Shown: one piece after another, positions 1 through 64,000 of the stretch | How the letters are laid out: each line of letters starts with the position of its first letter | Position numbering within the stretch: position 1 is the stretch's first letter | Virus record (IMG/VR): IMGVR_UViG_3300028393_001967 | DNA: 64,000 nucleotides | Source of the DNA: a virus | Reading direction: 5' to 3' (one strand) | Made by a program: the position numbers and the translations under genes | The notes under the pieces: model-generated | Databases searched by the model: none | What the model was told of the DNA's origin: nothing | The model's input: only the letters and a program-made list of their open reading frames with translations

Positions 1-96
1 CAACTGATATGGCACGTAAGTTTCATATTAAAAATGGTGCAAATGTTTTCCGTAGTAATGAAGAAACTGTTAACTACGAATACATTACTGTTTAAT

Positions 97-171
97 GGGC
101 TTTTGGTGAAATGGATATCATAGCGGTCTTCGAAACCGTTGGTGGGAGTTCGATCCTCTCAAGGCCCGCCA
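97..171 (+). tRNA. tRNA-Arg(UCG)
   Basis: Cloverleaf; anticodon arm GCGGT-CT TCG AA-ACCGT; GTTCGAT T-loop; encoded CCA. Confidence 0.9.
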
Positions 172-174
172 CAA

Positions 175-339
175 TTAAAGATTGTTGATCCAACGTAGTG
201 CAGAATTTACGTTGGTAAAGTATTTCATTTCGAAATATGTAGAATCATATGTGTCCTTAACAACGATGCAACATACCCCGTCTAACAAGCATAGATGAAA
301 TTGTAGACCACTTGGAGTAACGTTGTCATATGTTCTCAT
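175..339 (-). CDS. small hypothetical protein antisense to the tRNA array
   Basis: ORF fills the gap between two tRNAs; start moved to ATG at 339 so it does not overlap the tRNA; TAAATA just upstream on the minus strand. Confidence 0.5.
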   Translation of the reverse strand: MRTYDNVTPSGLQFHLCLLDGVCCIVVKDTYDSTYFEMKYFTNVNSALRWINNL

Positions 340-351
340 AAAAATATTTAT

Positions 352-426
352 CTCGCTGTAGTACAATGGATAGTACCACTCACTCCTAACGAGTTAATAG
401 GGGTTCGATTCCCTTCGGCGAGACCA
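352..426 (+). tRNA. tRNA-Arg(CCU)
   Basis: Acceptor CTCGCTG/CGGCGAG, loop CT CCT AA, GTTCGAT, CCA. Confidence 0.85.
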
Positions 427-448
427 AATCAAATTAGACTTTTTAGGT

Positions 449-521
449 GTGACTATGTTGTAATGGTAGCAACCTAGACTGTGACTCTGGTAGTACGGGT
501 TCGAATCCCGTTAGTCACCCC
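449..521 (+). tRNA. tRNA-His(GUG), no encoded G-1 or full CCA
   Basis: Acceptor GTGACTA/TAGTCAC, discriminator C, loop CT GTG AC, GTTCGAA. Confidence 0.85.
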
Positions 522-533
522 TAAAAAGTTTAT

Positions 534-610
534 GCCCCGTTACGCTAATTGGTAGTGCGGATTCTCTCAAAAGGAGTTGGATGTCTGTTCGAATCAGACA
601 CGGGGTACCA
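534..610 (+). tRNA. tRNA with CAA (Leu) anticodon and short variable loop
   Basis: Acceptor GCCCCGT/ACGGGGT, loop CT CAA AA, GTTCGAA, ACCA. Confidence 0.8.
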
Positions 611-618
611 TATAAATA
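611..618 (+). promoter_or_regulatory. T4-type late promoter TATAAATA
   Basis: Exact motif directly upstream of ATG 623; same motif at ~62927. Confidence 0.55.
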
Positions 619-622
619 CACA

Positions 623-1126
623 ATGAAACTGCTAGACTTATTACTCGAATCCAATATAGATTCCCTATTAGAAGAATTTTGGGCACAATGTACACCTGTG
701 CAATTACAATATTATTTTGTACAGGACAACTGCTATGGTGCTAGCCAGGACCTAATGCAGTTTTTAGATAAACAAAAAGGTATTCGTAATGCAGAGATTG
801 TTCCTATTGGTAGAATAGTAAATGGTAAAAAGTCTATGGGCTGGTTTAGGGCCGATGTAGCAGATACAAGCCTAGATGCATTTACACGAGATGATGTTGC
901 CAAACTACGTAGTCAAGGTTTAGATCCACGTAAATCTCAAGATCGAGTTGCCTATATAACTAACAACAACCTAACTGAAGAGTTTTGTTGGATTCCACAT
1001 AGTTGGGTAGAAATACGTGGACGTATACTAGATCCCAGCGGTTTCTACAAAGATGGCAAGAGCGGACAGTTTGATCGTATGGTCAAAGATAAAACTAATC
1101 TCACATCTAGATATCAATATTTCTAA
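623..1126 (+). CDS. hypothetical late protein (MKLLDLLLE N-terminus)
   Basis: ORF; start moved from 581 (inside tRNA) to ATG 623 after the late promoter. Confidence 0.7.
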   Translation: MKLLDLLLESNIDSLLEEFWAQCTPVQLQYYFVQDNCYGASQDLMQFLDKQKGIRNAEIVPIGRIVNGKKSMGWFRADVADTSLDAFTRDDVAKLRSQGLDPRKSQDRVAYITNNNLTEEFCWIPHSWVEIRGRILDPSGFYKDGKSGQFDRMVKDKTNLTSRYQYF

Positions 1127-1127
1127 T

Positions 1128-1202
1128 CTGGCGTTCGTATAGTGGAAAATACAGGAAGCTTCTACCTTCTAAACAGCGGTTCGATTCCGTTACGCCAGAC
1201 CA
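1128..1202 (+). tRNA. tRNA-Arg(UCU)
   Basis: Acceptor CTGGCGT/ACGCCAG, loop CT TCT AC, CCA. Confidence 0.85.
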
Positions 1203-1212
1203 TATAACCTTA

Positions 1213-1297
1213 GCCCTGGTGGTGGAATTGGTAGACACGCAGCGTTGAGGTCGCTGTGCCGAAAGGCTTGGGAGTTCGAGTCTCCCCCAGGGCACCA
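1213..1297 (+). tRNA. tRNA-Leu(GAG)
   Basis: Class II cloverleaf, loop TT GAG GT, CCA. Confidence 0.93.
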
Positions 1298-1319
1298 AAA
1301 TTAATGATACAAAAAGACA

Positions 1320-1347
1320 TTGACATTCATAGTTAAATACGTATAAT
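1320..1347 (+). promoter_or_regulatory. sigma70 promoter
   Basis: TTGACA-16 nt-TATAAT. Confidence 0.75.
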
Positions 1348-1354
1348 AATATAT

Positions 1355-1467
1355 GCGGCTGTGAGTGGAATATAGCAGACCTCCCGCTTGACCCATAGTC
1401 AAGAATGGGGACGGGGCAAGGACATAGTCATTTGCTTTTGCGGGTGCAAGACCTGCCAGCCGTACCA
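1355..1467 (+). ncRNA. 113-nt tRNA-like RNA with extended anticodon and variable arms
   Basis: Acceptor GCGGCTG/CAGCCGT plus ACCA; T-arm GCGGG-TGCAAGA-CCTGC; central arm about 11 bp ending in a 5-nt loop CCATA. Confidence 0.7.
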
Positions 1468-1520
1468 GATTTTAAATACTTGTTGACAAGGTGCAATAAG
1501 TAGTGTATAGTAAGTATTAA

Positions 1521-1610
1521 GGAACGGTCCCATAATGGTATTGGAGCGGATTGCTAATCCGTCGAGTGATGAAAGTCGCTTTCTGAGTTCGAGTCTCAGT
1601 CGTTCCGCCA
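1521..1610 (+). tRNA. tRNA-Ser(GCU)
   Basis: Long variable arm, loop TT GCT AA, GCCA. Confidence 0.92.
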
Positions 1611-1631
1611 TAAAATTTATAAAGAGAAAAA

Positions 1632-1856
1632 ATGAAACCTAATAAGACTTTCAAAATGCGTAGTACAACAAAGACATTAATGGGTTCAATCGTTGATCCA
1701 GTGCAACGTAATCAATTCAAGAATATGATGATCCAAGCACAATTGGCAAGTGAAGTTGTTGTTAAACGTGAACCACGTAATGATAACAAACCTCGTGGTA
1801 ATGCAGGTTATGTAACAAATGATACTGGCACTGCCAGTACTTCATCAGAAGAATAA
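1632..1856 (+). CDS. hypothetical protein
   Basis: ORF fills the gap between tRNAs; purine-rich RBS. Confidence 0.65.
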   Translation: MKPNKTFKMRSTTKTLMGSIVDPVQRNQFKNMMIQAQLASEVVVKREPRNDNKPRGNAGYVTNDTGTASTSSEE

Positions 1857-1863
1857 AGAATAT

Positions 1864-1938
1864 TGGCATATAGCTCAGTTGGTAGAGCAACGGACTGTTA
1901 ATCCGTGGGTCCCTGGTTCGAGCCCAGGTTTGCCAGCC
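1864..1938 (+). tRNA. tRNA-Asn(GUU)
   Basis: TAGCTCAGTTGGTAGAGC D-arm, loop CT GTT AA; CCA not fully encoded. Confidence 0.9.
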
Positions 1939-1945
1939 CTACATC

Positions 1946-2019
1946 GCTCTTATAGTTTAATGGAAGAACACTGTCTTGGTATGACAGGAATTGCAGTTCG
2001 ATTCTGCATTAGAGCACCA
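1946..2019 (+). tRNA. tRNA-Thr(GGU)
   Basis: Loop TT GGT AT, GTTCGAT, ACCA. Confidence 0.88.
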
Positions 2020-2030
2020 TACTTAAACAT

Positions 2031-2507
2031 ATGAACAAATTTACAGACTTTCCAGAACAACCTCGCATTATGACCAATGATGAAGGTGAAAAATACTTTA
2101 ACAATATGGTCAGTCAAATTAATGATTTCAAACCTAATGAAATTATTGCTGTGGCACGTAGCGGATTTAGTTATGCTATGTGGACAGCGCAAATTCTTAA
2201 ATTACCACTAGGTGCATATTGGTCAGAACGTGGTGAATTGATTACTGGCTCTGATCCAGAACGTATTGTGTTTGTTGATGACAACATTTTGTCAGGTACA
2301 ACATACAAGGACACTAAACTGTTTATGAGTCGTTACTATCCCAATACTGAATGGCGTTGGGCAGTACTGTTTAGTGATTGGCTTACACCTGAACTTGTTC
2401 GCAATGAAATTATTCAAGGTGTTCGTTTACCTTACTTTGCTGAAGAACCCATGTGGGGCAGTAAGAAAGTAAGTGTTGATTACGGAGTAAGATTCCGAGA
2501 TGAGTAA
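2031..2507 (+). CDS. type I phosphoribosyltransferase
   Basis: AVARSG and the PRPP-binding loop VFVDDNILSGTT. Confidence 0.8.
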   Translation: MNKFTDFPEQPRIMTNDEGEKYFNNMVSQINDFKPNEIIAVARSGFSYAMWTAQILKLPLGAYWSERGELITGSDPERIVFVDDNILSGTTYKDTKLFMSRYYPNTEWRWAVLFSDWLTPELVRNEIIQGVRLPYFAEEPMWGSKKVSVDYGVRFRDE

Positions 2508-2916
2508 AATTGCTTTTGATTTGGATGGCGTATTAGTTCCAGACTATCACCATATTCCCAACTTAACAATGCAAGAGTTTTATCTACAGACTTTGTATGC
2601 CAAACCCCTGTTTAGTCCAGTTGGCGAGTTTGATATTGTAACTGCACGTTCAGCAGAATATAGGCCCATTACTGAAAAGTGGATTGAACAGTTGGCCACA
2701 CGACCACAAACTGTTATAATGAAAACTGACGATGCTGAAACAGCCGCAGATTTTAAATATCGTATCTGTGTAGAACAAGGTTACACATTGTACATTGAAA
2801 GTGATCCGGCAATTGTTGAAGCAATGCGTAAATTAATTTATGATAATGATTATGCCAATCTTGTAAATTGTAATGTAGTACATTTTGCAGGATTTATTGC
2901 GAGTAGCTTAAAATGA
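2500..2916 (+). CDS. HAD-superfamily phosphatase
   Basis: AFDLDGVL motif I, VTAR motif II. Confidence 0.75.
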   Translation: MSKIAFDLDGVLVPDYHHIPNLTMQEFYLQTLYAKPLFSPVGEFDIVTARSAEYRPITEKWIEQLATRPQTVIMKTDDAETAADFKYRICVEQGYTLYIESDPAIVEAMRKLIYDNDYANLVNCNVVHFAGFIASSLK

Positions 2917-4319
2917 TTATTGATTGCTTTATGTTTTTCAACGAGTTTGATATGCTAGAAGGTCGACTTGAATATCTGTTTGACACTGTTGACTATTTTG
3001 TTATTGTAGAAAACGATCTCACTCATAGCGGAAATAAAAAGCCAATGAATTATGCAAATAATACAGAGCGTTATCGAAAATTTCAAAAGAAGATTATATA
3101 TCTTCCATTGAGTACTGATCATAGTAAGTATGACTGGAAAAGAGTGCCGCCGGTTGGTAGTTTGGATGTAACATCGTATTATGCATCTATGGCAATGGAT
3201 GTTGATCAACGTAATTATATTGCACAAGGTTTAAAACAGTTTAAACCCACTGATATTATTATGATCAGTGACTTGGACGAAATCCCAACCAAGAAAGCCA
3301 TTAAACAAGCAATACAACATATTAACAGTGGCGTGGAAGCGGTTGCATTTGTGCAAGATATGTTTTATTACAATCTTAAACAGAAGCAAACTAATCCTTG
3401 GGCAGGAACAATACTGACTACTAATAAATCAGTTGCTGAAAAAAGCCCGCAATGGTTTAGAAGAAAACGATGGGAGTTGCCTAAAATAATGGATGCTGGA
3501 TGGCATCTAAGTTATTGGATGACTCCTGAGCAAATACAACATAAGATTATGAACTTTGCTCATCAAGAATATAATATTCCTGATATTATTAATCTTGGAA
3601 ATATTGCAGAACGCATCAGAACTGGCAAAGATTTATTTGGTAGAGAAACGTCTACAACATCATACACTGAATTTATTCCTGTAGATAGAAGTAGTTTGAA
3701 TCCTGATTTGCTTTCAGTATTTGCTAAGTTTGAACCTAACCTGAATTATATTCCTCATTACTATGAAAATGTAGAAGGGTGGTTTAATCCTGGAGACATT
3801 GCGTTCTATAAAGAGATAATTGACAAGTTCAGTGGTCCTGCTCACTTTGTTGAGATTGGAAGTTACAAGGGAAAAAGTTCTAGCTTCATGGCTGTGGAAA
3901 TTGCCAACAGTGGCAAGAATATTAATTTTGACTGTGTTGATACTTGGGCAGGCAGTCCTGAACATCAAGCTGGTGGCAATCTAGAAGATCCAGATGTTGT
4001 TAACGACAAAATGTTTGACATCTTCAAACAGAATATGGAGCCTGTAAAAAGTTATTATAAAGCCAAACGTATGTCCAGTTTGGAAGCTGCTACTACTTAT
4101 TTGGATAAAAGTTTAGACTTTGTATTCATTGATGCAGATCACAGTTACGAAGCAGTTAGAGCAGATATCATAGCTTGGTGGCCAAAGGTAAAAAATGGCG
4201 GCATCATTAGTGGCCACGACTATCATATGGGTGCGCCAGGTGTTATGAACGCATCAAACGAACTGTTTGGTTATGTAAGAGTTACTGGCAGTTGTTGGTG
4301 GGTTGAGAAAAAAGTATGA
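2913..4319 (+). CDS. GT17-like glycosyltransferase fused to class I SAM methyltransferase
   Basis: IIDCFMFFNE, SDLDEIP and GWHLSY (GT17); VEIGSYKGKS, FIDADHSYE and GHDY (Methyltransf_24-like). Confidence 0.8.
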   Translation: MIIDCFMFFNEFDMLEGRLEYLFDTVDYFVIVENDLTHSGNKKPMNYANNTERYRKFQKKIIYLPLSTDHSKYDWKRVPPVGSLDVTSYYASMAMDVDQRNYIAQGLKQFKPTDIIMISDLDEIPTKKAIKQAIQHINSGVEAVAFVQDMFYYNLKQKQTNPWAGTILTTNKSVAEKSPQWFRRKRWELPKIMDAGWHLSYWMTPEQIQHKIMNFAHQEYNIPDIINLGNIAERIRTGKDLFGRETSTTSYTEFIPVDRSSLNPDLLSVFAKFEPNLNYIPHYYENVEGWFNPGDIAFYKEIIDKFSGPAHFVEIGSYKGKSSSFMAVEIANSGKNINFDCVDTWAGSPEHQAGGNLEDPDVVNDKMFDIFKQNMEPVKSYYKAKRMSSLEAATTYLDKSLDFVFIDADHSYEAVRADIIAWWPKVKNGGIISGHDYHMGAPGVMNASNELFGYVRVTGSCWWVEKKV

Positions 4320-5860
4320 CAACTATTCAATTAAAGAAGAAACTTAATTTTGGTGGCCGTCGGGTGGGACTAATCATCCCGCCTAGTCCCTTTCTGCTTG
4401 ACGAACGTGTCTTTGTAAGTCTAGGAATTTTGCGAGTTGCTGCTAGCCTTGAACAACAAGGAGTTGATGTTGGTGTTGTAGATCTCAGTGGTGTAAGTAA
4501 CTATTTGGAAGCACTTGATAGTTACGTTGAAACAGCAGACATCGAGTGGATTGGTATTACCTGCACTACTCCACAATTGCCAGCAGCAGTAAGGGTAGCT
4601 ACCCGTATTAGAAAAATACGGCCTAATCTACGTATTGTGCTTGGAGGCCCGCACGTTACACTAACTTACAGCGCAGTTAAGGTAGAAGAAAAAGCCGGAG
4701 TAATTGATGGTCGTGCTCGTAAAGCAGCGAGATTACTTGAAAGTTATTTTGATGTATTGGTATCAGGAGATGGAGAACTAGCAGTATTCGAATGTTTCAA
4801 ATCTGATTGTCCTAAAATGGTAGACGGTGACGATATGCGTGGTGATTTCTTTATGTCTAATGAACAGTATGAAGAACTTCCCCGCCCTGCAAGACATTTG
4901 GTTGATTTGAATACGTATCATTACAGCATTGAAGGGTTCCCCGCAACAAGTTTGATTGCACAGTTGGGATGTCCATTTAACTGCGGTTTTTGTGGAGGAC
5001 GAAATAGTAGAAGCCTACGTATTATTCGCACCCGCAGTGAATGGAGCATTGTTGACGAAGTGCGTTGGTTATATGAAACATATGGTTATACTGGTTTTAT
5101 GTTTTATGATGATGAACTAAACGTCAATAAAAGTTTTGTCAAATTGATGAACGACATTTATGACTTGCAACAGGAATTAGGTGTCGAGTTTAGACTACGT
5201 GGATTTATTAAAGCAGAATTGTTTACTGAAGAACAAGCGGAAGCAATGTACAGAGCTGGTTTCCGATGGATACTGAGCGGATTTGAATCCGCTGACCCTC
5301 GTATGCTGATCAACATTGACAAGATGGCCACACTGGAAGACAATACTCGTGTTGTTGAAATTGCTCACAAGTATGGACTAAAAGTCAAAGCATTGATGAG
5401 TGTTGGTCATCCTGGTGAAAGCGAAGAAAGTATTATGTGTATTCGTGACTGGCTGATCAAAATGAAAATTGATGACTTTGATTGTACAGTGATCACTACA
5501 TATCCAGGCACCCCATACTATGACCTAGCAGTACCTGATCCAGTAGAAAAAGGTGTTTGGACATACACGCATCGTAAAACAGGCGACAAGTTACACTCTT
5601 ATGAATTAGATCATACTGTAACGGCCGATTACTACAAAGGCGACCCTAATGGTGGTTACACTGCCTATGTGTTTACTGACAATTTGAGTGCCAAAAAGAT
5701 TGTGGAACTTCGCGACCTAGTAGAAAAAGACGTTCGAGCAGCATTAAACATTCCTTTTAATCCAGGTGGTGTAGCAGTAAAGTTTGAGCATAGTATGGGA
5801 CAGGGATTACCAGATTCCATATATCGCGAGTCTTTGGCTCTTGACATAGCAACTAAATGA
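4316..5860 (+). CDS. cobalamin-binding radical SAM enzyme
   Basis: B12-binding N-domain (SLGILRVAASL...LGGPHVT...GDGE) and CPFNCGFC. Confidence 0.88.
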   Translation: MTTIQLKKKLNFGGRRVGLIIPPSPFLLDERVFVSLGILRVAASLEQQGVDVGVVDLSGVSNYLEALDSYVETADIEWIGITCTTPQLPAAVRVATRIRKIRPNLRIVLGGPHVTLTYSAVKVEEKAGVIDGRARKAARLLESYFDVLVSGDGELAVFECFKSDCPKMVDGDDMRGDFFMSNEQYEELPRPARHLVDLNTYHYSIEGFPATSLIAQLGCPFNCGFCGGRNSRSLRIIRTRSEWSIVDEVRWLYETYGYTGFMFYDDELNVNKSFVKLMNDIYDLQQELGVEFRLRGFIKAELFTEEQAEAMYRAGFRWILSGFESADPRMLINIDKMATLEDNTRVVEIAHKYGLKVKALMSVGHPGESEESIMCIRDWLIKMKIDDFDCTVITTYPGTPYYDLAVPDPVEKGVWTYTHRKTGDKLHSYELDHTVTADYYKGDPNGGYTAYVFTDNLSAKKIVELRDLVEKDVRAALNIPFNPGGVAVKFEHSMGQGLPDSIYRESLALDIATK

Positions 5861-5920
5861 TGCTATAATTAATACATAGCAGCAAATGATGGAGTTGGCT
5901 GCTAACAAGTTCTTTAAAAA
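5841..5920 (+). promoter_or_regulatory. sigma70 promoter, hairpin and boxA-like antiterminator
   Basis: TTGACA-17-TATAAT with extended TG; hairpin 5877-5904; GTTCTTTAAAAA at 5909-5920. Confidence 0.65.
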
Positions 5921-5935
5921 GATATAGTAAATTTT

Positions 5936-6019
5936 GCGAGAGTGGTGGAATGGTATACACAGCAGACTTAAAATCTGCCGCTGAAAGGCATACGGGTTCG
6001 AGTCCCGTCTCTCGCACCA
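5936..6019 (+). tRNA. tRNA-Leu(UAA)
   Basis: Class II cloverleaf, loop CT TAA AA, ACCA. Confidence 0.93.
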
Positions 6020-6095
6020 TATATAAACACATTAAAACACGCCCCTAGTAGCAGTAGCGAATCAAGGGTGGAAGGTTGAGTGTGTTTATATATGG
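6017..6095 (+). ncRNA. stem-closed small RNA with an AGUA/GAA bulged-G motif
   Basis: 17-bp terminal stem; inner CCTAGTA-GC-AGTA-GC-GAA. Confidence 0.5.
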
Positions 6096-6100
6096 TTTTA

Positions 6101-6225
6101 GTTAGGAAGGTGGGATTAAAGGTGTCCATCCTCTAAGGAGTAGGGCCTGTATGTAATACAGGAAGTATTAGGTACCCCGTAACTGGTAAGGCCGACATCC
6201 CTTTTAGCGTAAAAGCACACCTAAC
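6101..6225 (+). ncRNA. 23S rRNA H43/H44 (GTPase-associated centre) mimic with a 65-nt insertion
   Basis: Position-by-position match to E. coli 23S 1051-1108 with helical pairs retained or compensated. Confidence 0.75.
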
Positions 6226-6234
6226 ATTTTATTT

Positions 6235-6311
6235 GTCCCGTTCATCTAGTGGCCAAGGATAGTATCCTTTTCGGGATATTCACAGAGGTTCGACTCCTCT
6301 ACGGGACGCCA
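6235..6311 (+). tRNA. tRNA-Glu-like with 8-nt anticodon loop
   Basis: Glu-type body (GTCCCGT.., TCTAGTGGCCAAGGA, 4-nt variable loop, GCCA); loop CTTTTCGG. Confidence 0.75.
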
Positions 6312-6324
6312 TATAGTTTTTATT

Positions 6325-6416
6325 GCCAGCGAGACTTGGAAGTCAGAGAGGTCTTATAAGCCTTTTAGCGCCAGATTAGCGTTCTTGAGTGGGTCCGATT
6401 CCCACCGCTGGTACCA
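6325..6416 (+). tRNA. atypical tRNA, UAU (Ile) anticodon, minimal D-arm, long variable region
   Basis: Acceptor GCCAGCG/CGCTGGT plus ACCA; loop CT TAT AA; T-loop TCCGATT. Confidence 0.7.
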
Positions 6417-6419
6417 AGT

Positions 6420-6651
6420 TTTGTAGTGTTAGCAAGAGAATGTCACGCTATACGGTATTCTTCGAAGGTACTGTATAGTAGAAGGCAAGCGGGTTCGATG
6501 CCCGGCTGGTCGCTTGAGTGGGACCGGCGATAGATGGAATCCACGCTGGACCGGTATCCCAAGTAACAAGTCCTGGAAGAACTCGACGTAAGGAAGTCCG
6601 GCTCTGTACGTCTAAACACTAGTGATAAACCTGAGGACACTAGACTACAAA
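6420..6651 (+). ncRNA. orphan structured RNA with a tRNA-type T-arm
   Basis: Terminal TTTGTAGT/ACTACAAA; hairpins at 6448-6478, 6490-6504, 6505-6528, 6585-6612 and 6619-6643; no credible ORF. Confidence 0.6.
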
Positions 6652-6720
6652 TTCATTATTTCGTTCTTGCTATTGACGCACAATAAATATTGTGTTATAA
6701 TAGTTTTTTAGTTAGTATTT

Positions 6721-6803
6721 GCGCTGGTGGTGGAATGGTAGACACGCTGGTCTTAGAAGCCAGTGCCTAGTGCGTGAGAGTTCGAGTCTCTCCCGGCGCA
6801 CCA
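6721..6803 (+). tRNA. tRNA-Leu(UAG)
   Basis: Class II cloverleaf, loop CT TAG AA, ACCA; TTGACG-17-TATAAT upstream. Confidence 0.93.
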
Positions 6804-6834
6804 CAATTTTGTTTAACATTTATAGAAAGTACTT

Positions 6835-7062
6835 ATGATTCAACCTAAATTGGTCCGCACAATGAACGACACTGAAAAATGTGTTGAGATGATTGGTAAT
6901 CGTTTTGATCTTGTTCTTGTTGCGGCAATTCGCACTCGTGAATTGAAACGTGGCAGTCGTCCTCTAGTGGACAATAACAACAACAGTTCCGCTATTGTTA
7001 CTGCTCTTAAGGAAATTGAAAATGGCAAAGTTGGTATTGAATATTTGAGGAAAGTACGATGA
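6835..7062 (+). CDS. rpoZ: RNA polymerase omega subunit
   Basis: CVEMIGNRFDLVLVAAIRTREL...TALKEIENG matches the RpoZ signature. Confidence 0.85.
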   Translation: MIQPKLVRTMNDTEKCVEMIGNRFDLVLVAAIRTRELKRGSRPLVDNNNNSSAIVTALKEIENGKVGIEYLRKVR

Positions 7063-7244
7063 GTAAGGGCAGTCGACCACGACCATTTAGTGTTAGCCAA
7101 GAAGAACTTGGTAATAAGTTTGATGCAATTTTTGGAGAGAAACTTAAGAAACCACAATATGTTCCTCCCCCATTGCCAGAAATTGAAAAACAAGAAAGTA
7201 AAATTAGTTGGGTAACATCAACTAATGATAGCAATAAGGAATAA
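7059..7244 (+). CDS. hypothetical protein
   Basis: ATGA overlap with rpoZ; GAGG RBS. Confidence 0.65.
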   Translation: MSKGSRPRPFSVSQEELGNKFDAIFGEKLKKPQYVPPPLPEIEKQESKISWVTSTNDSNKE

Positions 7245-7245
7245 T

Positions 7246-7416
7246 ATGTCAGAAGAAATTCAAGTAGAACAGGTAGAACCCACTGCTAAAAAGTGTGGTT
7301 GCGGTCGTAGCCCATTGGGCGTATGCATTGGTTGGCACGCACTAGGTGAAGACGAATTCCGTCAAGCACTTGCTGTATATGAATCTAATGTTATTCCTAA
7401 GAATGATTTGATTTAA
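7246..7416 (+). CDS. small CDGSH-like Fe-S/Zn protein
   Basis: CGCGRSPLGVCIGWH; TAAGGA RBS before ATG 7246. Confidence 0.6.
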   Translation: MSEEIQVEQVEPTAKKCGCGRSPLGVCIGWHALGEDEFRQALAVYESNVIPKNDLI

Positions 7417-7421
7417 ACACG

Positions 7422-7495
7422 GCCCTACTAGTACAATGGTAGTACACTGGTTTTGTAATCCTGTGATGGCAGTTCGATTCTGTCGTGGGGCACCA
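7422..7495 (+). tRNA. tRNA-Thr(UGU)
   Basis: Loop TT TGT AA, two U-U mismatches in the anticodon stem, ACCA. Confidence 0.82.
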
Positions 7496-7502
7496 AGGGA
7501 AA

Positions 7503-7702
7503 CCCGGTTTACACTTTTACCGTTATAAAAGTGGGTGGGGCAGTCACCATAGAGAGCGCCGGGTGTGCAGTGCATTGACCATTAGTTCCCCATTTAAGGG
7601 ATACTAGAACGCATTGGGTGAGGACTAACGCCTTTCCAGAAGAAGAAATGTTATGGACGGGGCAACCACCCAGTTCAGGGCTCTTGTGGTGAGAGTAGCT
7701 GG
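7503..7702 (+). ncRNA. orphan structured RNA (~200 nt)
   Basis: GC-rich non-coding gap; CCGGTTTAC/GTAGCTGG and TCACCATAGAGAGC/GCTCTTGTGGTGA long-range helices. Confidence 0.55.
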
Positions 7703-7704
7703 AC

Positions 7705-7839
7705 ACTTTATTATAATGCATTGACTATGCGGACTTCATCCCAGTAGTAGCAATACTGCCCAAATCGTCTTTAAAGGTGCCTGTGGGTCGACTTAGTCAA
7801 AGCAGGTGAACATTTGTCGTTAGTGTGTTATAATAAAGT
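7705..7839 (+). ncRNA. stem-closed small RNA
   Basis: 21-bp terminal stem ACTTTATTATAATGCATTGAC/GTTAGTGTGTTATAATAAAGT with G-U pairs. Confidence 0.55.
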
Positions 7840-7841
7840 AT

Positions 7842-7915
7842 GCGGGATTAGTTTAATGGTAAAACAGCAGATTTCCAATCTTCGGTCAAGAGTTCGATTC
7901 TCTTATCCCGCTCCA
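7842..7915 (+). tRNA. tRNA-Gly(UCC)
   Basis: GCGGGAT/ATCCCGC, loop TT TCC AA, TCCA. Confidence 0.92.
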
Positions 7916-7930
7916 AGATTAAGATAGGTA

Positions 7931-8443
7931 ATGATGAAAGAAAAGTTTAAGCAAGCATTCATGGATACAGCCCGGCGGTTCGCAGAACTTAGCCACGCTC
8001 GTAGACTAAAAGTTGGTGCTATTGTAGTCAAAGATGATCGCATCATTAGCATTGGTTACAATGGTATGCCCGCAGGTTGGGATAACAACTGTGAAGACCA
8101 AGTATGGGATAGTGGTGCAGGTGGCTGGTTAGATCCAGAAGAGTTTGATGCCAAGTATCCATATGAAGGTTGGCACGAAGGTGCTCAACGTGATGTACGT
8201 TACGGATTAAAAACTAAACCAGAGGTATTACATGCTGAATCAAACGCGATTGCGAAATTGGCTAAGTGTGGTGAGTCCGGATTGGGGGCAACCTTATTCG
8301 TTACTCACAGTCCTTGTATTCAGTGTGCTAAACTTATTTTACAGTCTGGCATTAGTAACGTTTATTATAATGAAAATTATAGAGATGATTCAGGCTTGAC
8401 ATTCCTTGAGAAGTCAGGTATAATAGTAGAACAAGTTAAGTAA
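7931..8443 (+). CDS. dCMP deaminase
   Basis: GYNG, HAESNAI and SPCIQC zinc motifs. Confidence 0.92.
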   Translation: MMKEKFKQAFMDTARRFAELSHARRLKVGAIVVKDDRIISIGYNGMPAGWDNNCEDQVWDSGAGGWLDPEEFDAKYPYEGWHEGAQRDVRYGLKTKPEVLHAESNAIAKLAKCGESGLGATLFVTHSPCIQCAKLILQSGISNVYYNENYRDDSGLTFLEKSGIIVEQVK

Positions 8444-8450
8444 GATTTTT

Positions 8451-8525
8451 GCGTCGTTAGTTCAGCGGTAGAACTCCATCCTTACACGGTGGCTGTCGGC
8501 GGTTCGATCCCGTCACGACGTACCA
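8451..8525 (+). tRNA. tRNA-Val(UAC)
   Basis: Loop CT TAC AC, ACCA. Confidence 0.92.
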
Positions 8526-8532
8526 GTTTATT

Positions 8533-8609
8533 CGGAGTGTAGCTCAGTCTGGTAGAGCACTGCGTTTGGGACGCAGGGGCCCAAGGTTCGAATCCTTGTA
8601 CTCCGACCA
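8533..8609 (+). tRNA. tRNA-Pro(UGG)
   Basis: CGGAGTG/TACTCCG, loop TT TGG GA, ACCA. Confidence 0.94.
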
Positions 8610-8614
8610 AGAAC

Positions 8615-8801
8615 GTTCTGTCTAATCAGCAGATAGTATGACCCGTACGATGAGAAGTGCTGTGATAAGCAAGGGTGGTAGTCTTCTTACCAAAAGGCCG
8701 CTAGCAATGCGAGAACGGTCCCTGTCGGGGAGCGGGTGGAAGGTACGTGTGATGACTCCAAAGGTCTGATGTACTATAATTACCGCCGGGGGATGCAGAG
8801 C
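8615..8801 (+). ncRNA. orphan structured RNA with a C/D-type kink-turn
   Basis: GTTCTG/CAGAGC closure; GGTGGTAGT/ATTACCGCC helix; GTAC..GTGATGA...CTGA.GTAC. Confidence 0.55.
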
Positions 8802-8830
8802 ATTTATTTTAAAATATTTTTAAAAAAGTG

Positions 8831-8901
8831 TTGACAAACAGTAAGAAGTTTGCTACAATATATACATACACTAAGCAATTAGCGTATACGTTCTTTAAAA
8901 A
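8831..8901 (+). promoter_or_regulatory. sigma70 promoter, GCAA hairpin and boxA-like element
   Basis: TTGACA-17-TACAAT; TACACTAA-GCAA-TTAGCGTA; GTTCTTTAAAAA at 8890. Confidence 0.65.
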
Positions 8902-8916
8902 ATCGAGTATAAGAAG

Positions 8917-9030
8917 TTCTTATACAACTGCCCACTAAGGCGTAGGCCACGCTGATATGGTTAGAGCATAGCATTGTCTATTGGCAATGTCCACAGGTTC
9001 AAATCCTGTAGGTGTGCAGTTGTATAAGAA
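8917..9030 (+). ncRNA. tRNA-like element sealed by a 15-bp stem, no CCA
   Basis: TTCTTATACAACTGC/GCAGTTGTATAAGAA; D-like arm; ACAGG-TTCAAAT-CCTGT T-arm. Confidence 0.6.
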
Positions 9031-9034
9031 TTTA

Positions 9035-9926
9035 AGGGTAGTTTAATATCCTGTAGGCGGTTCGCCGTCGACGAAGAATAACTGTGGTGACACAGCCAAA
9101 GGAGGTATGCCTACATAACTCCGCTAGTAATAGTTCGTTTAGACAAGCCTGCTCACTGTCGCGAGACAGCGATCACTGATAAGACCGGTGGTTGTAACAA
9201 TGACGCTGGATGTTGTGGAAAGAACCTTTGCTTACAAGCCCGCAAGGGGAACTTGAGTAGATGGAAAGTAACAGGTGGTGCTGACTTCACAACTAAACCA
9301 GTCCAGTTAATTAGTATGAGAAAGGGTAGTGTATTTGTCCGAAGGGTTGCACCTAAGGGCTTGTATGCAGTTTGAGTGGTTAGTGGAGGCTGTCAGCAAT
9401 GGCGGGGTCGACACAGATCGCAAAAGACGACTGAGTAGTTCGCAAGACAAAAGGTACGTGGTGTGTTGTATTATGTAGTCCAAAAGATTATGTAGCAACT
9501 GAGTCAGCACATCGCAGTAGGTTTACAGTAGCACAATGGTAGTGCAATTCCCTTTTAAGGAATAGGCTGTTGGTTCAAATCCAACCTTATATAAAATGCA
9601 AAGACTGACTCGGTCGTATGTGAAAGACATCTAATACTTGGCTCGTAAGAGAACTAAGTCTAATTAAACTCGCAAGGTGAGATTAGTTTATACAGGATGT
9701 TTCGTAAGGTGTTAGCGCACTTGAATGGCTCGCAAGGTCAACGGAATGGAAAGTGTAGAATAGCATACGGCGACGTGACTACTGCCTGTCACTAAAAACG
9801 GCGATGTTGACAACAGACTAGGATACCTAGCAATAGGGCTTAGTGGAAGTCGGAAGAAAGTAGACTCGCAAGGTTTACAATAATGTCCGAGGTGTTGTTC
9901 GGTAAGGATGTATTCTCAGTCCTCCA
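9035..9926 (+). ncRNA. large ornate ncRNA, GOLLD-like, with an embedded tRNA-Lys-like module
   Basis: ~890 nt without a credible ORF, at least 9 GNRA-capped hairpins, inside a phage tRNA operon; family name is inference. Confidence 0.6.
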
Positions 9927-10019
9927 TTATATTAAAGTACATTTAATTTATACATAGTGTAGATATTAAGGCAGTGACACCGCTGTGATTAGAAACGTCA
10001 TAAGTGTGCTTCAATATAA
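9927..10019 (+). ncRNA. stem-closed small RNA
   Basis: TTATATTAAAGTACATTTA/TAAGTGTGCTTCAATATAA terminal stem. Confidence 0.45.
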
Positions 10020-10051
10020 ATTCGTTTTGCAAGTTTTCTCAAAACTTGACT

Positions 10052-10284
10052 GTGAGTGTGTGGAGATGAGAGATTGCCTATCAATCTACTCTTAAAAAGT
10101 ATATTGGAAACAACTCCGCGATTTAGTGTACCGAGATGAATTGGCTTAATTGCTTTGTTTATTGATGCTCGGAAATATTAGATCCACTGTTTATTGTTTT
10201 TTGCTTTAGTAAAGGTTGCCTTAAAACCAACTTGGTCTAATGTCAATTGCACATTGTCCTGCAATTAACTTGCCATACGCTCAC
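10052..10284 (+). promoter_or_regulatory. structured leader RNA with U/G-rich loops
   Basis: 12-bp GTGAGTGTGTGG/CCATACGCTCAC closure; repeated TGTTTATTG. Confidence 0.45.
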
Positions 10285-10316
10285 TGTATTTTAAATCAAA
10301 TGAAAGGAACTCGATT

Positions 10317-10883
10317 ATGAAATTAACACTTCGCAAAGCAAACGCTCTACAAAACACAATCCAAGAACACATCAAGACTATCGAAGTCACTGCCACAGTT
10401 TCATTGAACGAGTTTCAAACTCCTTCTGTTGAGTTGGTAACCGCCCGTAACACATTAGTTACTAATGATGGTAAACGTGCTGCCTTGACCAAGACCCTGT
10501 ATGGCATTCGTGCTCAAGTTGGTCGTGCCAATGTTGAGTCTGGTGTTAGCGATTTGCTGGCAGATGCCGCATACGTTGACAAGCGTTTGGTACAATTGAA
10601 GGTGTTGACTGACAGCAAGGTAGTTGAGACTGATGCAGTTATCGACGGCAAGTTGGAAAAGATCCGCACACAAGAAAAGACTAGCCGTATGTATGGCTAT
10701 GCTGACACTGTTGATACTGGTGTTCTAACAGCAGAACAAATTGAAGGTTACAAGGCAGCAATGCGTGACTTGAAGAAACAAAAGCAAACAATCAACGACA
10801 AGGTGTTGGAACTTAATGTTCGCACTGAAATTGAATTGAGTGCTGAAACTGTTGCACTGCTACAAGCAGAACAGTTGGTATAA
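10317..10883 (+). CDS. hypothetical coiled-coil protein
   Basis: AAAGGAA RBS; helical composition. Confidence 0.8.
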   Translation: MKLTLRKANALQNTIQEHIKTIEVTATVSLNEFQTPSVELVTARNTLVTNDGKRAALTKTLYGIRAQVGRANVESGVSDLLADAAYVDKRLVQLKVLTDSKVVETDAVIDGKLEKIRTQEKTSRMYGYADTVDTGVLTAEQIEGYKAAMRDLKKQKQTINDKVLELNVRTEIELSAETVALLQAEQLV

Positions 10884-10889
10884 ATATAC

Positions 10890-10963
10890 AGCGGGTAGGG
10901 TGGTCACCACACCGGTCTCATAAGCCAGGTGCATCGGCAGTTCGAATCTGTCACCCGCATCCA
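10890..10963 (+). tRNA. atypical tRNA with CAU anticodon and reduced D-arm
   Basis: GCGGGT/ACCCGC with 1:72 mismatch, loop CT CAT AA, GTTCGAA, TCCA. Confidence 0.7.
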
Positions 10964-10982
10964 TTAACATCTACCAGATGCT

Positions 10983-11738
10983 ATGTTTTTAGATGATTTT
11001 TATTCTTCAATCACTCCTGAAATGGCCAAAACTGTGTTTGGCGAAAAAGCCCACTTTCATTGGGGAGCTCAAAGTCAGTCGGCTAATCCTTTTGATCAAG
11101 CAGTAATTGATATATTTCCTTATATTAAAAAAGGATCAAAGGTATTAGATTGTGGTTGTGGGTGGGGAGGTCCGGGAAGAATGTTCCAGGAACAATTAAA
11201 TTGTGATGTAACTGGAGTAACTATTTCCAAAGTCCAAGCAGACTACTCTAATCAATTTTTTCCTACATATCACGCTGATCTACACAATTTTAAATCTGAT
11301 CAGCATTACGACGTGGCTATATTTTTCGAAAGCTATTTTCACTTGGAACACGGTGATCAAGTTTTGAAAAACTTACAAAATAATGTTGATCAAATTATAA
11401 TCAAAGATTTTACTGTAGATGTTGATGGGAGTAGGGCATTGCCAGCTTGGTACGGGAAATGTAGAAGTAAGGATCAATTTTTTTCAGAAATTGAATCAGC
11501 AGGTTTTACAGTAAAAGAATTTAAAAATCCACTGATTGAAAACTATTATCAAGATACGATGGATCATTGGATTGAAGGTTTAAAAAAACTTAATCTATCT
11601 AGATTGCCTATGTTAATGAACACCGTTCAAAATTTATGCATTCATTATCAAACCATGAAAAATTTAGATGACTATACCAGTAATCACAAAGATTGTCGGT
11701 ATGCTTGTACCATACACGCAATAAAGAATGTATCATAA
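10983..11738 (+). CDS. class I SAM methyltransferase
   Basis: HFHWG...VLDCGCGWGG...VTGVTIS. Confidence 0.85.
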   Translation: MFLDDFYSSITPEMAKTVFGEKAHFHWGAQSQSANPFDQAVIDIFPYIKKGSKVLDCGCGWGGPGRMFQEQLNCDVTGVTISKVQADYSNQFFPTYHADLHNFKSDQHYDVAIFFESYFHLEHGDQVLKNLQNNVDQIIIKDFTVDVDGSRALPAWYGKCRSKDQFFSEIESAGFTVKEFKNPLIENYYQDTMDHWIEGLKKLNLSRLPMLMNTVQNLCIHYQTMKNLDDYTSNHKDCRYACTIHAIKNVS

Positions 11739-11791
11739 TTTTTGATACCAATTTGATTGACATAGATATTAAATAAATATATACTGTAAGT

Positions 11792-12262
11792 TAAGACTGT
11801 ATGAAGTCGATTGAAAAGGATTCTGGACGCGGGTTCGACTCCCGCCAGGTCCACCATAAGGAAGTTTGATGATTTTACAAGATTTAGAATATATTTTCAA
11901 GCCGCAAGTTGACGAAGGTACAACCAAGTTGTACTTTATGTTGATAGATGGTGAGCATACGATGATGGAACGACACAATGCTAGTGATATTGAATCATTA
12001 GTTCCAATGTTAGATTCATTTCAATATGCTGGTACAGAAATTCGTATTCCTCGTTTTATAAAGTAAGTTTTCTTATGATGGGCCTGCCATGGTTTCGACA
12101 GGGTCAAGAGTAATGAAATGGACAGTCCGGCAATGTAGAAGCCGTTAGGGTTGGGGTTTCCCGGCCGAAGACACAAAACCTATAAATGCAAACGATTCAG
12201 TTTACGCATTGGCCGCCTAAACGCAGCCTGGGGTAAGACATACCTCGCAACAGAAACTCAAA
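11792..12262 (+). ncRNA. ssrA: two-piece circularly permuted tmRNA (acceptor piece ~11792-11856, coding piece 12080-~12262)
   Basis: GACGCGGGTTCGACTCCCGCCAGGTCCACCA precedes GGGCCTG..GGTTTCGACAG; G3-U70 pair; tag ANDSVYALAA* at 12188-12220. Confidence 0.92.
11866..12066 (+). CDS. hypothetical protein inside the tmRNA intervening segment
   Basis: 66-aa ORF fills the spacer; TAAGGA RBS. Confidence 0.65.
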   Translation: MMILQDLEYIFKPQVDEGTTKLYFMLIDGEHTMMERHNASDIESLVPMLDSFQYAGTEIRIPRFIK

Positions 12263-12263
12263 G

Positions 12264-12286
12264 TAGGCTCTCCGGAGCCTATTTTT
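12264..12286 (+). terminator. intrinsic terminator after ssrA
   Basis: TAGGCTC-TCCG-GAGCCTA followed by a T run. Confidence 0.75.
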
Positions 12287-12386
12287 ATGACTATAGAAGT
12301 CATAGGAATTTTCAATTGAAAAATGCTATTTTTAGGTTGATTCCTATAGTAAATAAAAGTACAATATTATTTTACAAGGAGACTGT

Positions 12387-12836
12387 ATGTCTATTACAAT
12401 TAAAAATCTTGAAAGCGCATTGGCGGGTGAGAGTCAAGCACACATCAAGTATCGTTACTTTGCAAAGATTGCAAGGGAAGAAGGTTACGAAGATGTTGCA
12501 CGACATTTTGAGCATACTGCTGACCAAGAGTTGCTACACGCTTGGGGTCATTTGGAATTACTAATTGGTAAACCAAATACTCGAGAATGTTTGGAAAAAG
12601 CCATTGAAGGTGAAACATATGAGTTTACTACAATGTATCCAGACTTCAAACGTGCAGCAGAACTTGAAGGCAATACCAAAGCCGCTTTTGAAGCCAATCA
12701 CCAAATTGAAGAAAGTAAAGAACACGCTGAACAATTTGCTGCTGTATTGGCCAAAGCTGAAAAACGCTTTGCAGCATTGCAAAAAGTTGAGCAACGTCAC
12801 GCCGCCGCATATCAATCTGTATTGGAGAAACTATAA
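12387..12836 (+). CDS. rubrerythrin (diiron domain)
   Basis: NLESALAGESQA..Y..FA, ExxH pairs, EGETYEFTTMYP. Confidence 0.92.
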   Translation: MSITIKNLESALAGESQAHIKYRYFAKIAREEGYEDVARHFEHTADQELLHAWGHLELLIGKPNTRECLEKAIEGETYEFTTMYPDFKRAAELEGNTKAAFEANHQIEESKEHAEQFAAVLAKAEKRFAALQKVEQRHAAAYQSVLEKL

Positions 12837-12970
12837 TGGAACACGTTTGCATTGTCTGTGGTCACATTCACGATGAGGAAACTGAAGGCGTTTGGGATAC
12901 ACTTCCAGATGATTTTACCTGCCCAGAGTGTGGTGTAGGTAAAGAAGACTACGAAGATATAGTAGTATAA
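12836..12970 (+). CDS. rubredoxin (not in the ORF track)
   Basis: MEHVCIVCGHIHD...LPDDFTCPECGVGK; TAATG coupling. Confidence 0.9.
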   Translation: MEHVCIVCGHIHDEETEGVWDTLPDDFTCPECGVGKEDYEDIVV

Positions 12971-13069
12971 AAATAACCAAATCACTTTACAGGAGATAAT
13001 TTCTCCTGTATAATAAATACATACAGCAAAGAGATAGACTCCGAGCGACATTATTCAAAGGATTTTTGA

Positions 13070-14089
13070 ATGTCTAAACAATATGATACCCTTGTCCTAA
13101 TCGGACGTTTTCAACCGTTTCACACAGCACATTTGATGCTGGCACATAGAGCCACTGCTAAATGTAAACAATTGATCTTTATTTGCGGCAGCGCTAATCA
13201 GCCACGCACTTACAAGAATCCCTTTACCTTTCACGAACGTAGCGTAATGATCAAGTACGCAACTAGTGGACTTGACTTGCAGGTTCAAGTTGAACCCAAT
13301 CCAGATACAATTTACAATGACCAAGCGTGGGCAGTTCGTGTTCAAGCATTGGTTGCTAAACATACCAAACCGGGTGATAACATTGGTATTATTGGGCACA
13401 AGAAAGATCCAAGTTCGTTTTACTTAGATATGTTCCCGCAATGGGGTTTTGAAGAAGTAGAACTGCTTGAACCACTTGATGCTACTGACATTCGCGAGTT
13501 GTATTTCAAACGTGATGTCAATATGAACTTTATTAAGAATGTTGTACCGCCGAGTACTTTTGATTTCTTAATGGCGTTTTCACTTACCGCAGAGTACGAA
13601 CAAGTGATCCGTGAACGTGAATTCATTATTGAACACAAAAAGCAATATGCTGGATTGAAGTATCCTCCAATCTTTAGTACTGCCGACGCTGTGGTCATTT
13701 GCAGTGGTCACGTACTAATGATCAAACGCCGTGCTGAACCAGGTCGCGGCCTTTGGGCACTGCCTGGCGGTTATGTCAATGCTAATACAGACAAAAGTGT
13801 TGAGGCCGCTATGTTGCGTGAACTACGTGAAGAAACACAGATCAAGGTTCCTGCTCCAGTACTTAAAGGTAGTATTGTTCGTAGCAGAGTATTTGATGCA
13901 ATTGACCGTAGTCCACGAGGTCGTATAATTACACACGCTTTCCACATTGTTCTACCTGATGGCGAACTTCCAAAAGTCAAAGGTAGTGATGATGCAGAAA
14001 AGGCTAGATGGGTGCCTATTGCAGAGGTCCGGTCGGATCAATGCTTTGAAGACCATTACGAAATCCTACAGCATTTTGTAGGTGCATAA
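13070..14089 (+). CDS. nadM: bifunctional NMN adenylyltransferase / Nudix ADP-ribose pyrophosphatase
   Basis: GRFQPFHTAH; Nudix box PGG..RELREET; GSDDAEKARW. Confidence 0.93.
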   Translation: MSKQYDTLVLIGRFQPFHTAHLMLAHRATAKCKQLIFICGSANQPRTYKNPFTFHERSVMIKYATSGLDLQVQVEPNPDTIYNDQAWAVRVQALVAKHTKPGDNIGIIGHKKDPSSFYLDMFPQWGFEEVELLEPLDATDIRELYFKRDVNMNFIKNVVPPSTFDFLMAFSLTAEYEQVIREREFIIEHKKQYAGLKYPPIFSTADAVVICSGHVLMIKRRAEPGRGLWALPGGYVNANTDKSVEAAMLRELREETQIKVPAPVLKGSIVRSRVFDAIDRSPRGRIITHAFHIVLPDGELPKVKGSDDAEKARWVPIAEVRSDQCFEDHYEILQHFVGA

Positions 14090-14130
14090 GCGATAGACGC
14101 GAATGCTTTTAACTTTAAAGGAACTTTAAA

Positions 14131-23348: not shown

Positions 23349-24368
23349 ATGACTCGTAAAATGGCAACTATCCGTAAGATTGATGCACTGCGTCCTATTG
23401 AAGGCGCTGATGCAATTGAATGCGCTATCGTAGGTGGATGGACCTGCGTGGTAAAGAAGGGTGAATACACTGCTGGTGATCTGGCTGTGTACTGCGAAAT
23501 TGATTCTTGGATTCCACATAACATTGCACCATTTCTATCAAAAGGAAACTTTCCACGTGTTTTCAATGAAGTCAAGGGTGAACGTCTGCGTACTGTAAAG
23601 TTGCGTGGTCAACTGTCACAGGGCCTTCTATTGGACCGATACACTGTTCTAGACAAGGTTGGTGAGATTTACGAAGGTATGGATGTTTCTGAACTGCTTG
23701 GCATCACCAAGTATGAAGCACCCATCCCCGCAGAACTTGCAGGTGAAGTCAAAGGTATGTTCCCTTCAGTGATTCCGAAGACTGACCAAGAGCGTATTCA
23801 AAACTTGTCAGCAGAGTTGGCGGAGTGGAAGACTGAAAATCTATCTTGGGAAATTACAGAGAAACTCGATGGGTCTTCAATGACTGTTTATGTTATTGAT
23901 GGTGAAGTTGGTGTTTGCTCACGCAACCTTGACCTCAAGCGTAATGTTGATAATTCATTGTGGCGTGCCGCTATCCGGCACGACTTAGAAGAAAAGTTGA
24001 AGATTGCAGGTGGTAACATTGCAGTCCAAGGTGAACTGATTGGAAACGGCATTCAAGGTAACAAGTACCAAATGCGTGATCAAGACTTTTATGTTTACGA
24101 CATTTATGACATTGATGCAGGTCGTTACTACACTCCTGCTGAACGAGTGGCGTTTGTAACTGAACACAAGTTGAATCACTGCCCTATTTTGATCTCTAAT
24201 GATCGTTTGGGCGGCGGCGAAACTATTGAAAATCTGTTGAAGTACGCTGAAGGTAATTCAGAATTGAATCCCAAGCAAGAGCGTGAAGGACTGGTGTTCA
24301 AGTGTAACGAAAAGTCTGTGAGCTTCAAGGCAATTTCTAACAAATTTTTATTAAAGAGTGGTGAATAA
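23349..24368 (+). CDS. ATP-dependent RNA ligase, DRB0094-type
   Basis: RKMATIRKI..ADAIE, TEKLDGSS, QGELIG, REGLVFK, SFKAIS. Confidence 0.9.
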   Translation: MTRKMATIRKIDALRPIEGADAIECAIVGGWTCVVKKGEYTAGDLAVYCEIDSWIPHNIAPFLSKGNFPRVFNEVKGERLRTVKLRGQLSQGLLLDRYTVLDKVGEIYEGMDVSELLGITKYEAPIPAELAGEVKGMFPSVIPKTDQERIQNLSAELAEWKTENLSWEITEKLDGSSMTVYVIDGEVGVCSRNLDLKRNVDNSLWRAAIRHDLEEKLKIAGGNIAVQGELIGNGIQGNKYQMRDQDFYVYDIYDIDAGRYYTPAERVAFVTEHKLNHCPILISNDRLGGGETIENLLKYAEGNSELNPKQEREGLVFKCNEKSVSFKAISNKFLLKSGE

Positions 24369-24913
24369 TGAATACTTGGGTAACAAGTGATTTACATTTT
24401 GGACATAAGAACATTATGTCCTTTTGTCCTGTATCGCGGGCAAGGTTTCGTAATGACGTAGACTATATGAACGAGCAAATGGTCAAGGAATGGAACGACC
24501 TGATTGCTCCTGAAGATACAGTGTACATATTGGGTGATGTGGCATTCTTGCCTGCTCAAAAGGCAGCAGAATTTATGAACCGCTGTAACGGCACTAAGAT
24601 CTTAGTTGAAGGTAATCACGACCGTAAGACACTGAACGATCCCACATTCCGCAAGTGTTTTAAGGAAGTACACCAATACCTGCGATTGGTCTATGATGGC
24701 ACTGTTGTATGTATGTTTCATTATCCAATTCAGGAATTTGATCAACAACATCGTGGCTCTGTTCACTTACACGGTCATCTTCATGGAGGTGTTAGTGGAA
24801 TCGAGCACTACAGAGTCCTTGATGTAGGTATGGATGCAACTGGTATGATTGCGATCTCGATGGATGATGCTGTTGCACAGGCCCTAAAAGGCCAAATCAA
24901 AGGGCATCACTAA
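24368..24913 (+). CDS. calcineurin-like metallophosphoesterase
   Basis: SDLHFGH, LGD, GNHD, HGHLH. Confidence 0.9.
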   Translation: MNTWVTSDLHFGHKNIMSFCPVSRARFRNDVDYMNEQMVKEWNDLIAPEDTVYILGDVAFLPAQKAAEFMNRCNGTKILVEGNHDRKTLNDPTFRKCFKEVHQYLRLVYDGTVVCMFHYPIQEFDQQHRGSVHLHGHLHGGVSGIEHYRVLDVGMDATGMIAISMDDAVAQALKGQIKGHH

Positions 24914-24914
24914 T

Positions 24915-25151
24915 ATGATCACTGATATGATCGACCGTGAGATCAAGGTAGATGACTTTGTTGTATTTTACAGCAACATCTACCGTGTCAAAAGTTTGGG
25001 AAAAGAGTATCCCGCCAATTCCGGACGAGGTCGAATTAAGATAAAGATTTGGAATGGCGGTGCTACCAGTCGCCCAGTTGAAAAACATTCCAAAGATGTA
25101 GCTCTTTTGGACCAAAATCAAGTATTGGTTTGGATGCTAAAACAAGGTTGA
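24915..25151 (+). CDS. hypothetical protein
   Basis: Operonic ORF. Confidence 0.6.
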   Translation: MITDMIDREIKVDDFVVFYSNIYRVKSLGKEYPANSGRGRIKIKIWNGGATSRPVEKHSKDVALLDQNQVLVWMLKQG

Positions 25152-25209
25152 CACTCCATTAAAACTCTGCTATAATACACTCATAGCAAGTAACTAATTG
25201 GAGTAGTAT

Positions 25210-25407
25210 ATGATGATTGTAGCAAAATTCAAAGATAAGATTGTACAAATTGTCAAGGTACAAGAATCAGTTATGTTCTCCGAGGACAAGGGCTGGATCT
25301 TTATCTGCTTTGACTTTGACAAGATCAACCGTCGTCGTGAACAATTTAAATGGGTCAAGGCCAGCAAAACTCGTTTTGAGTGGGTTCGCGAATTTGTAGG
25401 AGAATAA
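25210..25407 (+). CDS. hypothetical protein
   Basis: Follows TTGACA-17-TATAAT (25148-25176); GGAG RBS. Confidence 0.65.
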   Translation: MMIVAKFKDKIVQIVKVQESVMFSEDKGWIFICFDFDKINRRREQFKWVKASKTRFEWVREFVGE

Positions 25408-25408
25408 T

Positions 25409-25696
25409 ATGCGTGGAAAATACAGCCCAACCGTAAACCGTGCGTACATGAATGATCAGGAATGGTGGACAAAATATTCAGGATCAGACAAACCATCTGA
25501 AGAATATGTCCAGTATGATCCTGAAGGTTACGACAGTTACGGTTACAATAAAGACGATAAGGATCGTGCTGGTAACTATGAGCACGAGTATTACAAAAAC
25601 GACAGTGCTCATCCAGGATATGCAGATTACAATATCGCATACGATGACGCAGACAGTGAATGGGGTTTTGATGGCGTGAAGCCAGTAAGGATTTAA
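25409..25696 (+). CDS. hypothetical Tyr/Asp-rich protein
   Basis: AGGAG RBS; YDPEGYDSYGY motif. Confidence 0.65.
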   Translation: MRGKYSPTVNRAYMNDQEWWTKYSGSDKPSEEYVQYDPEGYDSYGYNKDDKDRAGNYEHEYYKNDSAHPGYADYNIAYDDADSEWGFDGVKPVRI

Positions 25697-25697
25697 A

Positions 25698-26609
25698 ATG
25701 AACAAAGATGAATTGAAAGAGTTTGTATTGGCTAACCCACGGTTGGTCAGTATGAAGCCTGCTGGCGATGGTATCTATGTGCTAAAGTATTCCAAGCGAG
25801 TCTTCTACGATGACTTGTGGAATGACTTTCTTGAAGAATGTCGCGGCACAATTGTGGATGCTGACTTCAATGTAGTATCACGGCCATTTACAAAGATCTA
25901 TAATTTCCGCGTAGAAGCCAATGCTCCTGTGTTGACTGATGATACTCCTGTAACTGCTTATCGTAAGGTCAACGGATTTATGGTGGCAATGACTTGGCAT
26001 AACAACGATATCCTAGTGAGCACCACTGGTTCCACTGCTAACGACTATGTTGACTATGCTAAAGAAATGATGCTGAAGCACTCCTGCTGGGCTGACTGGC
26101 AAATGGCAGTGCTGGGTGCTCGAGGTCATACTTTGATGTTTGAATGTGTGCATCCAAGCGACCCACATATCATTGTAGAAAAGACTGGGATGTATTTCTT
26201 AGGCTGGCGTGAAAATGCCTGGAACTCTCGAGTTCACGGCTTTGGTTGTGATGAGGTGTGGCGGATATTTGCTGAAGATACGTTAAAGTGTTATGCAGTA
26301 GAATCTTATCACATGACTGTGGGTGAGTTGGTAGCAGAGTCTAAAAAGGTTCGCCACGAAGGATTTGTGGCCTATACTGTGAACGGTCAAGCGTTTAAGA
26401 TCAAGAGTCCATACTACTTGACCAGCAAGTGGGTTGCTCGTAATCCTCGCACTGACAAGTTAGTGAATATGGAAGCCGACATCAAGAAAAACCTCGATGA
26501 AGAATACTATCCACTAGTTGACGCGATACGTGCTAATATAGTAGAATATACTGCAATGGATGAACAAGCACGCCTAGCCTGGGTGCGTAACTATTTGGAG
26601 ATGGTATGA
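25698..26609 (+). CDS. T4 Rnl1-like RNA ligase
   Basis: ECRG, RPFTKIYN, KVNG, FEC, HEGFV, KIKSPYY. Confidence 0.75.
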   Translation: MNKDELKEFVLANPRLVSMKPAGDGIYVLKYSKRVFYDDLWNDFLEECRGTIVDADFNVVSRPFTKIYNFRVEANAPVLTDDTPVTAYRKVNGFMVAMTWHNNDILVSTTGSTANDYVDYAKEMMLKHSCWADWQMAVLGARGHTLMFECVHPSDPHIIVEKTGMYFLGWRENAWNSRVHGFGCDEVWRIFAEDTLKCYAVESYHMTVGELVAESKKVRHEGFVAYTVNGQAFKIKSPYYLTSKWVARNPRTDKLVNMEADIKKNLDEEYYPLVDAIRANIVEYTAMDEQARLAWVRNYLEMV

Positions 26610-26920
26610 ACGAACGAATTAAAAAACTTGCTGAACAGGCAGGCGTAAGTATTTTACTAGGTGACTTGACGGATGAAGATACCGGCAAAGTAGAGCGATC
26701 TAGACTAGAAATATTCGCCGAGTTGTTGATTAGTGAATGCTGTGCGGCATTGTGGACTGAAGAATGCCGCACAAGTGATTTGGCATTTGAAGAAGTTAAA
26801 CGCAACGAGGCCAAGATTAAACAACATTTTGGAATTGATCCAGACAAGATTACAATAGAGATGTTGGACAGAACGATTGCTTGGTGTGAGCAACAACAAG
26901 CGGAGAAACGGGATGAGTGA
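26606..26920 (+). CDS. hypothetical protein, MNERI/KQHFG paralog family
   Basis: Motifs shared with 18605-18844. Confidence 0.7.
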   Translation: MNERIKKLAEQAGVSILLGDLTDEDTGKVERSRLEIFAELLISECCAALWTEECRTSDLAFEEVKRNEAKIKQHFGIDPDKITIEMLDRTIAWCEQQQAEKRDE

Positions 26921-27107
26921 AGAACCGGAACTAATTGGCTATACAGAGCGTGAACAAGTATTTGAACCCTTGTATGCTCCACCACGAGGGTATATAGTTA
27001 CACAAGCATTTATACTTTGTAAGTATTGCCGTGGTGCTATCTATCCCTGTATGGGACCAAAGTATGATGCAGTGTGTTTCGCCTGTTATGATGAGAAAAC
27101 GAAATGA
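26913..27107 (+). CDS. small Zn-finger-like protein
   Basis: CKYC..CFAC. Confidence 0.55.
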   Translation: MSEEPELIGYTEREQVFEPLYAPPRGYIVTQAFILCKYCRGAIYPCMGPKYDAVCFACYDEKTK

Positions 27108-27412
27108 TTAAGTGTGAAAAATGTGGATACAGTGATAATGGCACTGGCGACTGGGCTCACGTGTGCGGTCCAGTAAAGATAAAGACACCCGAACTTCACG
27201 AAGAATTTGATCGTTTTGAGGAACTTATGGTTAAAGATGAAAGTCATTTGCCCGTAAGTGAACAAAGTCTAGTGTTTCGTTTGAGAAAACGGGCAGAAAT
27301 TCGTAGACAAATTCCTGGCAGAAAAAGCGTAGAAGAGGGAAAATCAGATCGTATTGCTGATTTATTGGAAGAAGCAGCAGATGAAATTGAGAGACTCCTA
27401 TTGAAAAGTTAG
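27104..27412 (+). CDS. hypothetical protein
   Basis: ATGA overlap; RLRKRAEIRRQI..DLLEEAA. Confidence 0.7.
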   Translation: MIKCEKCGYSDNGTGDWAHVCGPVKIKTPELHEEFDRFEELMVKDESHLPVSEQSLVFRLRKRAEIRRQIPGRKSVEEGKSDRIADLLEEAADEIERLLLKS

Positions 27413-27479
27413 TCGCTCCATTTGACATCACAATCATTTATAGTTTATTATAATAAATACTAATGTTAAAGGGGAGACT

Positions 27480-28196
27480 ATGTTTGATTGGAGTAACCTA
27501 GAACGTGCTAAAATTATAGAAGGGCTATACAGTCTTGCACCACGCATTACTGATAAGACAATTTCGGCTTACGAATTCCACAAAACAGTTACCAACTATC
27601 TCAAAAGAACATATCCCGTTAAAACTTCTATAAGTTGGGATGAGAAAATTAAATCTCATATCACATTTGTGGGCGGCGCATATTATAGCGACTACGATGA
27701 AGAAGATAAGAAATGTATAGAAATAACATTTGTCTATCATCCCATTCACGATGATTTCAAAATAACCAAAAAACGATTTAAAGGTATTTGTGGCACCATT
27801 GCTGACACACTACTACACGAAATCATCCATATGAGACAATATCGTCGTCGTGGATTTAAATCTTTGCCCAATTATGCTAGTACAGCGGCATCTACTAAAC
27901 TGCGTGAAGAACAAGCCTATTTAGGTTGTACGGATGAGATTGATGCATATGGATTTAACATTGCTTGCGAACTTTTGGAAAAGTATAAAAGTGATCAAAG
28001 ACTTGTGATCAAACATTTAGATTTGGATTTGAGCAAATGCAGAAAAAATGGCGGCAGTTGGAAAATGTATTTGAAAGCATTTGGGCACGACCACAATCAC
28101 GAAATTATAAAAAGAGTAAAGAAAAAAGTAATACGCTATCTTCCCCGAGCAATAGAGGGAAAGCCTTTCAAGAGTCGCGACTGGATCTGTCATTGA
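27480..28196 (+). CDS. HExxH zincin-like protein
   Basis: LLHEIIHMRQ..DEIDAY; GGGGAG RBS. Confidence 0.65.
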   Translation: MFDWSNLERAKIIEGLYSLAPRITDKTISAYEFHKTVTNYLKRTYPVKTSISWDEKIKSHITFVGGAYYSDYDEEDKKCIEITFVYHPIHDDFKITKKRFKGICGTIADTLLHEIIHMRQYRRRGFKSLPNYASTAASTKLREEQAYLGCTDEIDAYGFNIACELLEKYKSDQRLVIKHLDLDLSKCRKNGGSWKMYLKAFGHDHNHEIIKRVKKKVIRYLPRAIEGKPFKSRDWICH

Positions 28197-28227
28197 CCTT
28201 TAAATAACACTATGCTATAATAGTGTT

Positions 28228-28464
28228 ATGACATTTATATCTAAACGAAGCACTATTCGAAGCCTTAAACCAGGTGACAGGAATTTCCGTATCAGTGACG
28301 GATTAATTACTGCTCCCCGAGCAGGATTTGAAATAAGTCAGCGATGTCCAGAAAATTATCGAGATATATTACAAGAATGCATTGGGCATGGTTGGATAAA
28401 ACCAGTTGCATATATTACAGAACGTGAATTGCTGTTTATGGGATTGAGTAAAGATGATGTTTAA
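28228..28464 (+). CDS. hypothetical protein
   Basis: Follows TTGACC-17-TATAAT. Confidence 0.65.
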   Translation: MTFISKRSTIRSLKPGDRNFRISDGLITAPRAGFEISQRCPENYRDILQECIGHGWIKPVAYITERELLFMGLSKDDV

Positions 28465-28515
28465 TTGCTTGACAAAACCTAAATAATACTATATTATAAA
28501 CTATAGGAATAATAT

Positions 28516-29235
28516 ATGACCCAGCTCTATTATAGAAAAGAAGACGGAAGACCTCTTGCCCAGGTTATCCGAGAAAGAATGAAACGTGATAATAAACGTT
28601 TCTGGGCAGGTGATAACATTAGTGAATATGTTAGCGATGTTGAAAAAGATGAACTGATCAAAGAAGCGACAGTAGCATTTGAACAAGTATTAGATACATT
28701 GTTAATTGATCGAGAAAACGATCCTAACTCGCGTGGTACTGCGAAGCGTCTTGCTAAAATGTACTATAACGAAATAATGGCAGGACGATATGAATCAGGA
28801 CCAGATTGTACAGCATTTCCTAACGACAGCGAAGATCGCTATGAAGGTATGTTGGTGGTTAGGAGTGAGCTTCGTAGTATGTGCAGTCACCATCATCAGC
28901 CTGTTACTGGTGTGGCCTACATCGGAATACTCGCCGCCCAGAAACTCATTGGATTGTCCAAATACACAAGAATCGCCCAATGGTGTGCCCGAAGAGGCAC
29001 CCTCCAAGAAGAACTATGTAATGACATTGCTAAAGAAATCTCACAAGCAACTGACAGTGAAGACGTAGCAGTCTACATACAGGCTACTCATGGCTGCTGT
29101 GAGAATAGAGGAATTATGGCACATTCTAGTTTAACACAGACAACAGTGCTCAAAGGTGCATTTAAAAATGACCAAGGCACTAAAAAAGAGTTTTTTGATA
29201 ATATCAAACTACAACAAGAGTTTGCACCACGATAA
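28516..29235 (+). CDS. folE: GTP cyclohydrolase I
   Basis: SMCSHHHQP, IGLSKYTRI, LQEE, HGCCENRG. Confidence 0.95.
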   Translation: MTQLYYRKEDGRPLAQVIRERMKRDNKRFWAGDNISEYVSDVEKDELIKEATVAFEQVLDTLLIDRENDPNSRGTAKRLAKMYYNEIMAGRYESGPDCTAFPNDSEDRYEGMLVVRSELRSMCSHHHQPVTGVAYIGILAAQKLIGLSKYTRIAQWCARRGTLQEELCNDIAKEISQATDSEDVAVYIQATHGCCENRGIMAHSSLTQTTVLKGAFKNDQGTKKEFFDNIKLQQEFAPR

Positions 29236-29250
29236 CACAAGGAAATTAAA

Positions 29251-29445
29251 ATGGCAAAACAACTAGGTAAACTAACTAAGGTAAATGAATCATTTACTGT
29301 CAATCGTTACGACAATGGCTTTATGATTGAAGTCGGCGGCCGCGATAGTGAAAATGATTGGAAGAACTGTAAAGTCCTTTGCAGTACTGAGGAAGAACTA
29401 TTTGCAGTGATTAAAGAAGCACTTGCAATGGATTTGGACAATTAA
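29251..29445 (+). CDS. hypothetical protein
   Basis: AAGGA RBS. Confidence 0.65.
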   Translation: MAKQLGKLTKVNESFTVNRYDNGFMIEVGGRDSENDWKNCKVLCSTEEELFAVIKEALAMDLDN

Positions 29446-29455
29446 AAGGTAAAAC

Positions 29456-30178
29456 ATGAAAAAAACAAAACTTAATATTCCCCAACGGCCGTCGATGGTT
29501 CCAAAAACCACCTCACCGTTGACGCCTATGACTGCAAAACAACCAGGAGGTAAACCGCCAAGTGTTATGATTGCAGTTCCAGCAATGGAAATGGTCAATG
29601 CTGAATTTGCGCAACATCTAGCAATGGCCGCAGCCAATATGGTTGCTAATGGTATTAAAATCAATTGTGCATTTAACATTGGCTCAGTTATTACCATTGC
29701 CCGTCGTAACTTAGTTGATATCTTTTTAAAGAGTGACTTTGACCATATTTTCTGGGTAGACAGTGATATGAAATTCCCCATTGATGCGCCTATGCGTTTG
29801 TTGGCTCGTAACAAGCCAATCGTTGGTGCTAACTATCGTCGTCGTCGTTTCCCCAATCCTAACTTTACAGGTATGATGGGATCAAGTGGTCAGTTCACAG
29901 AATTTCAAACAACTGACAACAGTCCTGCAATGGAACTGATTGATGTATTACCCCACGGACTAGTAATGTGCAAACGTGAAGTTTACGAAAAGATTCCTCA
30001 ACCGCATTATCTACAAGAATATGTGCCAGCACTTAATCTTGAAATTGGTGAGGACATATTCTTCTGCCAACAGGCACAAAAGGCAGGATATGAAATTTGG
30101 TGCGATCAAGAGCTGAGCAGAGAAGTAGCACACATTGGTATTTTCCACTTTAACTACAATTTATCAGTTCCAAAATAA
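29456..30178 (+). CDS. GT-A fold glycosyltransferase-like protein
   Basis: ARRNLV, WVDSDM (DxD), GEDIFFC, HIG. Confidence 0.75.
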   Translation: MKKTKLNIPQRPSMVPKTTSPLTPMTAKQPGGKPPSVMIAVPAMEMVNAEFAQHLAMAAANMVANGIKINCAFNIGSVITIARRNLVDIFLKSDFDHIFWVDSDMKFPIDAPMRLLARNKPIVGANYRRRRFPNPNFTGMMGSSGQFTEFQTTDNSPAMELIDVLPHGLVMCKREVYEKIPQPHYLQEYVPALNLEIGEDIFFCQQAQKAGYEIWCDQELSREVAHIGIFHFNYNLSVPK

Positions 30179-30194
30179 ACGAAAGGGACACATA

Positions 30195-30368
30195 ATGTTG
30201 TTCGAAAGCATAGAGATTCGTAAAGTGAAGAATGGCGTAATCGTCACTCTTCGAACTGACGAGGACGAAGATCAAGAATATGTCTATGACCGAGATAGCA
30301 AAGCTATCAAATTTGTCAAAGACCTTCTTGAAAACAAAGGTAAGGTCTCTGTATCAGAGGCCGATTAA
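30195..30368 (+). CDS. hypothetical protein
   Basis: AAGGGA RBS before ATG 30195. Confidence 0.6.
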   Translation: MLFESIEIRKVKNGVIVTLRTDEDEDQEYVYDRDSKAIKFVKDLLENKGKVSVSEAD

Positions 30369-30371
30369 AAT

Positions 30372-30824
30372 ATGACAGTTAAAAAATCCTACAAAGTGGG
30401 CGATAACGTTTGGATATACGGTATCAATAGAAGCAATTTAAAACCTAGTAAAGGCCGCGTAATCAAAGTCGTGGATTTAACTGATGCTGGTTATACAGTT
30501 GGCAATCACTATGTTATCGAAATTCCCTCGCATATCGAACCTCTATTGGAAATTAGAACTTGGCATAATATTAGTCAAGATGAACTTGGTCCAGTTGGCT
30601 CTTTGAGAAATATTGGCAGCATTGAGTCCACTATCAAATTTGCTAGTACTGTGGGTTTTGTATTTGATGACGATCCCGTACTTGACACAGATGCGGAAGA
30701 CGATGGAATTAGTGACGATGACATTCACGCCGCTCTTGAAAAATCAAAACAAAGTACTGAACACACTCCGTTGGTAATGGATAAACCCAAGCGCAGACAT
30801 TATCCACGGAAGAAGAAACTTTGA
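30372..30824 (+). CDS. hypothetical protein
   Basis: Operonic ORF. Confidence 0.7.
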   Translation: MTVKKSYKVGDNVWIYGINRSNLKPSKGRVIKVVDLTDAGYTVGNHYVIEIPSHIEPLLEIRTWHNISQDELGPVGSLRNIGSIESTIKFASTVGFVFDDDPVLDTDAEDDGISDDDIHAALEKSKQSTEHTPLVMDKPKRRHYPRKKKL

Positions 30825-31117
30825 TTGCAGCCTTTGACGATTTAGATAAAGTAGTTCGAAGTTGGACATACAGGGAATCGGTGATTAAACCTACACTACA
30901 CCAACGTGCCACGGGTTATCGTTTACAATTTGTAGAAGAGTCCGATGATGATACCACTTGGACTACTACTAAACTTAATGACATAGTTGAGTGGGCTGCT
31001 GAAAAATTAAAGAGTTGGCCTGATGTTAATCGAATGAGTTTTGATATATGGGATTTTAAACATAGTAAAGATGCTGAAAAGTTTATAACATTGTTTCATT
31101 TGTCATGGGATCAGTAA
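30821..31117 (+). CDS. hypothetical protein
   Basis: Operonic ORF, TTG start. Confidence 0.6.
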   Translation: MIAAFDDLDKVVRSWTYRESVIKPTLHQRATGYRLQFVEESDDDTTWTTTKLNDIVEWAAEKLKSWPDVNRMSFDIWDFKHSKDAEKFITLFHLSWDQ

Positions 31118-31401
31118 GGTATACAGTTGATGACAACCATAATGTGAAAGAAATTCATAAAGTTGTCGTCCATCGTTTTCGATTAAGTGATGTAGAAGAT
31201 CCAGATCTGTATGCTGCCGAACCTTTGCACAAATGGGAAAAGAGTGAACAGGGTCAGTTTGTCATGCAACACGCTATTGATAAACCCGAATGGCATAGGA
31301 ACGTGGATCATTTGACATACGGTTATCAGTATGCTATTGTAGCAGAATTAGAAAAGAAAAAGTTAAGTGAGTTTTATCTAAAATGGGGACAAGTTAAATG
31401 A
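31105..31401 (+). CDS. hypothetical protein
   Basis: DVEDPDLYAAEP; operonic. Confidence 0.7.
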   Translation: MGSVRYTVDDNHNVKEIHKVVVHRFRLSDVEDPDLYAAEPLHKWEKSEQGQFVMQHAIDKPEWHRNVDHLTYGYQYAIVAELEKKKLSEFYLKWGQVK

Positions 31402-32366
31402 AAGTTTTATTTCATAACAACCAACTTGATACTCGTGGCACCACAGTAGCAACTGTTGCATACGCTCGATATAATCAAGAAATATTAGGAAATGAAAGTA
31501 TTATTTGTTATGATGCTACACAACGTCCTGATGGATATTTAGGAACTGATCTCGGTGTTCGTGAGCGATTAGAATCAGAGTTCCAAATTATTGGACATCA
31601 GGGTGTTGAAGATTTGCAACGTATAATTGAAAAAGAAGCAGTTGATTTTTCTTATTTTTTAAGAAGTGGAAACATTGAGTTTTTGCCTAATAATTGTAAA
31701 ACTGGAGTACACTCTGTATTTCAAAATTACGAACCGCACGGAGACAAATATGCGTATGTATCCGAATGGTTGGCCAAAACCATGACACAACGGTCAGGCG
31801 TTGCATCACTGCCTTGGGTACCGCATATTGTAGACTTGCCAGAACCAAACGACAACTATCGTGAACAATTAGGTATTAGACCTGACCAATTTATTTTTGG
31901 AAGGCATGGCGGAAAAAATACTTTTGATTTACCATTTGTTAAAAAAGCCATTGCTGATCTAGTAAATGCTACTGATAAGTTTGTATTTTTATTTGTTGGA
32001 ACTGAACCTTGGATTGACCATCCTAATGTTAGATTCTTTAATGAGATTCAAGATTTACAAGATAAAGCTAATGTAATCGATACTTGGGATGCAATGATAC
32101 ACGCTCGAATAGATGGCGAAAGTTTTGGTCTTTCTGTTGTTGAAGCACTGAGTCTTAATAAACCTGTGTTGTCTTGGGAAGGCGGAAATGATTTGCATCA
32201 TACAAAAGTTTTAGAAAATTCAGGACTACTGTATAATGAAAACACAATACTTAATAAACTAACTCGTATTGAAGAACTAGCTAAATCAGAGGATTGGACT
32301 AAACGGGTAGAACAATTCAAACCCGAGATAGTTATGCAGCAATTTAACAATGTCTTTTTAAAATAA
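31398..32366 (+). CDS. GT-B (GT4-like) glycosyltransferase
   Basis: RGTTVA, GRHGG, GESFGLSVVEA. Confidence 0.8.
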   Translation: MKVLFHNNQLDTRGTTVATVAYARYNQEILGNESIICYDATQRPDGYLGTDLGVRERLESEFQIIGHQGVEDLQRIIEKEAVDFSYFLRSGNIEFLPNNCKTGVHSVFQNYEPHGDKYAYVSEWLAKTMTQRSGVASLPWVPHIVDLPEPNDNYREQLGIRPDQFIFGRHGGKNTFDLPFVKKAIADLVNATDKFVFLFVGTEPWIDHPNVRFFNEIQDLQDKANVIDTWDAMIHARIDGESFGLSVVEALSLNKPVLSWEGGNDLHHTKVLENSGLLYNENTILNKLTRIEELAKSEDWTKRVEQFKPEIVMQQFNNVFLK

Positions 32367-32375
32367 AGGTGTCAA

Positions 32376-32606
32376 ATGGAAGTTGTTCGTTACGGTGACA
32401 AGTGTGTAGTCAAGCAGGATAACAGCAGTAAGTCAGTGGAGGCTGAAGTGCTGGAATTCAAAGAAAAGAAAAACTTAATAGTTGTCTTGAACAAATCAGT
32501 TAAATTGAATATGATTTGGAATGGTAAACTATACGAAGGAAAAATGGCCGGTATTGATTTCAATACCACAGGACCAACAATTAGTAGATCAACAACAGGA
32601 AGATAA
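32376..32606 (+). CDS. hypothetical protein
   Basis: AAGGTG RBS. Confidence 0.65.
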   Translation: MEVVRYGDKCVVKQDNSSKSVEAEVLEFKEKKNLIVVLNKSVKLNMIWNGKLYEGKMAGIDFNTTGPTISRSTTGR

Positions 32607-32608
32607 AA

Positions 32609-32794
32609 ATGGAAACACAATTAAAAGTGGGCGACAAGGTAGAAAAAGTTAGCGGATACAAATGGCCAGGTGTTGTTGTATCAGTGTTTGATACATTATC
32701 AAACGAACGCAGAGTAGTAGTCGAATGTACTGTTGCTGAAATTGCAGGTGCATTGCACATCTATAACGAAAAACAATTAAAGGTAGTAGAGTAA
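32609..32794 (+). CDS. DfrB/R67 DHFR-like SH3-fold protein
   Basis: GDKVEKVSGYKWPGVVV..VVEC..GALHIY versus R67 GDRVRKKSGAAWQGQIV..AVES..GSVQIY. Confidence 0.55.
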   Translation: METQLKVGDKVEKVSGYKWPGVVVSVFDTLSNERRVVVECTVAEIAGALHIYNEKQLKVVE

Positions 32795-32795
32795 T

Positions 32796-33161
32796 ATGAA
32801 TCCGTTTAGAGATCAAGAAAAGTTTATGCGGGCTTGCGACCAAACAGTAGACGGTCCTCCAGGATCGCAGTTTGATATGTACTGTGCTCTTATTGAAGAA
32901 GAACATAAAGAACTGAAGCAAGCATTGGCAGACAACGATGATATTGAAGTATTAGACGCACTCATCGACATTTTGGTTGTTACTATTGGAGCAATACATA
33001 GTGCAGGCTTTGATGCTGAAGGTGCTTGGAAAGAAGTAATGCGTACTAACTTTGACAAGATTGATAAAGAAACTGGCAAAGTTCGTAAACGGGAAGATGG
33101 GAAGGTTTTGAAACCTCTTGGTTGGCAACCGCCTGAACTATCGCAATTCCTTAAAAAGTAA
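32796..33161 (+). CDS. MazG-like/all-alpha NTP pyrophosphohydrolase
   Basis: LIEEEHKEL, DALIDILVV, REDGKVLKP. Confidence 0.85.
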   Translation: MNPFRDQEKFMRACDQTVDGPPGSQFDMYCALIEEEHKELKQALADNDDIEVLDALIDILVVTIGAIHSAGFDAEGAWKEVMRTNFDKIDKETGKVRKREDGKVLKPLGWQPPELSQFLKK

Positions 33162-33217
33162 TTGACACACAATCCTGTTTAGCGTACAATTAAATACATA
33201 AACAGGATTTTTACATT

Positions 33218-34063
33218 ATGGCACATCATTCAAATTATTGGAGTTGTACTCCCTTTGCAGACTGGGTACGCGGCACTAAAAAACTCAGTATGGGTACCAG
33301 CGAGCAGTGGGACGAGTGGACTACCACTGCCCAAATGAAACATAACTTCCGCTACTGGTTGGCCGAAGAAGGGCTTAGCCATTTGCAAGACTTTGTAACG
33401 TGGCCTGTTAGAAAGATTTACGATGCAAAATATTACATTAACAACCGTTGGGTTAGCCGTACTCATAGTCTTACCGCTCATCCCCGGGATATTAAACCTG
33501 GCCAGTGGCAAGACGTGGGGAACCGCTTTTTGCCTTGCTTATTCAATGAGTTGGTTGATTTTATTGAAATAGAATCAGCGTGGAGTCATATTGCCTGGGG
33601 CAGCAAAGAAGACCGTGCCAAATACAACCCTCCCTTCTGGGCAACGGGTTGGTGGCGTTGGCGCACTTGGCGTTGTCCACAAGCAGGATTAGATCATCTT
33701 GACTGGGCAATGACACTTACACTTGGCAACGATATGGGTGTAGAAGAAGGTGACAAAAACTACGGACGCCCAACTGGTCAAGCATTACGTGCCAAAGAAC
33801 TTAAAGAACTATATGTATGGTGGACTGAAACTTACCGCAATCGCCCAGACCCATACGATGCTAGTGGTTGGACTGCCTACTGTGAGCTTAGCCGCTTGGC
33901 AAATGGTGGCAAATTAAATTTTAGTGGCGATAAGAGTCCTGCACTTAAAAAGGCCGGAACACAGGCACATAAGGAACTAAGAAAGATTGAAGCGGCTTAC
34001 GAAAAAGAAGATGAGCAAATGATGATTCGTTTGATTAAAGTGCGCGATGCACTATGGACTTAA
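33218..34063 (+). CDS. hypothetical Trp-rich protein
   Basis: Long ORF with its own promoter. Confidence 0.8.
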   Translation: MAHHSNYWSCTPFADWVRGTKKLSMGTSEQWDEWTTTAQMKHNFRYWLAEEGLSHLQDFVTWPVRKIYDAKYYINNRWVSRTHSLTAHPRDIKPGQWQDVGNRFLPCLFNELVDFIEIESAWSHIAWGSKEDRAKYNPPFWATGWWRWRTWRCPQAGLDHLDWAMTLTLGNDMGVEEGDKNYGRPTGQALRAKELKELYVWWTETYRNRPDPYDASGWTAYCELSRLANGGKLNFSGDKSPALKKAGTQAHKELRKIEAAYEKEDEQMMIRLIKVRDALWT

Positions 34064-34076
34064 TTGAAAGAAGTAA

Positions 34077-34316
34077 ATGACTGAAGAAAAGAAACTTAAA
34101 TTAGAATTTGCACCCGGCTGCTTTGATGATTTTGATGGCACCCAGGAAGAACTTGATGAACTAATGGAAGAGATTACTCGTATGGTCGCATCTGGCGAAA
34201 TTTTAAATCAATCACGATCAGTTGACATCGATGATTTGATTGAAGAAGATCCAGAACTTGCTCAAAAGATAATGAAATCTTTCTCCAATATTGAAACACC
34301 GAGAAATTTACAATGA
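34077..34316 (+). CDS. acidic hypothetical protein
   Basis: FAPGCFDDFDGTQEELD. Confidence 0.7.
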   Translation: MTEEKKLKLEFAPGCFDDFDGTQEELDELMEEITRMVASGEILNQSRSVDIDDLIEEDPELAQKIMKSFSNIETPRNLQ

Positions 34317-34462
34317 CTTTTAGATCTTGGTGCCAGTCTAAATGGTATGAGCATATTGATGAGTTAGAAAGTTATGGGCAAAAGTTAACCTATGACTCTA
34401 TCGAATATTTTCAAAAATACAAATGGTGGTTAAAGCGTGAGTACCGATTCCAAAATAAATAG
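34313..34462 (+). CDS. small hypothetical protein
   Basis: 49-aa ORF with ATGA overlap; not in the ORF track. Confidence 0.55.
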   Translation: MTFRSWCQSKWYEHIDELESYGQKLTYDSIEYFQKYKWWLKREYRFQNK

Positions 34463-35009
34463 CAGTCCCGAGCGTCATACTTTTCAAATGGAGGGGTATG
34501 TAAAACGTTGTGAGGAAGCAGGAAAATTACCCAATCCCGACTATGTTAATATGTATAAAACTTGGCGTGAACAGGATGAAGAAAATCTTGTAGATCCTAA
34601 ATGGCAAAAAGATAATATGGAGTATGATCTCCGTAGTACCAAATGGATTTGTGATAAGGCAAAAGAATCAGAATCTTATGCCCAAAACTTATATGCGGCA
34701 ATGTGCAATATGCAGTTTATCAAATTGGATACAATGCCAATTCTAAAGAACCAACGCTGGAGTTGCAGTTGGCGTCGCAGTGGCGGTATTGTTGCCGATA
34801 TGCGTGAATGTGGTGACTACATTAATTGGTACTGTAGCGGCATTCGAGGTGAAAACCTCACTCCAGAAGAACTGGCGGCATTTACTCCTGAACAACTTGC
34901 CCACCAAGAATTGGTAAACAAGTTTGTGGGCGAAGGTTTTGTTACTGACGAAATCCGGGAAGATTTGAAAAAACTAGGCTGGATTGCAGTGGAGTGGGAC
35001 GAAGAATAA
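34437..35009 (+). CDS. hypothetical protein
   Basis: YAQNLYAAMCN..WSCSWR..DYINWYCSG. Confidence 0.75.
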   Translation: MSTDSKINSSPERHTFQMEGYVKRCEEAGKLPNPDYVNMYKTWREQDEENLVDPKWQKDNMEYDLRSTKWICDKAKESESYAQNLYAAMCNMQFIKLDTMPILKNQRWSCSWRRSGGIVADMRECGDYINWYCSGIRGENLTPEELAAFTPEQLAHQELVNKFVGEGFVTDEIREDLKKLGWIAVEWDEE

Positions 35010-35107
35010 TGCCCTACGGGGCATTTATAGCCCCTACAGCAGGCGTAATTTAGTTAAAGCACCACATAACTACAATATCTGCTGTAGGGGCTTATAGGGG
35101 CTAGAAG

Positions 35108-35127
35108 TTATCCACAGGTTATCCACA
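35108..35127 (+). promoter_or_regulatory. tandem consensus DnaA boxes
   Basis: TTATCCACA-GG-TTATCCACA. Confidence 0.65.
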
Positions 35128-35216
35128 CCAATTTTTGATAGAAATATCAAAACTTCACTTGACTTTCCTTTAGTCAGACATTATAATAACTACATTGCAC
35201 AAATTAGGAGTTTTCC

Positions 35217-36428
35217 ATGGCAGTTGTAGCAGGCATTAAGATTAAGCCCAAAGCAAAGAAAGAAAAGATTACAAGTGTTAGCATTCGCGAAAATGCTAAA
35301 CGTGATTACAGTCCCAAATGGGATGGTGCTGTTGATATGAGCCCAACTGAATTTGCTGCTCACTTTCGTGAAGCAATGAAGTATTACAGATTGGAAAGTT
35401 CCGCAAAGGACCTTAAACCTAAGGTCATTGACTGGATGGGCCGTAATGATTACAGCCGCGAACAAATCCAAGAATTTAAGAAAACTAAAGACTGGCGTTG
35501 TAATTTGACAATGGGTGCTATTGCTGCCTGTTTGCTCAAAGGTATGCCCACTGTTAAGCAAGGTTGGAACAACAATGCTGATTCTGCAGATTGGCTTAAA
35601 GGTGAAATTGCAAAGGCTGTAGAACAAGGCAAATACGATATTGAAGAAGTGGTAGTGGACAAAACTGTTAAGGCAGTTGTTCCAACTGTTACTATCCAAG
35701 ACCGCATCCGTGATCAAGCAGTTACTATGAGCGACGAACTTGATGCGGCAATTGACAGTTGGATTACAGATCCCGAAGCATTTGATCCTAAAGATATCAA
35801 AATTGTTAGCCTTTTGCGTGGCAAGGGTGCCAAGGCTGCACAGGCTCGCTATATCAAGAGTTTCTTTGCTCGTGGTTTGTCGGAGTTGCAGGAACTGGCT
35901 AGTGGCAATGCTGACGATCAATTGCGTGAAGGCTACAAGCACGTCAGTCGTAAGAACGTTAAAAAATTGATTGAGTTTTACGAAAGCATTGCACAGGCTT
36001 GCGAGCAGATTGCCGCAGAAGCCAAAGTGATGAAGAAGCCACGTGCTAAGAAGATTGTGCCAGCAGACAAGTTGGTTGCTAAGGTCAAGTTTAAAACAGT
36101 TGACGACAAGTTGGGCATTGTTAGCGTCCCAGTAGTGGGTTTGATTGGTGCTCAAAGTGCAGTAGTGTTCAATACTAAGACTCGTAAGTTAGGCATTTAT
36201 GTTGCTAAAACTAGCGCAGGATTGAGTGTTAAGGGTACTACCATTACAGAGTTTACCGAAAAGAGTATGCAAAAGACTTTGCGTAAGCCTGCTGAACAGA
36301 TTAAAGAGTTCAAAGAGCAGAACACTCAACGCAGAGTTGACACTTGGTTTGGTAAGATCAAAGCAATGGAAACTGTTATGAATGGTCGTATGTCTGAAGA
36401 CATTGTACTGTTGAAGGTGTACAAATGA
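35217..36428 (+). CDS. basic hypothetical protein
   Basis: 403-aa ORF; promoter and AGGAG RBS. Confidence 0.85.
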   Translation: MAVVAGIKIKPKAKKEKITSVSIRENAKRDYSPKWDGAVDMSPTEFAAHFREAMKYYRLESSAKDLKPKVIDWMGRNDYSREQIQEFKKTKDWRCNLTMGAIAACLLKGMPTVKQGWNNNADSADWLKGEIAKAVEQGKYDIEEVVVDKTVKAVVPTVTIQDRIRDQAVTMSDELDAAIDSWITDPEAFDPKDIKIVSLLRGKGAKAAQARYIKSFFARGLSELQELASGNADDQLREGYKHVSRKNVKKLIEFYESIAQACEQIAAEAKVMKKPRAKKIVPADKLVAKVKFKTVDDKLGIVSVPVVGLIGAQSAVVFNTKTRKLGIYVAKTSAGLSVKGTTITEFTEKSMQKTLRKPAEQIKEFKEQNTQRRVDTWFGKIKAMETVMNGRMSEDIVLLKVYK

Positions 36429-36676
36429 ACGACAAGTTCGATAGTCAACTATACAGTGCTGGCCTAACGGCCAGTGGCTGTTGGGACAAAATGGACAAGT
36501 ATGATCAAGAAGCAATTATTAAATTTGGCGACATCATTATTCAACAGTGCATTGAACTAATTGAACAATCCAGTAAACATTGTTCAATTACAACTTTTGA
36601 TAAGAGTGTGGTTGACTGCACCAAGGAATCTGCTGTACAATTAATTAAACAACATTTTTACCCTGAAGGAAAATAA
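36425..36676 (+). CDS. hypothetical protein, distant KQHF family member
   Basis: FGDIIIQQC..IKQHF. Confidence 0.65.
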   Translation: MNDKFDSQLYSAGLTASGCWDKMDKYDQEAIIKFGDIIIQQCIELIEQSSKHCSITTFDKSVVDCTKESAVQLIKQHFYPEGK

Positions 36677-36677
36677 A

Positions 36678-37235
36678 ATGCTCACAATGAAAGAATGGAT
36701 GGAATTGGTAGACTATAAAATCACTGAAGGTAGTGTTTATGGTTGGACTTGCTACGGCCCAAATGCTTATATTCTAAGCAGTTGGAATGGTGTTCACGGC
36801 GCAGGTGGATACAGTTTTGATATTATTTTCAGCACAAAGACCCAAAAGGTATATGAAGTGTGCGTACACGACTATACCAATGATCGTGCATATCGTATGA
36901 TTGCGGAAACCAAGCGTGAAAAGCATCGTAAGGAAGCTGAACATAAAAGTGTTCTAGCCAATCAAGCGTGGGACGATGTTGACTATGTGGATTTGGAAGT
37001 TGTAGAAGACTTTATTGAAAAGGCGCAAGCCATTATGGCAGGTGAGGACTATGACACTTGTATTAGTGTGCCTTTGGATCTCCCTAATGATCTATTGTTG
37101 GAGGCAGCATTGAACGCACACCGCCAAAATATTACTCTTAACGAGTACATCAATAACGCATTGCGCGAAATGTTGGTAGAATTTGAGCGTGATCCAGAAG
37201 GTGTCAAGGCTCGTTTATTGAAAGATGCAGAATGA
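36678..37235 (+). CDS. hypothetical protein with RHH/HicB-like C-terminus
   Basis: AHRQNITLNEYINNAL. Confidence 0.7.
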   Translation: MLTMKEWMELVDYKITEGSVYGWTCYGPNAYILSSWNGVHGAGGYSFDIIFSTKTQKVYEVCVHDYTNDRAYRMIAETKREKHRKEAEHKSVLANQAWDDVDYVDLEVVEDFIEKAQAIMAGEDYDTCISVPLDLPNDLLLEAALNAHRQNITLNEYINNALREMLVEFERDPEGVKARLLKDAE

Positions 37236-37657
37236 AAATTGGACTTAGTTACAGCCGTTGTATCCGTGACATTGTTGAAGGTCGAGTGGATATGCAAGAT
37301 GTATTGGTTGTTATTGCCCGTACAAACTTTGATCCTAACAATGACGAACAGTGGAGTGGGATCTGGGCGGGATATTGCCAAGGTGGGATGAGTGCGGCCG
37401 AATGGAGAGATTACGATTTTTACAATCCTGAAGATGAAGCAAAGTTTCGACAAGTTAGTATTGACTTGTGGGAACAAGGCAAGTTTCATCAGCCCCGCAA
37501 GTTTGGAGCACATCCGTTACGCCGAAGTGAGTATTGGTTGGAGACCTGCTTGCCCGACAGTGAGTTGGAACATAATCCAGCCGCAAAGATTGCTTGGGAT
37601 AATTTCCAAGTAGTTGCTGGGTTGTCTAATATTAAGATGGATAAGGAATATCAATAA
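37232..37657 (+). CDS. hypothetical protein
   Basis: ATGA overlap. Confidence 0.75.
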   Translation: MKIGLSYSRCIRDIVEGRVDMQDVLVVIARTNFDPNNDEQWSGIWAGYCQGGMSAAEWRDYDFYNPEDEAKFRQVSIDLWEQGKFHQPRKFGAHPLRRSEYWLETCLPDSELEHNPAAKIAWDNFQVVAGLSNIKMDKEYQ

Positions 37658-37896
37658 TGTTTGATTGGTTTAAAAAGCCTGACTACAGTAACGTGGTTAA
37701 GTTTCCGGCGCCAGTGCCATATATTGAACCTGCCAAAGAAGAGCATACACCAGATTCCATTTACAGTATTGGTATGACTGCTGAATGTACACATATGACT
37801 TTGAAAATGGGATATAGTACACTTACTATGACCAAATCAGGCTGTCAAAATCTTATCGATCAACTTGAAGTATTTAAAAATCAACTAACAGATTAA
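37657..37896 (+). CDS. hypothetical protein
   Basis: TAATG coupling. Confidence 0.65.
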
Positions 37897-37909
37897 CAAA
37901 GGAAAAATA

Positions 37910-38533
37910 ATGTATAATAACCTAATCCCAATGGTGGTCGAGAAGACCGGTCAAGGCGAACGTGCTTTTGATATTTTTAGTCGCTTGCTTAATGAGCGCA
38001 TTGTTTTCCTAAATGGTCCAGTTGATGATCATAGTGCTAACATTGTAGTTGCACAATTGCTACATTTGGAAAGTGCCGACAGCGAAAAGGACATTCACTT
38101 GTACATTAACAGCCCCGGTGGATTAGTTACTGCTGGACTTAGCGTTTATGATGTAATGCAATTTGTTAAACCGGATGTATGTACTTATGTTATGGGACAG
38201 GCCGCTAGTATGGGCTCGTTCCTTGCCAATGCAGGTGCTGCCGGTAAACGATTTGTATTGCCTGAATCACGCACAATGGTACATCGTGTTAGTTCAGGTA
38301 CACGTGGTACAAGTGGCAGTGTACACGTTCAAGAACTGCAATTTGAAGATGCCAAACGTAGTTTTGAAGAAAGTCAACGTATTAACAAACGCTTAACTGA
38401 ACTATATGTCAAACACAATACTGCTGGCAAAACTTATGAAGAAATGTTTTCTACTATGAAGTTTGATACATTCTTGAGTGCTGAAGAAGCAGTTGCATAC
38501 GGGTTGGCCGATAAGGTTGTTCAAAGCCGTTAA
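37910..38533 (+). CDS. clpP: ATP-dependent Clp protease proteolytic subunit
   Basis: [27 protein letters not shown], catalytic H and [12 protein letters not shown]. Confidence 0.95.
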
Positions 38534-38592
38534 CCAATAACTAAACTTGATCCTAAAGTACAGTAAATAATTATGTACTTTAGGAAATAACT

Positions 38593-38775
38593 ATGTCAAT
38601 ACAGGAATATTATTTAATACTAACATTACTATTCCTGGGAGGATTTGTAGGCTGGGTTTTATTCATATATACACTGATAAAAGTAATTTCCAGTCATCGA
38701 ATAGAAATAACAATGATAGAAGAAATTTCCGTAGAACTCAAAAAAGTTAAAGACGAATTACAGACACTTAAATAG
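38593..38775 (+). CDS. small membrane protein
   Basis: N-terminal TM segment; AGGA RBS. Confidence 0.55.
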   Translation: MSIQEYYLILTLLFLGGFVGWVLFIYTLIKVISSHRIEITMIEEISVELKKVKDELQTLK

Positions 38776-38780
38776 TGTTA

Positions 38781-38845
38781 ACCGGCCTTCGGCGTTCATC
38801 CCGGTATACAAACTCTGCCGCCTATGCTATAATTATACATAGGAG
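38781..38845 (+). promoter_or_regulatory. preQ1-I-like riboswitch candidate with RBS-sequestering hairpin
   Basis: P1 ACCGG/CCGGT, tail ATACAAAC, loop-tail pseudoknot CGGC/GCCG, CCTATG/CATAGG over AGGAG; sits upstream of queD. Confidence 0.55.
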
Positions 38846-38851
38846 AACATA

Positions 38852-39334
38852 ATGGCAAAGAAATATTTCAGTACAAAAACATACAAGCAAATCGGCCCCG
38901 TTGCATATCGTCAATGGCGTGCCCAAAGTCACTGTAATCTAATTCACGGTTACGCAATGAGTTTCCACTTTGAATTTGAGTGTGATACACTTGATGCTAG
39001 AAACTGGTGTACAGACTTTGGCGGGTTGAAACCACTTAAGGCAAATCTTGAAGAGTGGTTTGATCATACTTTGTTGGTCGCACAAGATGATCCAATGCGT
39101 GAACACTTGTTGGAACTTGGTCGTTTGAAACTTGCTAAAATTACAGAAGTTGAAAAGACTGGCTGCGAAGGACTTGCTGACTTCTTGTATGAATATGTAA
39201 ACACAATCTTTTTACCCAACTGTGGTAGTGAAGAAGCCCAACGTGTTTGGTGCTGTAAAGTAGAAGTTCGTGAAACTGATAGCAATATGGCCGGTCGTCA
39301 AGGACACCGCGAGGACAATGAATTTCAGGATTGA
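38852..39334 (+). CDS. queD: 6-carboxytetrahydropterin synthase (PTPS family)
   Basis: HCNLIHGY, DFGGLK, FDHTLL, GCEGLA, VRET. Confidence 0.88.
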   Translation: MAKKYFSTKTYKQIGPVAYRQWRAQSHCNLIHGYAMSFHFEFECDTLDARNWCTDFGGLKPLKANLEEWFDHTLLVAQDDPMREHLLELGRLKLAKITEVEKTGCEGLADFLYEYVNTIFLPNCGSEEAQRVWCCKVEVRETDSNMAGRQGHREDNEFQD

Positions 39335-39337
39335 TCT

Positions 39338-39484
39338 ATGTTAGATAAAGAATGGTTAGAAAAAGTAACATTGGCATATAAAGTTTATGGTACAGAAGTG
39401 GGGCCAAAATTAGACATTGAAAATTTTATTGCTTGGTTGTATCGCCAATACGGAATAGAAGAAAATAAAAAGGATAACAAATGA
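39338..39484 (+). CDS. small hypothetical protein
   Basis: 48-aa ORF filling the gap; ATGA overlap downstream. Confidence 0.5.
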   Translation: MLDKEWLEKVTLAYKVYGTEVGPKLDIENFIAWLYRQYGIEENKKDNK

Positions 39485-39969
39485 AAATTGGTTTTAACTG
39501 TAGCAGTTTTGATTTATTACACGCAGGGCACGTTACTATGCTCAAAATGGAAAAACAACTTTGTGACTATTTGATAGTTGCATTACAAATTGATCCAACT
39601 ATTGATCGACCTGGTGTTAAAAATAAACCAGTACAAAGTTCATATGAACGTTATGTACAATTGCAAGCCTGTAAGTATGTAGATGAAATTTTAGTTTATG
39701 AAACTGAATTTGATCTACTACAACTATTGCAAACACAAACTATTCACATTCGTTTTTTAAGTGATGAATATTTGAATAGAGACTTTACCGGCAAGCAATG
39801 GTGTATGAACAATGGTATTGAATTACATTATCACAAGCGCGATCACATTTATGGTTCTAGCGAACTTCGTGAAAGAACAGCAAGACTTGAAAATGCTAAA
39901 AAAATAGGCAGCAATAAAGAAGCCGACTTACCACAACACTCACCTGAACTTATAAAGGCACCAGAATGA
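39481..39969 (+). CDS. TagD-like cytidylyltransferase
   Basis: SSFDLLHAGH; R..SS motif. Confidence 0.85.
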   Translation: MKIGFNCSSFDLLHAGHVTMLKMEKQLCDYLIVALQIDPTIDRPGVKNKPVQSSYERYVQLQACKYVDEILVYETEFDLLQLLQTQTIHIRFLSDEYLNRDFTGKQWCMNNGIELHYHKRDHIYGSSELRERTARLENAKKIGSNKEADLPQHSPELIKAPE

Positions 39970-40745
39970 TTACTCTTATTGGACACGGTTATGTAGCCAA
40001 TCACATTTCCCACGAACTTTTCAATCAACGACGATCGTATAATTGGATTAGTCACACGGACGCACTTCCTGAAGATACAACTGTCATTATCAATGCTGCT
40101 GGATATACTGGCGCACCTAATGTTGATGCTTGTGAAATTTACAAACAAGACACAATTAGTGGCAATGTGATTTGGCCAGTACAACTTGAATTGGCAAATC
40201 CTAATATTCCTATTGTGCATATCAGCAGTGGGTGTGTTTATACAGGGTATGATAAACATTTTACTGAACTAGACGAGCCTAACTTCAATTTTGATAATGG
40301 AAGTTTTTATAGCGGATCAAAATCACTTGGTCAGAAAATGCTTGAGCCATTTATGCACAAGAGTTATTTGTTGCGTATTCGTATGCCATTTGGTGATTAC
40401 GAACATCCTAAAAACTTCTTGACCAAAATGAAGAAGTACAACAAATTGATCAGTTACGATAACAGTTTGAGTTATATGCCGGATGTTGCTGCCGTTGCAG
40501 TAAAGATGGCAGTTGATCAAACTATACCTACAGGAATTTACAATGTATGTAATCCTGGATTTAGTAATGCTCAAGAAATTGTCAGTATGATGGGCATTGA
40601 AAAAGAATTCTTCACTGAAGATGAATTTGTTAATGCAGTTGTTGCTCCGCGAAGTAACTGTATTTTATCAACGGATAAATTACAGGCGGTGTTTCCAATT
40701 CGTCCAATTGCAGATGCTTTGAAAGAAGCAATCAGCAAACTATGA
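39966..40745 (+). CDS. NDP-sugar reductase/epimerase (RmlD-like)
   Basis: [30 protein letters not shown]. Confidence 0.85.
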
Positions 40746-41668
40746 AAAAAATCCTAGTAACTGGTGGTGCTGGATTTCTTGGTAGCCACCTGTGTGATAG
40801 ATTAGTTGCACAAGGTCATCACGTTCTTTGTGTGGACAATTATTTTACAGGCAGCAAAAAAAATATCGAACATTTACTTGACTGCAAAAATTTTGAAATT
40901 ATTCGTCAAGATATTTGTATCCCACTATATGTTGAAGTAGATGAAATTTACAATTTAGCCTGTCCCGCAAGTCCACAACATTATCAGCACGATCCAATAC
41001 AGACAATGAAGACTAGTGTCATCGGTGCGTTCAATATGTTGGGTCTGGCCAAACGAACTGGTGCTAGGATTTTACAGGCCAGTACCAGCGAATGTTACGG
41101 CGATCCTACTGTACATCCGCAACCAGAAGAATATTGGGGCAATGTAAATCCAATCGGCATTCGTAGTTGCTACGATGAAGGCAAACGTGCTGCTGAAACC
41201 CTGTTTATGGATTACCATCGTAAACACAATGTTGATGTAAAGATTATGCGTATCTTCAATACCTACGGTCCAAGAATGGCCATAGGCGATGGACGAGTAG
41301 TTAGTAATTTTATCGTTCAAGCCCTACGCGGGGAAGATATCACAATTTACGGCGATGGTGGTCAAACTCGTAGTTTTTGTTATTTTGAAGATAATTTGGA
41401 TGGTATGATGTCACTTATGGCCAGTAATGAACACGGTCCAATTAATATTGGCAATCCTGGAGAATTTACTATCAAAGAACTGGCCGAAACTGTTATTGAG
41501 ATGACTAATAGTGCCAGTAAAATCATTTACTTGCCACTACCACAAGATGATCCAAAACAACGGAAACCTGATATTACCAAGGCTAAGATGATATTGAATT
41601 GGGAACCATCAGTGATATTGGCAAATGGTCTAGTTGATACGATTGACTATTTCCGTAAAATAGTGTAA
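40742..41668 (+). CDS. UDP-glucuronate decarboxylase (UDP-xylose synthase)
   Basis: [39 protein letters not shown]. Confidence 0.92.
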
Positions 41669-41692
41669 AATAGTGTTTTACAAGGAGTTATT

Positions 41693-41869
41693 ATGAGCGA
41701 ATTTCGTAATTGGTATGTTCGAAATCAAGATGCAATTACTTGGTTTATTATTGGTTGGTTGTCTCTATCGTGTATTGACAACTTAACTAATGGAAGTTAT
41801 TTTTGGGCTACATTTGATGCAGTCATTGTTTTCATTAATTTAAAACTTAACGACATTCGACTACAATGA
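41693..41869 (+). CDS. small membrane protein
   Basis: 58-aa ORF with AAGGAG RBS; not in the ORF track. Confidence 0.6.
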   Translation: MSEFRNWYVRNQDAITWFIIGWLSLSCIDNLTNGSYFWATFDAVIVFINLKLNDIRLQ

Positions 41870-42036
41870 CCCAATGGACGGTAACTGTTGAAGAGGCAGA
41901 TGATGGCAGCGGTGATCTAGTACTGCCATTACCTCAAGAACTATTAGATCAAGTTGGTTGGAAAGAAGCCGATACATTGGAATGGGTTGACAACAAAGAC
42001 GGTTCATGGTCTATTCAGAAAGTTATTAATGATTAA
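41866..42036 (+). CDS. AbrB/MazE-like small DNA-binding protein
   Basis: GDLVLPLPQELLDQVGWKEADTLEW; not in the ORF track. Confidence 0.65.
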   Translation: MTQWTVTVEEADDGSGDLVLPLPQELLDQVGWKEADTLEWVDNKDGSWSIQKVIND

Positions 42037-43045
42037 ACGTATTGGTTTTGCGTGTAAGTGGATTGATCGTCCAGATCAAGTTGACGGTGTTGGTGCTAAC
42101 GACGATGCCAAACAATATACTACAGGCGGCACTACAATCACCTGGCTTGACAGACAAACTAAAGATGTTGCTGAACAAAAACTCTGGGATCTTATGGTCC
42201 AAAACATTGAATCTGTTCGTAAGTTGGTTGAACGAGTTTCCACATTAGACCCACATTTGCGTATGGTGCGTATAAGCAGTGATATTCTACCTGCTTATAC
42301 CCACGCTAATTGGAGTTATTTTTGGTTACGTCCAGATGTTATTGATTATCTCGAGCGTAACTTTGCAGTAGTGGGTGATATTGCTCGTGCCAATGATGTC
42401 AGGCTTAGTATGCATCCAGGCCAGTTTGTTGTTCTAGCAAGCGTCAATCCGGGTATTGTACAACGTTCAATAGAAGAATTTGAATACCACGCTAGTATGG
42501 CACGGTGGATGGGCTACGGTAAAACGTTTCAAGATTTTAAAATTAATGTACACATTTCTGGCAAGTTGGGTCCAGATGGTATTCGTGCCGCATATGACCG
42601 ACTTAGTAATGAAGCAAGAAATTGCATCACAATTGAAAATGAAGAAAATGCTTGGGGATTAGATGATTGTCTTTCTATTAGTGACTTGGTGCCTATCGTT
42701 TTGGATGTGCATCACAATTGGATCAAAACAGGCGATTACATTTCGCCCGTGGACGCTCGTGTCGATCGGGTTATTCAGTCTTGGCGTGGTATCCGGCCTA
42801 CTATGCACTATTCTGTTAGCCGTGAAGATTACCTCGTGGGTCATGACACTATTGTAATGCCAGATCATTCTGCATTACTTGCACAAGGCTACAAAAAACA
42901 AAAACTTAGGGCACACAGTGATTTTTATTGGAATAAATCTGTAAATGATTGGGCTTTATCATTTAATGATAAGTTTGATATTATGTGCGAATCTAAAGGA
43001 AAAAACATTGCCAGTTTTGCATTGGCCGATCAGTTAAAAAGATAA
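42029..43045 (+). CDS. uvsE: UV damage endonuclease
   Basis: RIGFACK, RISSD, SMHPGQF, IENEE, LDVHH, AHSD; start moved to ATG 42029. Confidence 0.92.
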   Translation: MIKRIGFACKWIDRPDQVDGVGANDDAKQYTTGGTTITWLDRQTKDVAEQKLWDLMVQNIESVRKLVERVSTLDPHLRMVRISSDILPAYTHANWSYFWLRPDVIDYLERNFAVVGDIARANDVRLSMHPGQFVVLASVNPGIVQRSIEEFEYHASMARWMGYGKTFQDFKINVHISGKLGPDGIRAAYDRLSNEARNCITIENEENAWGLDDCLSISDLVPIVLDVHHNWIKTGDYISPVDARVDRVIQSWRGIRPTMHYSVSREDYLVGHDTIVMPDHSALLAQGYKKQKLRAHSDFYWNKSVNDWALSFNDKFDIMCESKGKNIASFALADQLKR

Positions 43046-43090
43046 ACAAGTATATTAATAAAAATATATTTAAATTTAGGAAAGAACAGA

Positions 43091-43699
43091 ATGCACGATT
43101 CCGCATACAAAGCAGCAAAACTCTTTTTTGATACATACTGCGCCCGTTTAGGAAATATTTCAGTAGTTGAAATTGGATCACAAAATGTAAATGGTTCTTT
43201 GAAAGATCATATTACACCAAATGTTGTTGAATATGTTGGGGTGGATTTTGCAGCAGGCAACGGCGTGGATGTTGTATTGTCAGATCCGTTTGTATATCCT
43301 TTTGCAGATAACACATTTGATGTGTTAATAACATCGTCGTGTTTTGAACATTCTTCAATGTTTTGGTTAACATTTATGGAATGTTTACGTATTTTAAAAC
43401 CAACAGGTATAATGTATTGCAGCGCACCATCAGTTTGGCCATACCATGCTTGGCCCGTTGATTGTTGGAGATTTAATCCTGATGCAGGCCAAGGTTTAGA
43501 AACTTGGGGACGATATAATAAAATTCCTGTAAAAATGCTAGAAACATATATCTATAATGCCAATGTAAACGAGGGAGGCTGGGTTGATTGGAATTCTGTT
43601 TTTATCAAAGATCAAGCCTACGAAAATTTACACCCATCTAGAATGCTAACCAAATTAGTTAATGATACTAGAGTTTCTTTTCCAAAAATTAATCAATGA
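43091..43699 (+). CDS. class I SAM methyltransferase
   Basis: VEIGSQNVNGS, CFEH, YHAWPVDCWRF. Confidence 0.85.
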   Translation: MHDSAYKAAKLFFDTYCARLGNISVVEIGSQNVNGSLKDHITPNVVEYVGVDFAAGNGVDVVLSDPFVYPFADNTFDVLITSSCFEHSSMFWLTFMECLRILKPTGIMYCSAPSVWPYHAWPVDCWRFNPDAGQGLETWGRYNKIPVKMLETYIYNANVNEGGWVDWNSVFIKDQAYENLHPSRMLTKLVNDTRVSFPKINQ

Positions 43700-46600
43700 A
43701 TATAAAAATTAATTTGCCTAAAATAGCAATATTTTATCATTTGGGCCAATTGGGAAATTGGGAGGAACTGTATTTAGAGCATATGAATCTTCTCGTTGCC
43801 AACGGATTGTATGATGCTTGTGAATTTATTCACATAGGCATCAATGGCAATTTACCATTACCAAAAGTTTTTAATAAATCGAGAATTAAATATAATTCAG
43901 ATCATGTGTTGGAAGCCAACACCTTAGAATCTTTGTGGAATTTTAGCCAAGAAAATCGTGATTATAAGATTTTGTTTTTTCATAGCAAGGGTGTTACACA
44001 CGGTATAAATTCTCCTTTTAACGATAATGTTATTGCTTGGAGAAAATATTTAGAATATTTTAATATAGTAAACTGGAAAGATAGTGTACAATATCTCAAT
44101 GAATACGATTGTACAAGTGTAGAATTGCTGGATACGTCTTACCACAACGATATTGTAATACCTGGATTATTTTACGCAGGCAATTTTTGGTGGGCAAATA
44201 GCCAGTATATTTCTACATTAGATACAAACTTTTTATACGACAACACTAACGGTCTAGCACGGTGGCAAAGTGAGAAATGGATAGGGACTGGTAATCCCCG
44301 CGCTCATTCACAATTTAATTTTAATTGCGTAGAATATTACAATTTTAATTACCCAAAAGAATTTTATATAAAACAAGAAATGACAGATAATCAAACAATA
44401 CAAACTAACTGTGAAGATAAAATTGTAGAAATACTTAATAAATTTCAAATTAATGGTTGGGGAAATAATTTAGAAAACGGCACAGATAAAGCAGACTGGC
44501 ATTCTTATGATAAACTATATGGGAAATATCTTAACAATTATATAGATAAGAAAGGCACGCTACTGGAGATTGGCGTTTGGGGTGGTGGATCTTCAGTTTT
44601 ATGGAGTAATTTACTACCTAATTTTGATTTTTGTTTAGTTGATATAGAAAATAAATTATCTATTAAAAATAGACAAAATTTAGATTTTACCAAAACTAGA
44701 TATATTATCACTGATGCATATCACATAGAAGTAAAAAATCAAATTAAAGATTTATATCCCCAAGGATTTGATGTTATTATTGATGACGGGCCACATACAG
44801 TGGAAAGTCAAATAAAATGTGTTGAATTATATTTAGATACGCTGACTGACAATGGTGTTTTAATTATTGAAGATATTACAAGTACTGAAAATCTTCAACT
44901 TATTATAAACTCTATACCTAAAAATTACGATTATGTTGTAGAAGATTATAGGCACCTCAAAGGCCGATTTGATGATTTGGCAATAGTTATTAAGAAAAAA
45001 ACATTGAGCAAAAAACCTAAAATTGTAATGAATACAATGTTTAGGAACGAAGCAACTGTTATAAAAAGAATGCTCGAATCTTGCTACAAATATATAGACT
45101 ATTATGTAATACAAAATAATGGTTCAACTGACGGTACCGACGAAATTGTTCGAGAATTCTTTGCTGATAAAAATATTCCTGGTATATTATACAATGTTGA
45201 AGAGGGTTGGCAAGGATTTGGATGGAACCGAGATCATTTGATGCAGTACACACAAAATACCAATCATGGGTGTGATTGGATCTTAAAAATGGACTGTGAC
45301 GAAGTATTAGAGGTTGACGAAGACATGGATTGGACACCATTTGAAGATTTGTCAATCCATTCTTTCCATATTACTGCTATTACAGGTAGCTCAATTTATT
45401 ATCGTGCTTGGATGTGGAATGCACATATGCCCTGGAGATTTAACCACGATCCCTGTCACGAAACAAGCTATTGCCCTATTGAAGGTATTGGCGAAAATTT
45501 TCAAAGATATGATTTACCTAATAAAATTAGACAAATTGGATTTCCACAAGGACAAAGTTGGAGCAACCCTACTAAATTTATTAGCGATGCATTGATTCTT
45601 GAAGAAAAGATGATCAAGGAAAATTCTATATTAACTGACTTGTATCACTTTTGGTATATTGGCAAGAGTTATCATGATGCTCGTCAAGGATCGTTTCCTC
45701 TAGGTAGTTCACAACAGATAGAATTTTCTAGACGTTGTATCTATTATTTTACTGAATATTTGAACACCACTCACGATTTTAGTAATACCAAAACTGCTAA
45801 CGGTATTCACGAAATGGCCTATATGGCATTGATATTTTTAAGCTCTGATCAAAAGTTTATTGGCGATATTGATAGTGCTATTGAAAATTTAATATTAAGC
45901 GAACAATTTGCGCCTGAGCGCAATGATCATTTAGTTGCGTTGGCAGAGATTTATAATCAACAACAACAATATGATAAGATGCTAGAAATTACAACTAGAT
46001 TAGTTGATCCAAATAGAAAGAATCCGTTTCCTACATACCATCTAATGATTAATTCTAACGCTTATGTTGACACTGGAAATTATGTGCAATCACTCCATGA
46101 TATTGCAAAATCAAACTTACCACAAAAATTAAATCCATTTATGATTAATACACAATTAGATAAAAAATTGTTTGTAGTAGACAACTTTTATTCAAATCCA
46201 GATCAGATTAGAGAATTTGCTTTGAATGTAGAATTTAAGGAAGATATTAAATGGTACAAGGGAAAGAGATCTACGCAGCATTACCATCCACCAGGCATTG
46301 TGGAAGCATTTGAAAATATTATAGGACAAAAAATTGTTAAATTTGATCAATCTATGCCTAACGGTTGTTTTCAAATAACCACAGCAAATGACCCACAAGT
46401 TTATCATCACGATTTACAAAAGTGGGCTGCTATGATTTATTTGACACCTAATGCTCCTATTGAAAGCGGAACAAGATTAATGCGTTCAAAAATCAATCAA
46501 GCCGCACATATGAATGATCCAAATATCAATGATGCATTTAGTGGGGGATTTTTAGATGCTACAAAATTTGAAGTTGTGGCGGACGCAGGAAACCTGTATA

Positions 46601-46704
46601 ATAGACTTGTTATAATGGATGCACAAAACATTCATTCAGCAGGAACTTACTTTGGACAAAACAACGACACTGGTCGTCTAACTCACTTATTCTTCTTTGA
46701 TTAA
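43696..46704 (+). CDS. multidomain GT-like + methyltransferase + GT2 + TPR-like + 2OG-Fe(II) oxygenase-like protein
   Basis: HSKG/GNFWWA; LEIG/IIDDGPH; GSTDGT/MDCDE; VVDNFY..HHD..H..RLTHLFFFD. Confidence 0.8.
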   Translation: MNIKINLPKIAIFYHLGQLGNWEELYLEHMNLLVANGLYDACEFIHIGINGNLPLPKVFNKSRIKYNSDHVLEANTLESLWNFSQENRDYKILFFHSKGVTHGINSPFNDNVIAWRKYLEYFNIVNWKDSVQYLNEYDCTSVELLDTSYHNDIVIPGLFYAGNFWWANSQYISTLDTNFLYDNTNGLARWQSEKWIGTGNPRAHSQFNFNCVEYYNFNYPKEFYIKQEMTDNQTIQTNCEDKIVEILNKFQINGWGNNLENGTDKADWHSYDKLYGKYLNNYIDKKGTLLEIGVWGGGSSVLWSNLLPNFDFCLVDIENKLSIKNRQNLDFTKTRYIITDAYHIEVKNQIKDLYPQGFDVIIDDGPHTVESQIKCVELYLDTLTDNGVLIIEDITSTENLQLIINSIPKNYDYVVEDYRHLKGRFDDLAIVIKKKTLSKKPKIVMNTMFRNEATVIKRMLESCYKYIDYYVIQNNGSTDGTDEIVREFFADKNIPGILYNVEEGWQGFGWNRDHLMQYTQNTNHGCDWILKMDCDEVLEVDEDMDWTPFEDLSIHSFHITAITGSSIYYRAWMWNAHMPWRFNHDPCHETSYCPIEGIGENFQRYDLPNKIRQIGFPQGQSWSNPTKFISDALILEEKMIKENSILTDLYHFWYIGKSYHDARQGSFPLGSSQQIEFSRRCIYYFTEYLNTTHDFSNTKTANGIHEMAYMALIFLSSDQKFIGDIDSAIENLILSEQFAPERNDHLVALAEIYNQQQQYDKMLEITTRLVDPNRKNPFPTYHLMINSNAYVDTGNYVQSLHDIAKSNLPQKLNPFMINTQLDKKLFVVDNFYSNPDQIREFALNVEFKEDIKWYKGKRSTQHYHPPGIVEAFENIIGQKIVKFDQSMPNGCFQITTANDPQVYHHDLQKWAAMIYLTPNAPIESGTRLMRSKINQAAHMNDPNINDAFSGGFLDATKFEVVADAGNLYNRLVIMDAQNIHSAGTYFGQNNDTGRLTHLFFFD

Positions 46705-46705
46705 A

Positions 46706-47977
46706 ATGAAACAATTAAAATATAGCATTATCACAGGCGAGCATAGTCCTGAAAACATTCCGTTTTTAATAGAACTGTATGATTCTCTACTAGCACAAAC
46801 TTACAATAACTGGGAATGGATTATTTTAACTAATAACAAATGTCTCCCTGCACATATTCCAGAAACAATACGCAGCAATAATAAAGTTAAGGTAGTTGAT
46901 ACTAGAATTCCAATTAAAAATATTGGTATGGCTAAAAAAATGGCTTGTTTGGAGGCCACTGGCGATGTTTTAGTTGAAGTTGATCACGACGATATGTTAA
47001 CACCTGATTGTTTGGCAGAATTAAACATAGCGTACCAAGATGATGAAGTTGGGTTCGTCTATAGTGACAATGCCACGCTAGACATGAATAAAGATTTTAT
47101 ACCATATATTAAAGAAAATGGATGGACTTACACCAAATATAATTTTAGAGATCGTGAATTATATTCTATGAATAGTTTTAAACCAACAAGTCAAAGTTTT
47201 TGTTATATTTGGTTTGCCCCCGATCACGTTAGATCTTGGAGAACAACTGCCTATTTTGAAGCTGGCGGATATGATGAAAACGCATTTGTCTGTGAAGATC
47301 ACGACTTATGTATTAGGACATACTTAATAACTAAAACTGTCCATATTCCCAAGGTATTGTACATTTATCGAGTTACAGGTGTTAATACATCTATGACAGA
47401 ACGTAACGCAGAAATCCAAGTTAGAACCAAAGAACTGTTTAATCAATACGCTCGCAAATTGGCCGAGCGTGATGCAGATCTAAAGGGCCTAATGAAAGTA
47501 GATATTGGAGGAGGGTTAAATCCATATCCTGAATATTTCTCTATTGATTTACGAGATACTGCGGATATGAAAGCAGACTTGAATGACGGGATTCCGTTAC
47601 CTGACAATTCAGTTGGAGTACTGAACGCTAGTCACATTATTGAACATTTGTACGACAAAACTAAAATTATGAGTGAAATACATCGTGTATTGGCACACGG
47701 CGGGTGGGCATTCATTGAAGTACCTAGTACAGATGGTCGTGGAGCATTCCAAGATCCCACGCACGTTAGCTATTGGAATGAAAATTGCTTCTTATATTAT
47801 ACAGATGCATATATGGCTAATTTTATTGACAATACCACAATTAGATTCCAAGAATATCGAAGAGAAACTTATTTTCCCAACGAATGGATGGAGAATATGA
47901 AAAGCTGTGTAACTAGTGCTTGGTTAGTAGCAATTAAAGATGATGGAGAAAGATTTCCAGGATCGTTAAAAATTTAA
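46706..47977 (+). CDS. GT2 glycosyltransferase fused to methyltransferase
   Basis: EVDHDD, EDHDL; DIGGG, SHIIEH, AFQDPTHVSYW. Confidence 0.82.
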   Translation: MKQLKYSIITGEHSPENIPFLIELYDSLLAQTYNNWEWIILTNNKCLPAHIPETIRSNNKVKVVDTRIPIKNIGMAKKMACLEATGDVLVEVDHDDMLTPDCLAELNIAYQDDEVGFVYSDNATLDMNKDFIPYIKENGWTYTKYNFRDRELYSMNSFKPTSQSFCYIWFAPDHVRSWRTTAYFEAGGYDENAFVCEDHDLCIRTYLITKTVHIPKVLYIYRVTGVNTSMTERNAEIQVRTKELFNQYARKLAERDADLKGLMKVDIGGGLNPYPEYFSIDLRDTADMKADLNDGIPLPDNSVGVLNASHIIEHLYDKTKIMSEIHRVLAHGGWAFIEVPSTDGRGAFQDPTHVSYWNENCFLYYTDAYMANFIDNTTIRFQEYRRETYFPNEWMENMKSCVTSAWLVAIKDDGERFPGSLKI

Positions 47978-47979
47978 TC

Positions 47980-48012
47980 AAAACAAAGCCCCATTAACTG
48001 GGGCTTTGTTTT
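47980..48012. terminator. bidirectional terminator
   Basis: AAAACAAAGCCCCA-TTAAC-TGGGGCTTTGTTTT between convergent genes. Confidence 0.85.
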
Positions 48013-48024
48013 GAGCGTAATCAA

Positions 48025-48405
48025 TTAAGATTTTTTAGCACGTGGCTTTTTAGCAGCAGGTGTTGCTTTAGTTGCCGCAGGTACTTTAGTAGATTTAGCA
48101 GCCGAAGCCTTAACAACTTTAGCAGCCTTAACTGGTTTAGCAACAGGTTCTGCTTTAGGGGCACGTGGTTTACGTGGTTTTTTGGCAGGTGCCACTTCAA
48201 CAACTGGATCAGGAGTTGCTTCAACAACTGGTGCAATTTCAACAACTGGAGTTGCTTCTACTACAGGTTCAGGTGTTTCAACAACTACTGGAGCAGGCTC
48301 AGGAACTTTGTAAGGTGCAGGTGTTTGTTCAACAACTGTCTTCTTACGAGATACCAAATACCAACTTACAAGCGCGATAAAAATAAGACCAACAATAAAT
48401 TCCAT
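48025..48405 (-). CDS. membrane-anchored Pro/Ala/Lys-rich protein
   Basis: MEFIVGL TM segment, PVVE repeats, basic tail; AAGGA RBS. Confidence 0.75.
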   Translation of the reverse strand: MEFIVGLIFIALVSWYLVSRKKTVVEQTPAPYKVPEPAPVVVETPEPVVEATPVVEIAPVVEATPDPVVEVAPAKKPRKPRAPKAEPVAKPVKAAKVVKASAAKSTKVPAATKATPAAKKPRAKKS

Positions 48406-48584
48406 GATATGGATTCCTTTTAAAATGTACATATATTTAACTACCGATAAATATCTATATGCAAAAACTGAAGTCAAGTGCCAATTTACCTTTAAACCAC
48501 ATTGGCTGTATTGCGCAAAGACAGGGAAAGTTCGCAATTAGGGGTCCTTGGATGCCCTGTTAACCACTTGACACTAATATTTAT

Positions 48585-49136
48585 ATGTACAATTTTATCA
48601 AATTATTAAACGAGTCGACTCCAAAAAAGAAATTGGTACAAGTGTCGTTGCCATATCCCAAAGGCGGTTTAGGTCGCAGTCAAAGTAAACAAACTATTGA
48701 ATATCATTTTGGTCAATTATACAAAGGATATGTAGACAGATTTAATGCGGGCGAAGGTGATGCAGATTTTAACGAAGCAGGTGCCTTTTTACACAGCATA
48801 TATTTTCCACAATTAAGACCTCCTAAAGGAAATAACAAACCTACAGGTACAATTTTAGAATTTATCGATAAAAATTTCAAAAGTTGGGATAAATTCAAAG
48901 ATGATTTTAAAGATGTTGCAATGAAAATACAGGGCAGCGGATGGGTTTATTTGAGTACAGATGGCAAAATCAAAACTATTGTTAATCACGAAATCAAAAA
49001 TGATATACTGATATTAGTAGATTGGTGGGAACACGCCTGGGCACTAGATTATCAAAGCCACAAGGAAAAATATTTGGAAAATATTTGGAAAATTATGGAT
49101 TGGGATAGAATAAACGTAAAAATGGAAAGCGTTTAA
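48585..49136 (+). CDS. Fe/Mn superoxide dismutase
   Basis: QGSGWVYL, DWWEHAWALDY. Confidence 0.85.
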   Translation: MYNFIKLLNESTPKKKLVQVSLPYPKGGLGRSQSKQTIEYHFGQLYKGYVDRFNAGEGDADFNEAGAFLHSIYFPQLRPPKGNNKPTGTILEFIDKNFKSWDKFKDDFKDVAMKIQGSGWVYLSTDGKIKTIVNHEIKNDILILVDWWEHAWALDYQSHKEKYLENIWKIMDWDRINVKMESV

Positions 49137-49168
49137 AGATACAAATTAACATCATAAATGGAGGATGT

Positions 49169-49393
49169 ATGTCCAACAACAATGTCGAAGCCGTCGTAAC
49201 AATTGAAGAATACGATGAGGAAAATGATTACGGTCCTGATGATTTTGGATTTGTATTGGGACCAGATGGGGAATTAAAAAGTTTTATGATTCCCGAACAT
49301 TTGATGGAAGACCCCCCAGAAGAAGTATTAATGATTTTAAGTATATTTGGCATAGATAATATACATGAATTAGAAAACAAAACTCTACATTAA
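49169..49393 (+). CDS. acidic hypothetical protein
   Basis: GGAGG RBS. Confidence 0.7.
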   Translation: MSNNNVEAVVTIEEYDEENDYGPDDFGFVLGPDGELKSFMIPEHLMEDPPEEVLMILSIFGIDNIHELENKTLH

Positions 49394-49448
49394 ATTCAGT
49401 AAGTTCTTTAGGTAAATACATCTATACCTATGGAACACCATTTGAAAA

Positions 49449-52400
49449 ATGTCTAATTCAGAAACAACTAAGGCCGTACCGTCTTCATTAAAAAAAATAG
49501 ACCTAGTAGATAATGCAACGGGATTGATGCCCACAGCAATACCATCTGCAGGAACAGTGACCCCGCCACAGATTGCTACTGCCTATGGGATACCTGCAAG
49601 TGATGGTGCAGGAATCAAAGTTGCCATTATTAGCTTAGGGGGCGGCTTCCTACAAAGTGATCTTAATAAATCATTTGCAGATTTACGAACTGCTGGACTT
49701 ATTAATTCAACAGTTGTTGCTCCAACCATTAAACAGGTGTTAGTAGATGGCAGTAGTGGAAATTTTTATAGTAATATAAATTACAGCGGAGAAAATACCG
49801 TAGATATCTTTTGCGTGGCTACCATGGTGCCAGCTGCTGATATTACAATTTATATAGGACAGAATAGCTACATTGGGTGGCGAAATGTAGTTGCCCGTGC
49901 AATCAGCGACGGAAATCACATACTTACTATTAGCTGGTGTACAACTGATGCTACGTTTTTAGAATCTACACTTGCCACGGCGGCTGAAAATAAAATTGCA
50001 GTATGTGTAGCTTCTGGCGATTGGGGATCAACACTTGATGGATATCCAACATTAGAGACGATGTATCCAGCTTCAAGCCCTAACGCAATATCCATTGGCG
50101 GCACACATTTATATTTGAATCCAGATAATACTCGAGCAAATGAAACAGATGATAATAGAGATCCCAGTTTTGGTAACGGCTGGGGCGGTGGTGGTGGTGT
50201 TAGTGCATTATTTTCACGACCTAGTTGGCAAGCTGGATTATATTATACACCTATTATTAACGGCGTAACTGGCAATCCAACCGTTTTATCAATGCGTGGT
50301 GTGCCAGATATTTCTGCACCAATGAATGCATATTCTTTGTATTTTAATGGCAGTGTGACAGGATACGGGGGGACTAGTTTAGCAAGCCCCACAGTTGCAG
50401 GTATACTTGCCCGTATGCAAAAATTAACAGGAATACAGCGATCCAGTGCTGAATATAATGCGATATTCTATGCTAGTACTGGATCGTTCTTTGATATTAC
50501 TGTAGGAACAAACAACGATCAAATTACTAGTGGATATGCTGGTACAGCAGGTTGGGACGCCGTCACCGGGTTAGGTCCTCCCATTGGTACAAGTTTACTA
50601 GATAGTTTAACCCCACCAATATCTTATCCCGTAGACCAAACTGTATTAATTAACTCTACTAATAATTTAATCACTACTAATATTACTGGTGTATATACAT
50701 CTATTTCTACAACCAATCCTTCAAACGGTACAATATCAGTTTCATTAGGCAAACATCTTTACTATACTCCAGACTTAAATTTTTCAGGTTTTGATAATTT
50801 TACTTATTCGGCAGTTAGTCCAGCAGGAAATTCATCTTTTAGTAACATATTAATACGTGTAGTATCCCCTACACCAGAAGTCCCAGTTACATTAACTTCA
50901 GAAGTAACGGTATTATCAAATTCAAGTAACAATATTATACAATTAAGATCTATCAATAATCCAACATCGTTTAATATTGTGTCTGCGCCCAACTACGGCA
51001 TTGCTACAATTTTAGGCCAAGAATTAGTATATACACCGCGGTATAGTTATTACGGGGCAGACTATCTACAATTTACTGCATCTAATTCTTATGGAACTTC
51101 AAATATTAGCACAATATTAATAACAGTGCTTCCTGGAATTCCAACTACATCCATTTCAAGTCAAACTGTTGCATTTAATTCCTTCAATACTCCAATTAAT
51201 TTAATTGTAGATGGAATTTATACAAACATTGGTATCAGTGTCTCCCCGTCACACGGTACAGTAAATATTTTTGGTACAAACATATCTTATGTGCCAGATC
51301 CTCAATATCAAGGTTTTGATAGTTTTAAATATTATGTATCAAATGTTTCCGGACATTCAAACAGCTCTACAGTATTTTTAAATGTTGCAGTTCCTGTAAT
51401 TGTTGCATTACCAAGCTCAGGAGAATTAACAAAGGGAGTAGTTAATACATCATATCCGCCAATAACCTTATCTGCATCTGGAGGGTTGGCCCCATACAGT
51501 ACAGCAGTAATCAAAGGATCGTTACCCCCAGGAATTACATTAAATTCAAATGTTATAAGTGGTATTCCAACTAGGGCAGGTTTATATCAGTTTACTATTG
51601 CAATTACAGACAGTAATTCCCCCAATCATTTTACAGTATACAACAATTATACCCTATCAATTTACGCATCTGCACATACCAACAAATTTCAATGGTTTAC
51701 AAATCCGGGTCTCTTAACTACCGCAACTAGTGGGGTATTCACCAGTACTATAGTGGAGGCCTCGGACATCAATGCCACATATAAATTATTAGCAGGTACA
51801 TTGCCGCCAGGTCTTACATTTCAATCAAATGGATATATTTCTGGAACGCCAACACCAGTAATTAATTTAGAAAGACATAAATTTGTAGTTAGAGCATCTA
51901 TTTTACAAACAATAATAGATAGTACGTTTATTATTGATGTTAATGCTGTAAGTGCCCCAATTTGGTCATATGGGACTAATCCATTTGAATTAAGAACAGT
52001 TGACAATAATATTTTTATTGATCAAGAATATGTTAATATTCCATTAATTGCTACCCCACCTACAATTGCCCCTACAAATTATCCAATTACTTATAAATTA
52101 TCATCTAATTATAATACGTTACCTAGAGGATTAACTATATCATCAAATGGCGTTTTATCTGGATATTTGTCAACTGACACTAACCCAGGTACACTTGATA
52201 GATATACATTTTCAGTAACAGCTAGTAACAACAATTATTCCAGTACTCAAACATTTATTATGCAAGTGCAGAATGTATATAGCAATTTAAATCAAATTAT
52301 TACTCCTATATTTGCAAATCCATCGTTTTTAGGCGTTTTTAGCGATCGAGAAAATCAATATATTCCAGTAACTGCATATGATCCATACCCAATACTTGGT

Positions 52401-53690
52401 CCTATAACTTATACTACTGGTACAAATACTGTCCTACCATCTGGGTTGAATTTAGATTCCAGTACAGGTTTTTTGTATGGATATGTTTCCACACAAACTG
52501 ATTATTTGGTAACTTATCCCGTAAGTATAATTGCAACCAAAAAAAATTCACGCACTGGGGTAAGCACTATTGCCAAAAATACATTTACATTGACAATAGT
52601 ACATAAAGATTTTGATAAAATAAATTGGATCACACCCGAAGATTTGGGAACAATTATAAATGGAACGCCCAGTACATTAAAAGTAGAAAGTACACAAACT
52701 TCAAATATATATCCATTACAATATGGGATTGATTCTGGTAAATTACCCGACGGATTAACCCTATACCCTGATGGAAATATAATTGGTACTCCTATTTCCA
52801 GCGGAGTATATACTGCTACTATTATTGCTAGTCCAGCACCATACGGGTTCAATTCAGTTAAACCTGATACTATTAATTTTCCTTTTGAATTAAATCTGCG
52901 CACATTCAAACTAACCGTAATAGACGCAGCTACGCCCTATACAAACATATATGTAAAACCATTACTAAGTATTGAAAAACGAAACGAATACAATAATTTT
53001 ATTACAAATACCGATATGTTTCCACCCAAGTTATTGTATCGAGCTAATGACCCCAATTTTGGGGTGCAGAAAGATCTTAAAATGTATTTAGAATATGGCA
53101 TACAAAAATTTATAAGTGCTGCAAGTTATGCACCTGCATTAGAACGTAATTTTTATAATAGATCATTTAACTATGGAAATATTAAATCACTTACTACCTT
53201 AGACAATGCAGGAAACCCAATTTATGATTTAGTATATGTTGAAATAGTGGATTCATTAGATAATATTAGTTCTGAAATAAAACCACTGCCATTGGTTGCT
53301 ACCACGTCAACTAATAGTGGTGTTACGGTTACCTTTCCAGATGGCGGCGGTGGTGCCAATATTGGCCCGTGGTTCCCCAGCGCCCCTAAGCCATCATTAT
53401 ATCCTAGTAGTATTCAAAATATGAGGAAAAATTTGGAATCAGTTGCTACTGTAAACCCCGAAGTTGCACCACTGTTTGTAAAAACTGCAACTGCCCTTGG
53501 CTTAGGATGGTTAAATATTGTGGTACTATGTTATGCATTGCCTGGAAAAGGTTTTAGGATTGTTAATAAACTTAAAACTTTTGATTTTAACCATTTTGAG
53601 TTTTATATAGATCGTATTACGATAGAAAGTACATTAGCTACCAAAACTATAGAACCAGTATCCTTAATATTTCCAAGGAAAACAATTTAA
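49449..53690 (+). CDS. S53 (sedolisin) peptidase fused to tandem Ig-like domains, probable virion protein
   Basis: ENTVD, ASGDWG, GGTSLASP, GWDAVTGLG; YTP..G.D.F.Y and LPPGL..G.ISGTP repeats. Confidence 0.8.
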   Translation: MSNSETTKAVPSSLKKIDLVDNATGLMPTAIPSAGTVTPPQIATAYGIPASDGAGIKVAIISLGGGFLQSDLNKSFADLRTAGLINSTVVAPTIKQVLVDGSSGNFYSNINYSGENTVDIFCVATMVPAADITIYIGQNSYIGWRNVVARAISDGNHILTISWCTTDATFLESTLATAAENKIAVCVASGDWGSTLDGYPTLETMYPASSPNAISIGGTHLYLNPDNTRANETDDNRDPSFGNGWGGGGGVSALFSRPSWQAGLYYTPIINGVTGNPTVLSMRGVPDISAPMNAYSLYFNGSVTGYGGTSLASPTVAGILARMQKLTGIQRSSAEYNAIFYASTGSFFDITVGTNNDQITSGYAGTAGWDAVTGLGPPIGTSLLDSLTPPISYPVDQTVLINSTNNLITTNITGVYTSISTTNPSNGTISVSLGKHLYYTPDLNFSGFDNFTYSAVSPAGNSSFSNILIRVVSPTPEVPVTLTSEVTVLSNSSNNIIQLRSINNPTSFNIVSAPNYGIATILGQELVYTPRYSYYGADYLQFTASNSYGTSNISTILITVLPGIPTTSISSQTVAFNSFNTPINLIVDGIYTNIGISVSPSHGTVNIFGTNISYVPDPQYQGFDSFKYYVSNVSGHSNSSTVFLNVAVPVIVALPSSGELTKGVVNTSYPPITLSASGGLAPYSTAVIKGSLPPGITLNSNVISGIPTRAGLYQFTIAITDSNSPNHFTVYNNYTLSIYASAHTNKFQWFTNPGLLTTATSGVFTSTIVEASDINATYKLLAGTLPPGLTFQSNGYISGTPTPVINLERHKFVVRASILQTIIDSTFIIDVNAVSAPIWSYGTNPFELRTVDNNIFIDQEYVNIPLIATPPTIAPTNYPITYKLSSNYNTLPRGLTISSNGVLSGYLSTDTNPGTLDRYTFSVTASNNNYSSTQTFIMQVQNVYSNLNQIITPIFANPSFLGVFSDRENQYIPVTAYDPYPILGPITYTTGTNTVLPSGLNLDSSTGFLYGYVSTQTDYLVTYPVSIIATKKNSRTGVSTIAKNTFTLTIVHKDFDKINWITPEDLGTIINGTPSTLKVESTQTSNIYPLQYGIDSGKLPDGLTLYPDGNIIGTPISSGVYTATIIASPAPYGFNSVKPDTINFPFELNLRTFKLTVIDAATPYTNIYVKPLLSIEKRNEYNNFITNTDMFPPKLLYRANDPNFGVQKDLKMYLEYGIQKFISAASYAPALERNFYNRSFNYGNIKSLTTLDNAGNPIYDLVYVEIVDSLDNISSEIKPLPLVATTSTNSGVTVTFPDGGGGANIGPWFPSAPKPSLYPSSIQNMRKNLESVATVNPEVAPLFVKTATALGLGWLNIVVLCYALPGKGFRIVNKLKTFDFNHFEFYIDRITIESTLATKTIEPVSLIFPRKTI

Positions 53691-53746
53691 CCTAGTTTTT
53701 AAAATTTAATAAATACAATATCAAAATTAATTAGGTTACCCAATTT

Positions 53747-56503
53747 ATGACCACTCGCCCAAATCTTATATCCCTGCCGCATTTAACCTTTGCTAATTCT
53801 GGCACAACTTACTTTGTTGTACAAGATTCAGGGACCGATCTTTATATTACAGTGCCTCAAGCACAAGAATTAATTTTAGGATACACACAAGTTGGTCCAC
53901 AAGGAAGTCAAGGATCACAAGGATATCAAGGTGTACAGGGAACCCAGGGTAGTCAGGGATATCAAGGCGTTCAAGGAACACCAGGATCGCAAGGATCACT
54001 AGGTATACAAGGAAATCAGGGTGTTCAAGGAGCACAAGGAAGTCAAGGTATTCAAGGAGGTGCAGGATCACAGGGAAGTCAAGGTCGTCAGGGCGCTATT
54101 GGAAATCAGGGCGTTCAGGGAGATCACGGAGTTCAAGGTTCCCAAGGTTCTCTTGGTTTAGGTTATGCAGGATTAACATCAAATACTCCAAATTTAATTA
54201 GTCTAAGTCAAAAAACATTTGTAACTAACCTAAGTTCATCAAATACTGCATTTACAGTAGGGCAATATGTAAGAGCATTTTATAGTACAGTACCAACAAA
54301 TTATTTAGAAGGTATAATCACATCTTTTAGTGGAAATATTTTAATATTAGATGTTTCTATTATAGGTGGCAATGGAGGGCCGTATCCAGATGTTGGCGGG
54401 TTATGGGTATTTGCTATCACCGGATCTCCTGGTGCACGTGGTTCTCAAGGTGCGCAGGGTGTTCAAGGAATTCAAGGTGTTCAAGGATATCGAGGATCAG
54501 ACGGTGTTCAAGGAGCACAAGGAGCCCAAGGTATACAAGGAGCCCAGGGATATCAAGGATATCAAGGCGTTCAAGGGGCACAAGGTATACAAGGAGCAAT
54601 TGGTGCTCAGGGACTTCAGGGCGTAATAGGCGCACAAGGAAGTCAGGGCATTCAGGGATCTCGAGGCGCACAAGGTGTTAGTGGCGCTCAAGGACCTTTG
54701 GGGCCTTATCAAAGCGGCCCTCAAGGTCCTGCCGGCCGTCAAGGATCACAGGGATTTCAAGGAACACAGGGTTCAACAGGCGCTCAAGGTGCACAGGGAT
54801 TTCAAGGAGCACAAGGTGCACAGGGATTACAAGGAGCACAGGGATTTCAAGGAGCACAAGGTGCACAGGGATTACAAGGAGCACAGGGAAGTCAAGGCGT
54901 TCAAGGAACACAAGGTTCTAGGGGATTCCAAGGAGCACAAGGTATTCAAGGAACACAAGGTTCTCAAGGCTTTCAAGGAACACAGGGTGTTCAAGGCACC
55001 CGTGGTGCACAGGGACCACAAGGTATCCAAGGCGGCGCAGGTTTTCAAGGAAGTCAAGGAATCCAAGGAAGTCAAGGTATTCAGGGCGACCAAGGCATAC
55101 AGGGTGCCCAAGGCATACAGGGTGCCCAAGGGTTTCAAGGACCGTTAGGACCTTATCAAAATGGTCCGCAAGGACCTGCTGGTTTCCAAGGACCTCAAGG
55201 ATATCAAGGAAGTCAGGGTTATCAAGGAAGTCAGGGTTATCAAGGTGCTCAAGGAGCACAGGGAAAACAGGGCAGTACGGGAGCTCAAGGATCAGTTGGA
55301 TATCAAGGAAGTCAGGGTGCTCAAGGGTTTCAAGGACCACAAGGATTCCAAGGTGCCCAAGGTGCCCAGGGATATCAAGGGTTAGACGGGACACAGGGTT
55401 CCAGGGGAGTGCAAGGAGCACAGGGATTCCAAGGTACGGTGGGTGCTCAAGGAAGTCAAGGTTTTACTGGTAGTCAAGGAACTATTGGATTCCAAGGACC
55501 TCAAGGATATCAAGGAAGTCAGGGATATCAAGGAAGTCAAGGTTTTACTGGTAGTCAAGGAACTGTTGGTTTCCAAGGAAACCAAGGATATCAAGGAAGT
55601 CAGGGATATCAAGGAAGTCAAGGCGTTCAAGGAACACAGGGTATACAAGGGGCAATTGGTACTCAGGGACTTCAAGGAGCACAAGGATATCAAGGCGCCC
55701 TTGGTGTTCAAGGCTATCAAGGAGCAGTGGGTGCTCAGGGATTACAAGGAACGGCAGGTTCTCAAGGTGTTCAAGGAACACAGGGTGCTCAAGGATACCA
55801 AGGCATTCAAGGAGTTAACGGCGTAGGCTCACAAGGTGTACAAGGAACGGCAGGTGCTCAAGGTGTCCAAGGTGCTCAAGGTCGTCAAGGTGCTCAGGGT
55901 CGTCAAGGCTTTCAGGGCGCTGGCGGCGGTGCAGGTCCAATTGGTGGAACAAACGGACAAGTGTTATATAATTCCGCCGGTAGTGTTGCTGGATTTGCTT
56001 CTACGGACGGTGCTAATATGTCATTATATGGCAATTTAACTGTTCAAGGGGATATTACCGCATACCGCAGTGGCGGAACTACGGGCGTTATCTATCTTAA
56101 TTCAGCTCAAGATAGATATTTGTACTATGATGGCTCCACCTATATATTACATACTGCTGGATTGAGCGTCGGCGGGGACATTACTTCTTCTGGTAATGTC
56201 ACTGCGTATTCTGATGCTAGATTAAAAGATAATATTCAGGTTATTACAGACGCATTGTCTAAACTTTGTGAACTACGAGGAGTAACTTATACCAGAATAG
56301 ACAGTGGAATAAGACAAACTGGTGTAATTGCGCAGGATGTAGAAAAAGTTTTACCAGAAGCTGTTGTTAAACTTGATGACGAAACTGGAACGTTGACTGT
56401 TGCTTACGGTAATATGATAGGACTATTGATTGAATCTATTAAAGAATTAAAAGCTGAAGTAGACGAAATTAAGAAAAATATTGGTTCAAATATACAACCA
56501 TAA
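53747..56503 (+). CDS. collagen-like tail fibre with C-terminal S74 intramolecular chaperone
   Basis: Long G-X-Q triplet tracts; YSDARLKDNI..GVIAQDV..VAYG. Confidence 0.88.
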   Translation: MTTRPNLISLPHLTFANSGTTYFVVQDSGTDLYITVPQAQELILGYTQVGPQGSQGSQGYQGVQGTQGSQGYQGVQGTPGSQGSLGIQGNQGVQGAQGSQGIQGGAGSQGSQGRQGAIGNQGVQGDHGVQGSQGSLGLGYAGLTSNTPNLISLSQKTFVTNLSSSNTAFTVGQYVRAFYSTVPTNYLEGIITSFSGNILILDVSIIGGNGGPYPDVGGLWVFAITGSPGARGSQGAQGVQGIQGVQGYRGSDGVQGAQGAQGIQGAQGYQGYQGVQGAQGIQGAIGAQGLQGVIGAQGSQGIQGSRGAQGVSGAQGPLGPYQSGPQGPAGRQGSQGFQGTQGSTGAQGAQGFQGAQGAQGLQGAQGFQGAQGAQGLQGAQGSQGVQGTQGSRGFQGAQGIQGTQGSQGFQGTQGVQGTRGAQGPQGIQGGAGFQGSQGIQGSQGIQGDQGIQGAQGIQGAQGFQGPLGPYQNGPQGPAGFQGPQGYQGSQGYQGSQGYQGAQGAQGKQGSTGAQGSVGYQGSQGAQGFQGPQGFQGAQGAQGYQGLDGTQGSRGVQGAQGFQGTVGAQGSQGFTGSQGTIGFQGPQGYQGSQGYQGSQGFTGSQGTVGFQGNQGYQGSQGYQGSQGVQGTQGIQGAIGTQGLQGAQGYQGALGVQGYQGAVGAQGLQGTAGSQGVQGTQGAQGYQGIQGVNGVGSQGVQGTAGAQGVQGAQGRQGAQGRQGFQGAGGGAGPIGGTNGQVLYNSAGSVAGFASTDGANMSLYGNLTVQGDITAYRSGGTTGVIYLNSAQDRYLYYDGSTYILHTAGLSVGGDITSSGNVTAYSDARLKDNIQVITDALSKLCELRGVTYTRIDSGIRQTGVIAQDVEKVLPEAVVKLDDETGTLTVAYGNMIGLLIESIKELKAEVDEIKKNIGSNIQP
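54425..55920 (+). repeat. 9-bp-period collagen coding repeat
   Basis: GGN-NNN-CAR tandem array. Confidence 0.9.
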
Positions 56504-56527
56504 ATAATACAAATTGGAGATTAATCA

Positions 56528-57556
56528 GTGTCAAGCACAGCCAGCACCTTTATTGCAAACATAGACCCAAACTTCCCTGTACCTGGGGTAGATAATAACA
56601 CACAGGGTTTTAGAAATAATTTTAATAACATTCAAGTTGCATTGGGTGCAATGAACAGTTATATTGGAACTTTAGCCGATGTTACTTTGGATGTTAACGC
56701 TCCAAACGTAACTGGTACTTATATTACTGCAAATACATCTTTGAATATTGGTGGAACTGCTGTTATTACAACCGGTAGCGACAATACACTATTGGTCAGT
56801 GCCGATGGAATGTCTGGAAAAATTGCGGTATTTCCAAATGTATTAACTGCAAGTGTTATTGCTAATACTACTGGTGAAAAACTTACAGTTAACGGGCACG
56901 TTCAAAATATTCAAGTGGGTGGCACATTTACATTAACTGGCGCCCAATCTACTTTAACATTTAATGTTGTACAAGTTGACGCAGTCAATTCTGTTGTATA
57001 TGCCGACCAAAATATTACACAGGGAATTTATGAGGGGTTTTTTACCAACCCATTGTTTCCAACTGACTATATAGCAGTTAACCCTAAACAAGTTGCTTCA
57101 GCAATCGAAACTGCATTACCATATGGTATGATTACCTTGTGGTATGGCACAATTGCAACTATTCCAAATGGATGGGCATTATGCGATGGCACTAATGGTA
57201 CTCCAAATTTAACAAATATGTTTGTTATTGGCGCCAATGCTGATTACAATGGGGTTCCAACATCTAATGTAACGTCTACCCCGTTAAGTACTGGCGGTAG
57301 TGCTGCTAGTTCATTACCAATTCATACACACGGAGTAAATGATAATGGACACAATCACTCACTAAATGCTGCTGGCAATGCTACTACTAACCCAACAGCA
57401 AATGGTGGATCAGTACAGTTCATAGCAACTGGGCCCGGGGGGTTTGAAACTGGTATTGCTAATACTAATATTAGTATAGCAAATGCTGGTACTGATACTA
57501 CATATGCCAACTTGCCACCATTCTACGCACTTGCATACATTATGAAAGTTGTCTAA
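56528..57556 (+). CDS. tail/baseplate protein with collar-like domain
   Basis: FPVPGVDNNTQGFRNNF; IPNGWALCDGTNGTPNL; LPPFYALAYIMK. Confidence 0.8.
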   Translation: MSSTASTFIANIDPNFPVPGVDNNTQGFRNNFNNIQVALGAMNSYIGTLADVTLDVNAPNVTGTYITANTSLNIGGTAVITTGSDNTLLVSADGMSGKIAVFPNVLTASVIANTTGEKLTVNGHVQNIQVGGTFTLTGAQSTLTFNVVQVDAVNSVVYADQNITQGIYEGFFTNPLFPTDYIAVNPKQVASAIETALPYGMITLWYGTIATIPNGWALCDGTNGTPNLTNMFVIGANADYNGVPTSNVTSTPLSTGGSAASSLPIHTHGVNDNGHNHSLNAAGNATTNPTANGGSVQFIATGPGGFETGIANTNISIANAGTDTTYANLPPFYALAYIMKVV

Positions 57557-57801
57557 TGTTTAATCCTCTATTGGGAAATTTAAGTAAATTAAAAACTGAA
57601 GACCTAGAGAATAAAATATTTGAACTTACAAAAAAATATTATATTGCAATGCGTCTGGGTCAAGGAAGTGCTGCCCAACAGATTGCTCTTAATTTAGACG
57701 CATTCAAAACTGAACAACAGCAAAGACAAATGGCTTCTTTAAAAGCACTAAACAAAAATAATCAAGACAGTGGATTGGACGATTTAATTAATGTTGATTG
57801 A
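57556..57801 (+). CDS. hypothetical protein
   Basis: TAATG coupling. Confidence 0.7.
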   Translation: MFNPLLGNLSKLKTEDLENKIFELTKKYYIAMRLGQGSAAQQIALNLDAFKTEQQQRQMASLKALNKNNQDSGLDDLINVD

Positions 57802-58345
57802 TTTAGAACCATATGTTTGGCCCACTAGTTTTATATGTACACTAATTACCAACACCATTGTAATTCCCAATCATTATAATATTAGTATAGGAATTGAACC
57901 TGCCGATCCGCCAACACTTGCACTGGGATTTAGAAGATTGAGAACGTTTGTTGATACTTGTCTGAACAACAGTATTGTATTAAACCAAACTCATTTTTTA
58001 TCCGACTCATTGCAAAATGTTGATACCAACTTGGTACAATTTCCTACAGAACCATATGACTACTTTGTAGGCAGTGTGTTAATGAGAAAATTTCAAATTA
58101 TTACTCACAAATATTTTGAAATTGGTTTCATTACTATTGACAGTGCAATAGGTGATCACGTACAATACTGTATACGAGATCCAGAAGAAACTGGATTAGA
58201 TTTAGCAGGCGATCACAATTGGTGGAATATGGATAATTTAGATACAGGTACAGGCATTGATTTGACCTGGGATGATCTAGACCTAAGCGATGGCCCTAAA
58301 TTCGAACCTCGAGTTATTAAGGGCGGACGCAGTGATAAAAAATGA
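57791..58345 (+). CDS. hypothetical protein
   Basis: Operonic ORF. Confidence 0.7.
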   Translation: MLIDLEPYVWPTSFICTLITNTIVIPNHYNISIGIEPADPPTLALGFRRLRTFVDTCLNNSIVLNQTHFLSDSLQNVDTNLVQFPTEPYDYFVGSVLMRKFQIITHKYFEIGFITIDSAIGDHVQYCIRDPEETGLDLAGDHNWWNMDNLDTGTGIDLTWDDLDLSDGPKFEPRVIKGGRSDKK

Positions 58346-58844
58346 ATACGGTGAAATCACATTAACAGAACAAGAAGCATTTGAAGCATTATACACAGGT
58401 AAGATCAGTAGTCTCGAAGGCGTATATGTTAATAATGTTGAATTGTATAATAATGCTAGATTGATCAATGCCGATCGCATACCACAATTAGATATTCTCA
58501 AATACGGCAAATTTGACAGTGTTGAAATGTTTGATGAGGAGAATCAACTTAGTTGGTTTATGCCCAAACAATATTGTCCCAATCTTATTAACGAACTGTA
58601 TGATAAATGTACTACATCTGAGCAAACTGCTAGGGTAACTCAAGAGTTAGAATTGTTTATTCAACATAATATGTTAGAGGTTTTGTACTATTGTAAATAC
58701 TTAGTTGACACAATGAGGGAGAACAAAATCCTTTGGGGTGTTGGAAGAGGTAGTAGTGTTGCCAGTTATGTGCTATACTTAATTGGTATACATAAAATTG
58801 ATAGTCTTCGATACGACTTAGATATAACAGAATTTTTAAAATAA
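58332..58844 (+). CDS. DNA polymerase III alpha-like fragment
   Basis: RVTQELELF..WGVGRGSSVASYVLYLIGIHKID; ends before the catalytic Asp motif. Confidence 0.75.
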   Translation: MIKNEYGEITLTEQEAFEALYTGKISSLEGVYVNNVELYNNARLINADRIPQLDILKYGKFDSVEMFDEENQLSWFMPKQYCPNLINELYDKCTTSEQTARVTQELELFIQHNMLEVLYYCKYLVDTMRENKILWGVGRGSSVASYVLYLIGIHKIDSLRYDLDITEFLK

Positions 58845-58854
58845 GGAGAATGAT

Positions 58855-59115
58855 ATGGCTCATATGTCAATGAGAGGTAAGCAAATCGACATGGAAAAGT
58901 TGATGCGTCAAAATGAAACAACGCAGGCTGTGGGTAATGCTAGGTTCAATGCTCGAGGTGATAAACTTGGTCCAAACGGACAAATCATCGAACGCCGTGA
59001 AGATATGGCTGCAACTTATCACGAAGCAAATACAAAGGCACGTGCCGTCCCAGCAAGCGGGCCTGTGGGAATTAAACCACAAGTTGATAAAAAGAAAGCA
59101 CAAGGCGAACTATGA
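58855..59115 (+). CDS. hypothetical protein
   Basis: AAGGAG RBS. Confidence 0.75.
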   Translation: MAHMSMRGKQIDMEKLMRQNETTQAVGNARFNARGDKLGPNGQIIERREDMAATYHEANTKARAVPASGPVGIKPQVDKKKAQGEL

Positions 59116-59453
59116 AAGTAACAGGAACACTTACACCATTACGCGATCGCGTATTATTCTCCGATATGGAGTTTGGTGAAGAAATTACCAAAGGCGGAAT
59201 TATCTTAAAAAGTGATAATGGCAAAGCTGATGGTATCAAACCACGGTGGGGTCGAGTTTGGGCAGTGGGTCCAGAACAAACAGAAGTCAAAGTAGGAGAA
59301 TGGATTCTATTAGAACACGGTCGTTGGAGTCGTGCAGCCGAATATGAAAACGAAGATGGCACAATTACAAAAATTCAATTGGCCGACAACGATGCTATTA
59401 TGATGGTATCGGATGAAAAACCAGGTAATGAAATTACTGGCGTTCCTAAATAA
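59112..59453 (+). CDS. groES: GroES-like co-chaperonin
   Basis: PLRDRV, TKGGIIL, GRVWAVGP, VKVGE. Confidence 0.85.
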   Translation: MKVTGTLTPLRDRVLFSDMEFGEEITKGGIILKSDNGKADGIKPRWGRVWAVGPEQTEVKVGEWILLEHGRWSRAAEYENEDGTITKIQLADNDAIMMVSDEKPGNEITGVPK

Positions 59454-59490
59454 CTGTTGACACATTTTAAATCCCGTGCTATATTATAGT

Positions 59491-59739
59491 ATGGGATTTA
59501 AAAAATCATTAGATGTTGCCAACATCGTCCAACAAATAAATGCAGCAGTATATTCTGTCAGTAGCCCATATACTGACGGATTCAACGGCTGGTGCACTAA
59601 ACAAGACCTATATCAAATAAAAGAAATACTAGATGACGCTATTCGTCGTTGTCCAGAATTTGGCACGACTGAATTGGAATGGCTCAAAGAACAAGAGCAG
59701 AGAAAAATAATTAAAATACTCAAAAATGATATTCAATAA
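59491..59739 (+). CDS. hypothetical protein
   Basis: ORF after a TTGACA promoter. Confidence 0.65.
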   Translation: MGFKKSLDVANIVQQINAAVYSVSSPYTDGFNGWCTKQDLYQIKEILDDAIRRCPEFGTTELEWLKEQEQRKIIKILKNDIQ

Positions 59740-60190
59740 AATAAAACAACTAAAACAAGATGGATTGAAAGTTGGTGTAGTGTTTAGCTCATTTGACTTA
59801 TTCCACGCAGGGCACGTGGCTATGTTGGCCGAAGCAAAGAACCATTGCGATTATTTAATTGCAGCATTACAAACAGATCCAACCATCGATCGTCCTGATA
59901 GTAAAAATCCGCCAATTCAAAGTATTGTAGAACGACAAATACAGGTCAGCACAAATCGTAATGTGGACGAAGTAGTAGTCTATCAGACAGAAAAAGATCT
60001 AGAAGATCTCTTGCTTATTTTGCCTGTTGACGTTAGAATATTAGGTGTAGAGTATAAAGACAAAGAGTTTACAGGACGTGAAATTTGTCTCAAGCGTGGG
60101 ATTGAAATTGTTTATAACGGGCGAGATCATTCCTTTAGTAGTAGCAGCCTACGCAAACGTGTAGCAGAAGCAGAAGGAAAAAAGAAATGA
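59726..60190 (+). CDS. second TagD-like cytidylyltransferase
   Basis: SSFDLFHAGH, RDHSFSSS; paralog of 39481-39969. Confidence 0.85.
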   Translation: MIFNKIKQLKQDGLKVGVVFSSFDLFHAGHVAMLAEAKNHCDYLIAALQTDPTIDRPDSKNPPIQSIVERQIQVSTNRNVDEVVVYQTEKDLEDLLLILPVDVRILGVEYKDKEFTGREICLKRGIEIVYNGRDHSFSSSSLRKRVAEAEGKKK

Positions 60191-60480
60191 ACTGGTTGAA
60201 AAGACGACTTCAAAATTGGCTTAATAGCAATGACATAGAATCTATGGCTTCAAATCGCAAAAATCCTAGAGGACTTGCCATAGCATCAGATAGCGATAGT
60301 CTAAGTTCGGAACCACTTCGCCTAAGTATCTATCGTGCCAACGGTGGAACTATTGTCGAAACTCGTACATATGATCGTCAGAAGGATCGAAGTCAAAATC
60401 AACTGCACATTGTCAGTCACGATGAGGATCTTGGCCACAGTCTAGCAAAAATTATTACAATGGAGAGCCTACGTGGATAA
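60187..60480 (+). CDS. hypothetical protein
   Basis: ATGA overlap. Confidence 0.7.
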   Translation: MNWLKRRLQNWLNSNDIESMASNRKNPRGLAIASDSDSLSSEPLRLSIYRANGGTIVETRTYDRQKDRSQNQLHIVSHDEDLGHSLAKIITMESLRG

Positions 60481-60649
60481 TTTTGAAATACAACCTAAAG
60501 ATACAAGCAAGGGTCATTTTTATGTTAGCCTTGTAAAGAGTGCTGTACGTATTGTAGCAGGTGGTTGTTTGATTACAGGAAACTTGCTAATGGCAGGTAT
60601 TTGTTTTATAATGGCAGAAGTATTAGGAATTGTTGAGGAAATGGTATGA
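60473..60649 (+). CDS. small membrane protein
   Basis: 58-aa ORF, GTG start, GGAG RBS; not in the ORF track. Confidence 0.6.
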   Translation: MDNFEIQPKDTSKGHFYVSLVKSAVRIVAGGCLITGNLLMAGICFIMAEVLGIVEEMV

Positions 60650-60837
60650 TTGATAAAGAAGCAACTAAAAAGCGAATGTCAGAACTGATGGCACCAGTAG
60701 AGCAGCAAATTTTAATGTGTGATGACAGACAAGATTTGCTAATGATGGCCTGTGCTATGATGCAACGCACTCACGAAATATTACTAAATGAATTAGGTGA
60801 AGAAGGCGCCAAACTAATGTATAAGGATTTTGTATAA
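60646..60837 (+). CDS. hypothetical protein
   Basis: ATGA overlap. Confidence 0.65.
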   Translation: MIDKEATKKRMSELMAPVEQQILMCDDRQDLLMMACAMMQRTHEILLNELGEEGAKLMYKDFV

Positions 60838-61049
60838 TGTATGTTACTACAGAAGTTGAAGTAGATCTAGCAGATTTTGATACTGCTGATCTAATTGAAG
60901 AATTAGAGCATCGAGGCGGATTGCCTGTAGAGTATGAGGGTGATGCTAAAGAAATAGTCGAGGCAATTTGGCTGCGTCGACGTAATGGACAAGACTATGA
61001 TGATCTAGTGGATCAATTAATTTATAAAGTATTAGGAAAGGTAATTTAA
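60837..61049 (+). CDS. hypothetical protein
   Basis: TAATG coupling. Confidence 0.65.
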   Translation: MYVTTEVEVDLADFDTADLIEELEHRGGLPVEYEGDAKEIVEAIWLRRRNGQDYDDLVDQLIYKVLGKVI

Positions 61050-61050
61050 A

Positions 61051-61974
61051 ATGGCAAAAGAACTTTGGGTAGAAAAATACCGTCCTGATACTTTCGACGG
61101 ATACGTTTTTAAAGATAGCAATCAAAAGAAGCAAATTGAATCTTGGATTGCCGATGGAATGATTCCGCATTTATTGTTTAGCGGTACTGCCGGAGTTGGC
61201 AAAACTACCCTTGCTAAAATCCTTATCAATAAACTGGGTGTCGAAGATAGCGATGTACTGTACGCTAATGGTAGTAAGGAAGGTCGTAAAATTGAATGGG
61301 TTGACAAACTAATTGGATTTTGTCAAACAATGCCCTTTGGTGAATTTAAGATTGTTCTTATTGACGAAGCCGACTTTTTGAATGCCCAATCAGTACAACC
61401 AGCATTGCGTAATCTTATGGAAGAATATTCCAATAGTGTGAGATTTATCCTAACTTGTAATTACAAGAATCGTATTATTCCAGCATTGCATAGTCGTTGC
61501 CAAGGTTTCCATATTGAGCGTACCGATTTGACGGAATTTACAACAAGGGTAGCAACTATTTTGGTCGATGAAAACATTGACTTCGATCTCGATACATTAG
61601 ACACATATGTGAATGCCACTTACCCTGATTTGCGCAAGTGTATCAACAATGTGCAAATGAATAGCGTGGGTGGAAAGTTGACTATTCCCGAAGAGTCTGA
61701 TTCAACGGCTGACTATAAATTAGAAATGGTAGATTTGTTTAAGAAGGGCCAAATTGCACAGGCACGTAAATTGGTATGCGCATCTGCAAGGCCAGAAGAA
61801 ATGGAAGACATCTATCGTTGGATGTATGACCATTTAGAATACTTTGGTACCACTGAAGAACAGAAAGACAGTGCTGTATTGATTATCAAGCAGGGCTTGG
61901 TTGATCATACTATTTGTGCTGATAGTGAAATCAATCTTGCAGCAGTTATGGTAAAATTGGCTCGTTTACAATAA
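61051..61974 (+). CDS. sliding-clamp loader ATPase subunit (RFC / T4 gp44-like)
   Basis: LWVEKYRP, GTAGVGKTT, IDEAD, SRC, PDLRK. Confidence 0.93.
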   Translation: MAKELWVEKYRPDTFDGYVFKDSNQKKQIESWIADGMIPHLLFSGTAGVGKTTLAKILINKLGVEDSDVLYANGSKEGRKIEWVDKLIGFCQTMPFGEFKIVLIDEADFLNAQSVQPALRNLMEEYSNSVRFILTCNYKNRIIPALHSRCQGFHIERTDLTEFTTRVATILVDENIDFDLDTLDTYVNATYPDLRKCINNVQMNSVGGKLTIPEESDSTADYKLEMVDLFKKGQIAQARKLVCASARPEEMEDIYRWMYDHLEYFGTTEEQKDSAVLIIKQGLVDHTICADSEINLAAVMVKLARLQ

Positions 61975-61977
61975 AAC

Positions 61978-62017
61978 AAAACCGCGTAGTCGATGCAGGT
62001 CGTTTACTACGCGGTTT
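61978..62017. terminator. hairpin between convergent genes
   Basis: AAACCGCGTAGT...ACTACGCGGTTT. Confidence 0.7.
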
Positions 62018-62044
62018 CCTATTGTAAAAAATTAGGTTGGTATA

Positions 62045-62809
62045 TTATTCGTCTGTATCTTCCTCATAGATTTTTAATATTTCTCTGACAACTGGATGAC
62101 GTTCAACGTGTTCCGTTCCAAACTGTGCCATAGCAATCATACGATAATCACCTCCTCGGCCGTATAAATTACAAAATTCTAGCAGTCCATTCTCTCTAGG
62201 ACGATCAGCTTGGTTTAAGTCTCCAGTTACTACCATACGGCTTCCATCGCCTAAACGGGTAAGTAACATTTTCATCTGACTGGGTGTAGCATTCTGCATT
62301 TCATCTGCAACGACAAATGCATTTTTAAAAGTGCGTCCACGCATATATGCAAGTGGACTAATTTCAATCACACCGTCATCTAGCATTTCTGCAATTTCTT
62401 TTGGATGGTAGTATTCCTCAAACACATCCATAATAGGCCTAGTCCACGGTGCCATTTTTTCATTTAGCGTCCCTGGTAAGAACCCGTGATCCTCATCAAC
62501 ACTTACAGCTGGCCTTGTAATGATAATTTTATTAATCACCCCCTCTTTGTATAGTTTAATAGCCATCTGTACACCCAACATTGTTTTACCCGTGCCTGCT
62601 GGCCCGATGGCAAATACAATGAATTTCTTGGGATTTTTTAGCAGTTCTAAGTATTGTTCCTGCGCTAGATTGCGCGGAACTATAGATACCTGCTTATTTC
62701 TTTTCAAATACGGTTTGATCTGAATCAAGTTAGTATTTGCGTCAGGTAACAATCGCGGATCTCGATGTACCTGATCTTTTTCGCTTCGTCTTTTGTTTGC
62801 TCTGGACAA
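62045..62809 (-). CDS. phoH: PhoH-like ATPase
   Basis: GPAGTGKT, GFLPG, YMRGRTF, DEMQN, GDLNQAD. Confidence 0.95.
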   Translation of the reverse strand: MSRANKRRSEKDQVHRDPRLLPDANTNLIQIKPYLKRNKQVSIVPRNLAQEQYLELLKNPKKFIVFAIGPAGTGKTMLGVQMAIKLYKEGVINKIIITRPAVSVDEDHGFLPGTLNEKMAPWTRPIMDVFEEYYHPKEIAEMLDDGVIEISPLAYMRGRTFKNAFVVADEMQNATPSQMKMLLTRLGDGSRMVVTGDLNQADRPRENGLLEFCNLYGRGGDYRMIAMAQFGTEHVERHPVVREILKIYEEDTDE

Positions 62810-62954
62810 ATTATGCCTCCATTATTGAAGATCGACCTGCATAGATATTTACACTCCTATTCAAAAACCAGCCCAAAAGGGGTCAAAACGCTGTCAACAG
62901 TTTGATCAATTTTAAATCTTAATCTATATAAATAATTGAATAAAGAGAACCACT

Positions 62955-63491
62955 ATGCACGATATTGTAGATACTATTAAAAACATACAAAGTCTAAGCG
63001 AAAATAACGATGCTTTTAAAATCATTAAAGATTTTGAAAGAGTTATTGACGAACTAGATATCTATGTTTTTAAAAACTGGGAAGATGGCGAACTATGTGT
63101 TGGCCCCGATGTAGGCCGTTACAGCGTTAAATGTAGTTTTATGTGGGACCGTGAAGATATGCCAGACCCAGAAGGCGCTAAACGTCTATACGATTATGGA
63201 TGCCAAGTAGTTTACAAGCGTGAACACATTATGGTACCACGCAAGATTAAAACTCCTGGAGATTTTCGTCCTGGTACTAAAAAGGGCAAGATTGATGCAC
63301 ACCCTGTTTGGGTAGTGGATATTACTATGCCAAAGAAATTAATGCAAGACATTTACGTTGGCAAAGAAAATCAAACACATAATCAAATGGCCGAGTTGAT
63401 GAAGTATAAACAAGACGGCACTAGTGAAACAGGCGAAGTTGCACAAGAAGAACCAGGACAAACAGATGACACAACAATACCAGAAGCGTAA
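62955..63491 (+). CDS. hypothetical late protein
   Basis: TATAAATA upstream; DFERVIDELDIYVFKNW. Confidence 0.8.
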   Translation: MHDIVDTIKNIQSLSENNDAFKIIKDFERVIDELDIYVFKNWEDGELCVGPDVGRYSVKCSFMWDREDMPDPEGAKRLYDYGCQVVYKREHIMVPRKIKTPGDFRPGTKKGKIDAHPVWVVDITMPKKLMQDIYVGKENQTHNQMAELMKYKQDGTSETGEVAQEEPGQTDDTTIPEA

Positions 63492-64000
63492 TCTATCTGA
63501 AGGATTACATAGCGGTGATCTAAAAGAATTTGTAAGTGATCTTTTTACTGTAGACCAGTATAAGAGTAAAATGGGCAACGACGGTGATGTTGTTGTACTA
63601 GGTTTTCGTGTCAAAGAAAAATACCCAGCAATGGACTTGGTAGAGTTTATTGAAAAAGGTTACACATATGTATTAGATGCTGATATGAGTACCGGCGAAG
63701 AACACGATGGTCAATATCAAGTGTTTGTTGAATTAGAAAGAAATAAAAACCTTCCACGTAACCTTAGACATTTACTAGACGGCATTGGACAGTTAACTGA
63801 CAATTACGATTGGCGTTTTAGATATCAAAAATCTCCCAATAGTGTCGAGTTTGATGATAAATCTGTTTTGGAACATATTCCAATGACTCCAGAAGAATAC
63901 GATAACAAAATTCTAGAAATCAAAACAACTGATGTACAAGAATTCTTTGATCAAGGCAGTGTAGACATTGCCTTAGAATCAGACAACACACTTACATTCA
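63466..64000 (+). CDS. hypothetical protein, truncated by window end
   Basis: Open frame MTQQYQKRNLSEGLHSGDLKEF..QYKSKMG running to the end. Confidence 0.7.
   Translation, partial: MTQQYQKRNLSEGLHSGDLKEFVSDLFTVDQYKSKMGNDGDVVVLGFRVKEKYPAMDLVEFIEKGYTYVLDADMSTGEEHDGQYQVFVELERNKNLPRNLRHLLDGIGQLTDNYDWRFRYQKSPNSVEFDDKSVLEHIPMTPEEYDNKILEIKTTDVQEFFDQGSVDIALESDNTLTF

Follow-up and report, generated by a model that had tools for sequence, protein, structure and literature searches.

The DNA analysed here, referred to as the window, is a 64,000-nt stretch of a phage genome in which one short gene raises a question of both origin and purpose. Does the 125-nt sequence at 6101-6225, which lies among tRNA genes, represent a stray piece of host 23S rRNA, or is it an RNA that has been selected to imitate part of the ribosome, and if so, what would such an imitation be directed at? 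The resemblance concerns the GTPase-associated centre (GAC), which comprises the top of helix H42 together with H43 and H44 (E. coli 1051-1108) and constitutes a 58-nt domain, bound by uL11 and thiostrepton, inside the rRNA gene. A preliminary description of this DNA had placed a GAC-like RNA at this position, and the sequence quoted in it has been found there. All features located below lie on the plus strand.

The locus and its correspondence with 23S rRNA

Besides tail-fibre, clamp-loader, T4 Rnl1-like RNA ligase and NAD-salvage genes, the window encodes 20 tRNAs, a GOLLD RNA and a permuted tmRNA. Its clamp loader shares 53% identity with its counterpart in the Pseudomonas jumbo phage PA5oct group, which indicates a large tailed phage without a close cultured relative; in PA5oct, the nearest cultured relative by this protein, the element has not been found. 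A sigma-70-type promoter at 5841-5869 (TTGACA, 17 nt, TG-TATAAT) matches the consensus at 12 of 12 positions, has an extended -10 TG and, to judge from the sequence, probably drives tRNA-Leu, the GAC-like RNA, a tRNA-Glu-like gene and tRNA-Ile. The next promoter-like site lies at 6673-6701, with no terminator found between the two.

The position between tRNA-Leu and tRNA-Glu, as originally described, has been borne out. The upstream neighbour is a tRNA-Leu(UAA) at 5936-6019 (ARAGORN; Rfam tRNA, 61.7 bits), separated from the element by a spacer hairpin at 6016-6097 with a perfect 18-bp stem, for which a minimum free energy of -31.7 kcal/mol and a z-score of -5.96 have been obtained, none of 200 shuffles folding equally well. 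In two relatives (L161 and L158) the stem of this hairpin is conserved and its loop is variable. The hairpin is a candidate RNase III-type processing site, at which cleavage by an endonuclease, whether double-strand-specific or not, would release the RNA's 5' end. The downstream neighbour, a tRNA-Glu(UUC) homologue at 6235-6311 (ARAGORN), begins 9 nt past the element and aligns with the tRNA-Glu of the same two relatives; RNase P, cutting at this tRNA, would set the 3' trailer. The arrangement is syntenic in L161, with tRNA-Leu, hairpin, element, 9 nt, tRNA-Glu and tRNA-Ile, and in L158, a contig which begins inside the hairpin and continues with the element, tRNA-Glu, tRNA-Arg and then tRNA-Ile.

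When a real 23S sequence is taken as the reference (Salmonella LT2, NR_076079.2), the register proposed in the preliminary description, in which G6106 equals 1055 and C6220 equals 1104, is free of gaps outside an insert, and all of the H43 and H44 pairs named there are present. The 5' strand of a closing stem, P1, occupies 6101-6106 in place of the H42 top (1050-1055) and forms six Watson-Crick pairs with its 3' strand at 6220-6225 (1104-1109). The H43 equivalent, whose register has likewise been checked against the real 23S, spans 6108-6132, with a base stem at 6108-6110/6130-6132 (1057-59/1079-81) followed by U6111 (U1060), a top stem at 6113-6115/6125-6127 (1062-64/1074-76) and a loop at 6116-6124 that includes A6118 (A1067) and U6123 (1072). 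At 6133-6141, C1082-G1086 closes a UAA triloop and is followed by G1087, A1088, G1089 and U1090 (GAGU). After the insert, the H44 hairpin at 6207-6219 consists of G1091-C1100, C1092-G1099 and the loop GUAAAA, in which A6211 equals A1095, and ends with A1101, C1102 and A1103; the A at 1101 (A6217) is shared with the family described below. U1060, A1088, A1067 and A1095 are intact, as had been stated.

The window copy is identical to Salmonella 23S at 34 of 58 positions. Eight of the differences fall at 1051-1054/1105-1108, where the pairing of P1 is preserved in all cases, and eight more form four compensated pairs (1058-1080, 1064-1074, 1082-1086 and 1090-1101). The remaining eight are unpaired changes at 1056, 1061, 1068, 1070, 1072, 1073, 1089 and 1097.

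Taken as a single sequence, the element would be missed by thermodynamics alone, its fold having a non-significant z-score of -0.97 and being non-significant on either strand. Local alignment of the halves of the window copy to the full 23S gives scores within the shuffle range, the 5' half being non-significant alone. Rfam searches over the whole window at the gathering score and over 6000-6720 at E<=10 give no match at the element, whether to the bacterial LSU model or to any ribosomal protein leader, and a BLAST search of the element against GenBank phages gives none either. The exact window-type H43 loop is absent from IMG/VR, and its sole metagenome match was rejected as an unrelated coding region. 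The significance of the window copy therefore derives from its relatives and from a family model.

A family of GAC-like RNAs and its covariation

A 16-mer from the 3' half of the element was used as a seed and led to three unrelated groups of IMG/VR contigs, in which the upstream sequence nearly matches E. coli 1055-1090 and is followed by 100-240 nt and then by (C/G)UUUAGCGUAAAAGCACACC. The family was then enlarged by scanning for the canonical H43 loop and, separately, for a 17-mer taken from the insert of the window copy. Under strict structural filters it comprises 126 non-redundant members in IMG/VR phage contigs, prophage-like genome contigs and cultured phages, none of which carries an annotation for the element. 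The consensus begins with a P1 5' strand of 4-15 nt, GG-A-NNG-U-N and the H43 hairpin GGCUU(A/G)(G/A)AAGCAGCC, continues with A-YCNN, YUAAR, GAGU and a helix-closed insert of 27-400 nt, and ends with UUU(G/A), GCGUAANAGC, ACAC and the P1 3' strand.

A covariance model (R1) built from 30 members, with the window and its four nearest relatives excluded, recovers the element as the only copy in the window, with 86.6 bits (E 1.2e-20) over model positions 1-153 of 153. The window copy is a bona fide and somewhat divergent member, its particulars being A-U at 1064-1074, G1070, G1073 and an uncompensated U1072. The same model gives 58 bits on the genuine GAC of a Paenibacillus 23S, and the Rfam bacterial LSU model matches a typical member at model positions 1098-1143 (26.4 bits, E 5e-8, under the family cut-off). 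These reciprocal matches at GAC positions link the family to the GAC. At eight family loci compared with Rfam at the gathering score no match was found at the element, and the Rfam 15 gathering score is reached by no member tested. The preliminary description had known of no phage RNA of this kind, and the searchable literature has yielded no paper describing one: in the main text of a survey of 224 motifs the terms 23S, L11 and rRNA are absent (PMC5737381), and the genome paper of phage pf16 makes no mention of 23S. As far as Rfam 15 and this literature show, a copy of a functional rRNA domain is undescribed in phages.

The carriers are viral records of 46-433 kb, of which 18 are at least 90% complete. 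Among cultured phages, the element has been detected in Pseudomonas pf16 (107.5 bits), Aeromonas 4_4572 (96.1 bits), Cronobacter GAP32 (87.5 bits) and Xanthomonas XacN1 (85.9 bits), and BLAST also indicates it in Serratia BF, Pectobacterium CBB, Erwinia and Yersinia jumbo phages and a Vibrio phage. A further 35 R1 matches occur in species-representative genomes, which include many MAGs and the isolates Flintibacter muris DSM 110149, Clostridiaceae strain 9 and Bacterium D16-76; eight of these loci were examined and are either tRNA-rich or without an Rfam match, and no rRNA genes were found at them. Of 193 elements in the family, 102 lie within 500 nt of a tRNA; an element and its nearest tRNA share a strand in 128 of 130 cases. 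Ribosomal_L11 and Ribosomal_L12 domains score over cut-off in 0 of 49 carrier records, including the 18 most complete ones, so that any such protein partner would be that of the host.

The secondary structure has been assessed on an alignment of 30 members covering the GAC structure and the helix that closes the insert. Paired cells amount to 98.3%, compared with 70.0% in shuffles, a percentage inflated by the way in which members were extracted, since P1 and H43 pairing was demanded and the search patterns fixed several loop and core positions; the diversity of pair types is not affected by this. The covariation score is 0.668, against 0.152 in shuffled alignments and 0.08-0.14 with slid partners. 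Changes on both sides are seen in 17 of 23 pairs, and covariation covers the whole of P1 (eight pairs) and of the insert-closing helix (four pairs). Within H43, covariation is found at 1057-1081, 1058-1080 (U-A, A-U and G-C states) and 1064-1074, while the 1082-1086 pair occurs as U-A in 14 members, C-G in 11 and A-U in 1, and 1090-1101 as U-A in 29 of 30 and C-G in the other. The GAGU segment is near-invariant in the family and also occurs naturally in a Paenibacillus 23S.

Covariation also extends to a tertiary contact. In rRNA, C1072 pairs with C1092 and bonds to G1099, and this triple stacks on G1071·(G1091-C1100), locking the two loops together (PMC2952862, PMC8614978). A tandem copy (L151) has U1072 together with U1092-A1099, and this lead was followed by an IMG/VR scan for a 3' half with U1092 and A1099 only, the 5' pattern leaving 1072 free. 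Of the non-redundant members so selected that have a recognisable 5' half, 49 of 51 carry U1072; conversely, the 59 members selected by the 5' pattern with C1072 all have C1092-G1099. In the strict set of 126 the states of 1072, 1092 and 1099 are CCG in 88, UUA in 35, CUA in 2 and UCG in 1 (Fisher p ~2e-19, uncorrected for relatedness). Each main state is combined with C-G at 1064-1074 in some members and with A-U in others, and two insert types are common to both states (L352/L102 and L294/L064, ~74% identity), which suggests that the triple has been switched more than once. This covariation is the strongest evidence that the family has retained the compact three-dimensional fold of the GAC, which it appears to keep as a whole rather than as helices alone.

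The window copy is the single UCG case. The mismatch of U1072 with C1092-G1099, already flagged in the preliminary description, is thus real and leaves this copy without a matched triple; no second copy with U1072 and C-G has been found in IMG/VR or in the metagenome search. Its four nearest relatives have C1072, indicating that the change is private to the window and uncompensated. The window copy may therefore fold or bind somewhat worse than typical members, and could be impaired by a state found in 1 of 126.

Compared with the 23S GAC, the family shares the helices, the loop sequences, the 1082-1086 triloop and U1060/A1088, and keeps both the G1071·(G1091-C1100) and the 1072·(1092-1099) triples, the latter with covariation. 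Unlike the rRNA domain, its members are phage genes in tRNA arrays with a free covarying stem in place of H42 and with a structured insert and a UUU(R) linker at 1090/1091; A1101 pairs with U1090, and position 1067 is not fixed.

Proposed capture of a GAC ligand and its alternatives

The reading regarded as most probable, at roughly 55%, is that the RNA is an off-ribosome imitation of the GAC which is transcribed with the tRNAs and captures a ligand of this domain, most likely the host's uL11. Transcription from the promoter at 5841-5869 would yield a precursor shared with the adjacent tRNAs, from which the RNA would be released. Comparison with its relatives shows that the RNA folds as a self-closed GAC copy that preserves H43, the 1082-1086 triloop hairpin and H44 and has a generic stem in place of H42. 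The contacts involving U1060/A1088, G1071 with G1091-C1100 and 1072 with 1092-1099, which lock the H43 and H44 loops, appear to be retained across the family, and the variable structured domain between U1090 and G1091 would be able to leave the compact fold. As such an RNA cannot be a part of the ribosome, it would act in trans, capturing something that recognises the folded GAC. The isolated 58-nt rRNA domain binds uL11 tightly in vitro, and the host's own uL11 would be the most likely direct ligand. One possible outcome is that uL11, and hence the uL11-dependent RelA response, would be sequestered or buffered; alternatively, a uL11-RNA surface might be presented to factors. Against uL11 as the ligand, a free RNA is not expected to strip this protein from assembled ribosomes, so that the advantage of holding it in the course of a short infection is questionable. 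Conservation of the fold would be equally expected with a toxin, a modifying enzyme or a GTPase as the ligand, and the UUU(R) linker and a recurrent module in the insert are left unexplained by a pure uL11 decoy.

The more general proposition, that phages of many lineages encode a free-standing folded GAC miniature which captures host uL11, a GAC-directed enzyme or a factor, is considered an even bet. Genes for tRNAs, tmRNA and a few ribosomal proteins are already known from phages. If the proposition is true, these RNAs would be the first virus-encoded mimics of an rRNA domain, and would give phages a further, new means of controlling translation, the stringent response or defence in the host. 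Since the fold is kept and the GAC is among the best-studied RNA-protein modules, the gain to the phage is addressable by uL11, thiostrepton and EF-G assays, and members exist in cultured, tractable phage-host pairs such as pf16 on Pseudomonas putida PpG1. Such assays might bring to light a new strategy of counter-defence or of translation takeover, or else an attack on the GAC by the host that has gone unrecognised. As a natural data set, the family also supplies GAC-fold sequences beyond the constraints of the ribosome.

The main rival to uL11 capture is that the RNA serves as a decoy substrate, offering surplus GAC targets to a host ADP-ribosyltransferase, nuclease or methyltransferase that attacks the ribosomal GAC in the course of infection or of conflict between bacteria, and thereby sparing the ribosomes, which is judged unlikely. 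We know of no phage-defence system that targets the GAC, and a decoy of this kind would have to compete with tens of thousands of ribosomes. A precedent for the attack itself is provided by the toxin Tre23, which ADP-ribosylates H44 at 1095-1098 and blocks the GTPase of EF-G, but which is a T6SS effector and not an anti-phage system (PMC8661411). In keeping with a decoy, the family preserves the three-dimensional fold and the H44 loop, with A1095 in 34 of 36 members and A1098 in 36 of 36, and its neighbours (tRNA arrays, tmRNA, RNA ligase) include phage RNAs that replace or protect components of translation.

The insert bears on a different alternative, namely that the GAC fold, perhaps protected by bound uL11, is a nuclease-resistant chassis and that the variable insert is the working part. 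The preliminary description had taken 6142-6206 to be one self-closed helix. Its AGGG/CCCU closure is present, as helix Pa at 6142-6145/6199-6202; the single helix is not, and RNAalifold resolves 6142-6202 instead as a three-way junction with two hairpins. The first of these, Pb, spans 6146-6162 and is followed by the junction sequence AAGUAUUA at 6163-6170 and by the Pc module at 6171-6193 (GG-UA-CCCC-GUAAC-UGG-UAA-GG-CC). The UUU(R) linker, which reads UUUA in the window (6203-6206), then leads to the H44 hairpin; it has no counterpart in rRNA, its three uridines are shared by 57-58 of 59 members, and the base after them is G in 48 and A in 10. All three helices, Pa, Pb and Pc, change in a compensatory manner among seven short-insert sequences (the window copy with L031, L145, L158, L161, L148 and L182), across which Pc reads NN-(C/U)A-CCCC-loop-GG-UAA-GG-NN. 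An alternative CUUUUA/UAAAAG hairpin in the 3' half of the window copy was rejected as not conserved, most members having G before G1091 and a variable 1097.

Inserts are structured and differ widely among members (27-400 nt), the insertion point is always between 1090 and 1091, and the module AGUR-N8-YA-CCCC-loop-GG-UAA-GG recurs inside elements, many of them with much longer inserts, a 17-mer from it being found at 44 IMG/VR loci of which 43 have the full element. These observations favour a chassis. The module is, however, absent from many other members, and the shortest insert is a 27-nt hairpin (L135, 86.4 bits). A possible insert-less member also exists, a 54-nt variant with a weak P1 (L091, 36.8 bits). 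Inserts which shrink to 27 nt, or perhaps to none, leave the GAC core as the common denominator of the family, and conservation of this core, its exposed loop bases and the base triple included, far exceeds that of any insert. A role as mere scaffold is accordingly regarded as rather doubtful, a little behind that of a decoy substrate.

It is improbable that the RNA, alone or with uL11, instead traps a translational GTPase or RelA and so alters translation or alarmone signalling. Within the ribosome, A1067 and A1095 are the bases through which the GAC touches EF-G, EF-Tu and other GTPases; RelA activation needs uL11. A1095 is near-invariant in the family, but A1067, which is essentially fixed in bacterial rRNA, is an A in only about 80% of members, the rest having mostly G (10 of 59, and 5 of 36 in an unbiased set). 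This variability weakens a docking site for factors relative to a role for the fold or for uL11. The factor site has a second half, the sarcin-ricin loop, and this is missing: local alignment of the insert to the full 23S has given no significant similarity to any part, which shows that no other rRNA region, this loop included, has been copied into the insert.

The insert could in principle be an intron whose splicing would yield a plain 58-nt GAC RNA. Removal of insert and linker gives ...AAGGAGU|GCGUAA..., which matches the contiguous GAGU|GCGUAA junction of a Firmicute 23S, and U is the last base of the 5' part, with mostly G as that of the insert. Nonetheless, inserts of 27-65 nt are far below the size of group I or II introns, the insert terminates in A in the window copy and in 10 of 59 members, and no Rfam intron match has been obtained in the window or in loci with inserts of 240-400 nt, while the closing helix and the linker are conserved as though they were part of the mature fold. 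An intron has therefore been rejected on size, terminal base and lack of matches, and is given very little weight.

The least probable explanation, with next to no likelihood, is a captured and non-functional host 23S fragment or a contaminated assembly: true rRNA pieces do exist in phage records, as in Paenibacillus phage Pd_22F, where the piece at 83956-84019 has rRNA flanks and was rejected as a family member because it is genuine host 23S, but the window shows no LSU rRNA match in Rfam, and its element is flanked by the hairpin spacer and tRNAs, has 1090 and 1091 split by 65 nt, and belongs to a family with compensatory changes in every helix and a fixed insert site and linker, all of which, together with its distribution, excludes a dead fragment. 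The original claim of a selected, stand-alone mimic without rRNA flanks has accordingly stood, and is backed by the covarying stem that replaces H42, by helices covarying in more than 100 members, by the covarying base triple and by tRNA-array sites in many unrelated phages.

Relation to known RNAs

Imitation of an rRNA site for a ribosomal protein is the principle common to this family and the autoregulatory leaders of ribosomal protein operons (L10 leader RF00557, L1, L20). The rplJ leader, for example, imitates the neighbouring uL10 site. These leaders are cis-acting 5' UTRs of cellular operons with a loose resemblance to rRNA, whereas the GAC mimic is a near-letter, self-closed copy of it; no ribosomal protein gene has been found near the element or in its carriers, and the genes downstream are tRNAs. 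The broader principle, an RNA that imitates a nucleic acid in order to capture a protein, is also shared with 6S RNA, bacterial Y RNA and phage pseudo-ToxI, in which other objects are imitated, none of them ribosomal RNA. The last of these indicates that phages use RNA mimicry against host systems (PMC3475682, PMC4201824). Finally, GOLLD, ROOL, drum and phage tmRNA occupy the same niche in phage tRNA arrays and have roles that, where known, concern translation, although none has a sequence or structure relation to the GAC mimic or copies an rRNA domain; ROOL and drum adjoin a family member, and GOLLD and tmRNA are those encoded in the window itself.

Hairpin and tRNA genes flanking the GAC mimic

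A perfect, AT-rich hairpin of 18 bp with a fold z-score of -5.96 occupies positions 6016-6097 of the window, overlapping the ACCA end of tRNA-Leu. Across related contigs its stem is kept while the loop is variable, and the hairpin looks like a processing site. On the 3' side of the GAC mimic lies a tRNA (6235-6311), the homologue of tRNA-Glu(UUC) in the related contigs L161 and L158, whose anticodon loop is 6 nt long in the ARAGORN prediction, with an "anticodon" of two bases (tt). The tRNA may be damaged, or it may decode in an unusual way. This is followed by a 92-nt tRNA-Ile(UAU) with a long extra arm (6325-6416), also retained in L161 and L158, which scored 30.3 bits against the Rfam tRNA-Sec model, under the cut-off of 47.

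A 256-nt stretch (6417-6672) separates tRNA-Ile from the next promoter and is missing from both L161 and L158. Its plus strand holds no ORF of at least 50 aa, a 65-aa ORF being found on the minus strand, and it returned no match in Rfam, with a fold z-score of only -1.12. The T-arm-like word GGTTCGAT occurs within it.

Tandem mimics and 23S rRNA in other phages

Two GAC-mimic genes have been detected in tandem in a single phage (IMGVR_UViG_3300022188_000229, at 3847-4085 and 4100-4335 of its locus), with the base triple being C1072·C-G in one copy and U1072·U-A in the other. In the Paenibacillus phage Pd_22F locus, a genuine Firmicute 23S rRNA stretch with its rRNA flanks (1380-1680; MZ092003.1 near 83956-84019) is unannotated in the deposited genome. 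The stretch lies near the genome end, and its probable origin is host DNA or faulty assembly.

Other structured RNAs and protein genes

Elsewhere, GAC-mimic family members lie close to ROOL and drum RNAs (locus L010). The window itself carries a GOLLD RNA (9458-9922; 201.8 bits), with tRNA-Lys (9521-9593) nested inside it, and a permuted tmRNA (11795-12220; 119.4 bits) with the tag ANDSVYALAA. Among its protein genes, an NAD-salvage pair (NMNAT-Nudix and NAMPT, 13070-15525), a T4 Rnl1-like RNA ligase (23349-24368) and a B12-binding radical SAM enzyme (4316-5860) form a set typical of the counter-defence and tRNA-repair functions of large phages.
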